This document shows, in pieces, positions 1 through 42,026 of a stretch of DNA of 42,026 nucleotides; positions within the stretch are counted from its first letter, which is position 1; every line of letters begins with the position of its first letter. Origin of the DNA: Balneolales bacterium (GTDB taxonomy: Bacteria > Bacteroidota > Rhodothermia > Balneolales > DATFMH01); assembly GCA_035266485.1 (NCBI GenBank), contig DATFNI010000181.1:1-42026 (forward strand), given 5' to 3'. Made by a program: the position numbers and the translations under genes. The notes under the pieces are model-generated. The model was not told where the DNA came from. It did no database searches and saw only the letters and a program-made list of their open reading frames with translations.

Positions 1-392
1 AGTCGGAAATCACAAAGATTACGGATAAGGGCCTCTTCGTAAAGATTGACTACGGAATCGAGGGATTCCTGTCGACCCGCGAAGCCGAGTTCGAAGGGGA
101 GTTCAGCGATGCTTTCAAGGAAGGCGAGAAAGTGAAAGTTAATGTCGTTGAGATCGACGAGTCTAATCACAATGTGAAACTAAGCCAAAAGAACAAACCG
201 GAGCCACCGAAGAAGAAAAAGAGTGAACCCCGCGGTTCTTCCCGCTCAACCACAACCGGTGCTTTGACCTTGGGTGAAATGTCTGGTCTTGAAGACCTCA
301 AGAGCAAGTTGCTCGAAAAAGAAGCCCAGGAGGTAACGGCAGAATCTGAAGAGTCTGATGAGGAAGAGGAAGGAGAAGAAGAGAAAGAATAA
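1..392 (+). CDS. rpsA: 30S ribosomal protein S1, C-terminal fragment (5' end lies outside the window)
   Basis: Frame 3 is open from the window edge. The translation SEITKITDKGLFVKIDYGIEGFLSTREAEF...KVKVNVVEIDESNHNVKLSQK reads as an S1 OB-fold repeat followed by a Lys- and Glu-rich tail. Stop codon at 390-392. Confidence 0.75.
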   Translation, partial: SEITKITDKGLFVKIDYGIEGFLSTREAEFEGEFSDAFKEGEKVKVNVVEIDESNHNVKLSQKNKPEPPKKKKSEPRGSSRSTTTGALTLGEMSGLEDLKSKLLEKEAQEVTAESEESDEEEEGEEEKE

Positions 393-435
393 TTTCTAAT
401 TCTTTGCCGGATTCAGATGTTATTGGCAAATTAAG

Positions 436-470
436 AAGGAGATACTCTTGTGAGTGTCTCCTTTTATTTT
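436..470 (+). terminator. Intrinsic terminator after rpsA
   Basis: Hairpin GGAGATACTC (438-447) / GAGTGTCTCC (452-461), containing one G-U pair and a 4-nt loop, followed by TTTTATTTT. Confidence 0.6.
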
Positions 471-487
471 ATTAAAATGGGTTAGAT

Positions 488-1528
488 ATGCAAAACATTC
501 AGGAAGCCACCACCTTTGATCAAACCTACAAACTCCTAAAGGAGAAGGTCGGCAGAATTGTGCCGGATGTTGAAATAAGGCTGAAAGCAGAACTTGCGTA
601 TGAGATCAACAAATTAAAGCGTGAAAAGAATGCCATCATCCTCGGGCATAACTATATGGAACCCGCTCTCTATCACAGTATCCCGGACTATGTCGGCGAT
701 TCATTGGGGCTCAGCCGGATTGCGGCGGAGACGACGGCAGACCGGATTATTTTTTGCGGTGTTCGGTTTATGGCGGAGACGGCAAAGATATTGAACCCTG
801 ATCGCATGGTGCTGTTGCCCGCTGAGTTCGCCGGATGTTCTCTCGCAGAAAGCATCACAGCTGAACAGGTCAGAGAATTGAAAGCCCGCTATCCAGGTAT
901 TCCTGTGGTCACATATATCAATACATATGCTGATGTCAAAGCAGAGACCGATGTTTGTTGTACCTCAAGCAATGCGGTAAAGATTGTTAAGAGTCTTGGT
1001 ACGAACAGCGTGATTTGTCTGCCGGACGAATTTTTGGCCAAAAATATAGCCAGGGAAACGGGTATGCAAGTCATTACAGCGAATGGATCGTTTGTTGAAG
1101 AGCAACCATCGATGATGGTCTGGGATGGTCACTGTGAGGTACATGAGCAATTCACAGTAGATGACGTGAAGCGCGTAAGGGCTCAGTTCCCTGGTGTTGA
1201 AGTCCTTGCGCATCCGGAGTGCACGCCAGAGGTTGTGGAGGCTTCCGATTTCAGCGGTTCAACAACGGCAATGGTCAAACATGTCGGTGATTCAGCTTCT
1301 CAACGATTTCTGCTTTTGACCGAGTGCAGTATGAGTGATAACATTGCCGCCGAGAATCCTGATAAGGAGTTTGTTGGCCTGTGCAGCGTTCGCTGTCCCC
1401 ATATGAACCAGATTACTCTGGAAGATACCCTTGCATCACTTCGTAATGACCAGTATCAAATCGAAATAGATGAAAAGGTGCGGGTACAGGCAAAAAAATC
1501 ACTCGATAGAATGTTGGAGTTGAGTTGA
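488..1528 (+). CDS. nadA: Quinolinate synthase
   Basis: 346 aa. Motifs typical of NadA are present: ILGHNYMEP, DYVGDSL, FCGVRFMAETAKILNP, HPEC, LLTEC. Confidence 0.9.
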   Translation: MQNIQEATTFDQTYKLLKEKVGRIVPDVEIRLKAELAYEINKLKREKNAIILGHNYMEPALYHSIPDYVGDSLGLSRIAAETTADRIIFCGVRFMAETAKILNPDRMVLLPAEFAGCSLAESITAEQVRELKARYPGIPVVTYINTYADVKAETDVCCTSSNAVKIVKSLGTNSVICLPDEFLAKNIARETGMQVITANGSFVEEQPSMMVWDGHCEVHEQFTVDDVKRVRAQFPGVEVLAHPECTPEVVEASDFSGSTTAMVKHVGDSASQRFLLLTECSMSDNIAAENPDKEFVGLCSVRCPHMNQITLEDTLASLRNDQYQIEIDEKVRVQAKKSLDRMLELS

Positions 1529-1592
1529 AGGGAATGTCAATCGTTGTATTATAATAACGCCTGATGATAGAGAGATTTATTTTTTGAAGATT

Positions 1593-1631
1593 ATAAAAAA
1601 GGCTGATTTCTCATAAATGATAATCAGCCTT
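1593..1631 (-). terminator. Intrinsic terminator for the minus-strand moxR / 85-aa gene unit
   Basis: Perfect 10-bp stem AAGGCTGATT (1599-1608) / AATCAGCCTT (1622-1631). On the minus strand it is followed by TTTTTT (1598-1593). Confidence 0.65.
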
Positions 1632-1659
1632 CAAAGTTTCAAAACGTTAAATACGTTCA

Positions 1660-1917
1660 TCAAGCATCTTTATAGAAAAAGACTTTGCCGTTTACGGCAT
1701 CCTTACCGCTTTTAATTTTTTGTCCCGTTTCTCTGTTGTATGTATAAACAACATTTCTCATAGAATTTAACTCTTTTTCATTCGTATATGAGACTTCAAT
1801 GGCTTCTCCCCCAGGATTCAGTTTGTCCAATGCCTCTAATAACGGACGAAATTTAGATGAGCTCTTCTTTGAAATGCGAATATCACTTCTCGGAACAAAC
1901 TTAATTTTCATGTTCAT
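1660..1917 (-). CDS. Hypothetical small basic protein (85 aa)
   Basis: Clean ORF with no competing frame. It lies 86 nt downstream of moxR on the same strand and is followed by a terminator. I recognise no family. Confidence 0.5.
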   Translation of the reverse strand: MNMKIKFVPRSDIRISKKSSSKFRPLLEALDKLNPGGEAIEVSYTNEKELNSMRNVVYTYNRETGQKIKSGKDAVNGKVFFYKDA

Positions 1918-2003
1918 AACAAATCTTTTATAGAATTAGAAATATCCGAAATATATACTTTCTTGTATTTTCAAAGTAATTGTATGTTAAAAATTACAAA
2001 ATT

Positions 2004-3005
2004 TTAAGGAACTTGTATAGTTTTTATTATTTTTTCGACTAAGTCTTCGGCAGAAATATCTTCTGCTTCAGCTTCATAAGTTGGTATAATACGGTGTCGA
2101 AGAATATCCATTGCTACTGTTCGTACATCTTCAGGGGTTACGTATGCTCTATGTTCCATGAATGCCTGAGCCCTGGCGGCTAAATTCATGTTAATAGATG
2201 CCCGTGGTGATGCACCGAATGCAATCAAATTTTCTAAATCATCTAGTTGATATGTAGATGGCTTTCGTGTGGCGAAAATCAAGTCAATAATATATCGCTC
2301 CACCTTTTCATCCATATATATATCATTAATAACCTTGCGAGCATCCAGAACTTTTTGTGGTTTAATCACAGGTTTTAAAGCCACTTTTTTACCTGTTTTG
2401 GCCATGCGCCGCATTATCTCAAGCTCTTCCTGCTCGTTTGGATAATCAATTTTGATTTTAAGCATAAATCGGTCAACCTGAGCTTCGGGCAGGGGATAAG
2501 TCCCTTCCTGTTCCACGGGATTCTGTGTGGCAAGAACCAGGAACGGTTCGTCTAAGATATAAGTTGTATCGCCAATTGTTACCTGCCGTTCCTGCATAGC
2601 TTCGAGCAGTGCACTTTGAACTTTTGCAGGAGAACGGTTGATCTCATCCGCCAGAATTATATTTGAAAAGATCGGACCCTTTTTTACCGTAAATTCCCCC
2701 TCTTTTTGATTGTAAATAAGAGTACCCAAAAGGTCGGCGGGAAGGAGGTCGGGCGTGAACTGAATACGCTGGAATTGCGTTTGAATGACTTGTGCCAGCG
2801 ATGAGACGGTTAAAGTTTTAGCAAGTCCGGGAACACCTTCAAGCAATACGTGACCGTCTGCCAATAGGCCTATCAGCAATCGGTCTATCATATACTGTTG
2901 ACCGACGATGACTTTCTCAAGTTCACGATAAATATCATCAACAAAGGCACTGGCTTCTTCTATACGCTCACCCAACGCCTGCATATCTACGGCGTAATTA
3001 TTCAT
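2004..3005 (-). CDS. moxR: MoxR-family AAA+ ATPase
   Basis: 333 aa. Walker A LEGVPGLAKT, Walker B ILADEINR, and the VLATQNP / RF segments are typical of the MoxR/RavA family. Confidence 0.9.
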   Translation of the reverse strand: MNNYAVDMQALGERIEEASAFVDDIYRELEKVIVGQQYMIDRLLIGLLADGHVLLEGVPGLAKTLTVSSLAQVIQTQFQRIQFTPDLLPADLLGTLIYNQKEGEFTVKKGPIFSNIILADEINRSPAKVQSALLEAMQERQVTIGDTTYILDEPFLVLATQNPVEQEGTYPLPEAQVDRFMLKIKIDYPNEQEELEIMRRMAKTGKKVALKPVIKPQKVLDARKVINDIYMDEKVERYIIDLIFATRKPSTYQLDDLENLIAFGASPRASINMNLAARAQAFMEHRAYVTPEDVRTVAMDILRHRIIPTYEAEAEDISAEDLVEKIIKTIQVP

Positions 3006-3360
3006 GTTTTTTCTGAAATTAAAATGAAGGTTGACTTATGTTTAGACCTGCTGTTTTTAATAAAATGACAAAAGGAATTATGATAAATGTAAACATCGAA
3101 CGATAGTAAACAGGCAATATTTTTCATATCACTAAAACGATGTTCAATATACATAACTCCTAAAGCTATTGCCGAATCGTGATATAAACAGAATCACAGT
3201 TGATTCCAAACAAAAGTGCCTGGTGTCGTTTTAGAGATAGCGGAGATTATCTGATATACTGCGCAATGTCAAAGTGTTCAGAGTGAAATAAAATGCTTTT
3301 TGCGGTTGAACAGCGATTGATTTTTGGGTACTTTTAAGCCGTCAATAAATAGAAAAAAAG

Positions 3361-3873
3361 ATGGTCACATATCTGTTTATCTTATTTGCCGTTATCGCTA
3401 TTGCTACAGCATTGGCGGTGGTTTTTAACAAAAGCACTGTCAGCAGTGCATTGTTTCTCGTACTGAACCTTTTAACTCTGGCAGGCATATATCTGTTGCT
3501 TCAGGCGCAATTTCTGGCAATAATCCAGGTATTGGTGTATGCCGGGGCTATAATGGTGTTGTTTCTGTTCGTCATTATGCTCCTGAACCTGCAGGATGAA
3601 GAGAAAATCTTCAGCAGGTCACGGGTTCAATTTATCCTGTCTTTTCTGCTCGTGGCTGTGGTGTTTGCACAGATATTGTATTCTGTCGGCAGTGCCACAA
3701 ACATGCTTCCTGCAGTTTCTTCGAGTATGAAAACTGTGGGTACGGTGGAAGCCGTGGGGAATGTACTCTTTACCCAATATCTGATACCTGTCGAAGTGAC
3801 GGCTATACTTTTAACTGCGGCCGTAGTCGGTGCACTATTGATTGCTCAACGTAAAATTCAACTCAAGAAGTAA
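3361..3873 (+). CDS. nuoJ: NADH-quinone oxidoreductase subunit J
   Basis: 170-aa polytopic membrane protein with the NuoJ-like segment [28 protein letters not shown]. Confidence 0.85.
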
Positions 3874-4172
3874 TGGCTCTTAACTGGTACCTGGCACTTA
3901 GTGCCGTCTTATTCAGCATCGGTGTAATTGGCGTTTTGACGCGCAAGAATGCCGTTGTAATCTTTATGAGTGTCGAACTTATGCTCAATGCCGTTAATCT
4001 TACCCTGGTAGCTTTCAGCAGCCATTTTGGGGATATCAATGGTATCATTCTTGTGTTTTTCTCCCTGTGTGTAGCTGCTTCTGAGGCTGCGGTTGGGCTG
4101 GCAATCATTATCACGATTTTCCGAAATAATCTGACTGTAGATATCAGTAAGATCAATCTGTTGCGCTGGTAA
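3873..4172 (+). CDS. nuoK: NADH-quinone oxidoreductase subunit K
   Basis: 99 aa. The segments [27 protein letters not shown] and [11 protein letters not shown] are typical NuoK. Its start overlaps the nuoJ stop (TAATG). Confidence 0.9.
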
Positions 4173-4201
4173 GAGTAAGAAGTCGATTTTTAACTTTTTG
4201 C

Positions 4202-4238
4202 AGGCCACCTTCGGTTAACGATGGTGGCCTTTTTATTT
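4202..4238 (+). terminator. Intrinsic terminator after nuoK
   Basis: AGGCCACCTTCG / CGATGGTGGCCT stem (12 bp, one mismatch) with loop GTTAA, followed by TTTTTATTT. Confidence 0.8.
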
Positions 4239-4374
4239 GGCATAACTGAGGTTAGAAATTCGAAATTGGATATCTTGGATCAGGGTGAAATCGCTAAGTT
4301 GTAAATACTGAAGTTCTATAAAGCCTATTTCAGCTTCATCTTCTAATTCAAAATCCATCATTTAAAATTTAATA

Positions 4375-5604
4375 TTACTGAAGGTGTTCTGCGGCCATCT
4401 TGAACACCTTTTGAAAGGTTTCGTCAACTTCTTTTTCTATATTTTTTTGTTGAGGAAACGGGGTTACGTGAGAATAGTCGAATGGGAAGTCCAATACCTG
4501 CACATTAGCTGGTAAATCTCTGAAATCACCCTTCAGAGTGTTCAATACTTCCCCGGGTGGTATAACCTCGTCTTTGGTCAGCGCCACGGCAGCGATTCGC
4601 GATCCGATCTCTCTGAAGCGATCTTCTCGAATCTTTTTATGGCGGTGACTGCTCAGCATAGACCGAAAATAAATGCCCGACCGGTGGCCCTCATTGAAAT
4701 AGTGGTTTAGCCGTTCGTTTAACTTGCATTCATTATCGAGATGTTCGATGAAAAAGGAATACAGGGCAATATTCGCCTCGCTATCAAGGATGTAGCGCGA
4801 CACAGGATACATACGGTCGAGTGTCGGTCCACCACAAAAGATGAACAACCTGGAATCGGAGAACAGGTTGTCTGTATTGGTCATTAACAGGATTTCAGAG
4901 AGGAATGAACCAATAGAGTAGGCAAAGAAATCGATATCAGCAGTTTTAGATATATGAGGATGGTCACCGGACCTGATACTCCTGACAAGCTGTAAGATGT
5001 CTGAATAGGTCTGTCTGCCCGACCAGAAGAAGCGTTGAGGTATCTTATGTATGCGTGTGCTGATCGCTGCATTTGCAAAGGATGCCTCAGCAATGGCAGG
5101 ATATTTTTTGCGCCTCTCAGACGAAACAAGATTCATTTTCCTGGGATGGCTCCAACCGGCAGGGACCCGGTTCATATGAAAAGCGATGGGAAAGAGAATC
5201 ACTGTTTTATTTGTTAATTCCACCAATCGGTAAGCCCAGCTTAAATACTTTTCCCAATGCTTTTCATTGAGCCCATGAAACAGCAAGATAACGTGCGAAC
5301 TGAGCTGGGTATCTTTAGGAAGGAAAACAGAATATCTAAATGTACGATTACTATCAATGTTACAGTCAGCAGCGTTGAGGTTGTAATCGGGTACATCTGA
5401 AGTCTCCCTAATTATCGGATAAGTTTCCCGGAACGTACGATGATGTCGTTTACATTGGTAAAACTGCGAACCGGGCAAAACATCAGCATAGTGAGATATG
5501 AATGTGTAATTGCGTATCTCAATTGAACTCTCTGGTATGGTGATGCGATCAGCACTCTGATTGAAACAATCCTTCAACCGATTATGTAAGGAGAGGTATG
5601 TCAT
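4375..5604 (-). CDS. Uncharacterised alpha/beta-hydrolase-fold protein
   Basis: 409 aa. The VILLFHGLNE segment resembles an oxyanion region. FAYSIGSF looks like a nucleophile elbow of the (A/G)xSxG type. No closer assignment is possible by eye. Confidence 0.6.
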   Translation of the reverse strand: MTYLSLHNRLKDCFNQSADRITIPESSIEIRNYTFISHYADVLPGSQFYQCKRHHRTFRETYPIIRETSDVPDYNLNAADCNIDSNRTFRYSVFLPKDTQLSSHVILLFHGLNEKHWEKYLSWAYRLVELTNKTVILFPIAFHMNRVPAGWSHPRKMNLVSSERRKKYPAIAEASFANAAISTRIHKIPQRFFWSGRQTYSDILQLVRSIRSGDHPHISKTADIDFFAYSIGSFLSEILLMTNTDNLFSDSRLFIFCGGPTLDRMYPVSRYILDSEANIALYSFFIEHLDNECKLNERLNHYFNEGHRSGIYFRSMLSSHRHKKIREDRFREIGSRIAAVALTKDEVIPPGEVLNTLKGDFRDLPANVQVLDFPFDYSHVTPFPQQKNIEKEVDETFQKVFKMAAEHLQ

Positions 5605-5763
5605 TAGCCATTTATATTATGAAGTATAGCCCCGTAATGACTGGCGGTGAACATTGTTCACAAGATTATTAAAGCGTTTATTCAGATGCTAACCAGTTTT
5701 TGTGGTTTTATTGGCGACGAGAGGCTAAGAATTTGCCAATAAAGAATATAGATGATGGAAATG

Positions 5764-5796
5764 AACCCTCCAGAGATTTTACACTCATGGAGGGTT
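5764..5796 (-). terminator. Candidate terminator hairpin at the end of the ilv-leu operon
   Basis: AACCCTCC (5764-5771) / GGAGGGTT (5789-5796), an 8-bp stem with a 17-nt loop, lies 22 nt past the ilvE stop. The U-tract is weak. Confidence 0.4.
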
Positions 5797-5818
5797 TGAA
5801 TTGAGTAGTTGCTGCCGT

Positions 5819-6937
5819 TTAATCTGTTGTAACATGATGCAGCCAGTCGAAGCGATCTGGTCTTTCGCCGTATTGAATGCCGGTGATTTCATCATATAGT
5901 TTTTTGGCAAACGGACCGATAGTGTCTTCATCTGTAGTCAGAACCTTTTCATTGTGCTGAATTCTGCCAACCGGAGAGATGACAGCGGCCGTACCGGTGC
6001 CGAAGGCTTCTTCCAGTGTCCCGTTTTCGGAGGCTTCAAAGACTTCATCAATAGAGATAGATCGTTCCTCGACTGCGACTCCCCAATCTTGCGCCAGGTG
6101 AATTACGGAATCACGCGTAATGCCGCCAAGGATTGAACCTTCAAGAGGAGGGGTGATCAGGCGACCACCGATTTTGAAGAAGATATTCATTGTACCAACC
6201 TCTTCGACGTATTTGTGCTCTTTGGCATCGAGCCAGAGCACCTGCGTAAAGCCTTCTTCTTTTGCCTTGCGGGCTGGTAATATGGTTGGACCATAGTTGC
6301 CCGTAGCCTTAATATTGCCCGTTCCGCCCTTAACCGAACGCACATATTTATCAGGCGTGATCAGGCTGACGGGATTGATGCCTTCTTTATAGTAGGCACC
6401 TACGGGAGAAGTTATGATGAGGAATCTGTATGTATTGGAAGCTTTAACAGAGAGGTCCTCGTCCGTCGCAAAAACAAATGGACGGATGTAAAGAGCATTT
6501 CCTCTTTTTGTCGGGACCCACTTATGATCCAGCCGAATCAATTCTTCAAGTGCCTCCATGAATGTATCGCCATCAATCTCCGGGATACACATGCGCCGGC
6601 ATGATTTATTGATACGTTCCTGGTGCTGGTCCGGACGGAAGATATTTACCCCGCCATTGCTGTCGTTGAACGCCTTCATACCCTCGAAAAGCGCCTGTCC
6701 ATAGTGCAGGGTGGCTAGAGAGGGCAGAATCTCGATCTTTCCAAAAGGAATGATCTGCGGAGATTGCCATTGCCCGCCCTGGTAGTCCAGTGAAAACATA
6801 TGATCAGAAAAAACCTTGCCAAACCCAGGGTTTTCAAGATCGACCTGATCAACGCGGCTCACGGATACTTTTTTTATAGTCATTGCGGACGTTTCCGTTT
6901 CCCGTATTGCTGTTTGTACCGACGTTCCATTCTTCAT
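5819..6937 (-). CDS. ilvE: Branched-chain amino acid aminotransferase
   Basis: The motifs FGKVFSDHMF, LHYGQALFEG and GTGNIKATGNYG mark a class IV aminotransferase. I chose the ATG at 6937 because AGGAG sits 10 nt upstream, inside the leuB 3' end. The ATG at 6883 (MTIKK) is an alternative. The track start at 6973 overlaps leuB. Confidence 0.9.
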   Translation of the reverse strand: MKNGTSVQTAIRETETSAMTIKKVSVSRVDQVDLENPGFGKVFSDHMFSLDYQGGQWQSPQIIPFGKIEILPSLATLHYGQALFEGMKAFNDSNGGVNIFRPDQHQERINKSCRRMCIPEIDGDTFMEALEELIRLDHKWVPTKRGNALYIRPFVFATDEDLSVKASNTYRFLIITSPVGAYYKEGINPVSLITPDKYVRSVKGGTGNIKATGNYGPTILPARKAKEEGFTQVLWLDAKEHKYVEEVGTMNIFFKIGGRLITPPLEGSILGGITRDSVIHLAQDWGVAVEERSISIDEVFEASENGTLEEAFGTGTAAVISPVGRIQHNEKVLTTDEDTIGPFAKKLYDEITGIQYGERPDRFDWLHHVTTD

Positions 6938-6944
6938 GATTGAG

Positions 6945-8045
6945 TTACTCCTGGAAATTGGTCTGTTTTTCACTGATCAGTTTGGTAATCATGTCACCTA
7001 CTTCAGAGGTGCCTAAAATTTTGGTCTTATTGTCTGATGCAATATCAGCAGTTCGGTAACCCTGGCCGAGAAAGGTTTGTATAGCTTCTTCAATTTCCTG
7101 TGCTGCATCATTAAGATTGAGGGAATACCGGAACAGGAGTGCGACTGAAGCTATTGCTGCAAGAGGATTAGCCTTCCCGGTGCCTGCAATGTCTGGTGCA
7201 GATCCGTGAACCGGCTCGTAAAGTCCCGTACCATCACCCAGGCTGGCGGACGGAAGCATGCCGATAGAACCGGTGAGCATGGCGGCCTCATCGCTGAGGA
7301 TGTCGCCAAACATGTTCTCTGTCACGATGACATCGAATTGTTTGGGGTTACGCACCAGTTGCATAGCACAGTTGTCTACCAGTAAGTGATCGAGTTCGAC
7401 ATCAGGATATCGTTCGGCAACCTTTGTCACCGTTTTTCTCCAGAGGCGTGAAGTATCAAGAATATTGGATTTATCCACTGAGCAAACACGTCTGTTACGG
7501 ATCCGGGCTGCTTCAAAAGCTGCAACGGCAATGCGTTCAATCTCCGAAGTGCGATATTCCATCGTGTCGACAGCATGCTCTTCATTCCCTACCTGTTCAA
7601 TAAGGCGTGGTTTCCCAAAATAGATACCGCCAGTCAGTTCACGAACCACCAATAGATTCACTCCTTCGATGACATCACGTTTGAGCGTAGATGCATCAAC
7701 AAGTGCGTCATAGACCGTGACCGGACGAAGGTTCGTATAGAGTCCGAGTGCATTGCGAATCCCAAGCAGTCCGGCTTCCGGACGTTTGTCCTTAGGTTGA
7801 TTATCCCACTTCGGGCCACCTACAGCACCCAGCAGTACAGCGTCAGAAGCTTTACTGGCCTCGATGAGATCATCATTGATTGGTGCACCATATTCATCGA
7901 TAGCTGCGCCACCAAAGGCGAATTCCTGGAATTCGAACGAGAGATCATATTTCTTACCAGTAGCCTCAAGAACCCGGATAGCCTCACGGGTGACTTCCGG
8001 TCCGATGCCATCCCCCGGAAGAACGGTAATTTTTTTCTTTTGCAT
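6945..8045 (-). CDS. leuB: 3-isopropylmalate dehydrogenase
   Basis: 366 aa with [47 protein letters not shown] and HGSAPDIAG. Confidence 0.95.
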
Positions 8046-8048
8046 GCC

Positions 8049-8633
8049 TCAGCTCACCATTTTTTCTTTCTCAGGGACCATTCCCATCTTGCGGGCATAT
8101 TCGAAAATACCGCCTGCTGCAACGATGTCTTCCACGCTGCCCAGGGGTTTTAGTTTATATTCCTTGTTTTGGGTAACATTCCGGAGCACCCGTTCTTTCT
8201 TGTCAATTTCGAGTTCATCGTTGGTGTGGACATCAGCACTCAAATCATCGACACTTTCAAAGGGAATGACAAAGCCGCCATCGACGGCATTCCGGTAAAA
8301 GATCCGTGCATATGTCGGTGCAATGATGGCTTCGATTCCGGCGATTTGCAGTGCAGCGGGAGCATGTTCACGCGATGAACCGCAACCAAAGTTGGGACCG
8401 CCGACGATGATTTTGAATTCTGATTCAAATGCATCGTCAGGTACCAGCGGAATACCTCCCTCGGGGAGTCCGGATTCCTTCGTTGGAACGCCTGAGAGGG
8501 CATAACGTCCATAGAATTTTCGTTCCTCCGGATCCTTTAAACTGTAAACCAGATGCTGTGCCGGGATAATTTGATCGGTGTCGATGTTTTTTCCTAAGAC
8601 AAAAGCCTTGCCTTTCAGGATATTCTGTGACAT
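8049..8633 (-). CDS. leuD: 3-isopropylmalate dehydratase small subunit
   Basis: 194 aa with NIDTDQIIPA and GPNFGCGSSREHA. Confidence 0.9.
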   Translation of the reverse strand: MSQNILKGKAFVLGKNIDTDQIIPAQHLVYSLKDPEERKFYGRYALSGVPTKESGLPEGGIPLVPDDAFESEFKIIVGGPNFGCGSSREHAPAALQIAGIEAIIAPTYARIFYRNAVDGGFVIPFESVDDLSADVHTNDELEIDKKERVLRNVTQNKEYKLKPLGSVEDIVAAGGIFEYARKMGMVPEKEKMVS

Positions 8634-8686
8634 TCGTTGACTCTTACTATTTGTTTTTTTGTTGATATTCTCCTCGCCATATTAAC

Positions 8687-8748
8687 CCTCGTTCCCAGGC
8701 TCTGCCTGGGAACGTAAGGCGTGGAAGCTCTGCTTCCCGGAAACGAGG
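8687..8748. repeat. REP-like compound palindrome in the leuC-leuD spacer
   Basis: Outer stem CCTCGTT / AACGAGG encloses two hairpins: GTTCCCAGGC-TCT-GCCTGGGAAC (8691-8713) and GGAAGC-TCT-GCTTCC (8723-8737). Confidence 0.6.
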
Positions 8749-8753
8749 AATAA

Positions 8754-10055
8754 TTAATTCAGGAATTCTCGTGGGTCGGTAATCTTTCCCGTGATAGCTG
8801 AAGCCGCTACGGTATAAGGTGATGCAAGATAAACCTGCGATTCCTTCGAACCCATACGACCCGGGAAGTTCCGGTTCGTCGTTGAGATGCAAACCTCTTT
8901 ACCGTTCAGGCGACCGAAAGTGTCTTCCGGGCCGCCAAGGCACGCTGCACAGGAAGCACGGCCTATCTGGCATCCTGCTTTATCAAAGATCTCCATAAGG
9001 GTTTGTCCATCAATCGTTTCTGTTTCCAGGGCTTTGCCAACTTCCGTCGTTGCAGGTACGATGAAGGTATCGAGTGCCAGCTTATGACCCTTGATGATTT
9101 TGGCAGCTGCTCTGAAGTCAGAGATCTTGCCACCCGTACAAGAGCCGATATAAGCACGGGTCAGTGGTGTGCCGGCTACTTCACGGGCCTTGGCTTTGTT
9201 ATCCGGACTGTGCGGCTTGGCAACCATCGGTTCCAGATCCTCAAGCTTGTAATTATGAACACTGTGATACTTCGCATCGTCATCGCCCTTCATCGATTCA
9301 AATGAACGATCGGTACGAGCCTTGACGTAAGCTTCAGTGATTTCATCGGGCTCAACCACGCCGTTCTTTCCACCTGCTTCAATAACCATGTTAGTCAGGG
9401 TCATGCGCGATTCCATATCCATTGCCTTGATACCCGGACCGGCAAATTCCATGGTGCGATAGGTGGCTCCGTCGACACCGATATCACCGATAATCTGCAG
9501 GATGATATCCTTTGCCATTACGTATGGCGGAATTTCATCACCATCGAAGACAAAACGCATGGTTTCAGGGACTTTTACCCACAGTTTACCGGTTCCCATG
9601 ATGAAAGCGGCATCTGTGTTACCAATACCGGTGGCAAATTGTCCGAATGCGCCGGCTGTACAGGTATGTGAGTCGGTACCAAAGAGAACTTCCCCGGGAC
9701 GTGTAAAGCCTTCTTCCGGCATAGCTACGTGGCATACACCTTTATAACGAGGGGTTCCCACGTCGAAGAAATTGGGAAGGGTCTGTTCGGCGGCAAAAGC
9801 CCGAAGGATATCAATGTTCCGGTTGGCATATTTATCATGGGTGAAAATATAGTGGTCCGGGATGATGACAAGCTTGTCCTTATCCCAGACTTTGGCGTTT
9901 TCACCGAATTGTTCTTTAAAGATAGAGATGGTCGGGGGGCCACAAACATCATGGGTCATTAACACGTCAACATCAACCCAGACACTCTCTCCGGGCTCGA
10001 CGTATTTTTTTCCACTGTGTTTTGCCAAAATCTTTTCAGTGAGAGTCATTCTCAT
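8754..10055 (-). CDS. leuC: 3-isopropylmalate dehydratase large subunit (short type)
   Basis: Aconitase-family motifs are present: MTHDVCGP, GTDSHT, IGSCTGG, NRNFPGRMG. I chose the ATG at 10055 (MRMTLTEKIL) because AAAGGAG sits 8 nt upstream. The track start at 10094 runs into a palindrome. Confidence 0.9.
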   Translation of the reverse strand: MRMTLTEKILAKHSGKKYVEPGESVWVDVDVLMTHDVCGPPTISIFKEQFGENAKVWDKDKLVIIPDHYIFTHDKYANRNIDILRAFAAEQTLPNFFDVGTPRYKGVCHVAMPEEGFTRPGEVLFGTDSHTCTAGAFGQFATGIGNTDAAFIMGTGKLWVKVPETMRFVFDGDEIPPYVMAKDIILQIIGDIGVDGATYRTMEFAGPGIKAMDMESRMTLTNMVIEAGGKNGVVEPDEITEAYVKARTDRSFESMKGDDDAKYHSVHNYKLEDLEPMVAKPHSPDNKAKAREVAGTPLTRAYIGSCTGGKISDFRAAAKIIKGHKLALDTFIVPATTEVGKALETETIDGQTLMEIFDKAGCQIGRASCAACLGGPEDTFGRLNGKEVCISTTNRNFPGRMGSKESQVYLASPYTVAASAITGKITDPREFLN

Positions 10056-10092
10056 CGGTAAACTTCTCCTTTTATTACTAATAATTATGGTC

Positions 10093-10122
10093 ACCCTGTC
10101 AGGGTCCTGACCCTGACAGGGT
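10093..10122. repeat. Perfect 14-bp-arm palindrome in the leuA-leuC spacer
   Basis: ACCCTGTCAGGGTC (10093-10106), CT, GACCCTGACAGGGT (10109-10122). No adjacent U-tract on the operon strand. Confidence 0.6.
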
Positions 10123-10151
10123 ATATTTCTAATTACAATATGTTTTCGTGT

Positions 10152-11348
10152 TTAAGCTGTTCGCGATTGTACGTGTTCGTCAACGCGTCCTTTATTCTGG
10201 TAAACGTGCGGGATCAGCGTAAGAATATCACTGTCCGGAACAATCTTCTTTTCATCGGCCAAAGCGGTGAATTTCCGGTACACGTCATCCAGTGCTTCCC
10301 CGTTTAACGGACAGCCAAGTGCTTCGAGCTTCTGGCGTAATGCAAAACGTCCGGAATGCTTGCCAAGTACAATCTTATTTGCCGAGATGCCCACCGATTG
10401 CGGTGTCATGATCTCGTAAGTCATCGGATTATTGAGGACCCCATGCTGGTGGATACCTGCTTCGTGAGCGAATGCGTTTTCTCCGACGATTGCCTTATTG
10501 GGTTGTACGGCCTTACCGGTTATCTCCGTCAACAGATTGCTCGATGCAAAAATCTCTTCTGATTTCACGTCTGTGTATTCCTCAAAATCAGTCTGCCGTG
10601 TCTTGATAGCCATCACGATCTCTTCAAGAGAGGCGTTACCCGCCCGTTCGCCTATTCCGTTGATGGTACATTCGATCTGACGGGCACCATTCCGAATGGC
10701 AGAGAGGGAATTGGCAACTGCCAGTCCCAGGTCATTGTGGCAATGCACACTAATAATCGCTTTATCGATATTGGGTACATTTTCTCTGATCTTCCTGATC
10801 AGATCGCCGTATTCCCATGGAAGGGCATAGCCAACCGTATCCGGAACATTGATGATAGTTGCACCGGCATCGATGACAGCCGTGAAAATCTCATACAGAA
10901 ACTCCGGATCACTCCGTGAAGCATCTTCGGCCGAGAACTCAACCGTATCGTAGAAGCTGCGTGCCAATTCCACAGCACAAACGGCCGATTCAAGTACCTC
11001 CTTGCGTGTCATCTTCAACTTATACTGCATATGGATATCGGAGGTAGCGATGAAGGTGTGTATCCGCGGTTTGGCAGCATATTGTAAAGCATCTGCAGCG
11101 CGCTTGATGTCGATGGATTTCGTTCGACATAGCGCAGCTACCTGGCTGTTCTTTATATGCTTCCCGACTTCCTTCACGGTTTTGTAGTCACCTTCCGAAG
11201 CGATTGGAAAACCGGCTTCTATAACATCAACTTGTAATTGTTCCAACTGCAGGGCCATACGAATTTTTTCCTGCTCGTTCATGCTGTAACCGGGCGATTG
11301 TTCGCCATCACGCAAGGTGGTATCAAAAATGCTAATTCGGTTTTCCAT
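10152..11348 (-). CDS. leuA: 2-isopropylmalate synthase, short form without the C-terminal regulatory domain
   Basis: 398 aa with [26 protein letters not shown] and [10 protein letters not shown]. The protein ends shortly after the GKHSGR subdomain. Confidence 0.8.
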
Positions 11349-11461
11349 GGTATGAGATTTTAAATGAATTCTAAGTTTCTACGATAATCTTGATCTGATT
11401 GGCCAGTAAATGCTTATGTGTAGTCGAAAGGCTACTTAGGTTATTACATAGACATAGTCGC

Positions 11462-13084
11462 TCAGTTAGGTTCCATAGGAGTTTTAGCATGGGTAGTCCT
11501 CTTTTCTTCTTTTAGTTTTTGATTCTTATACAGATAATAACTGAAACTGTCTGACAAAGCCTGCCAGCTGGCATCGATGATATTGGGTGAAACGCCGATG
11601 GTTCCCCAGGAGTCTTCTTTGTTACTTGAATCGATCAATACCCGTACGTTGGCTCCGGTGCCTTCTTTTTCATTGAGCACGCGGACCTTATAGTCGGTCA
11701 GATGCATCTCTTTTAACTCAGGATAGAACTGATGAAGTGCTTTTCGCATGGCGTAGTCGAGGGCGTGAACCGGTCCGGAGCCTTCGGCTGCGCAGTGTTC
11801 CTTGCGTCCGTTAACGAACAGCCGAATGGTAGCCTCAGAGCGTGATTCATCTTCGCCATTCTTCTCCACAATCACACGGAAGCCCTCAAGCTGAAAGTAA
11901 TCTTTCCACGGCTCGGTCATCTTCTTGACAAGCATCTCGAAGGATGCTTCCGCAGCTTCGAACTGATACCCGTTATTCTCCATCTCCTTGAGCTTGTTGA
12001 CGATTTTCGGGATATCGTGTTTGTTGCCATCCAGTTGCATGCCGAGCTCATCCGATTTATAGAATACGTTGCTTTTACCGGATAAGTCAGATACCAACAC
12101 CCGTCGGCGGTTTCCAAGCTGTTCAGGTTCAAGATGTTCATAGGTGCGTGCGTTTTTCATAACGGCACTCACGTGAACCCCACCCTTATGAGCAAAAGCA
12201 CTGCTTCCTACAAAGGGGAGTTTGTTATCGGGGCTCAGGTTAGCCACCTCGCTCACAAAGCGGGAAAGGCTGGTGAGTCTCTTTAACTGTTCATCCGGGA
12301 CACACTGATAGTTTTGTTTGAGCTGCAGATTTGGGATAATAGAACACAGATTAGTGTTACCGCAGCGTTCACCATAACCATTTATGGTTCCCTGTACGTG
12401 GACACATCCCTGTTGAATGGCCGCAAGAGAATTGGCAACTGCCAGTTCACAGTCGTTGTGTGCGTGGATGCCAAGAGGCGTGTCGGTACGTTTTTTTACT
12501 TCAGCCACAATTGCTGATACTTCATGGGGGAGGGTACCTCCATTAGTATCACAAAGAACCAGAACATCTGCACCAGCCTCCTGAGCGGCAAGCAATGTTT
12601 GAATAGCATAAGAGGAATTATCCTTGTAGCCATCGAAGAAATGCTCGGCATCATAGATCACTTCTTTGCCGTGTTTCTTCAGGTATGCAACAGATTGATA
12701 AATAATCTTCAGGTTTTCTTCAGGCGTGATATTCAGGGCGTCTTCCACATGCAAAATCCAGGTTTTGCCAAAAATGGAAGTAGCTGGTGTCTCGGCATCG
12801 ACAAGGGCCTGCAGATTGCTGTCCTCCGCAGGCTCCTTGCCGGCTCGGTGTGTGCTGCCGAAAGCGACGATCTTTGCATTGCGGAACTTTTTGTTTCTGG
12901 CCTTTTCAAAAAACGCCATGTCTTTTGGATTTGAGCCCGGCCATCCCCCTTCAATGTAGTGGATGCCAAACTCGTCCAGACGTTCCGCTATGCGAATTTT
13001 ATCATCAGCTGAGAAAGAAACCTTTTCACCCTGTGTGCCGTCACGCAGGGTGGTATCGAAGATTTTTATCAATTGTTTATCCAT
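11462..13084 (-). CDS. cimA: Citramalate synthase type (long IPMS/CimA family member with regulatory domain)
   Basis: 540 aa. The motifs [44 protein letters not shown] and LCDTNGG match my recollection of the Geobacter/Leptospira-type CimA signature. Confidence 0.75.
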
Positions 13085-13091
13085 AATGTTC

Positions 13092-14093
13092 TTATGCTTC
13101 CTGAGGCATCCAGTTCATCATATCACGTAGTCCCTTGCCTACTTTTTCAACAAGGAGAGCTCTGTGTTGGGCACGCAGGGCTTCCATACCAGGGCGTCCT
13201 GCTTTGTTTTCCAGAATCCAGTCGCGTGCAAAGGTGCCATCCTGAATATCAGAGAGGATCTTTGCCATGCGTTTTTTCGTATCAGCATCGATTACTTTCG
13301 GACCGCGGGTCATTCCGCCGTACTCCGCAGTGTCACTGACCGAATAGTACATGCGGGAGATGCCGCCTTCGTAAAACAGGTCCACGATAAGTTTCATCTC
13401 GTGCATGCATTCGAAATAAGCGATTTCCGGTTGATACCCTGCATTTACCAGGGTTTCAAATCCAGCCTTGATCAGTTCTGTTACCCCACCGCAAAGCACA
13501 GCCTGCTCCCCGAACAGATCCGTTTCTGTTTCTTCTTTGAAGGTAGTTTCGATAACTCCGGCACGTGTGCCACCAATACCCCGGGCGTAAGCAAGTGCAA
13601 TATCCTTGGTTTTGCCGCTATGATCCTGTTGTATGGCTATCAGACAGGGAACACCCGAACCTTCGCTGTAAACACGGCGCACCAGGTGACCCGGACCTTT
13701 TGGTGCAACCATGAATACATCGACGTTGCTGCCAGGTTTGATCTGATTAAAATGGATATTGAATCCATGGGCGAAAGCGAGAGCGTTACCATCCTGTAAA
13801 TTTGGTTTGATATCATTCTCATAAACCTCAACCTGTTTCTCATCGGGGACGAGTACCATAATGACATCCGCTGCTTTTGCAGCTTCTGCCGTTTCCAGCA
13901 CTTTCAAACCGGCCTCTTCAGCTATCTTCCAGGATGAGCTGTCTTTTCTGAGGCCTACAACCACATTAACTCCACTTTCTTTAAGGTTTAAGGCATGTGC
14001 ATGTCCTTGACTGCCATATCCCAAAACAGCTACGGTTTTGTTGGAAAGCAGACTCAGATCTGCATCAGAATCATAATAGGTCTTTGCTTGCAT
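13092..14093 (-). CDS. ilvC: Ketol-acid reductoisomerase
   Basis: 333 aa with [15 protein letters not shown] and [10 protein letters not shown]. Confidence 0.95.
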
Positions 14094-14146
14094 TATACTT
14101 TTTTTAAATGGTTTCGATGTTTATATGTATGAAAAATTTGTTCTTA

Positions 14147-14692
14147 TCAGGTATCACCGGTATACTCGCGTTTCAGGGCAACACTACCGGTCCGTGCAAC
14201 TTCCACGAGTCCGAACTGACGCAGTAACCCAATGGCTGCGTCGATCTTATCTCCACTGCCGGTAACTTCGATCGTCAGTTTATCCGTACTGATATCGATA
14301 ATCTTCGCACGAAATACGTTGACAATCTGCATGATTTCAGAACGCTTAGCCGGTGGGGCTGACACTTTGACCAATGCCAATTCTCTGGAGATAAACGGTT
14401 CAAAGGTCAGGTCTTTCACTTTCACTACGTCGATGACGTTGTGAAGCTGCTTGGTGATCTGCTCTACGATCTGTTCATCACCCTGTGTGGTGATCGTTAT
14501 CCGGGCAAGACCGGGTTCCTGTCCCTGGCCGAAGCTGATGCTTTCGATATCAAAACCCCGGCCGCTGAACATCCCTATGATGCGGGATAACGCATTCAGG
14601 TTATGAGCAACAAGGACAGAAATTGTATGTTTGGGAAGTTGGGTACCTTTCTTATCGGTACCGTTGAGATATTCAACTTTTGAAGGGGTCAT
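14147..14692 (-). CDS. ilvN: Acetolactate synthase small (regulatory) subunit
   Basis: 181 aa with an ACT-domain start HTISVLVAHNLNALSRIIGMFSGRGFDIESI. Its start overlaps the ilvB stop (ATGA). Confidence 0.9.
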   Translation of the reverse strand: MTPSKVEYLNGTDKKGTQLPKHTISVLVAHNLNALSRIIGMFSGRGFDIESISFGQGQEPGLARITITTQGDEQIVEQITKQLHNVIDVVKVKDLTFEPFISRELALVKVSAPPAKRSEIMQIVNVFRAKIIDISTDKLTIEVTGSGDKIDAAIGLLRQFGLVEVARTGSVALKREYTGDT

Positions 14693-16452
14693 TTTGGCTC
14701 CTCAACCATTTCATTTATGGCAGCACCGGCCGGTACCATCGGATAACAGTTGGCTTCTTCGACAACCTGGAAATCCATGACCACGGGCCGGTCGTTAATT
14801 TTCATTGCTTCTTCGAGTACAGATTTCATCTCTTCGGGATTGGTAGCGCGTAAACCGACGGCGCCATAACTTTCGGCGAGCTTCACGAAATCCGGATTTC
14901 CGCCTCGCAGGTCGGAATGCGAATAACGTTTGCCAAAGAAGAGTTCCTGCCACTGCCGTACCATTCCCAGGTATCCGTTGTTCATGATGGCAATCTTGAC
15001 GGGGATTTTATTTTCAACGCAGGTAGAAAGCTCATAGGCTGTCATCTGGAATCCGCCGTCACCGGTGATGCAGACAACCTGCCGGTCGGGACAGGCAACG
15101 GCCGCCCCCATGGCTGCAGGGAATCCATACCCCATCGTACCAAGACCGCCGGAAGTGATGAACGAACGGGGATGATTATATTTATACAGTTGCGCCGCCC
15201 ACATCTGGTGCTGACCAACATCAGTAACAACAATAGCCTCTCCTTTCGTTATTTCTGAAATGGCCTCTATCATGTGTTGTGGCATGATCCGGTCTTTCAG
15301 TTTAGGAGAGGAAAGGGGATGATCTTTTTTCCACTGGTGTATCGTATTCCACCACTCGTCGACTTCCGGTTTGTTGGTGTGTTTGTCGAGTTCCGGAAGA
15401 ACGCTTTTTACATGACCAACAATCGGGATCTCCACGGGCACGTTTTTGGCGATGCAGGAAGGATCGATATCGATGTGGATTTTACGTGAGTGGGGAGAGA
15501 ATCCATCGATGCGTCCGGTAACCCGATCGTCGAAACGGGCACCAACGGCCAGTAACACATCGCACTCTGTCATGGCCATATTGGCATACCATGTGCCGTG
15601 CATACCGAGCATGCCCAGCGACTGGGGTTTACCTTCAGGATAACCGCCGAGCCCCATGAGGGTAGTGGTTACTGGAATGTTTGTGCGTTCCGCAAAATCA
15701 GTAAGTTCTTTCCATGCTTCTCCCCGGATGACACCGCCGCCGGCATAAATCAAAGGTTTCTTTGCATTGCTGAGCAGTTCGGCAGCTTTGACGATCTGGC
15801 TGTAATGTCCGCGCGTGACAGGCCGGTAGCTGGGGATATTGATATTCCGCTCACCGGTATAGTAGCCTTTGGACATCACCATATTCTTTGGCAGGTCGAT
15901 CAGCACTGGACCCGGCTTGCCGCTTGTCGCAATATGAAACGCCTCACGGATAACATGCTCGAGTTGATTAGCATCCTTGACCAGGTAGCTGTGTTTGGTG
16001 ATTGGCCGGGTAATTCCAACGATGTCTGCTTCCTGGAAAGCATCGTTGCCAATCAGACTCGTAGCCACCTGACCGGTGAAAACGACCATCGGAATGGAGT
16101 CGATAGCTGCAGTAGCAATACCCGTGACGGTGTTTGTTCCGCCCGGACCTGATGTTACAAGTACCACACCGGGTTTACCCGTTGCGCGGGCATATCCATC
16201 GGCGGCGTGGGCACCTGCCTGTTCGTGCCGGATGAGTATATGCCTTAACTTTGGGTTCTTATATAGTGTATCGTATATGGGGAGTACCGCTCCACCCGGA
16301 TAACCAAATACGGTATCCACACCAAGGTCAAGTAATGTCTCGACCAGAATTTCAGCTCCGGTAAGTTCTTGTGCCTGGTTCGGTTTAGAAACCAGTGACG
16401 GCTTCGAGCCGTTAAAGTTTCTGTCCTTGATTTGCGTTGCTTCGTTGTTCAT
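14689..16452 (-). CDS. ilvB: Acetolactate synthase large subunit
   Basis: ThDP-enzyme motifs are present: GYPGGAVLPIYD, GPGGTNTVTG, GLGTMGYGFPAAMGA, GDGGFQM. I chose the ATG at 16452 because GAGG sits 5 nt upstream. The track start at 16479 is a GTG. Confidence 0.9.
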   Translation of the reverse strand: MNNEATQIKDRNFNGSKPSLVSKPNQAQELTGAEILVETLLDLGVDTVFGYPGGAVLPIYDTLYKNPKLRHILIRHEQAGAHAADGYARATGKPGVVLVTSGPGGTNTVTGIATAAIDSIPMVVFTGQVATSLIGNDAFQEADIVGITRPITKHSYLVKDANQLEHVIREAFHIATSGKPGPVLIDLPKNMVMSKGYYTGERNINIPSYRPVTRGHYSQIVKAAELLSNAKKPLIYAGGGVIRGEAWKELTDFAERTNIPVTTTLMGLGGYPEGKPQSLGMLGMHGTWYANMAMTECDVLLAVGARFDDRVTGRIDGFSPHSRKIHIDIDPSCIAKNVPVEIPIVGHVKSVLPELDKHTNKPEVDEWWNTIHQWKKDHPLSSPKLKDRIMPQHMIEAISEITKGEAIVVTDVGQHQMWAAQLYKYNHPRSFITSGGLGTMGYGFPAAMGAAVACPDRQVVCITGDGGFQMTAYELSTCVENKIPVKIAIMNNGYLGMVRQWQELFFGKRYSHSDLRGGNPDFVKLAESYGAVGLRATNPEEMKSVLEEAMKINDRPVVMDFQVVEEANCYPMVPAGAAINEMVEEPK

Positions 16453-16453
16453 T

Positions 16454-16602
16454 ATGACCTCGTTGGTTGCGGTATACACTTTTCTCGCCAGAGGTCATTC
16501 TTTAAATCGGTAAGTAAGGCTTGGAAATTTTCAGATTACTGTAGAATAACCTCTGGCAATATGTTAACGATTAATTAGTAGTAGAATTAGGCCAGAGATT
16601 AT
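16454..16602 (-). promoter_or_regulatory. Candidate translational attenuator of ilvB (four-segment switch A/B/C/D)
   Basis: On the minus-strand RNA the segments are A AUAAUCUCUGGC (16602-16591), B GCCAGAGGUUAUUCU (16557-16543), C AGAAUGACCUCUGGC (16501-16487) and D GAGGUCAU (16461-16454, the ilvB SD). Pairings are A:B 12 bp, B:C 15 bp and C:D 8 bp, and they are mutually exclusive. Confidence 0.5.
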
Positions 16603-16794
16603 ACCTACATTAATCAATAGGACTAGACTTAGTACGGGTAAAGTAAGCCCTACAGAAGGCAGGTAGAGTACGGTAGCGGAAATCAGAGAGATCACGAACA
16701 AAACAGCTTCAGGATATATGAAACCGGATTGTTGGGTATCGACTGGCATTACTGCCACTGTATGTGAGTTAGTAATAGTCAACTTTTGATCCAT
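16564..16794 (-). CDS. 76-aa ORF upstream of ilvB: either a leader-peptide-like ORF or a small two-TM protein
   Basis: 16 of the last 23 codons are Leu/Ile/Val, ending GLILLLINR*. Seven of the eight Leu codons in this tail are CTA, and none of the seven Leu codons earlier in the ORF is CTA. No SD. Confidence 0.4.
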   Translation of the reverse strand: MDQKLTITNSHTVAVMPVDTQQSGFIYPEAVLFVISLISATVLYLPSVGLTLPVLSLVLLINVGIISGLILLLINR

Positions 16795-17455
16795 AACTGA
16801 TTACAAGCTTCTTGGAATGTATATAACCGAATTTCCTGAGTCAAGTTTATTTTCATCTTTTTTTAAAAAAATTACATCAAATACTATTGGTTTTTAGAAA
16901 TGATTACTTTGTGATCTAATGGTTTTCCTTTTTTATAAGTACTTATAAAAATAATACTTATCTCATTTATTAGGGTCTAAGAGGCTATTCCTGGATTGGT
17001 TTGACCGCCTGGCTGGTGCTATTCCTCTGGTTGCAATTGCTATAAATCGAAAACGAACGCCTTTTCAAATAATTATACGGTTTTGTTCCAATCAGATTGT
17101 TGTTAGTTCATGATGTTTTACAAATGATATCAAATGATGTTCTTTAATGATTTTATATAATATTTCGATGTAAATTAAATATGAAATGGCTTCCAAAATT
17201 TTATGTTTTAGATTATATGGTCGATTAACCTAAAAATATTAATATAAAGACTTGCTGGTTTCTAAAAATAAAAGGATCTGTAGCAAAACGGGATCGATCT
17301 GTGTCCTTTAATATTTTTTGTAATACTTTCCATTAATCGTCTTACACATATATATTGTAAAACTTGTTTTTCCCATATATCGTCCACTAGTTTGGGTGAG
17401 ATGTGATTTTTCCCTTAACAGTTATTAGTAACAAAATTCAGACACAGAGTCGGTT

Positions 17456-19165
17456 ATGAGTTCCAAATTGAATAAATACAGCTCACGGTTAACACAGCAA
17501 CAATCACAGGTCGGTTCCAAAGCCATGCTTTATGGCGTGGGTCTGTCCGATGATGATATGAACAAAGCCCAGGTAGGGATTGCCAGTACGGGTTGGGAGG
17601 GAAATACCTGTAATATGCACCTCAACGGGTTTGCAGAACATGTGAAAGAGAGTGTGTATCAGTCCGGCCTGATTGGGTTTATCTTTCACACGATTGGGGT
17701 GAGCGACGGAATATCGATGGGGACCCAGGGGATGAAGTATTCGCTGCCTTCCCGGGATATCATTGCCGACTCCATTGAAACGGTCATGCGTGCTCAGTGG
17801 TATGATGGTAATATTTCCATTGCAGGATGCGACAAGAATATGCCGGGCTCTGTCATGGCGATGGCACGTTTCAACCGGCCATCGATCATGATCTACGGTG
17901 GTACCATTCGTCCGGGAAATCTGAATGGACAGAAGCTGGATATCGTCTCGGCTTTTGAATCCTATGGTCAATTTCTTTCTAAAGAAATTGATGATAACCA
18001 GTTACTGGACGTCTTGCACCATGCATGTCCGGGTGCTGGTGCCTGCGGTGGTATGTACACCGCTAATACCATGGCTGCTGCGATCGAGACCCTGGGGATG
18101 AGCCTGCCATACAGTTCATCGATTCCGGCGACGCACAGCAGGAAGATTGAGGAATGTCACCAGGCGGGCAAAGCCATTCTCACGCTGCTCGAACGCGACA
18201 TCAAGCCACGTGATATCATGACTAAACAAGCGTTTGAGAATGCCGTTGCTGTTGCTATCGCATTGGGTGGATCTACAAACGCCGTGCTGCATTTACTGGC
18301 TATGGCTTATACTGCGGACGTGGATTTTACGATCGACGACTTCCAGGAAATTAGCGCCCGCACGCCATACCTGGCCGATCTCAAACCCAGCGGGAAGTAT
18401 GTGATGGAAGATCTCTACAATGTCGGAGGCGTTCCGGCTGTACAGAAACTCCTGTTGAAAGAAGGTCTTATTGATGGTTCCTGTATAACAGTTACCGGCA
18501 AGACGCTGGAAGAAAACATAGCCGATCTGCCCGATCTGCTGGAGGGACAATCCATCGTTGCTCCCGTCTCCAATCCGATTAAAAAGAAAGGTCACATCGA
18601 AATAATGTATGGAAATCTTTCTCCAGAAGGAGCTGTGGCAAAGATCACAGGTAAGGAGGGAGAACGTTTCAGCGGCCCGGCCAAAGTGTTTGACAGCGAA
18701 GAAGACAGTCTGACTGCCATCCAGAACGGAGTGGTTAAGCCCGGTGATGTAGTAGTCATTCGCTATGAAGGACCAAAGGGGGGGCCGGGTATGCGCGAGA
18801 TGCTGTCCATTACCGCAGCTATTATGGGTGCCGGACTCGGAAAAACCGTTGCCCTGATTACCGACGGCCGCTTCTCTGGCGGCAGCCACGGTTTTGTGAT
18901 CGGTCACGTAACACCGGAAGCCCAGGTTGGTGGTCCTATTGCCCTGATACAAGATGGTGACCAGATCACAATCGATGCGGTTTCCCGCAAGATGACTCTG
19001 GATATATCCGAAGAGGAATTTGAAAAACGCAGGAAGTCATGGAAACAGCCGGAGCTTAGAGTCAAGAGTGGCTCCCTTTATAAATATGCCGTACTGGTAT
19101 CGTCGGCATCGGAAGGTTGTGTAACGGATAAAATCGAACGGGTTCCGGTAAACAGTAAACAGTAA
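17456..19165 (+). CDS. ilvD: Dihydroxy-acid dehydratase
   Basis: 569 aa with [35 protein letters not shown] and [10 protein letters not shown]. Confidence 0.95.
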
Positions 19166-19168
19166 ACA
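19148..19168. repeat. (GTAAACA)x3 heptamer array covering the ilvD stop codon
   Basis: Three perfect units at 19148-54, 19155-61 and 19162-68. The ilvD TAA (19163-65) lies inside the third unit. Confidence 0.7.
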
Positions 19169-19193
19169 ATTACAAGTCATGCAAAGTAAACTT

Positions 19194-19235
19194 CCAATTC
19201 CCGTGCGATTGGATAGGAATTGGCACTACCTTTTT
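19194..19235 (+). terminator. Possible ilvD terminator
   Basis: CCAATTCC (19194-19201) / GGAATTGG (19216-19223) with a 14-nt loop. The TTTTT run starts 7 nt after the stem. Confidence 0.35.
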
Positions 19236-19287
19236 AAATAGCATGAGGTTTGAATAAGGTAATTGAACTGATCCCAAACACAAAGAT

Positions 19288-19447
19288 GTCATCCTGAAGT
19301 TGTTTTGCCTGCAAAACAACGTAGGATCTCGTGGCAAAGGGCAACGAGTCCTTCATGTGTAACGGTCGATGCCGGATGCCACGAGATCCTTCGCCCCAAT
19401 ACGATCGTTTCCTGGCTAACAGGTACAGGAATGGGGCTCAGGATGAC
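19288..19447. repeat. 160-bp nested-palindrome element between convergent ilvD and argH
   Basis: Outer inverted repeat GTCATCCTGA (19288-97) / TCAGGATGAC (19438-47). Inner inverted repeat GGATCTCGTGGCA (19324-36) / TGCCACGAGATCC (19377-89). Local hairpins include GTTGTTTTGC-CT-GCAAAACAAC (19299-19320). Confidence 0.6.
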
Positions 19448-19502
19448 AGAGCAAGTGTAGTAGTGCAGAATTGAGAAGTGTAGCAATTACGGATAGTCAT
19501 TT

Positions 19503-19543
19503 CAAAAAAAAGGGACGCATCCCGTTTCGCAAGATACGCCCCG
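19503..19543 (-). terminator. Intrinsic terminator of the arg operon
   Basis: On the minus strand, GGGGCGUAUC / GAUGCGUCCC (10 bp, two G-U pairs) is followed by U8. It lies about 60 nt past the argH stop. Confidence 0.75.
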
Positions 19544-19603
19544 TTGGAGGACTTGATGAGTTAGGTCCCTTCTGTAGTTGTAGTGTTCTTAGCAGATCAC
19601 GAT

Positions 19604-20959
19604 TTAACTCAGCAATTGGTCTTTAACTTCTTTCCACTTTGTCTCCTCGTTTTCAACCCAAGCCGACAGCTTTTCGATGGCATGATTGAAATAGGAGGTA
19701 TCACACTGGCCGGGAGCCCCCAGGTGATGGTAGCATTCACTTAGTTCTTCTTTGGATGGAATCGGATTGTTGGCATACTCCCTGGCCGCTTTTCGATATG
19801 CCTCACGGAAAGGCATGCCGCAAAGGGTTAGAGAATTAGCCAGATGTGTTGCAAAAAGTGAGGAATCGAGTGCTTTGTAGCAGGTATCTTCGTTAAATGA
19901 GACGCCTTTGAGCGCTTTAGATGAAGCATCGCACAACTGAATCGTACGGCTTATGCCGGCCATGGTCAGCTTTTTGATTGTCTGCAAATCACGATGATAC
20001 CCGGATGTCATGTTTGTGGTAGTGGCCTGTAATTGGGTGACCAGTCCCTCAAACTCATGCGAGAATCCGCGGATGAGTTCCCATACATCCGGGTTTTTCT
20101 TCTGGGGCATGATACTGCTGCCGGATACCTGGTCATCACTTAGTGAGATGAATCCTTTATCTGCTCCGGCATAAAACACGATATCAGCTGCCAATTGGTT
20201 AAAAACATTGGCTCCGTATTGCAGGGCATGCAGGAGACGCAATCCCTGATAACCGCGTGACAACTGAACCGTATTTACAGAATATTGCACATTCCCGAAA
20301 CCGAGGAGACGTGCATAAAGCTCGCGATCGATATCAAAATAGGGTACGCCAAAGCCTGCTGCCGCTCCAAGCGGAGAGGTATCAATGGATGCATAGGCTT
20401 GTTTCAGTGATTCGGCCGCAGAAATGAGCAGCTCGATATAACCGGAGCACCACGCATCCACCGAATTGGGCATGGCAGGTTGCGTATGAGTGTACCCCGG
20501 CAGAAATACGCCTTTGTAATTGATCCCGACCGTTCTGAGTGCCTTTATGACACCGATCCATTTGTCCAATATCTTCCTGATGTTCTCTTTTGTATAAAGA
20601 CGGGTATCGGCAATTACCAGATCATTCCGGGAACGTCCGGCATGGATTTTTTTCCCTGCGTCTCCCAACTGATCAGTAAGATGCCGCTCTATTGCCGAGT
20701 GAACATCTTCATCAGCCTTCGTGAGGCCAAACTCCCCCTCTTCCCATAAGCGATAAACACTTTTGAGCTCATGTAACAACATATCGGTATCCTTCTTGTC
20801 CAGAAGTTTCGCCTTATGAAGCACATGAACCTGGGCAATATTACAGATAATATCGTAGGGGATCAGTTGTTCGTCACAGAGTCTGTCTTCCGCTGCCGTA
20901 AATTCGAAAAACCATGCAGAATGAACCTGTTGGTCGTCTTTTTGCCAAACCGTTTTCAT
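19604..20959 (-). CDS. argH: Argininosuccinate lyase
   Basis: 451 aa with the fumarate-lyase signature GSSIMPQKKNPD, plus HAGRSRND and GYTHTQPA. Confidence 0.95.
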   Translation of the reverse strand: MKTVWQKDDQQVHSAWFFEFTAAEDRLCDEQLIPYDIICNIAQVHVLHKAKLLDKKDTDMLLHELKSVYRLWEEGEFGLTKADEDVHSAIERHLTDQLGDAGKKIHAGRSRNDLVIADTRLYTKENIRKILDKWIGVIKALRTVGINYKGVFLPGYTHTQPAMPNSVDAWCSGYIELLISAAESLKQAYASIDTSPLGAAAGFGVPYFDIDRELYARLLGFGNVQYSVNTVQLSRGYQGLRLLHALQYGANVFNQLAADIVFYAGADKGFISLSDDQVSGSSIMPQKKNPDVWELIRGFSHEFEGLVTQLQATTTNMTSGYHRDLQTIKKLTMAGISRTIQLCDASSKALKGVSFNEDTCYKALDSSLFATHLANSLTLCGMPFREAYRKAAREYANNPIPSKEELSECYHHLGAPGQCDTSYFNHAIEKLSAWVENEETKWKEVKDQLLS

Positions 20960-20961
20960 AT

Positions 20962-22014
20962 TCAGGAGAAATATTGAGTGATTAGATCCTGGTACACTTT
21001 TACGCCTTTGTGAAGCTGTTCGATTTCGATATGTTCGTCCCTGGTGTGGGATACCTGGCTGTGTCCCGGACCGATTTTTACCGTCGGGATATCATGCAGG
21101 AACACCCAGTCGGAACTGGTAGGCGACCCGAATCCATCCTGGCCGGAAGCTTTCAAGGCGGAAGTGACCACTTTATGCTTTGGATCGGTACTTGTGGCCA
21201 CGTATCGATCGCTGACTACCGAAATTGATGCGTTCAGTTTTTCAGAGAGCGTATCAATAATATGCTGATTGGATACTTCCGGGATGGTTCGGATATCGAG
21301 GTAGAGATCAGCTTTTTCGGGAGCCATGTTTTTAGCTGTTCCACCTTCAATGATCGTAGGGGTGATTTTTACCCCGCCAATCAGATTATTCTTAGTATCA
21401 AAGGCGATGTTCTTTAAATCAGACAGGACTTTTCCCATCTCATAGATCGCATTCTTGCCCTTCATGCGTGCCGCATGACCGGATTCGCCTCTGGTCGTCA
21501 CTTTCAGGATGAGCATCCCTTTCTGGGCAATGCATGGGGCAAGCGAGGTCGGTTCGCCGACGATGGCGGCATCAGGATCCTCGATGTGATTGCGCAGGAA
21601 GGCCATACCATTATTTACTCCGGCACTTTCTTCGCAAACAGTCAGCGCCATGGTAACACGGCCGTCAGGATTGAATCCGTTGTTTGCCAGCTCGAGCAAT
21701 GAGGTGATCATCGTTGAACCGCAACCCTTGGCATCGGTGCTGCCACGTCCGTACATCTTCCCATCTTTGACAATCGGGCTGAAGGGGTCTCCCACATGAT
21801 CCGGCGACGGCGGTACTACATCTGAATGGCTATTGAGCATCAGCCACGGTCGGCCATTACCCACATGGATCATTAAATTATTTTCGATTCGTTCTAATTG
21901 AACGAGTCCGGTTCCATTCAAATATTGTTCCAGCCAATCTACAAGTGGCTTTTCCTGGCCACTTAACGTGGGAAACTGGATCATCTTTTTTAAGAGATCT
22001 TCAACCTGGTGCAT
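20962..22014 (-). CDS. argE: M20-family deacylase (ArgE-like; N-acyl-ornithine or N-acyl-citrulline deacylase)
   Basis: 350 aa with NSHSDVVPP, GRGSTDAKG, CEES and GESGHAA. It is embedded in the arg operon, 2 nt from argH. Confidence 0.75.
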   Translation of the reverse strand: MHQVEDLLKKMIQFPTLSGQEKPLVDWLEQYLNGTGLVQLERIENNLMIHVGNGRPWLMLNSHSDVVPPSPDHVGDPFSPIVKDGKMYGRGSTDAKGCGSTMITSLLELANNGFNPDGRVTMALTVCEESAGVNNGMAFLRNHIEDPDAAIVGEPTSLAPCIAQKGMLILKVTTRGESGHAARMKGKNAIYEMGKVLSDLKNIAFDTKNNLIGGVKITPTIIEGGTAKNMAPEKADLYLDIRTIPEVSNQHIIDTLSEKLNASISVVSDRYVATSTDPKHKVVTSALKASGQDGFGSPTSSDWVFLHDIPTVKIGPGHSQVSHTRDEHIEIEQLHKGVKVYQDLITQYFS

Positions 22015-22028
22015 GTTTCCTGGGTTGG

Positions 22029-22808
22029 TTAGTGTGTTAGTTGTAGTTGAGTGCCTTGTTTTAAGGCAAGATCGGACGGAGCACAGATGATGACTTCATT
22101 TACATTGTGCTCGAGAGCTTCAAAACCATGCTGTAATTTTGGGATCATGCCCTCGGAAATCCATCCGTCTTTGGATCCCTGGTTAAAAAGTTGGGGGTTG
22201 AGTTTTGCAATGCGTGAATGCGACTGATTTAAAACTCCGCCGGCTCCGGTTACCAGGTAGAGAGTCTCGCATCCCAGCGCACTGGCCAGTGCGGAAGCCA
22301 GCGTGTCGGCATTGATATTCAGCAGCCCGTGATCCTCCGACCAGCTCACGCAGCCGACGACCGGCACAAATCCTTCCCCGATCAATATTTTCAGGATCTT
22401 GGGATTTGCCTGATGGATGTCGCCAACGAGGCCGAAATCAATGGTTTGTCCGTTTTCTATCGATGTTGGGCGTCGTTTAGAGGTCGTCAGCATTCCGTCG
22501 GCGGCTGTCATGCCCACGGGATTGAGTCCATGACCCCGGAACAGGGTGACCAGCCGTTTGTTGACGGTGCCGGCCACTACCTGCACGAGGATTTCACGCG
22601 TGGCATCATCGGTGATTCTTCTGCCGTTATACTTGGTTATGGCAATTCCGAGTTGGTTGCTGAGTGAGTCAATCTGTTTGCCTGCCCCGTGGACCAGCAC
22701 GACGGGGCGATTTTCTTCCTGTTGTTCTTTAATCCACTCTGCGAGGATGGACAGTTGCTCATCCTTCTCTATTAAATCGCCGCCGATTTTAACTAAGACA
22801 GGTTCCAT
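22029..22808 (-). CDS. argB: Acetylglutamate kinase
   Basis: I chose the start at 22808 (MEPVLVKIGGDL), which gives 259 aa. VHGAGKQI and NINADT motifs are present. It overlaps the argF' 3' end by 16 nt. The 80-codon N-terminal extension in the track lies inside argF' and is rejected. Confidence 0.85.
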   Translation of the reverse strand: MEPVLVKIGGDLIEKDEQLSILAEWIKEQQEENRPVVLVHGAGKQIDSLSNQLGIAITKYNGRRITDDATREILVQVVAGTVNKRLVTLFRGHGLNPVGMTAADGMLTTSKRRPTSIENGQTIDFGLVGDIHQANPKILKILIGEGFVPVVGCVSWSEDHGLLNINADTLASALASALGCETLYLVTGAGGVLNQSHSRIAKLNPQLFNQGSKDGWISEGMIPKLQHGFEALEHNVNEVIICAPSDLALKQGTQLQLTH

Positions 22809-23860
22809 AGTTTCATTAATAAAGCTTTCTGGATGTGCAGGCGGTTTTCCGCCTCCTGAATGTGAATGGCAGACTTGCTGTCCAATACCTGGTCGGAGAC
22901 GACCACATTGCGTCGGACCGGAAGGCAATGCATGAAATGTCCGTTGTCGGTCAGTTTCATATCGGATTCGGTTACGGTCCAGTCGCTGTATCCCTTGCGG
23001 ACACGTTCTTCTTCTTTGGGATCCGAATAAATCATGCTTCCATGCCACGATTTGGCATAAACGACGTTAGCTCCTTTCAGACCATCACTCTTTGAATGGC
23101 TGACCTGGAATTTGTCCGAATATTGTCTTAGCTGATTGAGCGTTTTTTCACCGGGTGTCATTTCCTCCGGACACGCAAGGGTGACATTTGCGCCGCTTCG
23201 TACAAATGCTTCCAGAGCTGAGTTTGGAACAGCCCTGGGCAGCGGCTTCGGATGTGGCGCCCAGCGAACAACGACGTTCACATGGGATAGATCATCACCA
23301 TAAACTTCATGGAGTGTCATCCAGTCGGCCATCGATTGGCAGGGGTGAGACTGGGCACTCTCCAGGTTGATGACCGGCACTTTGGAAATTTCGGCGATCT
23401 TGTGGATCAGGCTGTCCTGGGTGTCGGCTTCTTCGTCGGAGAGGGAAGCAAAATGACGAACACCGAGCGCATCCACGTAGGATGTGACGACGGCCACCAT
23501 TTCACGGAGATGCTCCTGCGCGTTTCCGTCCATCACCACACCGTCATTCGTCTCGATATTCCAGGAGCCATTGCCCGGCTGAATCGATGTGATTTTGGCA
23601 CCGATATGGCTGGCAGCCACCTCGAACGACATCCTGGTTCTCAGGGACGGGTTGTTGAACAGGAGGCCCAGCACCTTGTCTTCCGCAACAGGTGAACGGA
23701 AGTTGTCGCGTTTGAGCTGCAGGCCCAGTTGAATGAGTTCAACCAGTTCTTCATTCGTCCAGTCCGACAGTTTCAGGAAATGGCGTAATTCCTTTGTCTG
23801 CGGTCGATGGTTGGTAACAACACCGTTTGAGTAGGTTTTCTGATCAACTGCTAAATGCAT
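22793..23860 (-). CDS. argF: N-acyl-L-ornithine carbamoyltransferase (AOTCase/SOTCase class, ArgF')
   Basis: 355 aa. It has SLRTR instead of the STRTR of classical OTCase, plus HPCQ and HCLP. The canonical ornithine-binding SMG loop is absent. GSWNIETNDGVVMDGNAQEH resembles the 80s loop of the acyl-ornithine enzymes. Confidence 0.8.
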   Translation of the reverse strand: MHLAVDQKTYSNGVVTNHRPQTKELRHFLKLSDWTNEELVELIQLGLQLKRDNFRSPVAEDKVLGLLFNNPSLRTRMSFEVAASHIGAKITSIQPGNGSWNIETNDGVVMDGNAQEHLREMVAVVTSYVDALGVRHFASLSDEEADTQDSLIHKIAEISKVPVINLESAQSHPCQSMADWMTLHEVYGDDLSHVNVVVRWAPHPKPLPRAVPNSALEAFVRSGANVTLACPEEMTPGEKTLNQLRQYSDKFQVSHSKSDGLKGANVVYAKSWHGSMIYSDPKEEERVRKGYSDWTVTESDMKLTDNGHFMHCLPVRRNVVVSDQVLDSKSAIHIQEAENRLHIQKALLMKLWNLS

Positions 23861-23889
23861 GACAAGGTATCAATTAAAGATGAATAAAA

Positions 23890-24912
23890 TCAGAGTACCG
23901 ATCCGGGTTGCTGAAGGCCGGAGTGTTCATCCAGACCATACATGATGTTCAGGTCCTGTATGGCTTGTCCGGCTGCACCCTTGAGTAGGTTGTCGATGGC
24001 GGCGCACACCACAACGGCGTTCTCTTTTTGCTGCCATCCGATATCGATATAATTGCTTCCGACAACATGCTTCAATTGAGGAGTCTGGTCACCGATGCGT
24101 ACGAATGAAGCATGTTTGTAGTATTCGTTATACAAATCACTAAGAGAGATAGAATGACTAAGGGTGAAAGAGGCGGTCAGCCAAATGCCACGGACGAACG
24201 GGCCCGAAACAGGTGTAAAACGAAGGTCCGCATCATGTCCGGACAGTGTGGATATGGTCTGGTTGATTTCACCCAGATGTTGGTGCTTTAATACCTTGTA
24301 GGCCTTCATGTTGCCGGTTCGGTAGGAAAAATGAACCGCATCGGATAATCCGGTTCCCGATCCGGATGAACCGGTTATGGCCGTGATATGATAGGTATCG
24401 GCCGCATCCCGGATGATAGCAGGTAGTAACGCCAGCTGTATGGCTGTGGCGAAGCAGCCGGGAACAGCTACGTATGAAGATTGAGCAATATCATCATGAA
24501 AGAATTCAGGTAATCCGTATACAAACTGATCCAGCAGACCGGCATAAGCGTGCTCATATCCGTAGTAGGTTTTGTAAGCGTCTGCTTGCTTCAGTCGGAA
24601 ATCAGAACCGATATCGACGATTTTCCCCTTATAGCCATCATCCAGCACGGCAGCTATGGGTTGAGCGGACTGTCCGTGAGGCAGCGCGAAGAGAAGGACA
24701 TCCGCACCATCATTGAGAAGCTGATCCATCCCTGAAAAAGACCGGTCGATAGTGCCCCTGAATGCCGGGAAGAGATTGGAGAACGATTCTCCGGCATTAC
24801 GATTGGCATAGATCGTATGGAGCTGAAAATCCGGATGGCCATGAATGAGACGAACAGCCTCCATGCCAGCCAGACCACTACCACCGACAACCGATACAGA
24901 GATTCCTTTCAT
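23890..24912 (-). CDS. argC: N-acetyl-gamma-glutamyl-phosphate reductase
   Basis: 340 aa with VVGGSGLAG and the active-site segment PGCFATA. Confidence 0.9.
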   Translation of the reverse strand: MKGISVSVVGGSGLAGMEAVRLIHGHPDFQLHTIYANRNAGESFSNLFPAFRGTIDRSFSGMDQLLNDGADVLLFALPHGQSAQPIAAVLDDGYKGKIVDIGSDFRLKQADAYKTYYGYEHAYAGLLDQFVYGLPEFFHDDIAQSSYVAVPGCFATAIQLALLPAIIRDAADTYHITAITGSSGSGTGLSDAVHFSYRTGNMKAYKVLKHQHLGEINQTISTLSGHDADLRFTPVSGPFVRGIWLTASFTLSHSISLSDLYNEYYKHASFVRIGDQTPQLKHVVGSNYIDIGWQQKENAVVVCAAIDNLLKGAAGQAIQDLNIMYGLDEHSGLQQPGSVL

Positions 24913-24915
24913 GGA

Positions 24916-25995
24916 TCAGGCAACCTGGATTTTATGGTTTCCCGAACGCTCGGGATTGTTCAATTCGTCGAGCACATATTCGACAAGGGTATTGGGATGC
25001 TGCATGGCGTTGGCAGCCTGGATACCAAGAGTTTTTGTGATATATCGAACACCAACGATGTTGTCTGTAACGGGTCCGGTTATCAGGTTGAGTTCGTGAT
25101 TGTATTGCGAACGGAAGAGTTTATCGAGTGCCCAGCAACCAGTGAGATCCTGTGCGGCCGCCACATGAACGGCAATATGTTGCTGGATCTCCTTATCCAT
25201 CAGTAGATTGTCAACGCCGTATGCACCGATCACACCGTCTCCGAATTCTAGAACGATCGCATCAGGCGAATAGGAATTCAGATGCTTGATCAGGCCTTTA
25301 GCCATCGTGACTACGTTTTGATGGGTCGTGGAAACGAGTCCGGCTTCTGAGAAGTTGGTGCAAACAACGGCGCCTTTATCTTTCATCGCTTTGGTGTCGC
25401 GCAGGAGGCTGGCACCTGTAAGCTTAGCTGCTGCAACGCGCAATCCTTTTTGCGTCAGCTTTTCTATGATGGAAGAAGCGGCGTAGGTCTTGCCGACGTT
25501 CATGCAGGTTCCTGTGACAGCGATCAGGGGAGCACTGTGGGGGAGATGGTCCTCCCATTCAATGGCAAAGTCGCTGATCGACGCGTGCTTGTAGGTATCA
25601 TCATGGTAGATCATTACTGCGCCGATCACTTCGACTCTGGTTGCCGGACCATAAGCAGGGTAATCAGACTGGCACAATCCGATGATCCCGCCCATATTTA
25701 AAATGTGAAGAATGTCGCCTTTTTTTATCTGACGCGGCACGATGCCGCTATATCCGCGTAGTGCCTGACGCTCGCCGAGTGTTCCAACGAGGATTTTATT
25801 ACGTTTGAGGGTTATGAACTCACCGTTACGTAGCTCAACCTGGTTGTAGGTAGTCTTTTCATCCAAAATGCGTACCGCAACCAGGAAACCTTCTCTGGCA
25901 ACGATGTTGTCTGAGACGATCAGATGATGATCCATAGGCACATTGCTTGTGCTTGAGGAGATGATATCCGCGTCCAGAATCTTGCTGTTCTCCAT
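24916..25995 (-). CDS. Uncharacterised two-domain protein with a dethiobiotin-synthase/CobQ/DUF1611-like P-loop, embedded in the arg operon
   Basis: 359 aa. The N-terminal ~150 aa look beta-rich. The segment IAVTGTCMNVGKTYAAS then has the GTxxxxGKT pattern, followed by VLEFGDG. It sits 16 nt after argG and 3 nt before argC. Confidence 0.7.
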   Translation of the reverse strand: MENSKILDADIISSSTSNVPMDHHLIVSDNIVAREGFLVAVRILDEKTTYNQVELRNGEFITLKRNKILVGTLGERQALRGYSGIVPRQIKKGDILHILNMGGIIGLCQSDYPAYGPATRVEVIGAVMIYHDDTYKHASISDFAIEWEDHLPHSAPLIAVTGTCMNVGKTYAASSIIEKLTQKGLRVAAAKLTGASLLRDTKAMKDKGAVVCTNFSEAGLVSTTHQNVVTMAKGLIKHLNSYSPDAIVLEFGDGVIGAYGVDNLLMDKEIQQHIAVHVAAAQDLTGCWALDKLFRSQYNHELNLITGPVTDNIVGVRYITKTLGIQAANAMQHPNTLVEYVLDELNNPERSGNHKIQVA

Positions 25996-26011
25996 GGTGT
26001 TATTACCTGTT

Positions 26012-27205
26012 TTACTGTTTATTGCTCAAAATTGATGCGATGCCGTAAATTTTGCTGAATGCCCTGGCTTCTTCGCCATTCCAGAGCTGGCTGCTCTCGC
26101 CATACTGAGCCTTGCCGTTCATCAGCGAGTTTGGCGACTCTACGCCAAGAGGAAATGCATTGCCTCTGTATAAATACAGATTCGTGGTTCCGTCTACACG
26201 TTCCTGAGTAGCATCCAGGAATGCCTCGATGTTACGCATGACCGGGTCGAAATACTGTGCTTCATGCAATAACATACCGTAATAGTCAGACAGGGTATCT
26301 TTAAGATGACGTTGCCATTTAGTCAGAATTTGTTTTTCAAGTTCGCGGTGTGCCGTATAAACCAGTGTGGCAACAGGGGCCTCAAAACCGATACGGCCTT
26401 TAATGCCGAGGATCGTGTCGCCGGTATGCATGCCGCGGCCAATCCCGTGTTCGACAGCCGCCTTTTTGATAGACTGTAATAAGTTAAGTGGTGTATCCGA
26501 TTCTCCGTTCACTGCAACAGGAAGTCCCTGTTCGAACGTAATGCTGAATTCTTCTGCTTCGTCATTAAAAAGATGGGGAGCCTTCAGTTCAGGAAACGCC
26601 TCGGGTGGCAGTGCCTTGTTTGGAGTCAGTGTTTCATAACCGCCAATCGTGGTGCCCCAGATACCGGCATTGATGGAATAAGGAGCTTTCGAACCGTCCC
26701 GATCCATCGGGACAAAACCCCCCTCTTTAAGAATCTTGATTTGCTGCTCCCGGGTGAACTTCTCCTCGCGGATAGGGGTGATGATCTGCATATCGGGATT
26801 GACCACGCGTAGCGCCACATCAAAACGAACCTGGTCGTTTCCGGCACCCGTAGAACCGTGAGCTACAGCATCAGCCCCGATATTTTTGGCATATTCGGCA
26901 ATGAGCATTGCCTGGATGAAGCGCTCGGCGCCAACGCTAAGAGGGTAGGTTCGGTCTCGTAAGACATTGCCCTTTATCAGATAAGCAATAATTTTAGAAT
27001 AAATCAGATCCGTACCATCGAGGGTGGCATGCGAATCGGCGCCCAGGGCAAGTGACTTTTCTTCGAGCTTGTCCTTTTGTTCGGAAGTCATGCCAAGGCA
27101 ATCCACGGTTACGGTGTGAACCTCGCAATCGTATTTCTTTTTCAGATACGGAACACAAAAACTGGTGTCTAAACCACCGCTAAATGCGAGAACAATCTTA
27201 TTCAT
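26012..27205 (-). CDS. argG: Argininosuccinate synthase
   Basis: 397 aa with AFSGGLDTS and HGSTGAGNDQVRF. Confidence 0.95.
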   Translation of the reverse strand: MNKIVLAFSGGLDTSFCVPYLKKKYDCEVHTVTVDCLGMTSEQKDKLEEKSLALGADSHATLDGTDLIYSKIIAYLIKGNVLRDRTYPLSVGAERFIQAMLIAEYAKNIGADAVAHGSTGAGNDQVRFDVALRVVNPDMQIITPIREEKFTREQQIKILKEGGFVPMDRDGSKAPYSINAGIWGTTIGGYETLTPNKALPPEAFPELKAPHLFNDEAEEFSITFEQGLPVAVNGESDTPLNLLQSIKKAAVEHGIGRGMHTGDTILGIKGRIGFEAPVATLVYTAHRELEKQILTKWQRHLKDTLSDYYGMLLHEAQYFDPVMRNIEAFLDATQERVDGTTNLYLYRGNAFPLGVESPNSLMNGKAQYGESSQLWNGEEARAFSKIYGIASILSNKQ

Positions 27206-27226
27206 AAATCGAAAACACTGGTTATT

Positions 27227-27264
27227 AAAACAAAAAAAGGCAGAACCGGGAAAGTTCTGCCTTT
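27227..27264 (-). terminator. Leader (attenuator) terminator 21 nt upstream of the argG start
   Basis: On the minus strand: AAAGGCAGAAC, loop UUUCCCG, GUUCUGCCUUU, then a U-run continuing as U7-G-U4 to 27227. Confidence 0.75.
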
Positions 27265-27295
27265 ATCTGAAATTCGAAAAATCTTTTACACGAAA

Positions 27296-27385
27296 TCACC
27301 TAATGGCATAGCTTTCCCTTCCGTTTGAAACTAACGGTCGCCGCCGGAGAGCTATGTTAACTGGATATGTAGGTAGTGATTTCAT
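27296..27385 (-). CDS. Candidate arginine leader peptide (29 aa)
   Basis: MKSLPTYPVNIALRRRPLVSNGRESYAIR*. Codons 14-16 are CGG CGG CGA (27346-27338). There are two further AGG codons, one of them the last sense codon. The ORF overlaps the anti-antiterminator and antiterminator segments. Confidence 0.6.
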   Translation of the reverse strand: MKSLPTYPVNIALRRRPLVSNGRESYAIR

Positions 27386-27799
27386 TTGTTTCAAGGTTAA
27401 GAAATTAATCTCTAACAATGCAACTATTATTCAAAAAAAAAGTGAAAAAATGTAAAATGATACTATTCAACGATTTTATTCATGATAACGGCCATAATAA
27501 ACAGAAGAGTATAAGCTGGAAGCGCTTTTCCAAAAAATAAAATTCATCCCCCTGAAATAAAGATGATATACAATGAAGAGTAATAGGTAAAAAATGTACG
27601 ATAGGCAGATGGTTTATTGACAAAAAAATATGATTTCGCTGTTTGAAAGTGTGTGATAAGTTTTATTATTGAATAAAGCGTGAAGATTCCGGGAATCATC
27701 ATTTGAATGATATTGGTTTTATGGCTAACATCCCCGGATATTTTATCCCGAAGGTACCAGGAATCCTTTAGCGGATTCCATAGATATAAATCAAGGTTA

Positions 27800-29209
27800 A
27801 TGCGGATTCTCAAATTTGGCGGTTCTTCAGTCGGAACCCCCGAAGCAATAAAAAAAGTCGTCTCGATTATAGAAGGAAAGCAAAAGCAGGATTCCGTGGC
27901 CGTTGTTGTGTCTGCTTTTCGTGGTGTCACCGATTCGTTGCTGCGCGGTGCGGAACTGGCGGCATCCGGTTCATCTGAATACGATGATCTCATTCATGAA
28001 CTGGAAGAGCGGCATATCGATGTCATCCGTGAATGCATTTCTGTCTACCGGCAGAGCGAAGTGATTGCCCACTTCAAAATGACGCTTAATGAGCTGGAAG
28101 ATATCCTGACCGGCGTCTTCCTGGTCCGGGAGCTGACCCCGCGAACGATGGATTTCATTGTCAGTTTTGGTGAACGGTTCTCCGCATACATCCTTAGCTG
28201 GTGCCTGACAGACAATGGCGTGCCGGCCGGTTTCACCGATGCGCGTGAGTTTATTAAAACCGATATCCGATTCGGTTCTGCCCGCGTTTTGATGGAGCAG
28301 ACATACCGTAACATCCGCGATTATTTCAACACCAGAAAAGAGTTGCAGGTTGTCACCGGTTTCATCGCATCCACTGAGAAAGGGGAGACCTCGACCCTGG
28401 GCCGGGGCGGTTCGGATTATACGGCATCTATATTGGGTGCGGCTCTCGGGGTGGATCTGATCGAAATATGGACAGATGTCAACGGGTTGATGACTGCGGA
28501 TCCGCGGAAGGTCAAGCAGGCATTTACAATACCGGAGCTTTCTTATGAAGAAGCCATGGAGCTCTCTCACTTCGGGGCAAAGGTGATTTATCCGCCTACA
28601 CTACAACCTGCGATGAAGGCGGGCATCCCGATTGTCATCTGCAATACCTTCAATCCCGAATTTCCGGGTACACGAATCGAACAACAGCCCAAAGGGAAAA
28701 ACGGGATCATCAAAGGATTATCATCAATCGAAAATATCGCCCTGGTTACCGTCAGGGGGAGTGGAATGATCGGCGTCAGTGGTATTGCGGCACGTATTTT
28801 CAAGGCTCTGGCTGAGGCGGGTATCAATATTATAATGATTACCCAGGCATCTTCAGAGCATACCATCTGCCTGGCTATCCTCTCAAAATTTGCCAAAGAT
28901 GCACAGAGAGTGATTGAGGATGAGTTTCGAATTGAGATTATGGAAGAGAGTATCGACCGGGTGCTCATTGAAGATGATATGTGTATTATTGCTGTGGTCG
29001 GTGATCATATGCAACGCACGCCGGGTATAGCGGGACTTGTATTCCAGGCGATCGGGAAGAATGAGATTAATATCGTGGCTATCGCACAGGGATCGTCCGA
29101 ACGAAACATTTCTTTCATCGTCAACAAAAATGACGAGGCGGGCGCAATGACGGCACTCCATGACGCTTTTTTCTCTAAAGCGGTAGCTTCAGGCCGTACC
29201 AGTCACTAA
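27800..29209 (+). CDS. lysC: Aspartate kinase, monofunctional, with two C-terminal ACT domains
   Basis: I chose the start at 27800 (MRILKFGGSSVG), giving 469 aa. GRGGSDYTA is present, with ACT-like repeats at the C-terminus. The track start at 27707 is an unsupported extension. Confidence 0.85.
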   Translation: MRILKFGGSSVGTPEAIKKVVSIIEGKQKQDSVAVVVSAFRGVTDSLLRGAELAASGSSEYDDLIHELEERHIDVIRECISVYRQSEVIAHFKMTLNELEDILTGVFLVRELTPRTMDFIVSFGERFSAYILSWCLTDNGVPAGFTDAREFIKTDIRFGSARVLMEQTYRNIRDYFNTRKELQVVTGFIASTEKGETSTLGRGGSDYTASILGAALGVDLIEIWTDVNGLMTADPRKVKQAFTIPELSYEEAMELSHFGAKVIYPPTLQPAMKAGIPIVICNTFNPEFPGTRIEQQPKGKNGIIKGLSSIENIALVTVRGSGMIGVSGIAARIFKALAEAGINIIMITQASSEHTICLAILSKFAKDAQRVIEDEFRIEIMEESIDRVLIEDDMCIIAVVGDHMQRTPGIAGLVFQAIGKNEINIVAIAQGSSERNISFIVNKNDEAGAMTALHDAFFSKAVASGRTSH

Positions 29210-29213
29210 AAAA

Positions 29214-29254
29214 TTTGTAACTTGTCAATTAGTCAGGGGTCCGTGGTCAGTTGT
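29214..29254. repeat. G/T-rich heptamer array, left arm of an inverted pair
   Basis: TTGTAAC TTGTCAA TTAGTCA GGGGTCC GTGGTCA GTTGT. This is the reverse complement of the ACNACNG unit type. Confidence 0.65.
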
Positions 29255-29283
29255 TTTTTATTAGTAGTTTTTACAATGCAATC

Positions 29284-29339
29284 ACAACTGACAACTGACA
29301 ACTGACAACTGACAACGGACTACGGACAACCAACAACAT
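29284..29339. repeat. (ACAACNN)x8 heptamer array ending 1 nt before the thrB ATG
   Basis: ACAACTG x4, then ACAACGG, ACTACGG, ACAACCA, ACAACAT, then A and the ATG at 29341. Confidence 0.8.
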
Positions 29340-29340
29340 A

Positions 29341-30330
29341 ATGATATCAAATAACTTCAGCGAAGTGCGGGTTTTTGCCCCGGCAACTGTGGCGAATGTC
29401 GGTTGTGGCTTCGATGTGCTTGGCTTTGCCATTGATGAACCCGGTGATGAGATTGTGGCGAGAGTCCGCGAAGAAACCGGTGTCGTGATAACGGCTGTCC
29501 ACGGTGATGGAGGCAAACTTCCGTTACGGGTCGATCAAAACACCGCCGGAGTGGCGGCAACAGCCCTTCTTCAGGATGTGACAGACAATCTCTCGTTCGG
29601 CATCGAGCTGGAGCTCTATAAGAAAATGCCTTTGGGCAGCGGTCTTGGATCCAGTGCTGCGAGCGCTGTAGCGGCCGTTGTTGCCGTCAATCGGCTATTG
29701 GGTGATCCGTATGAACGCAAGGATCTGCTTCAGTTTGCGGTTGAAGGTGAGCGTGTAGCATGTGGCGCGGCTCATGCAGACAATGCCGGTGCATCCCTGT
29801 TGGGCGGATTTGTTTTTATCAGGAGCAACCACCCGATGGATGTATTTCCTATTGATTATCCGGAAGACCTCCACAGCACGGTGATCCATCCTCATATCGA
29901 GATTCGCACTGAGGACACCCGAAAGATCCTGCGGAAACAGATCCTGCTGGCCCGTGCCGTGGCACAATGGGGCAATGTCGGCGCTTTGGTAGCCGGGTTG
30001 ATGAAAGGTGATCATGACCTGATCGGACGTTCACTTCACGATGAGATCATCGAACCTATTCGTTCGGTGCTCATCCCCGGATTCAACCAGATGAAATCGG
30101 CTGCGATGGATGCCGGTGCTCTCGGATGCAGCATCTCCGGCTCCGGACCTTCGGTTTTTGCCCTGAGCCGGTCGAAAGAGGAGGCTCGGAAAATCGGTTC
30201 GGCCATGCAGCGGGCTGTCGCATCTGTTGGTCTGGATAGCGATGTTTATATATCTAAAATCAATAAAGCGGGCAGCACGGTGATCAGTGAAAAGCAAACC
30301 CAGGAATGGAATAGTGGAATGGTGGAATAA
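29341..30330 (+). CDS. thrB: Homoserine kinase
   Basis: 329 aa with the GHMP motif PLGSGLGSSAASAVAAV and an N-terminus ATVANVGCGFDVLG. Confidence 0.9.
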   Translation: MISNNFSEVRVFAPATVANVGCGFDVLGFAIDEPGDEIVARVREETGVVITAVHGDGGKLPLRVDQNTAGVAATALLQDVTDNLSFGIELELYKKMPLGSGLGSSAASAVAAVVAVNRLLGDPYERKDLLQFAVEGERVACGAAHADNAGASLLGGFVFIRSNHPMDVFPIDYPEDLHSTVIHPHIEIRTEDTRKILRKQILLARAVAQWGNVGALVAGLMKGDHDLIGRSLHDEIIEPIRSVLIPGFNQMKSAAMDAGALGCSISGSGPSVFALSRSKEEARKIGSAMQRAVASVGLDSDVYISKINKAGSTVISEKQTQEWNSGMVE

Positions 30331-30348
30331 TGGAAGACTGGATTTTAA
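30304..30348. repeat. (GGAATNNT) octamer array covering the thrB 3' end and stop
   Basis: GGAAT, GGAATAGT, GGAATGGT, GGAATAAT, GGAAGACT, GGATTTTA. The thrB TAA (30328-30) lies inside a unit. Confidence 0.7.
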
Positions 30349-30394
30349 ATACTCGAAGCAGGATGCTCTATAATTCGCAACCCGCAACTTTCCC

Positions 30395-30426
30395 ATCATT
30401 CCAATGTTCCAATATTCCAACATTCC
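30395..30426. repeat. (NNNNTTCC) octamer array, inverted partner, 7 nt before the thrC ATG
   Basis: ATCATTCC, AATGTTCC, AATATTCC, AACATTCC. Confidence 0.7.
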
Positions 30427-30433
30427 TTTAGTT

Positions 30434-31804
30434 ATGCGGTTTCTAAGCACAAATAATAAAAACCAACCGGTTTCTTTCTATGAGGCTGTCCTGCAGGGAT
30501 TGGCCGACGACGGCGGCCTGTATATGCCGGAAAACATCCCTCAACTTTCCGACGAGTTTTGGCAGGGTGTTGCTGACCTGTCTTTTAAAGAAATTGCGTT
30601 CAACGCAGCCCGCCCGTTTGTCCGGGATGAACTGAATGATATCGAATTGCAAGCAGTGATTGATGATGCGTTCTCCTTCGATGCGCCTCTGATCCCACTT
30701 GACGACAAGATATATGTGGCGGAGCTGTTCCACGGTCCCACCCTGGCGTTCAAGGATTTTGGAGCCCGCTTCATGTCCCGTGTCTTTTCGGCGATGAATA
30801 ATAAGCATGAAGAGGTGGCTGGCCAGAAAAGACAGCAGGATCTCAAAGAGCATGATGTGTATATTCTTGTAGCGACTTCAGGTGATACCGGCAGTGCCGT
30901 GGCTCATGGATTCCTGGCGGTGCCCGGTATCAAGGTCTGTCTCCTGTATCCAAGCGGCAAGGTCAGCAAGCTGCAGGAACAACAATTGACAACCGTGGGT
31001 GGTAACGTTACTGCAATCGAGGTTGACGGGACATTCGACGACTGTCAGAAGATGGTGAAACAGGCTTTCTCTGATGTAGATTTGAGGAGTGAAATTACAC
31101 TTAGTTCGGCCAACTCTATCAATTTTGCACGGTTGTTGCCGCAGTCGTTCTATTATATTTATTCTTATGCACAGCTAAAGAAATTAACAGATGAAAAGCC
31201 GGTTTTCTGTGTGCCGAGCGGAAACATGGGCAACCTGACGGGTGGATTGCTGGCCATGCAGATGGGCATGCCTGTGGATCAGTTTATCGTGGCTACGAAT
31301 GTGAATGACGTGGTTCCTGAATATTTAAGGAAGGGGGTCTTCACGCCGAGGCCATCCGTCCGTACGCTTTCCAATGCCATGGATGTCGGCAATCCGAGCA
31401 ACCTGGACCGGATACGGTTTCTTTTTGGCGATTCTATCTCGATGGCCAGGAAGCATTTATATGGAAGCTCATTTAACGACGATCAAACCCGGGATGCCAT
31501 CCAGTGGGTGCATCAACAGACAGGTTATGTGCTGGATCCACACACGGCTGTAGGCTATCTGGCAAGTGAAGAGTACCGTAAAACTACAGGCGATGAAGAA
31601 TCCTCGATCATTCTGGTGTCAACGGCACATCCCGCCAAATTCAGGGACACGGTCGAGTCGGTAATCGGGGAGTCGATCGCCATGCCGAAACAACTGCAGG
31701 AATGCATGGAGAAACCAAAACAAGCCATCCCCATGAATGGTGATTATTCGGCGTTGAGGAGTTTTCTCCTGGATCATCATGCAAAGGTCGAGGCCGAAAA
31801 TTGA
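30434..31804 (+). CDS. thrC: Threonine synthase
   Basis: I chose the start at 30434 (MRFLSTNNKNQPVSFYEAVLQGLADDGGLYMP). The PLP-lysine context FHGPTLAFKDFG is present. The track start at 30404 lies inside the repeat array. Confidence 0.9.
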   Translation: MRFLSTNNKNQPVSFYEAVLQGLADDGGLYMPENIPQLSDEFWQGVADLSFKEIAFNAARPFVRDELNDIELQAVIDDAFSFDAPLIPLDDKIYVAELFHGPTLAFKDFGARFMSRVFSAMNNKHEEVAGQKRQQDLKEHDVYILVATSGDTGSAVAHGFLAVPGIKVCLLYPSGKVSKLQEQQLTTVGGNVTAIEVDGTFDDCQKMVKQAFSDVDLRSEITLSSANSINFARLLPQSFYYIYSYAQLKKLTDEKPVFCVPSGNMGNLTGGLLAMQMGMPVDQFIVATNVNDVVPEYLRKGVFTPRPSVRTLSNAMDVGNPSNLDRIRFLFGDSISMARKHLYGSSFNDDQTRDAIQWVHQQTGYVLDPHTAVGYLASEEYRKTTGDEESSIILVSTAHPAKFRDTVESVIGESIAMPKQLQECMEKPKQAIPMNGDYSALRSFLLDHHAKVEAEN

Positions 31805-31845
31805 GAATCAGGAAGATCGATGACAACAACAAAATTCTTATTTAT

Positions 31846-31880
31846 GTTTCGGGTTTCTGGTTTAGGGTTTCGTGTTGAAT
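31846..31880. repeat. (GTTTNNG) heptamer array, left inverted repeat of the four-helix-bundle gene
   Basis: GTTTCGG, GTTTCTG, GTTTAGG, GTTTCGT, GTTGAAT. Confidence 0.7.
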
Positions 31881-31904
31881 CCGCCGATCCATAATTATAA
31901 TGCA

Positions 31905-32306
31905 ATGGCTACCATAAAACGTTTTGAAGATCTTGAGGTTTGGCAAATGGCCAGGGATATTTCTAAAGCGGTTTATGACCTTTATGCCCAAAATGATCCT
32001 TTTTCAAAAGACTATAAGCTAAAAGATCAGATTAATGGATCAAGTGGTTCTGTGATGGATAATATTGCCGAAGGTTTTGAAAGAGGCGGGAATAAGGAAT
32101 TTATCAATTTTCTTAGTATAGCAAAGGGCTCTTTGGGAGAAGTAAAATCGCAACTTTACAGGGCATATGATAGAGATTACGTATCTCAGGAAGTCCTTGA
32201 GAAAATGAAAATGCAATGTGATGAACGGGCTTCTAAAATTGGCAGATTTATTAACTATTTGAACCAATCAAAAATTCGTGGGAATAAGTTCAAAAATAGA
32301 AGTTGA
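31905..32306 (+). CDS. Four-helix-bundle protein (23S rRNA intervening-sequence protein / Avd-like family)
   Basis: 133 aa from the ATG at 31905. MATIKRFEDLEVWQMARD...INGSSGSVMDNIAEGFERGGNKEFINFLSIAKGSLGEVKSQL matches the family signature as I remember it. Confidence 0.8.
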   Translation: MATIKRFEDLEVWQMARDISKAVYDLYAQNDPFSKDYKLKDQINGSSGSVMDNIAEGFERGGNKEFINFLSIAKGSLGEVKSQLYRAYDRDYVSQEVLEKMKMQCDERASKIGRFINYLNQSKIRGNKFKNRS

Positions 32307-32307
32307 T

Positions 32308-32391
32308 CGAACCCGAAACCCGAAACTCTAAACTCTAAACTCTAAACTCTAAACTCTAAACTCTAAACTCTAAACTCTAAACTCTAAACAA
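32308..32391. repeat. Heptamer array, right inverted repeat, including a perfect (TAAACTC)x8 microsatellite
   Basis: CGAACCC, GAAACCC, GAAACTC, then TAAACTC x8 (32329-32384), then TAAACAA. GAAACCCGAAAC (32315-26) is the exact reverse complement of 31846-57. Confidence 0.85.
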
Positions 32392-32455
32392 ATTTATAAT
32401 CACGATTAATTGATTCTGTTTCAGCAGGATTGCTTGATCATGTATTGACATACAG

Positions 32456-33640
32456 ATGAAAGATAAACTTGACGAGATACGATCCAGGCTGGATTCTATC
32501 GATAAGACGATTATTGATGCTCTTGCTGAACGTCAAAAGGCTGTTCAGCAGGTTTTTTCGCTGAAAGCAGAGAACTCCGGCCGGTTACGGGATTATCAGC
32601 GTGAGGAGCAGATCCTCTCCGAAATTGGAGACATCGCGCGTAAAGCGGGACTGGATCGTTACTTCGCAGAGCAGATATTCAGGGAGATCATCAATCACTC
32701 TGTGCGCACTCAGACTCATGCTTTGATGGACTACCATAATCCATCCCGTTCTGACAAGACGATTCGAGTTGCATACCAGGGAACTGAGGGCGCGTTTAGT
32801 CACGTTGCAACACAACATCATTTCGGTGACCGGTACGCAGACATCACTAGCTACGGCTATGACACGTTTCAGGAAGCCGGTGAAGCGGTTGAAAATGGTG
32901 ATGTGGATGTGGCCATCCTGCCGATCGAGAATACGACTGCGGGATCTATTAATGAAACATATGATCTTTTGGGAAGCAGCTCCCTGGTGATTGTGGGTGA
33001 AGAAGTATTGCGTATCCGTCATTGTCTGCTGGCGCTGGAACCCGTTCCTATCGAGCGCATTCGTCGCATTATCTCGCATCCTCAGGCTTTGGCGCAGTGC
33101 AGCCGGTTTTTGTCGAAGCTGACACATTGCCACGTAGAATCATACCTCGACACTGCCCTGGCAGCACGTAAAGTGCAGGAAGACGGGGATCTCTCGCTGG
33201 CGGCCATCGCCGGTGCCCAGGCTGCCGAACAGTATGGGCTGCATATCATTGAACGCGACATCGCGAACCAGGATCTGAACTTTACGCGATTTGTGATCGT
33301 GGCTCCTGAACCGGTTTATTGTGATCCGCAGATACCGTGTAAGACATCGCTTGTAATGGCCACCAGCCATGAGAAGGGTGCCTTGATTGACTGCCTTCGT
33401 GTGCTGGGTGACCATGGCATCAACATGACAAAGCTGGAGTCCCGGCCACGCCCCAATGTTCCCTGGCAATACCTGTTTTACCTTGATATTGAGGGTAATA
33501 CCCAGGATGAGAATGTAGAAGAGGCATTGAACGAACTGAAGAAAGAGGCAAGCTTTGTTAAGATCCTGGGCTGCTACCCAATCCAGCCAAATAGTGATGA
33601 AGTGGCTAAGAAAACGGGAAATAAAGGAATAAAGGAATAA
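32456..33640 (+). CDS. pheA: Bifunctional chorismate mutase / prephenate dehydratase (P-protein)
   Basis: 394 aa. The N-terminal CM helix is LDEIRSRLDSIDKTIIDALAERQ. The PDT domain has VAYQGTEGAFSH and ENTTAGSI. The ACT domain has GALIDCLRVLGDHGINMTKLESRP. Confidence 0.9.
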   Translation: MKDKLDEIRSRLDSIDKTIIDALAERQKAVQQVFSLKAENSGRLRDYQREEQILSEIGDIARKAGLDRYFAEQIFREIINHSVRTQTHALMDYHNPSRSDKTIRVAYQGTEGAFSHVATQHHFGDRYADITSYGYDTFQEAGEAVENGDVDVAILPIENTTAGSINETYDLLGSSSLVIVGEEVLRIRHCLLALEPVPIERIRRIISHPQALAQCSRFLSKLTHCHVESYLDTALAARKVQEDGDLSLAAIAGAQAAEQYGLHIIERDIANQDLNFTRFVIVAPEPVYCDPQIPCKTSLVMATSHEKGALIDCLRVLGDHGINMTKLESRPRPNVPWQYLFYLDIEGNTQDENVEEALNELKKEASFVKILGCYPIQPNSDEVAKKTGNKGIKE

Positions 33641-33649
33641 GGGAATTGA
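33617..33649. repeat. (GGAATNNN) array covering the pheA 3' end and stop
   Basis: GGAAATAAA, GGAATAAA, GGAATAAG, GGAATTGA. The pheA TAA (33638-40) lies inside a unit. Confidence 0.65.
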
Positions 33650-33719
33650 AGCTGGTGCACGGTACAGGGGTAGACGTCTGGACAAGCCTGTTTGCTTGGG
33701 ATTTGCTGTACTCTAATTG

Positions 33720-33767
33720 AAAACTGACAACGAACAACTAACAACTAGAAACGAACAACTAACGACG
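33720..33767. repeat. (ACAACNN)-type heptamer array ending flush with the aminotransferase ATG
   Basis: AAAACTG, ACAACGA, ACAACTA, ACAACTA, GAAACGA, ACAACTA, ACGACG, then the ATG at 33768. Confidence 0.75.
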
Positions 33768-34952
33768 ATGGGCACATTCGAATTTAATCGTATCAATCGT
33801 TTACCCCCCTATGCTTTTGCCGTAACAAATGAGCTGAAGATGCAGGCACGACGGGCGGGCGAGGACATCGTGGATATGAGTATGGGCAACCCCGATCAGC
33901 CTACACCAGAGCCTATTGTCGAAAAACTGATAGAAGCGGTTCATAACAGCCGCAACCACCGATACTCAGTCTCCCGTGGGATCTATAAACTTCGCGTGGC
34001 GATATCAGACTGGTACAAGCGCAGATACGACGTTGACATTGATCCGCAGAGTGAGGCCATCGTCACAATGGGATCAAAAGAAGGCCTTGCTCACCTTGTG
34101 CTCAGTATCATCGATCAGGGAGATATCGTGTTATGTCCGGATCCGACCTATCCCATCCATGCCTATTCGGTCGTCATTGCGGGCGGTGATCTGAGGCGAG
34201 TCCCTTTATTTCAGGGGGATGACTTTTTCGAACGTCTCGAGGAAGCCTACAACCAAAGCTGGCCGCGACCGAAACTGATGATTCTGAATTTCCCACACAA
34301 CCCTACTACTGAGGTTGTAGATCTCGATTTCTTCCAAAAAGTCGTTGATTTTGCGCTGGAAAGGAATGTACTCGTCATTCACGACCTGGCGTACGCCGAT
34401 TTGTGTTTTGATGGCTACCAGGCTCCGAGTATGCTGCAGATACCCGAAGCACGAAAGATTGCCGTGGAAACATTTACACTCTCCAAAAGCTACAATATGC
34501 CGGGATGGCGCGTCGGTTTTTGCGTGGGTAACCAGGATCTGATCGCTGCACTGACCCGTATGAAGAGCTATCTTGATTATGGAATATTTCAGCCCATACA
34601 AATTGCCTCGATCGAGGCCTTAAATAATGGTGATCAATTCCAGGAGGAAGTGACTGAGATCTACAAGGTGCGCCGGGATGTTCTTGTTGACTCATTGAAT
34701 AACATTGGCTGGGAGGTCATCAAACCCAAAGCCACAATGTTTGTATGGGGGAGAATACCTGAACAGTACAGAAAGATGGGCTCCATGGAATTTTCCAAGT
34801 TCCTGCTCAAGGAGGGGAAAGTGGCTGTGTCACCCGGTATTGGATTTGGCAATTATGGCGACGAGCACGTCCGTTTTGCACTAATTGAAAATGAACAGCG
34901 TATTCGGCAGGCGGTCAGGGGAATTAAAAAAGCCTTTGCGAACAATTCGTAG
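33768..34952 (+). CDS. Class I/II PLP-dependent aminotransferase (AspC/AlaT family; possibly aromatic or prephenate aminotransferase given pheA linkage)
   Basis: 394 aa from the ATG at 33768, starting [19 protein letters not shown]. It has MGNPD, NFPHNPT and the PLP-lysine context [14 protein letters not shown]. Confidence 0.85.
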
Positions 34953-35245
34953 GGCTTGTTTCTTTTTTGTAGAGGGTGATCCTACCACGAGTCAAAAAGT
35001 ACCTGATAAATGGAGCTAAAGCTTATGCTTATCTGCTTTCTTATTCCGTCAGCTAAAGCAGACGGCAATCGATATGCATTTATTACTACGGCGACGGGTT
35101 TTGCCAACTGAAGAAGAGAAGAATCTAAGAAATAGGGCCTTCGACCCATTTTCTCCACGAGAAATCCCACGTTAAATAAAAAAGACACCAAAGTCCTTCT
35201 CCCTGTCCATGGAGAGCGGTAACCCTCAAACACACTTCGTTTAAA

Positions 35246-36511
35246 TCACATCACCGGAGCGATGAGCTTGTGAATTTGATCAAGAGACAGGTTTCTCTCT
35301 TCACTTTTCTCCATGTCGCGCAGCGTGAACTCTCCGGTTTCCAGTTCGTTGTCGCCTATGATGATAGAAAACCGGGCATTTTCTCGGTTGGCATCTTTCA
35401 TCTGGGCTTTGATGGATCGTCCGGCATAATCCATGGTGCAGGATAACCCTTTTTGACGAAATTCATGAAGATGTGAGAGAGCCCAGTTTCGCGCCTTCTC
35501 ACCAATGGTCACCAGGTACACATCGACAGCCGGTTCTGAGCCTAATTCGATACCCAGGGCATCACATGCTATGAAGAGCCGTTCGATACCGGCAGCAAAA
35601 CCAACGGCAGGCGTAGATGGACCACCGAGCTCTTCAATCAATAGATCATAGCGACCTCCAGCCCCCAAGGCGTCCTGTCCACCCAAGTCCGGACTGATCA
35701 ATTCGAATGCGGTTTTGGTGTAGTAATCGAGTCCGCGTACCAGCCGGGGATCGACTTCATAAGTAATGCCTAAACCCGCCAAATACCGCTTCACCAGATC
35801 GAAGTGTTCCAGGCATTCTTCATTCAGATAATCGGTAATGACCGGTGCATCTTCAACGATCGGGCGATCCTGTTCTTCCTTCGAATCGAGGATGCGCATC
35901 GGGTTGGTCTCGAAACGTTGCTGCGATACTTTCGATAATTTGGAAAGATTGGGATGCAGATAATCTTGCAGCACTTCTTTATATCTCTGCCGGCTTTCAG
36001 GATCCCCGACAGAATTTATCTTCAAAGTGAAATTGCGAATACCGACTTGCCGGTAAACATCCATCATAAATGCGATGACATCTACGTCGGCTGCCGGGTT
36101 CGGACTTCCGATGATTTCAGCACCAAACTGATGAAACTGGCGTTGACGACCTTTTTGTGGGCGTTCTGCGCGAAACATGGGACCAATATAGAATAATTGC
36201 TGGGTGCCGCCCCGTTGTTTGAGATTATGCTCGATATAAGCCCGGCTGACAGGAGCGGTTCCTTCCGGTCGGAGTACATAATGGTCATCACCGCGATCAA
36301 AGGCGAACATTTCTTTCGAAACGATATCCGTAAGCTGACCGACCCCGCGTGCAATCAGTTCTGTCTGCTCCATGATGGGAGTTCGTATTTCCCGAAAATG
36401 AAACCGCCGGGCGGTGTCCCTGATCAAAAGTTCAAGTTGTTGCCATTTTTCGACCTCGCCAGGTAATATGTCAACCATTCCGGTGTGGGTCGTAAAAAGG
36501 GGTTTTGCCAT
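35246..36511 (-). CDS. hisS: Histidine--tRNA ligase
   Basis: 421 aa with class II motifs YVLRPEGTAP, FRAERPQKGRQRQFHQ and GGGRYD-like GAGGRYD. Confidence 0.95.
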   Translation of the reverse strand: MAKPLFTTHTGMVDILPGEVEKWQQLELLIRDTARRFHFREIRTPIMEQTELIARGVGQLTDIVSKEMFAFDRGDDHYVLRPEGTAPVSRAYIEHNLKQRGGTQQLFYIGPMFRAERPQKGRQRQFHQFGAEIIGSPNPAADVDVIAFMMDVYRQVGIRNFTLKINSVGDPESRQRYKEVLQDYLHPNLSKLSKVSQQRFETNPMRILDSKEEQDRPIVEDAPVITDYLNEECLEHFDLVKRYLAGLGITYEVDPRLVRGLDYYTKTAFELISPDLGGQDALGAGGRYDLLIEELGGPSTPAVGFAAGIERLFIACDALGIELGSEPAVDVYLVTIGEKARNWALSHLHEFRQKGLSCTMDYAGRSIKAQMKDANRENARFSIIIGDNELETGEFTLRDMEKSEERNLSLDQIHKLIAPVM

Positions 36512-36532
36512 GAATCCTGTTTTCTTAGAAAA

Positions 36533-37777
36533 TTATGTTAGCGCTTTAACGATATGAGCAACAATATATTCCTGTTGATCATCTGTTAGTTCGGGATAGA
36601 TTGGAAGAGCAAGCGTTTGTCTACCGGCGGCGGCGGCGTTCGGACAATCGATATCCTGATATCCGAGGTATGCGAAACATTCCTGTTTGTGTAATGGAAC
36701 CGGGTAATAGATGGCATTGCCGATTCTGGCGTCATCCAGTGCTTTTTGAAGTTCATCCCGCCTTTTTGTCCGGATTACATACTGGTGATACACATGTCGT
36801 CCGTCTGTTTCCGGTTTCCCAGTCGTTTCAACTGGTGTCAGGAGTTTATCCGGATTGGCATCGACGGCCTCGTTGATTTCAGAGGCACGCCGGACCTGGT
36901 TATTCAAACGGATTTCTGCTTCTTCGAATAACCGGTTGTACTTCAATGCCTTTTCCCGTCGTGCAGCGTGCCAGTCCTCGAGATGACGCAATTTAACGTT
37001 CAACACGGCAGCCTGAAGGGAATCAAGCCTGCTATTGATGCCGACGACCTTATGATGGTATTTCGGTTTTGATCCGTGAACACGGAGTATCCGAAGTTTC
37101 CCCGCGTAGTCAGCTTTATCCGTGGTAACCAGGCCGCCGTCACCATAACCGCCAAGATTTTTACTTGGGAAGAAGCTGAAGCATCCGAAGTCGCCCATCG
37201 TTCCTGCCATTCTGCCTTTAAACTTTGCACCGATGGCCTGGGCGGCATCTTCAATAAGCCCGACATTGTGTCGCTCGGCGATTTCTGCGAGGTGACTCAT
37301 ATCCGCACACTGCCCGTACAAATGAACCGGCATGATGGCTTTGGTTCGTCCTTTCTGATCATTAAATCGCCTGGAAAGGGGGTGGTCTCCTGCCAGAAAC
37401 TGTTCGACCAAGTTTGGTTTCAGATTATAATCATCCGGGTTAATATCTGTGAATACAGGGATACCACCTATCCTTGCAATGGCGCCCCCGGTTGCAAAAA
37501 AAGTGTATGGAGAAGTCAAAACCAAATCACCCGGTTTTAGATCGATCGCCATCAGTGCCAGCAATAATGCATCGGAACCCGAGGCGCAACCAATTGCACT
37601 GGGGGTGCCGATGTAATCTCCAACCGCTTTTTCAAACCGGTCGACAGCAGGTCCCAGCACAAATGCCTGGCTATCCAATACCTCGTCAATTGCCGCTTTT
37701 ATCTCCTCGCGGATACCCTCGTACTGGGCCTTTAGGTCCAGCAATGGAACTCCATTAATTGTTGATATGTCGTTCAT
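36533..37777 (-). CDS. DegT/DnrJ/EryC1/StrS-family sugar aminotransferase
   Basis: 414 aa with GCASGSDALLLAL, DAAQAIGA and FSFFPSKNLG (PLP lysine). Confidence 0.85.
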   Translation of the reverse strand: MNDISTINGVPLLDLKAQYEGIREEIKAAIDEVLDSQAFVLGPAVDRFEKAVGDYIGTPSAIGCASGSDALLLALMAIDLKPGDLVLTSPYTFFATGGAIARIGGIPVFTDINPDDYNLKPNLVEQFLAGDHPLSRRFNDQKGRTKAIMPVHLYGQCADMSHLAEIAERHNVGLIEDAAQAIGAKFKGRMAGTMGDFGCFSFFPSKNLGGYGDGGLVTTDKADYAGKLRILRVHGSKPKYHHKVVGINSRLDSLQAAVLNVKLRHLEDWHAARREKALKYNRLFEEAEIRLNNQVRRASEINEAVDANPDKLLTPVETTGKPETDGRHVYHQYVIRTKRRDELQKALDDARIGNAIYYPVPLHKQECFAYLGYQDIDCPNAAAAGRQTLALPIYPELTDDQQEYIVAHIVKALT

Positions 37778-37800
37778 GTGATGTAAAATGTGTGCAAACG

Positions 37801-37826
37801 AAAGGCAAACACGGGGAATTGCCTTT
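37801..37826. repeat. REP hairpin (minus orientation)
   Basis: AAAGGCAA ACACGGGGAA TTGCCTTT. Its reverse complement GGCAATTCCCCGTGTTTGCC matches the REPs flanking the RAYT gene at 16 of 20 positions. Confidence 0.6.
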
Positions 37827-37933
37827 CGGGCCTAACAACGACCGCCACAAATATCCGGAATTTTGGATGAAACTAACAGGGGAGGATTAGAAAAGGTGTA
37901 AGGACCGGCTTGTTTTACGATCATATTGTTGTA

Positions 37934-37957
37934 GGGGCAGTTCCCTGTGACTGCCCC
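37934..37957. repeat. REP hairpin (plus orientation)
   Basis: GGGGCAGT TCCCTGTG ACTGCCCC, an 8-bp stem. Confidence 0.7.
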
Positions 37958-37998
37958 AGATGGGTGTATGATATAAAGAGAGTATTACAAGAAGAAGA

Positions 37999-38020
37999 GG
38001 GCAAACATGGGGATTTGCCC
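37999..38020. repeat. REP hairpin (minus orientation), forming an inverted doublet with 37934-37957
   Basis: GGGCAAA CATGGGGA TTTGCCC. It lies 41 nt from the previous REP and 26 nt upstream of the RAYT start. Confidence 0.65.
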
Positions 38021-38046
38021 GTACAAAAGAAGAAAGAGGCGTTCTT

Positions 38047-38607
38047 ATGGTTTATGATCCTGAAAGACACCATCGGCGTTCAATACGCTTGAAGGGATAT
38101 GATTACCGGAGTGGTGGGGCTTATTTCGTGACGATTTGTACACTGAACAGAGAACCAATATTTGGTGAGATACATAATTCAAAAATGATCCTGAATGATT
38201 GGGGTAAAATTATTACTGAAAAATGGATTTGGCTTGAATCACATTTCGAATATGTTACCCATGACGAATGGATCCTAATGCCCAACCATTTGCACGGTAT
38301 CATCGTACGGGGCTTTTTTAACGACGGAGGAGGTAACGTGAATAATGTGGGCAGGGGCGATTCGCGAATCGCCCCTACCGCAAACAAATCAAATCCCCGA
38401 ATTATCAAACCATTGGGTGGAATTATAGGGGCGTTTAAAACCGTATCGACAAAAGAGATCAATATCAGATGGGGAACACCGGGCGTCAGAATATGGCACC
38501 GCAATTATTATGAGCACATCATTCGCAATCAAAAAGAATGGGATTCGATACGCAATTACATACGTTTAAATCCCATGAATTGGACCCGTAGGGGCAATTC
38601 CCTGTGA
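38047..38607 (+). mobile_element. REP-associated tyrosine transposase (RAYT, IS200/IS605 Y1 HUH family)
   Basis: 186 aa. Typical RAYT N-terminus RLKGYDYRSGGAYFVTICT, HUH motif MPNHLHGII and catalytic Tyr region RNYYEHIIRN. The last codons and the stop lie inside a REP. Confidence 0.85.
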
Positions 38608-38619
38608 CTGCCCCTACGG
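38586..38619. repeat. REP hairpin (plus orientation) overlapping the RAYT stop
   Basis: CCGTAGGGGCA ATTCCCTGTGAC TGCCCCTACGG, an 11-bp stem. The core is identical to 37934-57 except for one base. Confidence 0.7.
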
Positions 38620-38696
38620 CGTGAGAAAAGGCACAGGCCTAAAAAAAGAGGTAGTGTTAACCGTTAAAAGGACGAACACAGAGGCTCACCCGTATA

Positions 38697-40118
38697 TTAG
38701 CCTTTTAATATTTTTGGATCGTTTACGAGATCGGCAGTGGCATTGACCAGTTTTTCTGCCTCTTTTTCGTTGTCGCTTTCGGAATAAATACGCAGAACGG
38801 GTTCGGTTCCGGAAGGACGAACGAGTAGCCATGAGCCGTCTTCGAGCCAGTGTTTTACACCATCGGTGAATCCTCGTTTGGTGACTTTTTTGCCGGCTAT
38901 CTCATCTACTTTTTCGTTTTCACACCATTTCATCATGGCGTTTTTCTTTTCATCCGAGGTATGCAGATCATCTCGGTATTGGTAGTGGGTACCAAACTCA
39001 TCGAAGAGTTCCTGAACCAGTTCACTCAGGGACTTACCCTTCTTGACCATCATTTCGGTGATCAGCAGGCCGATGAATATGCCGTCGCGTTCCGGGATGT
39101 GTCCTTTAACAGCCAGACCGCCGGATTCTTCCCCGCCGACCAGTACGTCACCATTTACAATCTTCTCGGCAATATATTTGAATCCAATCGGCGTAATCTG
39201 AAGATCCAGACCGTATTTATCGCCCTGTTTGTCGAGCAAGTCGGTTGTGGAAAACGTTTTGATGATGCTGCCCTTCTCCTTTTTGTCCTGGCTCATATAC
39301 TTGGTCAGCAGAGCAAGCACCAGGTGTGAGTTTACGAAGGCACCCGTTTCATCATAAAGGCCGACACGGTCGGCATCGCCATCATTAGCGATGCCAATAG
39401 CCATCCGGTTGTCCTTGATGTACTTTGAAAGATTCTGGAGGTTTTTCTCGATGGGTTCCGGGGCCTGTCCGTGAAAACCGGGATTGAAATCGGACCTCAG
39501 TTCATGAACCTGGTCTCCCAAAAGCTCTTTAATGACATGCTGGCCTGCACCGAACATAGCGTCATGAGCAATCTTCACTCCTTTACTTTTGATGGCATCC
39601 AGATCGATTCGTTCGCGGATGACATCCATGTACTGTGAGCGGAGGGGAATCTCGCGAATCATGCCATGTTTTAGATACGTATCGTACGACTCAACTTTCA
39701 AAGTGTTATCAAAATTACCATACTCCTTTTCCATCGAGTCGATCTGGGCAGGTGTAGCAGGTCCCCCGAAAGGAGCCTTGATCTTGAAGCCGTTATAGTT
39801 TGGCGGATTATGGCTGGCGGTGATTACGATACCGACTGCATCATATTCGAGTGCTGCCCAGCTGATTGCCGGAGTGGGAGTGATCCGGTCAGCCATTCTT
39901 ACTGAGATATCCATTGCCGCAAAAACGGAGGCAACATGACGGGCAAAGTCGCGGCCTCCAAAACGTCCGTCGTATCCTATGATCACACCATTATTGGTAA
40001 CACTGTCCTTACGAATCCAGCGCGCTGTCGCCTGGGTCACGATACTCAAATTGTCATAGGTGTAGTCTTTAGCAATTACGGCTCTCCAGCCGTCAGTCCC
40101 GAACTTAATGTCTGCCAT
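38697..40118 (-). CDS. Phosphoglucomutase/phosphomannomutase-family phosphohexomutase
   Basis: 473 aa with KFGTDGWR, the active-site loop TASHNPPNYNGFK, the metal loop NDGDADR and GGEESGG. Confidence 0.9.
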   Translation of the reverse strand: MADIKFGTDGWRAVIAKDYTYDNLSIVTQATARWIRKDSVTNNGVIIGYDGRFGGRDFARHVASVFAAMDISVRMADRITPTPAISWAALEYDAVGIVITASHNPPNYNGFKIKAPFGGPATPAQIDSMEKEYGNFDNTLKVESYDTYLKHGMIREIPLRSQYMDVIRERIDLDAIKSKGVKIAHDAMFGAGQHVIKELLGDQVHELRSDFNPGFHGQAPEPIEKNLQNLSKYIKDNRMAIGIANDGDADRVGLYDETGAFVNSHLVLALLTKYMSQDKKEKGSIIKTFSTTDLLDKQGDKYGLDLQITPIGFKYIAEKIVNGDVLVGGEESGGLAVKGHIPERDGIFIGLLITEMMVKKGKSLSELVQELFDEFGTHYQYRDDLHTSDEKKNAMMKWCENEKVDEIAGKKVTKRGFTDGVKHWLEDGSWLLVRPSGTEPVLRIYSESDNEKEAEKLVNATADLVNDPKILKG

Positions 40119-40182
40119 AATGGTGCCCTCTTTTGTCGGTTAATGTTTTTAAATATCTTAATAAAATCTAAAATCACAGCGT

Positions 40183-41229
40183 TCAATCGGCCGGTTCTTT
40201 TTTTTCTGAGTAGTCCACTTTTTTTACAAGCAGCCAGATTCCAAACAAAACAAACGGGATGCTGAGGAGCTGGCCCATTGTGATAGGCCAGTGTGCCGTA
40301 AAATCAGCCTGCCGGACTTTGGTATACTCAATAAGAAATCGACCCGTAAAAACATAAACAAGAAATACGCCCAGAAGCAGGCCCTTCGGAGGAGAGGCCT
40401 TGTAGTGTTTATATATCCACCATAAGATGAAGAATCCAATAAGGTAACAAACCGCCTCGTATAACATGGACGGATGCCGTGGGAAGGCATCTACACGCTC
40501 AAAAACGATGGCCCATGGCACATGGGTTACATGTCCGATAATCTCGGAATTAAAGAAATTTCCAACACGGACAAATGCTCCACCAATTGCAACAGGGATG
40601 ACTACCCGATCAAGTACCCAAAGATACTTCATATCCGGGTACTTACGAACGTAGAGCCAGATAGCGATGAGGATGCCAACCGCGGCACCATGACTAGCCA
40701 GCCCGCCGTGCCAGATTTTTATGATCTCGGATGGATGTGCGAAGTAGTAATCAGGCTGATAAAATAACACATGTCCCAGGCGTGCTCCGATCACCGTGCC
40801 GATCATAATATAGATGAGCAATGAATCCAGGCGTTCCTGTGATTTGCCCGCATCACTGAACATTTTCATTCCAAGATAATAGCCCAGGATAAAGGCAATA
40901 GCCCACATCAATCCGTACCAGTGGATACGGATCGGCCCGAACGCGTGGATGATCCACAAACCAGGAGGAACAGTAAATAACTGGCCTATGATTACGCTGC
41001 CAACGATCAGCCCGATGGTCCAGCTTGCCGGTAGTGCAACCGGTTCAGAGTTTGCCGATTCTTCCGGAAGTTGCTTCAGTTTTTGCTTTTCCAGGTAACT
41101 GTAACCCAGGTAATACAAAACCAAAGCCAGCATGAGTCCTACGACACTAACTGCAAAAGGCAGATGAATCTGGTCGATTTTTAATAATATCGGATTGACA
41201 TCCCACTCGAAATAATTAATAGCCGGCAT
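40183..41229 (-). CDS. lgt: Prolipoprotein diacylglyceryl transferase, copy 1 (long N-terminus)
   Basis: 348-aa polytopic protein with HWYGLMWAIAF, GARLGHVLFY, WHGGLASHGA, GNFFNSEIIG and PRHPSMLYEA. Confidence 0.85.
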   Translation of the reverse strand: MPAINYFEWDVNPILLKIDQIHLPFAVSVVGLMLALVLYYLGYSYLEKQKLKQLPEESANSEPVALPASWTIGLIVGSVIIGQLFTVPPGLWIIHAFGPIRIHWYGLMWAIAFILGYYLGMKMFSDAGKSQERLDSLLIYIMIGTVIGARLGHVLFYQPDYYFAHPSEIIKIWHGGLASHGAAVGILIAIWLYVRKYPDMKYLWVLDRVVIPVAIGGAFVRVGNFFNSEIIGHVTHVPWAIVFERVDAFPRHPSMLYEAVCYLIGFFILWWIYKHYKASPPKGLLLGVFLVYVFTGRFLIEYTKVRQADFTAHWPITMGQLLSIPFVLFGIWLLVKKVDYSEKKEPAD

Positions 41230-41394
41230 TCAGAATCCCATGTATCGGTTTTGAATTCAGTTGACTGAAACCTTATTGCAATTCAGGCTGGATAAGCGCT
41301 TTAAATATTCTGTAAGTTCTTGCCCAATCATATGTTGTTAATTACTGGTACGACGCGAAGAGCAATCTGTACATCATAATTTCTTGTTTCAATT

Positions 41395-42026
41395 CTAGCC
41401 GGTCTTTTGTGGAAATTTGACTTTTTTCACGAGCAGCCAGATTCCAAACAGAACAAAGGGAATACTGAGAAGTTGTCCCATTGTTATAGGCCAGTTGGCC
41501 GTGAAGTCGGCCTGTCTTACTTTCGTATACTCGATCAAAAAACGACCGGCGAACACGTAGACCAGAAAAACACCCAGTAACAAGCCTTCCGGCGGCTTAG
41601 CCTTGTATCGTTTATATATCCACCAAAGGATGAAAAAACCGATCAGGTAACAAAGTGATTCATACAGCATAGAAGGGTGGCGTGGGAGCATATCATCCCT
41701 TTGAAAGATGATGGCCCACGGCACATGTGTTATATGCCCGATGATCTCGGAGTTGAAGAAGTTGCCGATTCGCACAAAGGCGCCGCCGATTGCCACAGGG
41801 ATAACCACGCGGTCGAGTACCCACAGATACTTCATATCCGGATACTTGCGGACGTAGAGCCAGATGGCGATCAGGATGCCGACCGCAGCCCCGTGACTGG
41901 CCAGCCCGCCATGCCAGATCTTTATGATCTCGGAAGGGTGTGCAAAATAATAGTCGGGTTCATAGAAGATTACATGGCCTAGTCGCGCTCCGACCACCGT
42001 ACCAATCATAATATATGTCAGCAAAG
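41395..42026 (-). CDS. lgt: Prolipoprotein diacylglyceryl transferase, copy 2 (5' end lies outside the window)
   Basis: The frame is open to the window edge. The 209 visible residues are about 90 % identical to copy 1, with the same motifs. Confidence 0.85.
   Translation of the reverse strand, partial: LLTYIMIGTVVGARLGHVIFYEPDYYFAHPSEIIKIWHGGLASHGAAVGILIAIWLYVRKYPDMKYLWVLDRVVIPVAIGGAFVRIGNFFNSEIIGHITHVPWAIIFQRDDMLPRHPSMLYESLCYLIGFFILWWIYKRYKAKPPEGLLLGVFLVYVFAGRFLIEYTKVRQADFTANWPITMGQLLSIPFVLFGIWLLVKKVKFPQKTG

Follow-up and report, generated by a model that had tools for sequence, protein, structure and literature searches.

A probable leader-peptide attenuator family, unusually long and terminator-less, upstream of ilvB in Balneolales, with the ilv-leu operon start as its putative target

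Analysis of the DNA upstream of ilvB in a Balneolales bacterium (assembly GCA_035266485.1, contig DATFNI010000181.1; the window referred to below is the whole stretch analysed, 42,026 nucleotides) points to what appears to be a real, conserved and previously undescribed attenuator family of Balneolales, a variant of the classical leader-peptide attenuator that is unusually long and has no terminator. Most likely, ribosomes stalled by starvation for branched-chain amino acids (BCAA) would unmask the start site of the ilv-leu operon, and the element is probably a ribosome-mediated attenuator that senses charged tRNA-Leu(UAG) and tRNA-Ile and has the ilvB start as its target. All sequence statements of the original prediction were borne out, and each computational check that it proposed was carried out, with no outcome speaking against the idea. 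The features of the locus are listed in Table 1.

Table 1. Position, strand and supporting evidence of the features at the ilvB leader locus.
Feature	Position	Strand	Evidence and remarks
Promoter-like site of the leader transcript: TTGACT, 17 nt, TACATT	16816..16844	-	Consensus scan
Leader ORF	16564..16794	-	Translation; 76 codons from ATG 16794; stop TAA 16566-16564
Possible 5' hairpin P0, pairing the TTG start with a downstream ORF segment	16738..16783	-	Folding
Control-codon region: 7 CTA and Ile codons (ATT/ATA/ATC), in and around segment A	16567..16632	-	Codon counts
Segment A (segment 1), GAUUAAUGUAGGUAUAAUCUCUGGC; pairs with B	16591..16615	-	Folding, covariation
Segment B (segment 2), UUGCCAGAGGUUAUUCUACAGUAAUC; pairs with A or C	16534..16559	-	Folding, covariation
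Segment C (segment 3), AGAAUGACCUCUGGCGA; pairs with B (17 bp) or, via AUGACCUC, with D	16485..16501	-	Folding
Conserved block right after C, GGCGAGAAAAGUGUAUACCGC	16469..16489	-	Alignment, folding
Segment D (segment 4), GAGGUCAU, the SD and spacer of ilvB, plus ATG 16452-16450	16450..16461	-	Pairing with C, folding
ilvB (acetolactate synthase large subunit), first gene of the operon	14689..16452	-	NCBIfam TIGR00118, 844 bits

Regarding gene context, the nine-gene operon proposed from the sequence was recovered, with ilvB, ilvN, ilvC, cimA, leuA, leuC, leuD, leuB and ilvE downstream of the leader. The LeuA of this operon is without the allosteric domain, so that a greater share of the regulation may fall to leucine acting on expression. 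About 30 clusters of leader peptides came out of two profile searches covering 5.8 billion proteins, and 31 loci were found; the leader ORF lies directly upstream of ilvB in all 12 clusters for which contigs were fetched, and the gene upstream of the leader is a divergent ilvD wherever it is on the contig and identified. A search for ilvB in a genome collection gave mostly distant relatives and one close locus (L001). The ORF might have occurred at loci unrelated to ilv, as a membrane protein gene would, and all homologues with retrievable context turned out to lie directly upstream of ilvB. The leader peptide has no match in Pfam, and Rfam gave no match at the gathering score, and only noise at E<=10, in the window and seven related loci, with Leu_leader, the other amino-acid leaders and T-box among the families covered; scans for tRNA and tmRNA found none. 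The leader ORF is either unannotated or called a hypothetical or membrane protein, and as the family is also absent from Rfam, its description would improve annotation.

The predicted ORF of 76 codons (16794 to 16564, minus strand) and its translation were confirmed. The family-wide start is the in-frame TTG at 16782-16780, which gives 72 codons in the window; it is in frame in 22 of 22 full-length relatives and is the sole start codon common to them, while the ATG at 16794 is present in the window's subgroup only and many other members have ATG at the TTG position. Classical attenuator leader peptides have about 14-35 codons, and the original prediction had carried the caveat that 76 codons is long for such a peptide; this proved to be no flaw, as a length of 70-85 codons from the common start is found in every lineage and is a conserved property of the family. 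The leader frame contains no stops, whereas the two alternative frames have 7-13 and 2-7, and the probability of its being open is 0.008-0.03 per lineage. A short leader of 17 codons beginning at an internal TTG (codon 60) was rejected because that TTG is not conserved, in contrast to the TTG/ATG upstream and to the frame over its full length. In the promoter-like site, the TTGAC and TATA elements are aligned and conserved in all subgroups; a second candidate promoter downstream of B (TGACC...TATAC) has too short a spacing and is absent from subgroup g2, and a sigma-54-like reading of TGGCGGG was discarded for want of the -12 GC.

The leader peptide is very hydrophobic (47% L/I/V), contains two hydrophobic stretches of transmembrane length and has a conserved N-terminal motif, M-x4-5-[ST]-H-[TSN]. 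Together with the conserved start position and length, and with the annotation by one source of a family member as a membrane protein, these properties would suit a genuine small two-helix membrane protein, the hairpins then being ordinary mRNA-stability or processing structures before ilvB. We regard this as very unlikely, since the ORF is found only upstream of ilvB, belongs to no Pfam family and is poorly conserved in its middle part (25-31% identity between subgroups), and since the codons of its tail, described below, behave in a manner opposite to that expected of an expressed membrane protein. The ORF could serve both as leader and as membrane protein.

In the tail, the predicted codon counts were reproduced: 16 of the last 23 leader codons encode Leu, Ile or Val, and CTA accounts for seven of the eight Leu codons there and for none of the seven earlier ones. 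The run CTA-ATT-CTA-CTA-CTA-ATT occupies 16590-16573, inside the A:B loop. The idea of a starvation signal required CTA to be rare, and it is the rarest Leu codon in the window (4.4%, from 28 long ORFs); at 17 related loci, it makes up 0-8% of the Leu codons in flanking genes and 50-100% of those within the last 20 leader codons. The probability of at least seven CTA among eight is 2.5e-9 against codon usage and 1.9e-5 against the base composition of the ORF itself. This run of end-product codons is conserved in all relatives, the order of CTA and ATT being permuted between lineages with their identity kept and the last sense codon varying freely, and identical tail residues keep identical codons at a rate of 0.71-1.0, compared with 0.34-0.48 in ilvB. 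Judged by sequence comparison, the rare codons of the leader tail are under selection at the codon level. Conservation of synonymous sites with the rarest Leu codon, and the permuted Leu/Ile order, argue against a membrane protein. The control codons lie within A and 0-24 nt after it, and B begins at least 19 nt past the last CTA/ATT, a geometry in which a ribosome stalled on these codons would cover A and leave B free.

Regarding RNA structure, the sequences originally claimed for A (16602-16591), B (16557-16543), C (16501-16487) and D (16461-16454) are exact, and all three helices were verified, A:B with 12 bp and B:C with 15 bp, each including one G-U pair, and C:D, formed by AUGACCUC and GAGGUCAU, with 8 perfect base pairs in the window. 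The A:B helix is longer than first claimed, at about 23 bp (16615-16591 with 16557-16534), and B:C has 17 bp in the MFE structure. The A:B hairpin has a computed energy of -26.4 kcal/mol (z -5.4) and B:C one of -27.6 kcal/mol (z -5.9), and the ensemble energies of the two states in the window, -42.8 and -42.7 kcal/mol, are practically equal. The gap between the leader stop and B is 6 nt in the window's group or 8 nt (24 distinct sequences), and 7-8 nt in L112-L114. A dispersed or REP-like repeat was dismissed as the origin of the B motif, the only copies of which are A, B and C themselves and one chance match with one mismatch.

Comparison of the loci, proposed as a check on conservation and covariation of the segments, found A:B and B:C conserved and mutually exclusive, with a few compensatory changes. 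Counted on gap-free concatenated segments, 98.5% of cells are paired in A:B (2 compensatory pairs) and 86% in B:C (4 compensatory pairs), compared with 30-56% in slid controls; this covariation comes from few independent events, mainly the window's subgroup versus the rest, and 13 distinct loci were retrieved by a DNA pattern fixing the cores of B and C, where invariance of the cores holds by construction. One position of B, U in the window's group and G elsewhere, changes jointly with its partners in both A and C, and in L113 a change of A to G in B keeps G-U pairing with both partners. The alignments establish A:B and B:C as mutually exclusive helices with covariation, alongside the conservation of the ORF and its synteny.

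The two states were expected to differ in the exposure of the ilvB start, and the computed folds agree with this. In the window, the cost of opening the ilvB start region is 8.6-9.7 kcal/mol when A pairs with B and 2.6-3.7 kcal/mol when B pairs with C (for the region -14..+3, 9.7 and 2.6 kcal/mol, respectively). Relative to B:C, the A:B state adds 7.1 kcal/mol to the opening energy in the window and 3.2-12.9 kcal/mol in 10 of the 12 representatives of other lineages, which makes the region harder to open in 11 of 13 lineages, while the folds computed for the other two representatives (L108 and L095) show no state-dependent occlusion. When the downstream sequence was shuffled, the difference in opening energy was about 0 +/- 2.3, and none of 40 shuffles reached the observed value in seven lineages. 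The folding models show a computed, state-dependent accessibility of the ilvB start site.

The C:D fold has a z-score of -2.1 in the window, and the C:D duplex one of -5.2 against shuffled start regions. Three subgroups, which differ in the sequences employed, each have a significant duplex (z -5.2, -3.8 and -2.2 to -2.5), and helices equivalent to C:D, again with different sequences, are present in g2, L101, L097 and L113; in subgroups g3 and g4 the duplex is no better than in shuffles. The description of the switch as sequestering a Shine-Dalgarno (SD) sequence holds in so far as C:D covers the start region; the organism rarely uses SD sequences, and for this reason 'start-region sequestering' is the better description.

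The leader contains no intrinsic terminator. The absence of a U-tract after any helix, part of the original prediction, was confirmed in the window, and neither B:C nor C:D is followed by one in any relative. A classical attenuator of transcription, with an intrinsic terminator among its helices, would share the four-segment layout and the control-codon run with leuL, ilvL and ivbL, and yet it is scarcely credible here: B:C is followed by GGCGAGAAAAGUG and C:D by AAUGAAC, the genome does use hairpin and U8 terminators (a canonical one is present at 19542..19512(-)), and were B:C the terminator, starvation would turn the operon off. Terminator-like matches near the locus, including a weak hairpin inside the ORF (16726..16704), are unrelated to segments A to D. 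Of the original proposal that control is translational rather than terminator-based, the second part stands, while translation as the output, rather than Rho, is what we infer.

Leader peptides such as tnaC, mgtL and speFL act through Rho, and the same sensor might here have Rho-dependent termination or polarity as its output instead of translation initiation. In the A:B state, the 80-110 nt from the leader stop to ilvB would carry no ribosomes and little structure, so that Rho could load, and the B:C hairpin or a stalled ribosome would block loading; both outputs could act together. The lack of an intrinsic terminator would fit such an output, as would the weak or absent C:D in g3 and g4, where A:B and B:C are fully conserved, and the C/G ratio of the spacer between leader stop and AUG (82-111 nt), which is 1.2-1.6 overall and 1.25-3.0 within the B-C loop. 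However, C exceeds G by a modest margin, the spacer is short for a rut site, and the strong, sequence-diverse C:D complementarity in g1, g2, L101, L097 and L113 would lack an explanation. We consider Rho as the output somewhat unlikely.

In the preferred reading, with the ilvB start region as target, transcription would begin at the conserved sigma-70-like promoter and a ribosome would translate the leader of 72-76 codons, the last 20 or so of which are rare CUA (Leu) and Ile codons (mostly AUU) in and just after segment A. During shortage, the ribosome would stall in the CUA/Ile run and cover A, leaving B, 20 nt or more downstream, free to pair with C (17 bp), so that D (the SD GAGG and the AUG) would be single-stranded and ilvB translated. 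With adequate supply, the ribosome would reach the TAA, 6 nt before B, and cover the 5' end of B; after its release, A would pair with B (about 23 bp), and the free C would form 8 bp with D, stacking on a small conserved hairpin and occluding the ilvB start. We infer all three of stalling, the kinetic order of folding and an output at translation initiation, not, or besides, Rho-dependent termination. Three points count against the model: a ribosome at the leader stop would cover just the first few bases of B, the leader of 70-85 codons by far exceeds any classical one, and it has many L/I/V codons well ahead of A, where a stall would fail to yield the ON state.

The block right after C, GGCG(R)G(N)AAAGU, is near-invariant across subgroups and folds, within C:D, into a short stem closed by an A-rich loop, seen as a hairpin of 3-6 bp in folds of the A:B state. 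The attenuator model leaves this block unexplained, and likewise the N-terminal motif of the leader with its possible 5' hairpin. The extended block, GGCG(R)G(N)AAAGU(R)(Y)AUA, and a conserved CACAUA region could suggest that the main role of the leader RNA is to bind a protein or ligand, with the A-rich loop or the 5' hairpin as sensor and the ORF secondary. This is highly improbable, as no Rfam family matches at any threshold and a non-translated element would have no need of a conserved open frame, a common start codon or a run of rare codons.

At the other end of the leader, the 5' 116 nt have a fold z-score of -2.5 in the window and below -2 in 7 of 12 representatives, and P0 is retained in the alignment fold with little covariation; these folds are only suggestive of a hairpin over the leader start codon. 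The conserved start, the [ST]-H-[TSN] motif and the 5' hairpin could together limit the leader to a single, transcription-coupled 'pioneer' ribosome. Another possibility is that the nascent chain, with its two helices, engages the membrane-insertion machinery and acts as a hybrid sensor, MifM-like and leuL-like at once, in which case ilv-leu expression would integrate the charging of BCAA-tRNA with co-translational membrane targeting. That the long leader is, in either of these ways, more than a string of hungry codons is a doubtful proposition. MifM and SecM are upstream ORFs of 95-170 aa, on which a stalled ribosome melts a helix hiding the downstream SD, and MifM is membrane-targeted; what they sense, by means of an arrest peptide, is membrane insertion or secretion. 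Here, in contrast, the downstream genes and the run of rare codons point to the supply of BCAA-tRNA, and no arrest motif was identified in the leader.

Leader-peptide attenuation of amino-acid operons is, to our knowledge, known almost only from Proteobacteria, Firmicutes and Actinobacteria, where we know of hardly any read-out other than an intrinsic terminator. The enterobacterial leaders leuL, ivbL and ilvL (of leu, ilvBN and ilvGMEDA) likewise have an ORF in which codons for the end products of their operon form a run, and the same 1:2 / 2:3 / 3:4 layout, with the stop codon just before segment 2. They differ from the present family in that its 3:4 helix is not a terminator and is without U-tract, in that its leader has 70-85 codons, against 28-32, with a TTG start in many members, and in phylum; there is no relationship in sequence or through Rfam, and Balneolales have few SD sequences. 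The reliance of the enterobacterial leu leader on tandem CUA codons, stated in the original prediction, is supported by the literature with respect to CUA control codons (PMC1183508), and the same rare codon is used here. The rare CUA appears to have been chosen independently in the two cases, and its recurrence supports the choice of the isoacceptor whose charging is the first to collapse as a general design rule.

Leaders of ilvB in Corynebacterium and Staphylococcus aureus act as short-peptide transcription attenuators. A leader ORF rich in BCAA codons lies upstream of ilvB in both, as the uORF/attenuator of Corynebacterium ilvBNC (PMC10272879, PMC11857589) and as the leucine-rich attenuator peptide of S. 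aureus (PMC5794164), and these papers describe attenuators and the regulation of transcription. No sequence similarity was seen between these leaders and the one described here. Regarding translational switches, the leader ORFs that respond to cysteine in mycobacteria are described as unmasking a sequestered ribosome-binding site according to amino-acid supply (bioRxiv 10.1101/834739). With these and with ermC/cat, the present element would share a segment 3 that forms a helix with the start region, which is freed by 2:3 pairing. Its signal would be Leu/Ile through CUA/AUU, and not an antibiotic-dependent arrest peptide or Cys codons; its leader is hydrophobic and of much greater length, its sequence is not related to theirs, and its additional A:B helix, which is just as stable, renders the switch bistable in the window.

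The family extends textbook attenuation to Balneolales, which are related to Bacteroidota and have few SD sequences, with differences that include a read-out most likely at the start region of the first gene, a leader of three times the usual length and a TTG start. If it works as modelled, the element would offer a compact, bistable and amino-acid-responsive translational switch for engineering. An attenuator survey by Lopatovskaya and colleagues in 2010 reportedly predicts attenuators in Bacteroidetes. Among 13 loci of Rhodothermales, Ignavibacteria, Calditrichia and Chlorobi inspected for BCAA-rich upstream ORFs, L022 and L032 are possible cases and L015 is a convincing one.

The sequence upstream of ilvB is a real and conserved leader-peptide attenuator sensing branched-chain amino acids (BCAA), belonging to a family of the Balneolales that is apparently undescribed so far, and the original prediction, a BCAA leader peptide coupled to a switch sequestering the Shine-Dalgarno (SD) sequence of ilvB, is supported as far as computation reaches. 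The leader ORF precedes an operon in the order ilvB, ilvN, ilvC, cimA (citramalate synthase), leuA, leuC, leuD, leuB and ilvE (NCBIfam). Translation and codon counting reproduced the predicted ORF and its composition, with Leu, Ile or Val specified by 16 of the 23 codons at its 3' end and CTA used for seven of the eight Leu codons of this tail vs none of the seven earlier in the ORF.

Coordinates of features in the window
Feature	Position	Strand	Remark
ilvD	17456-19165	+	divergent gene bordering leader region
ilvD-leader intergenic region	16845-17455
Leader ORF	16794..16564	-	between ilvD and ilvB; translation MDQKLTITNSHTVAVMPVDTQQSGFIYPEAVLFVISLISATVLYLPSVGLTLPVLSLVLLINVGIISGLILLLINR*
5' hairpin	16738-16783	-	TTG start paired
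Shared TTG	16782-16780
Terminator-like hairpin	16704-16726	-	8 pairs, then UUUUGUUCGU
Segment A	16602-16591
Segment B	16557-16543
Segment C	16501-16487
Conserved block directly after C	16469-16489	-	GGCG(R)G(N)AAAGU(R)(Y)AUA(Y)CC
Segment D	16461-16454		SD and spacer of ilvB
ilvB	16452-14689	-	first gene after leader
Citramalate synthase	11462-13084	-	540 aa
2-isopropylmalate synthase	10152-11348	-	398 aa
leuA-leuC palindrome	10093-10122		30 nt, 13-bp stem, ACCCTGTCAGGGT CCTG ACCCTGACAGGGT
DUF6051 protein	4375-5604	-	Pfam PF19519, 480 bits; no NCBIfam name
Canonical terminator	19542..19512		13-bp stem and U8

The closest genome match to the window's ilvB (74% identity) belongs to a Rhodohalobacter MAG, which points to a Balneolales-like source for the window. 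At this locus, L001, a corresponding upstream ORF has the C-terminal end ...ILISGILILNLIIR*, and the same arrangement precedes ilvB (TCTGGC ... GCCAGAGGTTA ... CCTCTGGCG). Relatives were gathered by a profile search of 5.8 billion proteins (11 homologues), a second, broader profile (28 clusters), retrieval of contigs for 12 profile-found homologues and a metagenome DNA-pattern scan (15 true loci and two G+C-rich chance matches), giving 24 distinct sequences and three divergent ones in at least five subgroups, namely g1 (the window's), g2 (Rhodohalobacter-like), g3, g4 and single lineages such as L101, L097 and L112-L114. The leader ORF lies directly upstream of ilvB at every locus with context, and the divergent ilvD is on its other side in all cases where the contig includes an upstream gene that was identified. 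Conservation at loci unrelated to ilv, as might be looked for in a free-standing membrane protein, was thus not found, and that explanation is contradicted by specific tests; the peptide has no Pfam match and the leader RNA no Rfam match. A 76-aa member of the same 90% cluster (P0030) is labeled "predicted membrane-bound spermidine synthase" in one public source, clearly an erroneous automated name for a hydrophobic peptide. Most of the other Rhodothermales, Ignavibacteria and Calditrichia loci examined are without a BCAA-rich upstream ORF; in the sister order, a Rhodothermus sp. MAG (L015) has an unrelated ORF (2579-2779, ending ...RVLPLLLLSLLVLLISLIG*, Leu mostly CTT) about 140 nt before ilvB, followed in 2780-2870 by the mutually complementary GGTCAATCCC and GGGGGATTGACCCCGG, which from its sequence looks like an independent BCAA leader.

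Regarding the codons, CTA is indeed rare: across 28 long window ORFs no other Leu codon is used less (42 of 955, 4.4%), and at 17 loci it accounts for 0-8% of Leu in flanking genes vs 50-100% in the last 20 leader codons. The probability of at least seven CTA among the eight tail Leu codons is 2.5e-9 against window codon usage and 1.9e-5 against the ORF's own base composition. Where two lineages share a residue they also share the codon in 71-100% of cases in the leader tail vs 34-48% in ilvB. The loop of the A:B helix always holds an AUU/CUA run, often with one AAC, the order of which is permuted among lineages while the last sense codon is free (CGU, AGA, CGC, CAA, AGC, AGU), a pattern typical of control codons and not one that RNA pairing or peptide function would leave. 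A ligand- or protein-binding RNA is contradicted by specific tests.

The only start codon common to all 22 full-length sequences is an in-frame TTG, immediately preceded by a stop codon in L107 and L108 and replaced by ATG at the same position in many other members (MIRQASHT..., MNSQTPHN..., MSTAKTHT...). Counted from this codon, the leader has 70-85 codons in every lineage. Its frame is free of stops, which number 7-13 and 2-7 in the two alternative frames, and the probability of such openness by chance is 0.008-0.03 per lineage; identity between subgroups is just 25-31% in the middle of the peptide. These patterns argue for a translated ORF that serves as a sensor and is no ordinary protein. 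Over its initial ~100 nt the ORF tends toward a long hairpin that pairs the TTG (window, L001, L090, L097, L108, L111), through UUGAA with UUCAA in g2 and UUGACU-AUUACU with AGUAAU-AGUCGA in the window; fold z-scores lie between -4.7 and +0.1 (below -2 in 7 of 12), and the hairpin is kept in the alignment fold with almost no covariation. Such a hairpin could limit leader initiation to a co-transcriptional window. The terminator-like hairpin within the ORF is kept in g1, with one change from a U-G to a U-A pair; no counterpart was seen outside g1, and the structure probably arises incidentally from hydrophobic codons.

The sequences and positions of segments A to D, and their pairings, were exact as predicted, with helices of 12 bp (A:B), 15 bp (B:C; 17 bp in the MFE structure) and 8 bp (C:D). 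Nearest-neighbor predictions, on which all energies here are based, give -26.4 kcal/mol (z -5.4) for the A:B hairpin, -27.6 kcal/mol (z -5.9) for B:C and -12.1 kcal/mol (z -2.1) for the C:D region. The 12 bp proposed for A:B stand, but the proposed extent was too short, as the helix pairs GAUUA.UGUAGG.AUAAUCUCUGGC (16615-16591) with GCCAGAGGUUAU-UCUACA.UAAUC (16557-34), and because of this extension the state with A:B plus C:D (predicted OFF) and the B:C state (predicted ON) are equal in ensemble energy (-42.8 vs -42.7 kcal/mol). The B motif occurs in the locus only as A, B and C, plus one chance-level match with one mismatch. Conservation and covariation, expected of a genuine switch, were found when the segments of 14 distinct sequences were concatenated without gaps, where 98.5% of A:B cells and 86% of B:C cells are paired (30-56% in slid controls) with two and four pairs, respectively, changed on both sides; 13 loci came via a pattern fixing the B and C cores, and this covariation rests only on positions outside the cores and on protein-retrieved loci, with few independent events. 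At B position 12, g1 has U opposite an A in both partner segments, and the other sequences have G opposite C in segment A and opposite C or U in segment C, a joint change that fits the expectation for mutually exclusive helices. L113, which came from the protein search and not from the pattern scan, has GCCAGGGG in B and retains G-U pairing with both A and C. Among the 24 distinct sequences, B follows the stop codon after 6 nt in g1 and after 8 nt in the others; the gap measures 7-8 nt in L112-L114. The block directly after C is nearly invariant across subgroups and forms a stem of only 3-6 bp with a conserved A-rich loop, a sequence conservation outside what the attenuator model accounts for.

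Regarding the output, about 6 of 29 window genes, including ilvB and ilvN, have an SD-like sequence no more than 20 nt from the start, and initiation in this organism appears to proceed mostly without SD pairing, as in Bacteroidota, so that occlusion of the whole start region is the relevant quantity. As foreseen for the two folds, the computed cost of opening ilvB -14..+3 in the window is 9.7 kcal/mol with B forced to pair upstream (A:B) vs 2.6 with B:C (8.6 vs 3.7 kcal/mol with longer context). Opening is also costlier with A:B in 10 of 12 other lineage representatives, by 12.9 (L001), 11.5 (L090), 9.4 (L093), 8.9 (L101), 7.0 (L097), 5.3 (L114), 4.4 (L113), 3.5 (L111 and L112) and 3.2 kcal/mol (L103), with no difference in L108 and L095, and shuffling the sequence 3' of C gave a difference of ~0 +/- 2.3 kcal/mol. 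Start-site accessibility is thus predicted to depend on helix state. C:D is made of differing sequences, AUGACCUC:GAGGUCAU in g1, GACCUC(U):(G)GAGGUC in L113, UUUUgaCCUC with GAGGAAAA in L101 and a long A/U-rich helix across AUG closed by CUC:GAG in g2; its duplex z against shuffled start regions is -5.2 (g1), -3.8 (L101), -2.2 to -2.5 (g2) and -1.6 (L097), and not significant in g3 and g4. The same sensor with a Rho-dependent read-out, to which the mildly C-rich spacer (C/G 1.2-1.6) and the missing convincing C:D in g3 and g4 would point, is a less likely alternative. An intrinsic-terminator attenuator is contradicted by specific tests; as predicted, no U-tract follows A:B, B:C or C:D in the window, an absence made meaningful by the canonical terminator used elsewhere in this genome.

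For the putative control by start-region occlusion, we infer the following order of stalling and folding. Scarcity of charged tRNA-Leu(UAG) or tRNA-Ile would stall the ribosome on the CUA/AUU run, which lies within A and shortly past it; the ribosome would cover A and leave B free at least 19 nt downstream, so that B:C could form and the ilvB start region would be open. With adequate supply the ribosome would reach the TAA, 6 nt before B, and depart, whereupon A:B would form and C would pair with D, closing the start region. This layout matches trp/leu attenuators; the sensor resembles enterobacterial leu/ilv leaders, including the use of CUA, the replacement of which by CUG reduces sensitivity in the Salmonella leu leader (PMC1183508). 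The predicted read-out resembles that of ermC and of mycobacterial Cys-responsive leader ORFs (bioRxiv 10.1101/834739). The window's leader differs from the classical attenuator family in two defining features, having no terminator and not being short. No curated RNA family matched, and no description was found in the literature covered, which excludes the 2010 survey by Lopatovskaya et al.

Regarding the surrounding genes, the ilvD-leader intergenic region, without an Rfam match, measures ~600 nt in g1 vs ~130 nt in g2, and contains blocks retained even by L084, the most distant member, e.g., ~17230-17340 with the direct repeat ACAGATC. The DUF6051 protein is encoded by the next same-strand gene past ilvE. 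The 2-isopropylmalate synthase is without the C-terminal LeuA allosteric/dimerisation domain PF08502, which is present in the neighboring citramalate synthase; leucine feedback on LeuA may therefore be absent, with a larger share of control falling to gene expression. The near-perfect palindrome in the leuA-leuC gap could serve in transcript processing or stability as a hairpin within the operon.

Follow-up and report, generated by a model that had tools for sequence, protein, structure and literature searches.

Protein X, the 359-residue product of a gene in a compact arginine operon of a Balneolales bacterium, is a likely candidate for the enzyme catalysing the first committed step in arginine biosynthesis and probably acts by N-acylating, presumably succinylating, L-glutamate. 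X would acylate the alpha-amino group of L-glutamate to provide the substrate of ArgB and would serve as a non-homologous replacement for ArgA, ArgJ and the GNAT proteins of Bacteroidetes and Caldithrix (BT3761/Cabys_1732). The acyl group is most likely succinyl because the transcarbamylase encoded by the operon has an N-succinylornithine signature. In the proposed pathway, glutamate would be converted to N-succinylglutamate by X, to N-succinylglutamyl-phosphate by ArgB and to the semialdehyde by ArgC. The semialdehyde would then give rise to N-succinylornithine through ArgD, presumably encoded elsewhere in the genome, and to N-succinylcitrulline through ArgF'. Finally, the M20 deacylase would release citrulline, from which ArgG and ArgH would generate argininosuccinate and arginine, respectively. 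This predicted role is supported by the present analysis but is not new, as the study of Price et al. (bioRxiv 10.1101/2024.10.14.618325) precedes ours.

The window, that is, the whole 42,026-nucleotide stretch of DNA that was analyzed, carries the operon on its minus strand in the order argG-X-argC-argF'-argB-argE-argH.

26012..27205, minus strand: argG, argininosuccinate synthase, first gene of the operon (Pfam PF00764/PF20979; TIGR00032, 281 bits)
24916..25995, minus strand: gene X, encoding 359 aa; predicted N-acyl-L-glutamate synthase of non-GNAT type, the acyl group probably being succinyl (open reading frame confirmed with the quoted protein sequence)
23890..24912, minus strand: argC (TIGR01850, 342 bits)
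22793..23860, minus strand: argF', knotted N-acylornithine transcarbamylase with the N-succinylornithine-type residues Q115, P208 and V320 (NF003384, 386 bits)
22029..22808, minus strand: argB, N-acylglutamate kinase (TIGR00761, 191 bits; ATG start from the translation of the open reading frame)
20962..22014, minus strand: argE-like M20 deacylase of the ArgE/DapE family, predicted N-acylcitrulline deacylase (PF01546/PF07687; TIGR01910, 180 bits)
19604..20959, minus strand: argH, argininosuccinate lyase, last gene of the operon (PF00206; TIGR00838, 273 bits)
19512..19542, minus strand: terminator-like (intrinsic) hairpin 3' of argH, end of the operon (terminator scan; 13-bp stem and T8)

X is packed between argG and argC. 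The intergenic gaps along the operon measure 16, 3, 29, -16, 14 and 2 nt, with the start of argB overlapping the end of argF' by 16 nt, and these spacings reproduce the tight packing (-16 to 29 nt) given in a preliminary description of this DNA. The same description had pointed out that the operon lacks argD and a gene for the first step (argA or argJ), and indeed no class-III aminotransferase (ArgD), ArgJ or ArgA/GNAT protein was found within the 42-kb window. The argE-like deacylase falls below threshold against all equivalog models of NCBIfam. Because a deacylase gene is present, ArgJ-type acetyl recycling is not expected.

Which protein acylates glutamate in this organism? X had been described as neither a GNAT nor an ArgJ, and searches of Pfam and NCBIfam agree, yielding no GNAT family match at E<=0.01 and no match to the ArgJ domain (PF01960). 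No Pfam or NCBIfam family matches X above threshold, and the sub-threshold matches returned by the profile searches do not place it firmly in any family of unrelated known function. The X family comprises 331 close relatives, with a mean column identity of 62% over 34 sequences, and a library-wide profile search retrieved 1588 cluster representatives. The genome survey used a narrower alignment (A1), which biases the sample towards Rhodothermota, as the broad alignment (A2) was too diverse. The argG-X-argC arrangement is present in essentially all of the 80 Balneolales/Rhodothermales loci with sufficient contig reach, and X homologues are located in arg operons in every context examined, comprising ~80 Balneolales/Rhodothermales genomes and seven distant contexts. 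The latter come from Gemmatimonadota, Acidobacteriota and myxobacterial-type MAGs, in which the linkage to arg genes is retained at 27-41% identity. Two distant contexts read argR-X-argC-argD-argF-argB and X-argC-argD-argF, and others read argR-X-argC-argD-argB-argG (Gemmatimonadota), argR-argG-X-argC-argF-argB (Blastocatellia), argG-X-argC-argF-argB-argE and, at greater length, X-argC-argD-argB-argE-argR-argG-argH. No GNAT or ArgJ Pfam domain occurs within 8-10 kb of X in the contexts examined. This strict conservation of the gene neighbourhood across several phyla supports the earlier proposal of X as a candidate for the glutamate N-acylation step that the operon otherwise lacks.

Two gene arrangements lend further support to X as the first-step candidate. 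One of the distant contexts, the minimal four-gene operon X-argC-argD-argB, corresponds exactly to the steps from glutamate to acylornithine. In addition, the fusion protein P0174, found on four contigs, couples X with an amino-acid-kinase domain that scores 127 bits for argB and 105 bits for the ArgA type, and thereby echoes the AAK and GNAT composition of classical ArgA, with the domain order reversed. The fusion forms a single protein cluster, and a search for further fusions returned P0174 alone. A metabolic model of Rhodothermus marinus, in which two genes are annotated as N-acetylglutamate synthase, counts against the proposed role of X. Among more distant relatives, some family members adjoin RimK-type glutamate ligases. 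Others belong to phosphonate-type clusters that also encode ATP-grasp ligases, a homologue of transcarbamylases and an M20 deacylase. N-acylation of amino acids would be consistent with either setting. On Paracoccus and Sulfitobacter plasmids, an X-like gene adjoins an ABC ATPase gene.

X consists of two domains, and the second contains a nucleotide-binding loop.

25546..25995, minus strand: beta-rich N-terminal domain of X, residues 1 to ~150 (AlphaFold2 secondary structure)
24946..25545, minus strand: C-terminal SIMIBI-type P-loop domain of X, residues ~151-350 (Foldseek, hhalign)
25486..25512, minus strand: Walker A loop of X, G162-T-C-M-N-V-G-K169-T170, aligned with G-T-D-T-E-V-G-K15-T16 of BioD

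The AlphaFold2 model of X (pLDDT 90.3, pTM 0.89) contains a beta-rich N-terminal domain (residues 1 to ~140), in keeping with the domain of ~150 aa described previously, and an alpha/beta P-loop domain (residues 157-346). Residues 1-150 are all-beta in the model and have no Pfam match, and the N-terminal domain alone finds no fold match in the PDB, with a best Foldseek E-value of 0.83. In the family alignment columns, this domain displays the invariant motifs LGERQALRGYSG.P and LN.GGI.G. The P-loop domain matches FtsY/Ffh, BioD, HypB, BchL, the CTP synthetase N-domain and MinD in Foldseek (E ~1e-5). The BioD, CobQ, CbiA and CTP-synthase domains of the SIMIBI P-loop class are among the top fold matches, and the sequence likeness to BioD is local, covering ~100 residues. 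X shares with BioD the Walker A pattern VTGTxxxVGKT, and the beta-2 lysine (K37) and the acidic residue of the E-G-x-G motif (E115) of BioD are also aligned. Alignment A2 was compared with E. coli BioD in hhalign (probability 79%, E 1.6e-5), which places K169, T170, K191 and E250 of X opposite K15, T16, K37 and E115. All four residues are invariant or >=90% conserved across the family; among 62 diverse members, G168 and K169 never vary, and conservation of T170 reaches at least 90%. X nevertheless differs from BioD in its additional 150-residue beta domain and in its score against the bioD model (TIGR00347), 19.9 bits versus a cut-off of 83.3 bits. Its other sub-threshold matches are likewise restricted to the P-loop, with 18.1 bits for DUF1611_C (cut-off 25 bits) and 17.1 bits for CbiA (PF01656, 25.4 bits).

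The preliminary description had compared the P-loop of X with both BioD-type enzymes and the DUF1611 family. The BioD-like residue register stands, whereas membership in DUF1611 does not. DgcN, a member of the DUF1611 family, resembles X in that its C-terminal domain contains a P-loop of the GT....GK form. The DUF1611_N domain is Rossmann-like. DUF1611_C is the top Pfam match for X and many of its relatives, although it scores only 17-25 bits (<=24.6 bits in the relatives, against a cut-off of 25) and covers ~40 P-loop residues; in X, residues 153-191 align with profile positions 10-48 of 201. PDB sequence and profile searches with X produced P-loop-local matches to BioD, FtsY and MobB and no 7XRJ or DUF1611 structure. 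DgcN 7XRJ is absent from the best 50 of the 147 Foldseek matches of X (E<=1e-3), which are headed by generic SIMIBI NTPases. We rejected X as a member of the DUF1611/DgcN family, given that the PF07755 match is sub-threshold and confined to the P-loop and that the N-terminal domain of X is different and all-beta. The preliminary description had also mentioned DgcN as a reported glutamate N-acetyltransferase; it is an N-acetyltransferase, but its substrate is D-glutamate rather than L-glutamate (EC 2.3.1.312, PDB 7XRJ). DgcN uses D-glutamate and acetyl-CoA in catabolism, whereas X is predicted to use L-glutamate and a succinyl donor in biosynthesis.

The putative active site of X would lie where the novel beta domain meets the P-loop domain. 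Glutamate would be held in the beta domain by the invariant residues E54, R76 and P87, and the invariant residues K169, T170, K191 and E250 of the P-loop domain would contact the nucleotide portion of the acyl donor. By analogy with DgcN, the sole characterized distant relative, the donor may be succinyl-CoA, for which we see a little less than an even chance. An ATP-dependent ligase mechanism has to be considered beside a succinyl-CoA transferase because the invariant residues of X align with K15, T16, K37 and E115 of BioD. In BioD, CobQ/CbiA, CTP synthase, PurA and formyl-THF synthetase, NTP activates a carboxyl or carbonyl oxygen before a C-N bond is formed. X may similarly be a succinate:L-glutamate ligase, which would leave its biological role unchanged and which we regard as a serious though less probable option. 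The P-loop domain would then generate succinyl-phosphate, which the glutamate alpha-amine would attack to yield N-succinylglutamate, ADP and phosphate without a CoA thioester. The canonical GKT of the Walker A loop, the conservation of the BioD catalytic set throughout the X family, HMMER matches to BioD down to E 1.7e-4 with a broad profile, and the presence of BioD and the CTP synthetase ATP domain among the best fold matches all favor such chemistry. However, DgcN, the only characterized distant relative in the literature, uses acetyl-CoA (EC 2.3.1.312), DUF1611_C slightly outranks CbiA among the sub-threshold Pfam matches, and the BioD alignment spans just ~100 residues with modest probability.

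The identity of the acyl group can be approached through ArgF'. N-Acetylornithine transcarbamylase (AOTCase) is characterized by E92, N185 and K302, whereas N-succinylornithine transcarbamylase (SOTCase) has A/S/P/V/Q, P and V/I/E at the same positions (PMC4581275). ArgF' of the window contains Q115, P208 and V320 at the three diagnostic positions in an alignment to Xanthomonas AOTCase (3kzc). Position 92 of 65 X-linked ArgF' proteins is occupied by Ala (33), Thr (25), Gln (6) or Ser (1) and never by Glu, and positions 185 and 302 are Pro (65/65) and Val (64/64), respectively. The Thr found at position 92 in 25 of the 65 lies outside the experimentally tested substitutions. Because the ArgF' proteins carry this N-succinylornithine signature, the pathway probably runs via succinylated intermediates, and X is a probable N-succinyl-L-glutamate synthase, which fits the N-succinyl route suggested earlier. 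Price et al. (bioRxiv 10.1101/2024.10.14.618325) reached the same succinyl-type conclusion from 70 proteins. X could instead be an N-acetylglutamate synthase in a Xanthomonas-like pathway of acetylated intermediates, given that the NCBIfam label of ArgF' is N-acetylornithine carbamoyltransferase (386 bits), that ArgF' overall resembles Xanthomonas AOTCase (262 bits) more than it does B. fragilis SOTCase (194 bits), and that acetyl is the group transferred by DgcN. The SOTCase-type residues at all three specificity positions, in the window and in the X-linked ArgF' proteins, and the observation in GapMind that such carbamoyltransferases are commonly misnamed nonetheless make an acetyl route improbable.

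The resemblance of the P-loop domain to the G3E metallochaperone HypB and to MinD/ParA-type switches suggests a different kind of function, in which X would be an accessory NTPase, for instance one that delivers metal to the M20 deacylase, acts as a scaffold for ArgC or regulates in response to arginine. X always adjoins argC, and P0257, a protein of 687 aa, has similarity to X as well as to argC, although the score for argC is low (42 bits) and may stem from faulty gene calling. An accessory function is very improbable, as X is kept in operons without an M20 gene (such as argG-X-argC-argD-argF-argB and X-argC-argD-argB), the strong conservation outside the P-loop domain and the invariance of K191 point to chemistry on a substrate and not to a switch, and the first step would be left with no gene. 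X was ruled out as a stand-in for the missing argD because it is equally present in argD-containing operons, and a LysW-type carrier route was ruled out because the operon contains no small carrier gene or ArgX and encodes an acylornithine transcarbamylase.

The preferred reading, X as an N-succinylglutamate synthase, agrees with an independent published prediction. Price et al. (bioRxiv 10.1101/2024.10.14.618325) assign this role, explicitly as a prediction, to Steroidobacter ACG33_RS14135 and its homologues, which never co-occur with ArgA homologues, and report a Foldseek match of ACG33_RS14135 to DgcN 7XRJ (E 1.4e-7). The X family is almost certainly the ACG33_RS14135 (A0A127FCT3) family. 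Both are represented by hypothetical proteins within arg operons (argB, C, D, F', E, G, H and R), adjoin ArgF' proteins with a non-Glu residue, in a few cases Gln, at position 92, bear a remote P-loop/DgcN resemblance and have the same predicted role. Indirect support for equating the two families comes from the Woeseia oceani protein of the related gammaproteobacterial clade, with which X shares 39% identity along its entire length (E 1e-81). X comes from Balneolales, and the preprint contains no domain analysis or ATP-dependent alternative; our additions to it are the novelty of the N-terminal fold, the exclusion of DUF1611, the BioD residue register and the Arg-codon leader. Members of the X family are not listed in the GapMind 2026 supplements.

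Other N-acylglutamate synthases serve the step proposed for X without being related to it. Classical ArgA and ArgJ act at this step and show no sequence or fold relationship to X. The Caldithrix operon argA-G-C-B-E-H (Cabys_1732) and the Bacteroidetes arg clusters with succinylated intermediates (BT3761) place a protein of the same predicted reaction, N-succinylglutamate formation, in the same operon slot. These proteins have a GNAT fold, whereas X has no GNAT domain, and they are functional analogues rather than homologues of X. In a 2015 review (PMC4490483), glutamate succinylation was described as still lacking an identified gene, and a GNAT is now the genetic candidate in Bacteroidetes. 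X, if its predicted role is correct, would be a second, unrelated solution to glutamate succinylation and would extend the known N-acylglutamate synthases to a P-loop enzyme. The 'missing argA' that recurs when genomes are annotated and auxotrophies predicted would then be accounted for in the carriers of X, which include Balneolales, Rhodothermales, Gemmatimonadota, Acidobacteriota, myxobacterial-type MAGs and the very abundant marine Woeseiaceae. X-family genes are currently labelled hypothetical, DUF1611, MobB or dethiobiotin synthase, and the adjoining ArgF' genes are mislabelled as acetylornithine-specific. Confirmation of X would also decide whether ATP, rather than acyl-CoA, can drive glutamate acylation. 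A start of arginine biosynthesis free of CoA thioesters, in which a BioD-like P-loop would form succinyl-phosphate and pass it to glutamate bound in a beta-domain fold not seen before, is a less likely but serious possibility. It would establish a new enzyme class at the first step of a core pathway, and the relatives of X would then install N-acyl protecting groups in the RimK-linked and phosphonate natural-product clusters.

The region upstream of argG contains a candidate regulatory leader.

27296..27385, minus strand: candidate leader peptide MKSLPTYPVNIALRRRPLVSNGRESYAIR; three Arg codons in a row occupy 27338-27346 (open reading frame listing)
27236..27264, minus strand: terminator hairpin and T-run (attenuator), ~30 nt upstream of the argG start (terminator scan)

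The argG leader corresponds to no Rfam family at gathering or permissive thresholds. The 5' arm of the attenuator can pair alternatively with GGGAAAGCTATGCC at the end of the leader open reading frame to form an antiterminator (RNAalifold, one compensatory pair). A conserved candidate attenuator with an Arg-codon leader peptide precedes argG. The leader frame and the pattern RRRPL..NGRE.YA..* are conserved in loci L010, L011 and L012, and leader open reading frames with a run of Arg codons lie 5' of argG in 68 of the 80 loci, compared with 22% of random windows.

The 359-residue protein X is a likely enzyme of the first arginine step, a prediction that is founded on gene context and not on chemistry. 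The preliminary description had presented X as a candidate N-acyl-glutamate synthase, and this role is supported by a conserved arg-operon context in several phyla. The reading frame described for X is present in the window with the sequence as quoted, and its neighbors are assigned by Pfam and NCBIfam matches as follows.

26012-27205, minus strand: argG
24916-25995, minus strand: X
23890-24912, minus strand: argC
22793-23860, minus strand: argF', a knotted acylornithine transcarbamylase
22029-22808 (counted from its ATG), minus strand: argB
20962-22014, minus strand: ArgE/DapE-type M20 deacylase
19604-20959, minus strand: argH

These genes are as tightly packed as had been claimed, with intergenic distances of 16, 3, 29, -16, 14 and 2 nt, and a terminator scan places a strong terminator-like hairpin after argH. 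Domain searches of the 42-kb window detected no argD, argA, argJ or argR. Given that argD, the class III aminotransferase gene, is absent from the operon, it must sit elsewhere in the genomes of this lineage.

Is the arginine context of X maintained in other genomes? A genome-collection scan yielded 285 relatives, and the best 80 loci, all from Balneolales or Rhodothermales, were examined, including one complete MAG and two Rubrivirga isolates. The nearest X (96% identical) resides in a MAG (locus L010), and Balneolales come next, which places the source of the window in the Balneolales. In these best 80 of 285 loci, argG and argC flank X wherever the contig reaches, except at L050, where a 2.4-kb insertion separates argG from X, and at L087, where argC was missed by a crude assignment of ORFs. 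The order (argD)-argF'-argB-argE-argH follows downstream. Approximately one-third of the Balneolales loci have no argD in the operon, like the window; otherwise, argD is located between argC and argF' (L004, L021 and others compared). When 1.84 billion cluster representatives were searched with a profile of the X family, 1588 matched (204 at E <1e-30), and distant members retain linkage to arg genes in seven neighborhoods, none of which contains a GNAT or ArgJ domain.

Arginine gene neighborhoods of distant X-family members
Metagenome contig, X at 41% identity: argR-X-argC-argD-argF-argB
MAG contig, X at 34% identity: X-argC-argD-argF
Gemmatimonadota MAG: argR-X-argC-argD-argB-argG
Metagenome contig: argG-X-argC-argF-argB-argE
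Blastocatellia MAG: argR-argG-X-argC-argF-argB
Deltaproteobacteria/Myxococcota-type MAG: X-argC-argD-argB
5.98-Mb contig: X-argC-argD-argB-argE-argR-argG-argH

The linkage of X homologues to arg genes, which the preliminary description had proposed as a check, is borne out: argC adjoins X in the 80-locus survey wherever the contig reaches, apart from L087, and also in distant contexts. If X performs the first step, X-argC-argD-argB is precisely the gene set that converts glutamate to N-acylornithine.

The acyl group can be addressed through ArgF'. N-acetylornithine transcarbamylases contain Glu92, Asn185 and Lys302 (Xanthomonas numbering), and N-succinylornithine transcarbamylases have A/S/P/V/Q, P and V/I/E at these positions (PMC4581275). 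Alignment with the Xanthomonas enzyme places Q115, P208 and V320 of the window ArgF' at the three specificity positions. Among 65 X-linked ArgF' proteins, the second position is always Pro and the third always Val, and the first is Ala in 33, Thr in 25, Gln in six, Ser in one and Glu in none, where Gln and Thr at position 92 are variants outside the experimentally tested set. All three positions are therefore of the succinylornithine type, in keeping with the N-succinyl route suggested earlier, and the window pathway is probably the succinyl variant, judging from these residues. The window ArgF' carries the NCBIfam name N-acetylornithine carbamoyltransferase (NF003384, 386 bits). Given its succinyl-type residues, this label is probably wrong here and probably reflects a systematic misannotation; GapMind reports that Bacteroides is affected by the same error.

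According to a review from 2015, the glutamate-succinylating gene had not been identified at that time (PMC4490483). For Bacteroidetes, GapMind (2020) put forward BT3761, a GNAT that is homologous to Caldithrix Cabys_1732. More recently, the Steroidobacter denitrificans hypothetical protein ACG33_RS14135 (A0A127FCT3) was described as the representative of a family that is virtually always encoded in arg operons and never shares a genome with ArgA homologues (Price et al., bioRxiv 10.1101/2024.10.14.618325). In the same preprint, ACG33_RS14135 shows a weak similarity to DgcN, a D-glutamate acetyltransferase (PDB 7XRJ, Foldseek E 1.4e-7), the neighboring ArgF' proteins have A/P/S/V/I/T and, twice, Gln at position 92, and the glutamate-acylating role is a prediction without experiment. 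X matches this family in every respect in a comparison by description. Moreover, X shares 39% identity (E 1e-81) along its entire length with a Woeseia oceani homologue that belongs to a very large gammaproteobacterial clade. From this description and this identity, X is very likely a Balneolales member of the ACG33_RS14135 family. The predicted first-step role is already published as a prediction, and X adds a member.

X has no above-threshold family in Pfam or NCBIfam, and its sub-threshold matches are short and confined to the P-loop (DUF1611_C, 18 bits; CbiA, 17; bioD, 20), in agreement with the view that X is neither a GNAT nor an ArgJ. Of the likeness to dethiobiotin synthetase (BioD), CobQ-type proteins and DUF1611 noted earlier, the P-loop matches stand, but membership in DUF1611 is ruled out by Pfam criteria and by a different N-terminal domain. 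An AlphaFold2 model from 34 homologues (pLDDT 90.3, pTM 0.89) contains two domains, an all-beta N-terminal domain (residues 1 to ~140), as anticipated from its beta-rich sequence of about 150 residues, and an alpha/beta P-loop domain (residues 157-346). In a Foldseek search of the PDB, only the P-loop domain was matched, generically (E ~1e-5, TM ~0.35), to FtsY/Ffh, BioD, HypB, BchL, the CTP synthetase ATP domain and MinD/ParA. The N-terminal domain modelled separately (pLDDT 88.7) has no PDB fold match (best Foldseek E-value 0.83). Across 62 family members with identity down to 27%, P87, G168, K169, K191 and E250 are invariant, and at least 90% conservation is observed for S14, G36, E54, G74, R76, G84, G93, G103, G106, G125, P156, T170, G194, D200, G208, A209, F215, D217, G219, D245, G252, D283 and G307. 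Profile comparison aligns X 158-258 with residues 5-124 of E. coli BioD (probability 79%, E 1.6e-5) and places K169, T170, K191 and E250 on BioD K15, T16, K37 and E115. In BioD, these residues contact the phosphates of ATP, the Mg ion and the carbamate undergoing phosphorylation.

How would X acylate glutamate? Two mechanisms fit. Within the likely first-step role, X could be a ligase that uses ATP to convert free succinate into an activated form, succinyl-phosphate. The canonical GKT and the invariant BioD-like K/T/K/E set speak for this mechanism, and BioD, CobQ/CbiA, CTP synthase, PurA and formyl-THF synthetase activate their own substrates equivalently; nonetheless, we rate it as the less likely of the two, though a serious alternative. 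Our tentative preference, held at slightly less than even confidence, is that X would act as a succinyl-CoA:glutamate N-succinyltransferase modelled on DgcN, with the CoA nucleotide moiety held at the P-loop, because DgcN, which uses acetyl-CoA (EC 2.3.1.312), offers biochemical precedent with substrates of the same group. Since X lies outside DUF1611 and differs from DgcN in its N-terminal domain, the analogy carries less weight than one would gather from the name 'DUF1611 domain-containing protein' used in some databases.

In one X-family cluster protein, P0174, X is fused to an amino-acid-kinase domain with similarity to ArgB and to the kinase-like part of ArgA; no other X-kinase fusion cluster was found, and the fusion is rare. 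P0174 is a stand-alone gene on four contigs (L006 9860-11881 and L007-L009) of a high-GC metagenomic organism and is divergent from an adjoining arginase-family gene. Its K-x-G-G motif is replaced by K-I-A-D, and the kinase domain may be regulatory rather than catalytic, like that of ArgA; P0174 may be an ArgA-like regulated synthase.

The wider family extends beyond arginine operons. Distant X-family genes have RimK-type ATP-grasp glutamate ligases as neighbors in a Candidatus Aenigmatarchaeota MAG (L096 9001-11878), where two ligase genes are present and the first overlaps the X-like gene, and on a metagenome contig (L092 267-2378), which suggests a non-arginine role involving glutamate ligation. 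Plasmids of Priestia megaterium (NZ_CP085446.1, L101 3730-12418) and Bacillus paranthracis (NZ_CP116206.1, L102 1-7957) carry X-family genes, annotated as hypothetical or DUF1611, inside phosphonate-type biosynthetic clusters with a PEP mutase family gene, a split thiamine-pyrophosphate (TPP) decarboxylase, ATP-grasp ligases and an ornithine/aspartate transcarbamylase (OTC/ATC-like) homologue. The Priestia cluster also contains an M20 peptidase, and one of the two clusters contains a TauD dioxygenase. By hhalign, the entire length of the B. paranthracis protein aligns with the X family, of which it is a member (probability 99.9%). The RimK-linked and plasmid settings would be consistent with enzymatic acylation of the amino group of an amino acid, the acyl group possibly serving as a removable protecting group.

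The arg operon is preceded by a leader located ~180 nt upstream of argG (window 27236-27385, minus strand).

27296-27385, minus strand: leader ORF of 29 codons, MKSLPTYPVNIALRRRPLVSNGRESYAIR, with three consecutive Arg codons (RRR)
27264-27236, minus strand: terminator hairpin and T-run (terminator scan)

In an alternative, antiterminator pairing, which includes one compensatory change, the terminator's 5' arm pairs with the end of the leader ORF, and the leader peptide frame is kept in relatives as the flanks diverge. In the best 80 of the 285 relatives' loci (L010-L089), short Arg-run ORFs occur 150-270 nt upstream of argG at 68, compared with 22% of random 450-nt windows, and they are absent at loci with argR in the operon. 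No Rfam family matches the argG leader, which looks like a candidate for classical ribosome-mediated attenuation keyed to arginine codons.

Elsewhere, the window encodes an ilv/leu operon, thrA-thrB-thrC, pheA and aminotransferases of classes I, IV and DegT. A full-length DUF6051 protein (4375-5604, minus strand; 480 bits) is flanked on one side by the ilv/leu cluster and on the other by a nuoJ-like gene (NADH-quinone oxidoreductase chain 6 family). A 76-residue ORF (16564-16794, minus strand) with a very Leu/Ile/Val-rich C-terminal end (LTLPVLSLVLLINVGIISGLILLLINR) lies ~85 nt upstream of an ilvB-like acetolactate synthase gene starting at 16479 and could be a branched-chain leader peptide or a small membrane protein.

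Follow-up and report, generated by a model that had tools for sequence, protein, structure and literature searches.

The window, a stretch of 42,026 nucleotides, is a contig of a metagenome-assembled genome (MAG) from the Balneolales, and nearly all of the relatives compared with it below are likewise MAG or metagenome contigs. Its minus strand carries seven packed genes, identified by NCBIfam and Pfam matches, which begin with argG and lie across an intergenic gap from a divergent thrA-thrB-thrC operon.

27205-19604, minus strand: the putatively regulated arg operon, seven genes
27205-26012, minus strand: argG, the first gene
25995-24916, minus strand: gene for a 359-aa product
24912-23890, minus strand: argC
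23860-22793, minus strand: N-acylornithine carbamoyltransferase gene
about 22800-22029, minus strand: argB
22014-20962, minus strand: ArgE/DapE-family deacylase gene
20959-19604, minus strand: lyase-family gene, probably argH

A single UniRef name pointed to the 359-aa product as a DUF1611/DgcN-like acetyltransferase; this assignment was abandoned, as neither Pfam nor a fold search confirms it. None of the window ORFs that were tested is ArgR; they comprise the genes of the arg, thr and ilv groups together with six others, ArgR-sized ones included. An initial annotation of this DNA had stated that the window holds no argR, and the statement stands for those ORFs.

A leader ORF and predicted alternative RNA structures upstream of argG

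Within the gap between the thr operon and argG, only one ORF precedes a terminator. It is accompanied by a predicted promoter and by a series of segments that could pair in mutually exclusive ways.

27423-27394, minus strand: predicted sigma-70-like promoter, -35 TTGCAT (27423-27418), 18-nt spacer, -10 TAACCT (27399-27394), from the sequence and relatives
27385-27296, minus strand: leader ORF of 29 codons plus TGA, encoding MKSLPTYPVNIALRRRPLVSNGRESYAIR, from the sequence and relatives
27385-27375, minus strand: 5' strand of helix 0, AUGAAAUCACU, start codon included, from the MFE structure
27356-27346, minus strand: segment 1, CAUAGCUCUCC, 5' arm of the predicted 1:2 anti-antiterminator or pause hairpin, from the MFE structure
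27346-27338, minus strand: putative regulatory Arg codons CGG CGG CGA, codons 14-16, from the sequence
27337-27321, minus strand: inner hairpin within the 1:2 loop, CCGUU (27337-27333) with AACGG (27325-27321), from the MFE structure
27318-27305, minus strand: segment 2, GGGAAAGCUAUGCC, alternative partner of segment 1 or segment 3
27300-27290, minus strand: 3' strand of helix 0, GGUGAUUUCGU, stop codon included, from the MFE structure
27264-27227, minus strand: intrinsic terminator, 12-bp stem of 27264-27253 with 27247-27236, 5-nt loop 27252-27248 and U-tract, from a terminator scan
27261-27248, minus strand: segment 3, GGCAGAACUUUCCC, most of the terminator 5' arm and its loop, antiterminator partner of segment 2

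The leader ORF runs from an ATG at 27385-27383 to a TGA at 27298-27296 and is presumably translated into a peptide. Its Arg triplet lies directly 3' of segment 1, with which it overlaps by one base, and two further Arg codons, both AGG, occupy codon 23 (27319-27317) and codon 29 (27301-27299), the last sense codon. Arginine accounts for 5.0% of the codons in the genes of the window, from which simple arithmetic gives an expectation of about 0.3-0.4% for three consecutive Arg codons in an ORF of this size. Clusters of at least three Arg in six codons occur in 57 short ATG ORFs over both strands of the window, and the leader ORF is the only one with a terminator 3' of it. When Arg richness was assessed, the antisense strand was rejected as a control, since CGN repeats still encode Arg, in a different frame, once they are reverse-complemented.

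The predicted promoter is placed close to the ORF, its -10 element ending 8 nt ahead of the leader ATG. A TTGnnn-17/18-TAnnnT layout is present in 32 of 41 related leaders, versus 3.6% of random anchor positions, and in 28 of those 32 the -10 ends 6-8 nt before the ATG. This placement serves as an independent mark of that ATG as the start. With so little room between the -10 and the ATG, the leader transcript is probably leaderless or nearly so, its transcription start site being judged from the promoter position.

The 195-nt region is more stable than expected for its composition, with an MFE of -47.8 kcal/mol compared to -37.2 +/- 4.2 kcal/mol for dinucleotide shuffles (z = -2.5; 2/200 shuffles as stable). 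Segment 1, CAUAGCUCUCC, can pair with GGGAAAGCUAUG (27318-27307) through 10 of its 11 positions, the exception being a C.A mismatch, forming a hairpin that belongs to the MFE structure, amounts to -15.4 kcal/mol alone and has a duplex z of -1.9 against shuffles. Segment 2 in its full extent (27318-27305), which ends 7 nt before the leader stop codon, can instead pair with segment 3 at 12 of 14 positions; this structure has an energy of -21.8 kcal/mol and a duplex z of -3.65 against shuffles. The terminator was the one site found by the scan, for which shuffles give 0.9 terminator-like sites per 1 kb. Its hairpin has an energy of -16.3 kcal/mol (-19.3 with its extension), and its U-tract, U7-G-U4, ends at 27227, 21 nt ahead of the argG ATG (27205).

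Much of this architecture had been set out in the initial annotation, whose 29-codon ORF at 27385-27296 is exact to the base and whose CGG-CGG-CGA run (27346-27338) and two additional AGG codons fall where it had placed them. Its four segments and U-tract recur at their coordinates, and the 1:2 pairing of 10 bp with one mismatch and the 2:3 pairing at 12 of 14 positions are both borne out by the sequence, the former within the MFE structure. The distance of 7 nt that it gave between segment 2 and the stop codon is likewise correct. The terminator had been located correctly and its stem drawn one pair short, at 11 pairs, a G.U pair bringing it to 12.

Helix 0 and the upstream promoter are two features beyond those in that annotation. 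The helix 0 duplex is predicted at -13.5 kcal/mol (z = -2.5), and equivalents built from other sequences occur in eight related leaders (L001, L059, L002, L003, L104, L106, L109 and L110; z -1.5 to -5.5); no equivalent is present in the Rhodothermales leaders. The inner hairpin CCGUU/AACGG is invariant in the four closest relatives.

Conservation and covariation in related loci

The comparison covered related loci, 45 in number and non-redundant, that have a strong terminator a short way ahead of argG and were not selected on composition. In 43 of them a short ORF opening with ATG ends 10-70 nt ahead of the terminator, the other two being truncated contigs, and exactly one ORF is so positioned in 41 of the 45. 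All 43 positioned ORFs, from Balneolales and Rhodothermales alike, contain at least three Arg in six codons. Persistence of the short ORF and its Arg run in related genomes, which the initial annotation had proposed as a test, is thus seen in every untruncated terminator-bearing locus. Arginine makes up 20% of leader residues, versus 5% in the genes of the window, and no other residue clusters in this way, the runner-up being Ala in 7 of 45. Furthermore, the Arg codons differ synonymously among relatives (CGG, CGA, CGC, CGT and AGG), and the non-Arg positions of the peptide are free to vary. The outlying arginines are themselves replaced in places, with R23W in L103 and R29K in L001, L059 and L002. 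The Arg run is short, consisting of just three Arg codons in the window, and leaders L112-L116 have only two adjacent ones (SRRS). Four loci labelled Rhodothermales are without the element.

The geometry is constant over 33 leaders. The Arg cluster falls at ORF nt 22-66, in or beside segment 1; the distance from the end of segment 2 to the stop codon is 1-26 nt, and that from the stop codon to the start of the terminator 23-51 nt. From the U-tract to argG the distance among the loci is 21-85 nt, typically 23-55.

Compensatory changes support the terminator and the antiterminator, the latter being supported by its energies relative to shuffles as well. The terminator (3:4) is 100% paired in 10 relatives, with two compensatory pairs (C-G to U-A and A-U to G-C), and only 1/500 shuffles equals its score. 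The antiterminator (2:3) is 86% paired in relatives, compared to 28-55% for slid controls, and two of its pairs show compensatory changes. For one of these, an A-U to G-C double change, the 3' partner sits in the terminator loop, a loop whose bases are conserved and complementary to the 3' end of the ORF. Moreover, some relatives have U-A or C-G in place of the C.A mismatch of 2:3. Values of z for the 2:3 duplex are -4.4 to -6.8 in the clade of the window and average -2.2 over 33 leaders, with p < 0.05 in 55%. Within that clade, represented by 10 rather similar sequences, 22/500 shuffles equal the percentage paired and 73/500 the covariation score. In the Rhodothermales, where 1:2 and 2:3 were tested as named structures, 2:3 is 80.8% paired versus 11-54% for slid pairings, and its covariation score is matched by 3/500 shuffles.

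Segment pair 1:2 appears to be conserved as pairing potential only. It is 77% paired in relatives and 62% in Rhodothermales, its mean z against shuffles is -1.0 over 33 leaders, no compensatory double change is seen in the relatives and the helix centre degenerates in several. RNAalifold predicts 1:2 on the unfitted alignment A2; on a MAFFT alignment of Rhodothermales leaders it predicts the terminator alone. The covariation that the initial annotation had called for is therefore present for the terminator and antiterminator, but 1:2 shows pairing potential without double changes.

Proposed attenuation mechanism and competing explanations

The sequence elements, their conservation, their pairing potential, some covariation and the in silico footprint geometry are direct observations. 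The leader is very probably a transcription attenuator of the ribosome-mediated (leader-peptide) type, by which the seven-gene arg operon would be informed of how much charged tRNA-Arg is available, and we infer termination at the U-tract, kinetic competition between the structures and a response to arginine. Transcription would begin at the leader AUG or only a few nucleotides from it. A 70S ribosome would load on the 5' end, and the polymerase would go on to make segments 1 and 2, which are able to form a hairpin. When Arg-tRNA is scarce, the ribosome would stall once one of codons 14-16 (CGG, CGG or CGA) occupies its A site and would cover segment 1, leaving segment 2 free as segment 3 emerges; 2:3 would then form before segment 4 is made, the terminator would not form and the polymerase would read through into argG. 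When Arg-tRNA is plentiful, the ribosome would instead reach the UGA, which lies 7 nt beyond segment 2, and would cover the 3' half of that segment, whereupon the 3:4 hairpin and U-tract would terminate transcription 21 nt before argG. Should there be no translation, helix 0 (between the AUG and stop regions), 1:2 and 3:4 could all form, sequestering the start codon and making termination the default.

Folding of the full-length RNA at equilibrium gives the terminator a probability of 0.92-0.96 whatever the position of the ribosome and cannot show a switch, so constrained folding of the nascent transcript was used. There, a ribosome placed on the three Arg codons gives P(2:3) = 0.79, and one placed on the stop codon gives 0.04. 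The ribosome logic of the initial annotation, whereby a stall at the Arg codons frees 2:3 and segment 2 is masked once the ribosome gets to the stop codon, thus holds in silico. Since the terminator is preferred at equilibrium, the putative switch would rest on kinetics, as it does for trp. In the free nascent RNA the antiterminator is thermodynamically favoured (P(2:3) = 0.76), and termination without translation would consequently require 1:2 and helix 0 to form first.

Other explanations can be constructed from the same elements. Riboswitches and protein-dependent attenuators, too, set an upstream pairing in competition with a terminator, and the choice between 2:3 and 3:4 is available to the RNA even if the ORF is not translated, so that a ligand or a TRAP- or PyrR-like regulator could operate the switch with the short ORF being incidental. 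This is hard to reconcile with an in-frame Arg cluster that is the one feature kept across very different nucleotide sequences, in 43 of 43 ORFs and with synonymous variation, or with the single ATG ORF whose stop codon adjoins segment 2 in a conserved layout. Nor is a conserved unpaired block or a multi-stem aptamer present; Rfam has no relevant match to offer even at E < 10, the spacing from promoter to ATG is conserved, and a binding attenuator of this type is highly improbable. Equally improbable is a nascent peptide that acts as the sensor itself, with free arginine stalling the ribosome in the manner of the fungal arginine attenuator peptide or TnaC. Its logic would be coherent, as a ribosome stalled at the stop codon would cover segment 2 and high arginine would lead to termination, and the sequence RRRP is conserved in the clade of the window. 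Beyond the Arg run, however, the clades do not share a common peptide sequence, as is seen in the unrelated C-terminal halves NGRESYAIR, VVNRKAVP, TGKLHICEGQAM and QISFGVCGFVAS, and changes in this part track the RNA pairing instead, as when an S-to-G codon change is compensated in the terminator loop.

That same lack of constraint outside the arginines weighs against a small basic protein encoded with its own terminator next to an argG transcribed from its own promoter. Small basic peptides do exist, and an Arg run would be natural in one; the ORF also comes with its own promoter and terminator. Yet just 21-85 nt separate the U-tract from argG, the stretch in the window is without a promoter-like site, and the element is always found at argG, with which the arg operon begins. 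A terminator loop that is conserved and complementary to the 3' end of the ORF would be needless for a simple terminator, leaving this explanation scarcely credible. As for chance pairings and a chance Arg run beside an ordinary terminator, both terminator-like sites in shuffles and Arg-rich short ORFs in the window are common enough, at the frequencies given above, to furnish the parts. Their combination is nonetheless unique in the window and recurs at the same place in 43 loci of two orders, with the z-scores and covariation described; on these comparative data coincidence is already contradicted, and its probability is practically negligible.

With the leader-peptide attenuator as the preferred reading, conservation of the leader and terminator in about 43 related genomes suggests that the group probably senses arginine supply by ribosome stalling. 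A broader proposal, for which the balance is even, is that this is the first arginine-specific ribosome-mediated attenuator, and that a family of leaderless Arg mini-ORFs serves as the main regulator of the arg operon across Balneolales and most Rhodothermales, a role that falls to ArgR in the majority of other bacteria. The clade of the window would add a helix that sequesters the AUG once the leader is transcribed, and only the polymerase-coupled pioneer ribosome would read the signal.

Several observations concern ArgR. A search for ArgR homologues returned few close matches, none of them named for Balneolales or Rhodothermales. By eye, no ARG-box-like palindrome is conserved among the four closest promoters, and neither L001 nor L002 retains the TGAATAATAG stretch that precedes the -35. 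Three loci (L024, L028 and L051) have argR directly upstream of argG and neither leader nor terminator; an alternation between argR and the leader within the lineage was rejected, as all three are submitter-labelled proteobacterial MAGs. Elsewhere in the window, no further leader-peptide attenuator was found at ilvB, ilvD, thrA or 12 more gene starts, and a common motif, TTCAACGATTTTAT, upstream of ilvD and thrA was discarded as not significant (15/100 shuffles equal it).

Relation to known regulatory systems

The textbook set of operons under leader-peptide attenuation consists of trp, his, leu, thr, ilv and phe, without arginine, whose synthesis is the standard case of control by a repressor, ArgR. 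The initial annotation had remarked that an Arg-sensing leader would be unusual, with which our searches agree. No arginine leader attenuator was found in the literature searched, the coverage of which excludes some subscription journals. Rfam gives no match over the whole window at gathering thresholds; for 27100-27850 with E up to 10, the best hit (17.8 bits, E = 0.21) is to an unrelated sRNA model, and neither a leader family nor a T-box is among the matches. The observation itself is real, and would represent a known mechanism extended to a new amino acid, arginine.

The resemblance to the enterobacterial attenuators trpL, hisL, leuL, thrL, ilvL/ivbL and pheL is extensive. In each, a short ORF between promoter and first biosynthetic gene carries a run of codons for the product of the pathway, the regulatory codons lie at segment 1 and the stop codon beside segment 2, the 1:2, 2:3 and 3:4 pairings, which are predicted ones in the Arg leader, are mutually exclusive, and an intrinsic terminator sits just before the first gene. 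They also share a terminator that is thermodynamically favoured, which makes the choice a kinetic one. The Arg leader differs in that it would sense arginine and in its host, which belongs to the Balneolales or Rhodothermales rather than the Proteobacteria. With the predicted -10 so near the AUG, moreover, neither a 5' UTR nor a Shine-Dalgarno sequence would fit in between, and the leader possesses the extra predicted AUG-sequestering helix.

ArgR/AhrC would share with the Arg leader both its target, the arg biosynthetic operon, and its signal, arginine sufficiency. It is, however, a protein that binds DNA and detects free arginine at operators; the leader would instead sense charged tRNA-Arg by way of translation. 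Arg-specific T-box riboswitches of Firmicutes bind uncharged tRNA through a specifier loop and the T-box sequence, require no translation and are about 200 nt or longer. As is proposed for the Arg leader, the charging of tRNA-Arg decides there between terminator and antiterminator upstream of Arg-related genes, but the element described here is about 160 nt long, is dominated by its ORF and has neither a specifier loop nor a T-box sequence.

Two reported systems combine some of the same parts. Mycobacteria are reported to contain a "Cys ribulon" of leaderless polycysteine short ORFs, first on their polycistronic mRNAs, in which stalling within the run raises downstream expression (Canestrari et al., bioRxiv 10.1101/834739). 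These short ORFs are described there as leaderless, as the Arg leader probably is, and, like it, as carrying codons for the amino acid made downstream (10.1101/834739). They encode Cys in place of Arg, and the competing structure of the Arg leader is an intrinsic terminator; leaderless status has been measured in mycobacteria and is deduced here. In the leader of Salmonella speF, pausing at consecutive Arg codons of the upstream ORF orf34 is reported to read arginine availability and to pick between mRNA structures, both steps being like those proposed for the Arg leader (Ben-Zvi et al. 2019, PMC6386406). The same paper describes a 34-codon ORF with two Arg codons and a conserved peptide domain, which controls a polyamine gene (ornithine decarboxylase) rather than arginine synthesis, and whose outputs are Rho-dependent termination, unmasking of the RBS and sensitivity to RNase G rather than an intrinsic terminator (PMC6386406).

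If the conserved Arg leader works as proposed, a bacterial lineage would read arginine through tRNA charging on the ribosome. Its likely leaderless start, together with the AUG-sequestering helix, would furthermore offer a simple natural system in which to follow the coupling of the first ribosome to the polymerase without a Shine-Dalgarno sequence. Mini-ORFs of this kind are missed by genome pipelines, and the approximately 43 loci could yield a covariance model or a short-ORF rule for Balneolota and Rhodothermota.

The arginine-codon leader and its signals

Upstream of argG in the window, a contig from a MAG labelled Balneolales, the elements of a predicted leader-peptide attenuator lie in order on the minus strand:

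27394-27423, minus: predicted sigma-70-like promoter, with -35 TTGCAT (27423-27418), an 18-nt spacer and -10 TAACCT (27399-27394)
27385-27296, minus: leader ORF of 29 codons, MKSLPTYPVNIALRRRPLVSNGRESYAIR, from the ATG at 27385 to the TGA at 27298-27296
27346-27338, minus: CGG CGG CGA, codons 14-16 of the leader; AGG recurs as codons 23 and 29
27264-27236, minus: intrinsic terminator from a consensus scan, stem of 12 pairs, loop of 5, then a T-run

The sequence bears out every coordinate in the initial annotation for the ORF, Arg codons, pairing segments and U-tract; its terminator is correctly placed, and the one adjustment is that the stem admits 12 pairs instead of the 11 given there. This is the single terminator that the scan found in 26900-27900, and its U7-G-U4 tract ends at 27227, with the argG ATG (27205) 21 nt further on. 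The minimum free energy (MFE) structure of 27400-27206 (-47.8 kcal/mol) includes both the 1:2 hairpin and the terminator; dinucleotide shuffles average -37.2 +/- 4.2 kcal/mol (z = -2.5), and 2 of 200 fold equally well. Counting both strands, the window contains 57 short ATG ORFs in which some stretch of 6 codons includes 3 Arg or more, and of these the leader ORF alone is followed by a strong terminator. Arg makes up 5.0% of the codons in the window's genes.

The promoter was absent from the initial annotation. Its predicted -10 ends 8 nt 5' of the leader ATG, and the same arrangement (TTGnnn, 17-18 nt, TAnnnT, mostly 6-8 nt to the ATG) precedes 32 of 41 leaders as against 3.6% of random anchors. 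Given the transcription start site that the motif predicts, the leader mRNA is probably leaderless or nearly so and would leave no room for a Shine-Dalgarno sequence. The placement of this predicted promoter is also an independent mark of the leader ATG as the true start.

Conservation among related loci

Related loci were gathered through ArgG from species-representative genomes, metagenomes and other assemblies reached through homologous proteins. The leader was then sought without selection on composition, in 45 non-redundant loci with a strong terminator no more than 200 nt 5' of argG, as an ATG ORF, 18-60 codons long, whose end lies 10-70 nt 5' of the terminator. Such an ORF is present in 43 of the 45 (exactly one in 41), and the remaining two loci lie on contigs ending about 180 nt upstream. 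All 43 ORFs carry at least 3 Arg within a 6-codon window, so that the short ORF and Arg cluster noted initially are kept in relatives. Arg accounts for 20% of leader residues overall and no other residue clusters like it, the runner-up being Ala (7 of 45). Representative peptides are as follows:

Window's clade: MKLQGTYQVRIANRRRPLILNGREGYAMK
Other Balneolales: MKIVELHNNRIDVRRRPRRVVNRKAVP; MVKLRFTNSIITVRRLRRRRTGKLHICEGQAM; MINKTHINRRFSRRSILALGLALS
Rhodothermales: MTITTHITTSLRRRIRQISFGVCGFVAS

The leader Arg codons vary synonymously (CGG, CGA, CGC, CGT, AGG), and most positions outside the cluster vary freely. Both AGG codons of the window are among the variable ones (R23W in related locus L103; R29K in L001, L059 and L002). 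This pattern points to selection on the Arg codons and the RNA, not on the peptide.

The element is conserved across Balneolales and Rhodothermales. It is absent from four Rhodothermales-labelled loci, and from loci of Flavobacteriales, Cytophagales, Bacteroidales, Ignavibacteria and similar groups, where another gene precedes argG. In three further loci, proteobacterial MAGs by their submitters' label, argR (PF01316 + PF02863) lies directly 5' of argG on the same strand (L024:2418-2864, L028:2416-2910 and L051:2335-2904, all plus), with neither leader nor terminator.

Competing structures and the proposed regulatory decision

Table. Energies in the window, and pairing across 10 distinct Balneolales leader sequences in an anchored alignment without gaps
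1:2 hairpin: -15.4 kcal/mol; 77% paired (slid controls 29-36%); 0 compensatory pairs; percentage paired reached by 248/500 shuffles
2:3 antiterminator: -21.8 kcal/mol (full structure); 86% paired (slid 28-55%); 2 compensatory pairs; percentage paired reached by 22/500 shuffles
3:4 terminator hairpin: -16.3 kcal/mol; 100% paired (slid 25-63%); 2 compensatory pairs; observed value reached by 1/500 shuffles

The position of the ribosome changes the outcome for 2:3 in constrained folding of the nascent RNA to 27248, with a footprint of -15 to +12 nt counted from the A-site codon's first base. The probability of 2:3 is 0.79 with the A site on the RRR codons and 0.04 with it on the stop codon, in agreement with the switch proposed initially. 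In full-length RNA at equilibrium the terminator is always preferred (P = 0.92-0.96), so the decision would have to be kinetic, as in the trp attenuator.

The layout is constant over 33 leaders: the Arg cluster lies at ORF nt 22-66, the best partner of the terminator 5' arm plus loop lies in the 3' part of the ORF and ends 1-26 nt before the stop, and 23-51 nt separate the stop codon from the terminator. Against dinucleotide shuffles, the 2:3 duplex has z = -3.65 in the window, -4.4 to -6.8 in its clade and -2.2 on average over the 33 leaders (55% at p < 0.05). One antiterminator pair changes from A-U to G-C in Balneolales; its 3' base belongs to the terminator loop and is left unconstrained by the terminator itself. 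Where the window has a C.A mismatch, related locus L002 has U-A, and L003 and L118 have C-G. In an unfitted MAFFT alignment of 16 Rhodothermales leaders, a 7-pair 2:3 core is 80.8% paired (slid 11-54%), and 3 of 500 shuffles match its score for covariation.

Covariation of the kind anticipated in the initial annotation was therefore found for 3:4 and 2:3, and 1:2 is the exception: it appears in the window's MFE structure but is degenerate at its centre and has no compensatory pairs in Balneolales, and it is weak in Rhodothermales (62% paired). By eye in the Rhodothermales alignment, segment 1 consists of the Arg codons themselves (CGA CGA AUC CGA), and AUCCG is common to segments 1 and 3, as in classical attenuators, whose segments 1 and 3 share sequence. 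Within the 1:2 loop, directly 3' of the Arg codons, lies a 5-bp hairpin CCGUU...AACGG (27321-27337, minus), which the four closest relatives keep unchanged; it could act as a pause element or just belong to the 1:2 fold.

A further helix, absent from the initial annotation, joins the start-codon region of the leader to its stop-codon region:

27385-27375 with 27300-27290, minus: helix 0, AUGAAAUCACU with GGUGAUUUCGU, 11 bp, -13.5 kcal/mol, in the MFE structure, 3' strand spanning the stop

Equivalents of different sequence occur in other Balneolales of the window's type (z -1.5 to -5.5), for example GAAUUAUUAC with GUAAUAAUUC in L106 and L109; none was found in Rhodothermales leaders. Helix 0 would lock an untranslated leader into the terminating fold and, once polymerase passes the stop codon, would hide the 5' AUG, thereby limiting translation to the first, polymerase-coupled ribosome.

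Taken together, conservation, geometry, energetics and moderate covariation support the attenuator interpretation, with 1:2 lacking covariation, and the element is very probably an Arg-tRNA-sensing leader-peptide attenuator, as read from sequence comparison and predicted folding. It would function like classical leader-peptide attenuators and shares their structural features apart from 1:2, which lacks covariation. New here are the predicted Arg specificity, the predicted AUG-sequestering helix and, probably, the leaderless start. The element is of note for workers in gene regulation, and less so for others because its mechanism is the textbook one.

Known systems and the genomic neighborhood

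No curated Rfam family matches the element at gathering thresholds, and relaxing the cut-off to E = 10 gave nothing relevant. Literature searches brought up no account of a leader attenuator for arginine, and an earlier prediction in comparative work on attenuation across phyla is possible. Leader peptides of other specificities have been reported, such as Lys in Thermus, so a further amino acid for this mechanism would have precedent.

The closest published analogues found are Salmonella speF orf34, where a pause at two consecutive Arg codons selects the mRNA structure (PMC6386406), and mycobacterial leaderless polycysteine ORFs that control translation of downstream genes (10.1101/834739).

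With thrA-thrB-thrC divergent on one side and the arg operon on the other, the element sits between the promoter region and the first arg gene, and the leader is the sole ORF preceding the terminator in the thrA-argG gap. The packed operon comprises argG, a 359-aa gene, argC, N-acylornithine carbamoyltransferase, argB, a deacylase of the ArgE/DapE family and a lyase-family gene, probably argH; argA/argJ and argD are not among these seven.

24916-25995, minus: 359-aa gene between argG and argC

This gene also directly follows argG in Balneolales and Rhodothermales loci. Sequence comparison with Pfam, NCBIfam and PDB gave no match for it, and only 331 homologues were found, nearly all 'hypothetical' (one UniRef name is 'DUF1611 domain-containing'). 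Its confident AlphaFold model (pLDDT 91) has an all-beta N-terminal domain and a C-terminal P-loop NTPase domain (GTCMNVGKT) with only generic similarity to FtsY, dethiobiotin synthetase and ParA (Foldseek E = 7e-6, TM ~0.35). Because the operon lacks argA/argJ and argD, one may speculate that it could encode a missing arginine-pathway enzyme.

About 380 nt (27424-27800) separate the arg leader promoter from the likely thrA start (ATG 27801); the start in the ORF list, 27707, is 31 codons too early. On the plus strand this interval contains no Rfam match, Thr-/Ile-rich short ORF or terminator. A 7-bp hairpin, GGAATCC(TTTAGC)GGATTCC (27760-27779), lies 21 nt 5' of the thrA start codon. The divergent ilvB(-)/ilvD(+) gap of about 1 kb (16480-17455) has no leader-peptide-plus-terminator arrangement on either strand. 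Among the window's gene starts examined, the arg operon alone has a predicted attenuator of this type. Just 5' of ilvB is a very hydrophobic ORF of 76 aa (16564-16794, minus).

Follow-up and report, generated by a model that had tools for sequence, protein, structure and literature searches.

The spacer between thrC and pheA in a contig of a Balneolales bacterium is 651 nt long and contains a gene of the PF05635 (23S rRNA intervening sequence, IVS) family, together with two heptamer arrays that flank it. The gene encodes a predicted four-helix bundle, and the cassette as a whole consists of a G/T-rich heptamer array on the 5' side, a short leader, the four-helix-bundle gene, and an inverted, A/C-rich array on the 3' side. 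The explanation that we favor, with a probability of roughly 60%, is that this is an IVS-type guest cassette residing in an operon spacer, and that its gene and arms are inherited, and have probably moved, as a unit. The features of the region are shown in Table 1, numbered along the window, which is the whole 42,026-nt stretch of DNA that was analyzed. A first-pass annotation had described a gene bracketed by reverse-complement heptamer arrays between thrC and pheA; this is confirmed by the sequence and by Pfam matches of the host genes, and on re-checking the sequence all of its coordinates for the gene and both arrays are correct.

Table 1. Features of the thrC-pheA cassette and its surroundings in the window.
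Feature	Coordinates	Strand	Evidence
Gene-less inverted heptamer arrays, aspartokinase (lysC)-thrB spacer	29214..29339	+	sequence, TRF
Gene-less inverted octamer arrays TGGAATAG / ATTCCAAT across thrB stop and thrC start	30304..30426	+	sequence, TRF
thrC (threonine synthase), upstream host gene	30404..31804	+	Pfam Thr_synth_N, PALP, THR4_C
Spacer from thrC stop codon to 5' arm, 41 nt	31805..31845	+	sequence
5' arm GTTTCGG GTTTCTG GTTTAGG GTTTCGT; G/T-rich, C-poor	31846..31873	+	sequence
Leader from 5' arm to ATG, 31 nt	31874..31904	+	sequence
Four-helix-bundle gene, 133 aa, PF05635/TIGR02436, intact	31905..32306	+	profiles, AF2 model, Foldseek
3' arm CGAACCC GAAACCC GAAACTC; A/C-rich, G-poor	32308..32328	+	sequence
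Microsatellite, perfect (TAAACTC)x8 plus partial TAAAC, prolongs the 3' array	32329..32389	+	sequence, TRF
pheA (chorismate mutase / prephenate dehydratase), downstream host gene	32456..33640	+	Pfam CM_2, PDT, ACT

The 3' arm, which is complementary to its 5' counterpart, begins 1 nt past the stop codon of the four-helix-bundle gene; the (TAAACTC)8 tract after this arm reads as GTTTAGA units on the opposite strand. TRF reports the 5' array at 31846-31876 (period 7, 4.4 copies) and the right-hand array at 32323-32389 (9.6 copies, 100% matches). Because position 30404 falls within an octamer array, the true start of thrC may be the ATG at 30434 instead. No Rfam family matched in 27000-36000 or around the other 11 PF05635 copies of the genome. 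A scan of the cassette for a sigma-70 promoter and a terminator of its own gave nothing convincing, and its leader is without the Bacteroidota -7 motif TAnnTTTG, which is present in 16 of 78 homolog leaders (6.8 expected) and is clustered at -24 in one subgroup.

Comparison of the 133-aa protein with profiles shows that it belongs to PF05635 (115.3 bits, cut-off 33.8) and TIGR02436 (109.3 bits, cut-off 24). The AF2 model, built with 35 aligned homologs, has four long helices (pLDDT 92, pTM 0.83), and its best Foldseek matches are 2GSC (TM 0.77-0.91) and 2RLD (TM 0.72-0.87), followed by Avd 4DWL and entries for reverse transcriptase-RNA complexes of diversity-generating retroelements (DGRs), with TM scores of 0.7-0.86 at 10-13% identity. 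We take 2GSC and 2RLD to be solved homologs with five chains each and no assigned function, and in the DGR ribonucleoprotein RNA is held by a pentamer of Avd. The product modeled here is probably an Avd-like, pentameric four-helix-bundle protein, in agreement with the 23S-IVS/Avd-like identity proposed in the first-pass annotation. First encountered inside rRNA intervening sequences, the family is large: two collections each yielded more than 570 relatives, and the genome studied here has 12 copies.

The two arms can be paired over a considerable length. The segments GTTTCGGGTTTC (31846-57) and GAAACCCGAAAC (32315-26) are exact reverse complements, as had been noted earlier, and the match between the arms reaches 17 nt with one mismatch, close to the extension of about 18 bp originally given. 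In the minimum free energy (MFE) fold of 31830-32400 the entire ORF is enclosed by a stem of about 24 pairs when G-U pairs are counted, which places it in the loop of a long-range stem as first suggested, and the (TAAACTC)8 tract is unpaired. The arm-arm duplex has an energy of -28.8 kcal/mol compared to -17.2 +/- 3.3 for shuffled sequences, and none of 500 shuffles is as stable; the fold of the whole 571-nt segment (31830-32400) is no more stable than shuffles (z -1.28).

These calculations do not single out one helix, or one type of nucleic acid, as the form under selection. Across 78 homolog loci (see below) the sense and antisense arm duplexes do not differ in energy (41 vs 36, p 0.35), so that the sense RNA is not marked as the selected form, and RNA-level and DNA-level roles are not separable by this comparison. 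The mirrored order of unit variants in the two arms is weakly better for complementarity than shuffled order (mean z 0.38, p 0.013; 44 vs 26 loci, individually significant in 5 of 70), and since this effect is weak we reject an exact conserved stem as the description of the arms. The slight loss of complementarity when unit order is shuffled shows that conservation applies to a pair of inverted arrays of one unit type, for which several pairing registers are available, and not to one exact helix. Such an arrangement is as compatible with two arrays bound by protein as with an RNA stem whose register is loose.

To place the cassette among its relatives we fetched 80 homologs with 51-64% identity from named Bacteroidota genomes (Chitinophagaceae, Prolixibacteraceae, Flavobacteriaceae, Cyclobacteriaceae, and others), of which 78 loci were usable. 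No relative with more than 64% identity was found among named Bacteroidota genomes outside the genus, and a metagenome protein search yielded none with more than 62%. Counting inverted flanks as present at a score of at least 12, we observed them at 57 of the 78 loci and at none of 144 control windows placed 1.2 kb away in the same loci (Fisher p ~1e-35), and at 47 of 70 loci in a replicate set from metagenomes. The architecture to which the first-pass annotation drew attention, a 23S-IVS-family gene inside complementary heptamer arms, thus recurs widely. The 5' arm of the homologs ends a median of 26 nt ahead of the ATG, and the 3' arm starts a median of 9 nt past the stop codon.

The unit of the arms and its polarity follow the protein clade. 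GTTTnnnGTTT lies upstream of 39 of the 78 homologs with the reverse arrangement in 5, AAACnnnAAAC lies downstream of 41 with the reverse arrangement in none, and the polarity of GTTT upstream and AAAC downstream is 41:2. In L017-L021, a neighboring protein clade at 40-44% identity, the units are GGTGTTA. Flanking genes are highly varied, with at least 60 distinct contexts among the 80 homologs; both neighbors are co-directional with the gene in 57 of the 80 and both are antisense in 2. Loci L018 and L024 occupy a single conserved site in two other genera and carry GGTGTTA and GTACTnn units, respectively, in both arms, with proteins that are 47% identical; both arms have changed unit together there, and therefore the two arms evolve in concert.

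These patterns are also what would be anticipated if the arrays were candidate binding sites of the cassette's own multimeric protein, recognized as DNA or RNA through the GTTT core and acting in autoregulation or maintenance of the gene, and not in excision by RNase III. A clade-specific 4-nt core is conserved in fixed polarity and drift is seen at the remaining three positions, the identity of the unit outweighs an exactly mirrored stem, and tandem units would suit a multimer such as those of 2GSC and 2RLD or the RNA-bound Avd pentamer. The concerted switch between L018 and L024, with the protein down to 47% identity, points the same way. However, co-inheritance of gene and arms would give the correlation of clade and unit without any recognition, and on single-stranded RNA the recognized strand is present in just one of the two arms. 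We consider this explanation unlikely, albeit one to be taken seriously; it is the main rival of the guest-cassette reading, with which it is nonetheless compatible.

The genome itself offers a second comparison, as the assembly (4.5 Mb in 581 contigs, 46% G+C) contains 12 PF05635 copies, with no rRNA near any of them. That other four-helix-bundle genes of the genome might likewise sit between inverted arrays was raised in the first-pass annotation, and 8 of the 12 copies do have inverted flanks at a score of at least 12, a level that only about 5 of the 690 remaining small ORFs reach. Twelve of 700 small ORFs score at least 12, including seven PF05635 paralogs, two PDDEXK_3 genes and one RAYT transposase; a score of 14 corresponds to about the 99th percentile of the 700, and most ORFs at or above it are PF05635 paralogs. 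The association of arms with PF05635 genes is thus beyond chance. The arm units of the eight flanked paralogs are GTGAATG, TAGATTT, GTCATTC, AATTTTG, TGGAATA, GTACTTA, a 25-bp perfect non-tandem repeat, and the GTTTCGG of the thrC-pheA cassette. This cassette is single-copy, GTTT arms are absent from the other 11 paralogs, and the GTTT-core unit is almost unique to it in the genome.

Arrays of period 7-8 are common in this genome in places without a PF05635 gene (∼276 in all), and there are 32 solitary AATTTTG arrays. Other junctions in the same operon also have them: besides the gene-less inverted arrays at lysC-thrB, where an ACAACTG array adjoins the thrB ATG, and at thrB-thrC, where the octamers share their unit type with the arms of the contig C195 paralog, there are unpaired arrays at the junction of pheA and an aminotransferase gene, and arrays are therefore not exclusive to the cassette. 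By eye, the arm units of about 4 of the 12 paralogs resemble abundant gene-less array families (for example AATTTTG on C316 and TGGAATA on C195). Several contigs of this metagenome-assembled genome start with arrays, and the pheA contig of the related genome G001 starts inside one. Using crude gene calls, arrays nearer to a downstream start are richer in C than G in 38 of 48 cases (38:10), and those nearer to an upstream stop are richer in G than C in 41 of 66 (41:25; p 1e-5). The arms of the cassette conform to this polarity.

A further explanation is that arrays are a general feature of operon junctions in this lineage, with a G/T-rich arm behind a stop codon and a G-poor arm ahead of the next start, that they serve, for example, translational coupling or provide unstructured leaders where the phylum is without Shine-Dalgarno sites, and that the gene landed in a pre-existing hairpin. 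The genome-wide polarity, the solitary AATTTTG arrays, the gene-less inverted arrays of the lysC-thrB and thrB-thrC junctions, and the hairpin without a gene in the thrC-pheA spacer of G001 are all as it would have them. It accounts poorly, however, for the near-uniqueness of the GTTT-core unit in this genome, for the different units borne by paralogs of the same genome, and for the scarcity of inverted flanks around other small ORFs. We also disfavor it because the GTTT unit tracks the protein clade over at least 60 unrelated contexts in many families, and we regard it as quite improbable. We also rejected the identification of the gene as Avd, the accessory protein of a DGR, for which the probability is close to nil: the fold is similar, but the gene neighbors are the biosynthetic genes thrC and pheA, the sole reverse transcriptase (RVT_1) of the assembly is on contig C157, which has no paralog, and the search for PADLOC defense systems gave no match.

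We have compared the thrC-pheA site in related genomes, the synteny of these two genes being confined to the family of this genome. Three genomes from other genera (G004-G006) have spacers that do not exceed about 90 nt and contain no four-helix-bundle gene. Occupancy of the site also varies inside the genus: in G001 the spacer holds a gene-less hairpin followed by TCAATYT arrays, and in G002, whose PheA is 98.7% identical to that studied here, it is 210 nt long and holds a REP-like hairpin, with no gene and no heptamers. Both gene-less and short spacers therefore exist among relatives, as insertion of the cassette would lead one to expect. An exact pattern from the start of pheA found no match in metagenome contigs.

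Among these relatives, only the genome G003 (PheA 93% identical) carries the gene between thrC and pheA, and it has arms as well (GTTTCGA/GTTTCGG), in keeping with the earlier proposal that gene and repeats belong to one module. The two sequence-level objections anticipated in the first-pass annotation, copies elsewhere in the genome that lack arrays and a relative with the gene here but no repeats, are thus answered in its favor. Its gene is colinear and 77% identical, and is broken by a single TAA at codon 92. Between the two genes dN is 0.14 and synonymous sites are saturated (pS 0.67), and therefore purifying selection has acted for most of the time since they diverged. Within the spacer sequence, conservation is highest in the arms and the remainder cannot be aligned; in the 5' arm of G003 the GTTT core is intact in 4 of 4 units and the other three positions have drifted, and 31805-31845 does not align apart from an arm-proximal CTTATT. 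The (TAAACTC)8 tract is not in G003 and is probably a recent one-sided expansion. G002 is the closest relative by PheA yet is without the cassette, and loss or replacement is therefore required.

Two properties expected of a mobile element are thus observed, namely presence/absence polymorphism at an orthologous site and occurrence in many unrelated contexts. The four-helix-bundle gene is the sole ORF of the cassette, and we found no enzyme of movement, no target-site duplication and no recent second copy; an ATTTAT on both sides of the cassette was not accepted as a duplication because it is too short and AT-rich. Movement of the thrC-pheA cassette is therefore something that we infer, and of the mobile cassette proposed in the first-pass annotation it is the varying occupancy among relatives and the diversity of contexts that stand, whereas a transposase, a target duplication and a recent copy are missing.

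The history suggested by the guest-cassette reading has the thrC-pheA spacer receiving the cassette in a common ancestor of G003 and this species, once their genus had parted from those relatives in which the spacer could not accommodate the gene. It would have inserted in sense orientation between co-transcribed genes, and would be expressed by read-through with the operon, a suggestion made because neither promoter nor terminator is evident. In the transcript, base pairing between the two arrays could take any of several registers, with the ORF enclosed. If the rRNA IVSs are a guide, the resulting stem would be a likely substrate for RNase III, the gene for which is present in this genome, and cleavage would free the cassette RNA from the host transcript and thus limit damage to the host. 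For the protein, nucleic-acid binding seems the most likely activity, with its own heptamer arrays as the obvious candidate ligand.

A more far-reaching proposal is that IVS proteins in general are sequence-specific readers of their own arrays, and that gene and arms constitute an autonomous selfish unit that inserts in sense orientation among co-transcribed genes and is excised at the RNA level, sparing the host operon or rRNA. Decay of such units would leave the gene-less arrays and hairpins of the Bacteroidota, and perhaps the heptamer repeats of other phyla, with PDDEXK_3 (GxxExxY) as a second cargo. We put this forward as speculation, with the odds well against it.

These observations may have some wider relevance. 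The cassette ties the orphan PF05635 family to unexplained heptamer repeats in bacterial intergenic regions, and as a practical matter for annotation, such cassettes split operons, as at thrC-pheA here, and their arrays break assemblies. The rRNA IVSs may be a special case of a wider class of elements with their own inverted heptamer arms, polar insertion between co-directional genes and clade-specific units. If there is such a class, we would predict RNase III-dependent ends within the arms and binding of each protein to its cognate arrays. Our search of the full-text literature returned papers on rRNA IVSs and on heptameric repeats, and no description of such cassettes outside rRNA.

The closest parallels are to the ORF-bearing 23S rRNA IVSs of Coxiella and Leptospira (PMC4990558). 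The Coxiella burnetii element carries an S23p ORF preceded by tandem heptamers, and RNase III cuts its 28-bp terminal stem (PMC4990558). These IVSs share with the cassette a PF05635/'S23p' gene, an inverted-repeat stem around the ORF (17 nt with one mismatch, or about 24 pairs, in our case), tandem heptamers beside it, a length of a few hundred nucleotides, and a proposed horizontal acquisition. They differ in location, being inserted in helix 45 or 25 of 23S rRNA, whereas the cassette lies in an mRNA spacer with thrC and pheA as its flanks. Excision by RNase III is proven for the rRNA elements and would apply to the cassette by analogy, and the arms of the cassette, unlike theirs, are arrays of degenerate units with a one-sided microsatellite expansion. 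Avd (PDB 4DWL, 8UB7) is similar in its four-helix-bundle fold and in the pentameric state of solved relatives, and it binds structured RNA; however, identity to the cassette protein is about 11%, and the cassette has no reverse transcriptase, template or variable repeats nearby.

There are also similarities to REP/RAYT (REPIN) systems, in which a single small gene lies between inverted repeats and similar gene-less hairpins are scattered through intergenic regions. A RAYT is a Y1 transposase of known chemistry, however, while the cargo of the cassette is a PF05635 four-helix bundle, for which we know of no catalytic site, and the arms of the cassette are tandem heptamers that differ among paralogs and not a single genome-wide family. 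A true RAYT (Y1_Tnp) is present in this genome at C459:7213-7659. The PDDEXK_3 (GxxExxY; PF13366) genes provide a further comparison within the genome, in that all three intact copies are bracketed by arrays of their own, inverted on C168 and C364 and of a direct or hairpin type on C551. Their product has a PD-(D/E)XK nuclease fold, which differs from a four-helix bundle, and this suggests that one cassette format serves two or more kinds of cargo. Finally, the heptameric intergenic repeats of other bacteria (GGGNATC of Xanthomonas and Nostoc, and cyanobacterial STRR), which have been read as G-quadruplexes (PMC4692102), resemble the arrays of the cassette in being 7-nt tandem units, transcribed, and over-represented between co-directional ORFs near stops and starts. 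Those reports describe arrays alone, with no gene carried between inverted arrays (PMC4692102), whereas at thrC-pheA the inverted arrays carry a gene between them.

Inverted arrays of heptamers or octamers enclosing no gene fill two junctions of the operon (table). At both, the arm rich in G/T overlaps the stop codon or comes after it, and the A/C-rich one adjoins the next start. On contig C195 of the assembly of origin (G000), the four-helix-bundle paralog has arms built from the unit type seen at the thrB-thrC junction, TGGAATAG. The thrC start given by the longest ORF (ATG at 30404 in the window) falls within the ATTCCAAT array, and judging from the sequence the gene more probably begins at the ATG at 30434, directly past this array.

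Across the whole G000 genome, tandem arrays lying between genes of the same direction were counted: those closer to the downstream start are mostly G-poor (38/48), and those closer to the upstream stop tend to be C-poor (41/66; Fisher p = 1e-5 for start-near versus stop-near). This polarity points to a function of arrays in general at the level of RNA or in translation; in this phylum, which lacks Shine-Dalgarno sites, they might serve as unstructured leaders. Arrays of AATTTTG/CAAAATT occur at 32 sites in G000, mostly solitary, with ∼4.6 units each, and directly adjoin gene ends; at C316:274-627 a four-helix-bundle paralog has arms of this unit too. The thrC-pheA spacer of G001, a congener lacking the gene there, was read from two contig edges (L135, the end of C85, and L028, the start of C143). 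It is ∼135 nt long; after a perfect hairpin (AGAGATTGACAGAAGAAAGATG / CATCTTTCTTCTGTCAATCT), (TCAATCT TCAATTT)x4 extends as far as the pheA ATG, the assembly break falling inside this array.

Arrays, array-flanked genes and related elements in the window and in G000.
Feature	Location	Strand	Remarks
Inverted heptamer/octamer arrays, no gene inside	window 29214-29339		aspartokinase-thrB junction
Inverted heptamer/octamer arrays, no gene inside	window 30304-30426		thrB-thrC junction
PDDEXK_3 / GxxExxY gene (PF13366), intact	C168:432-815		own arrays both sides, inverted
PDDEXK_3 / GxxExxY gene (PF13366), intact	C364:1100-1507	minus	own arrays both sides, inverted
PDDEXK_3 / GxxExxY gene (PF13366), intact	C551:1255-1647		own arrays both sides, direct/hairpin-type
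Decayed cassette	C568:2877-3167		inverted GAAGTACTTA-type arms around ∼220 nt
AATTTTG/CAAAATT array (example)	C183:18651-18683
AATTTTG/CAAAATT array (example)	C215:406-437
AATTTTG/CAAAATT array (example)	C293:4960-4991
IS200-like Y1 transposase, RAYT type	C459:7213-7659		GC-rich REP-like hairpins (AACCCGCCTGAGCGGGTT) on its flanks

The PDDEXK_3 / GxxExxY genes, with flanking units such as ACGCGGAT and a fourth, broken copy on C450, seem to make up a second family of cargo, in a cassette format resembling the four-helix-bundle one. Cassettes of the latter kind occupy one shared site, with homologous flanking genes on both sides, at loci L018 and L024 of two other genomes (G032 and G040). Their proteins are 47% identical and their leaders have GTAAGGAAT in common, while the arm units differ (GGTGTTA vs GTACTnn), which would reflect either concerted turnover of both arms or replacement of one cassette by the other. 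The only coding trace in the decayed cassette on C568 is a start remnant, MDNKEFG, similar to the broken paralog at C17:3284-3538; arm units of the two are identical in type (GAAGTACTTA), and both copies may descend from one cassette type.

The small palindrome CCCCCTTTGCCAAGGGGG in the thrC-pheA spacer of the second congener lacking the gene, G002 (L026, 1385-1410), matches several G000 sites (on C365, C165, C568 and C236), and is apparently a REP-like element dispersed in the genus. The Y1 transposase gene on C459 and its hairpins form a classical REP/RAYT arrangement, within G000 as well.
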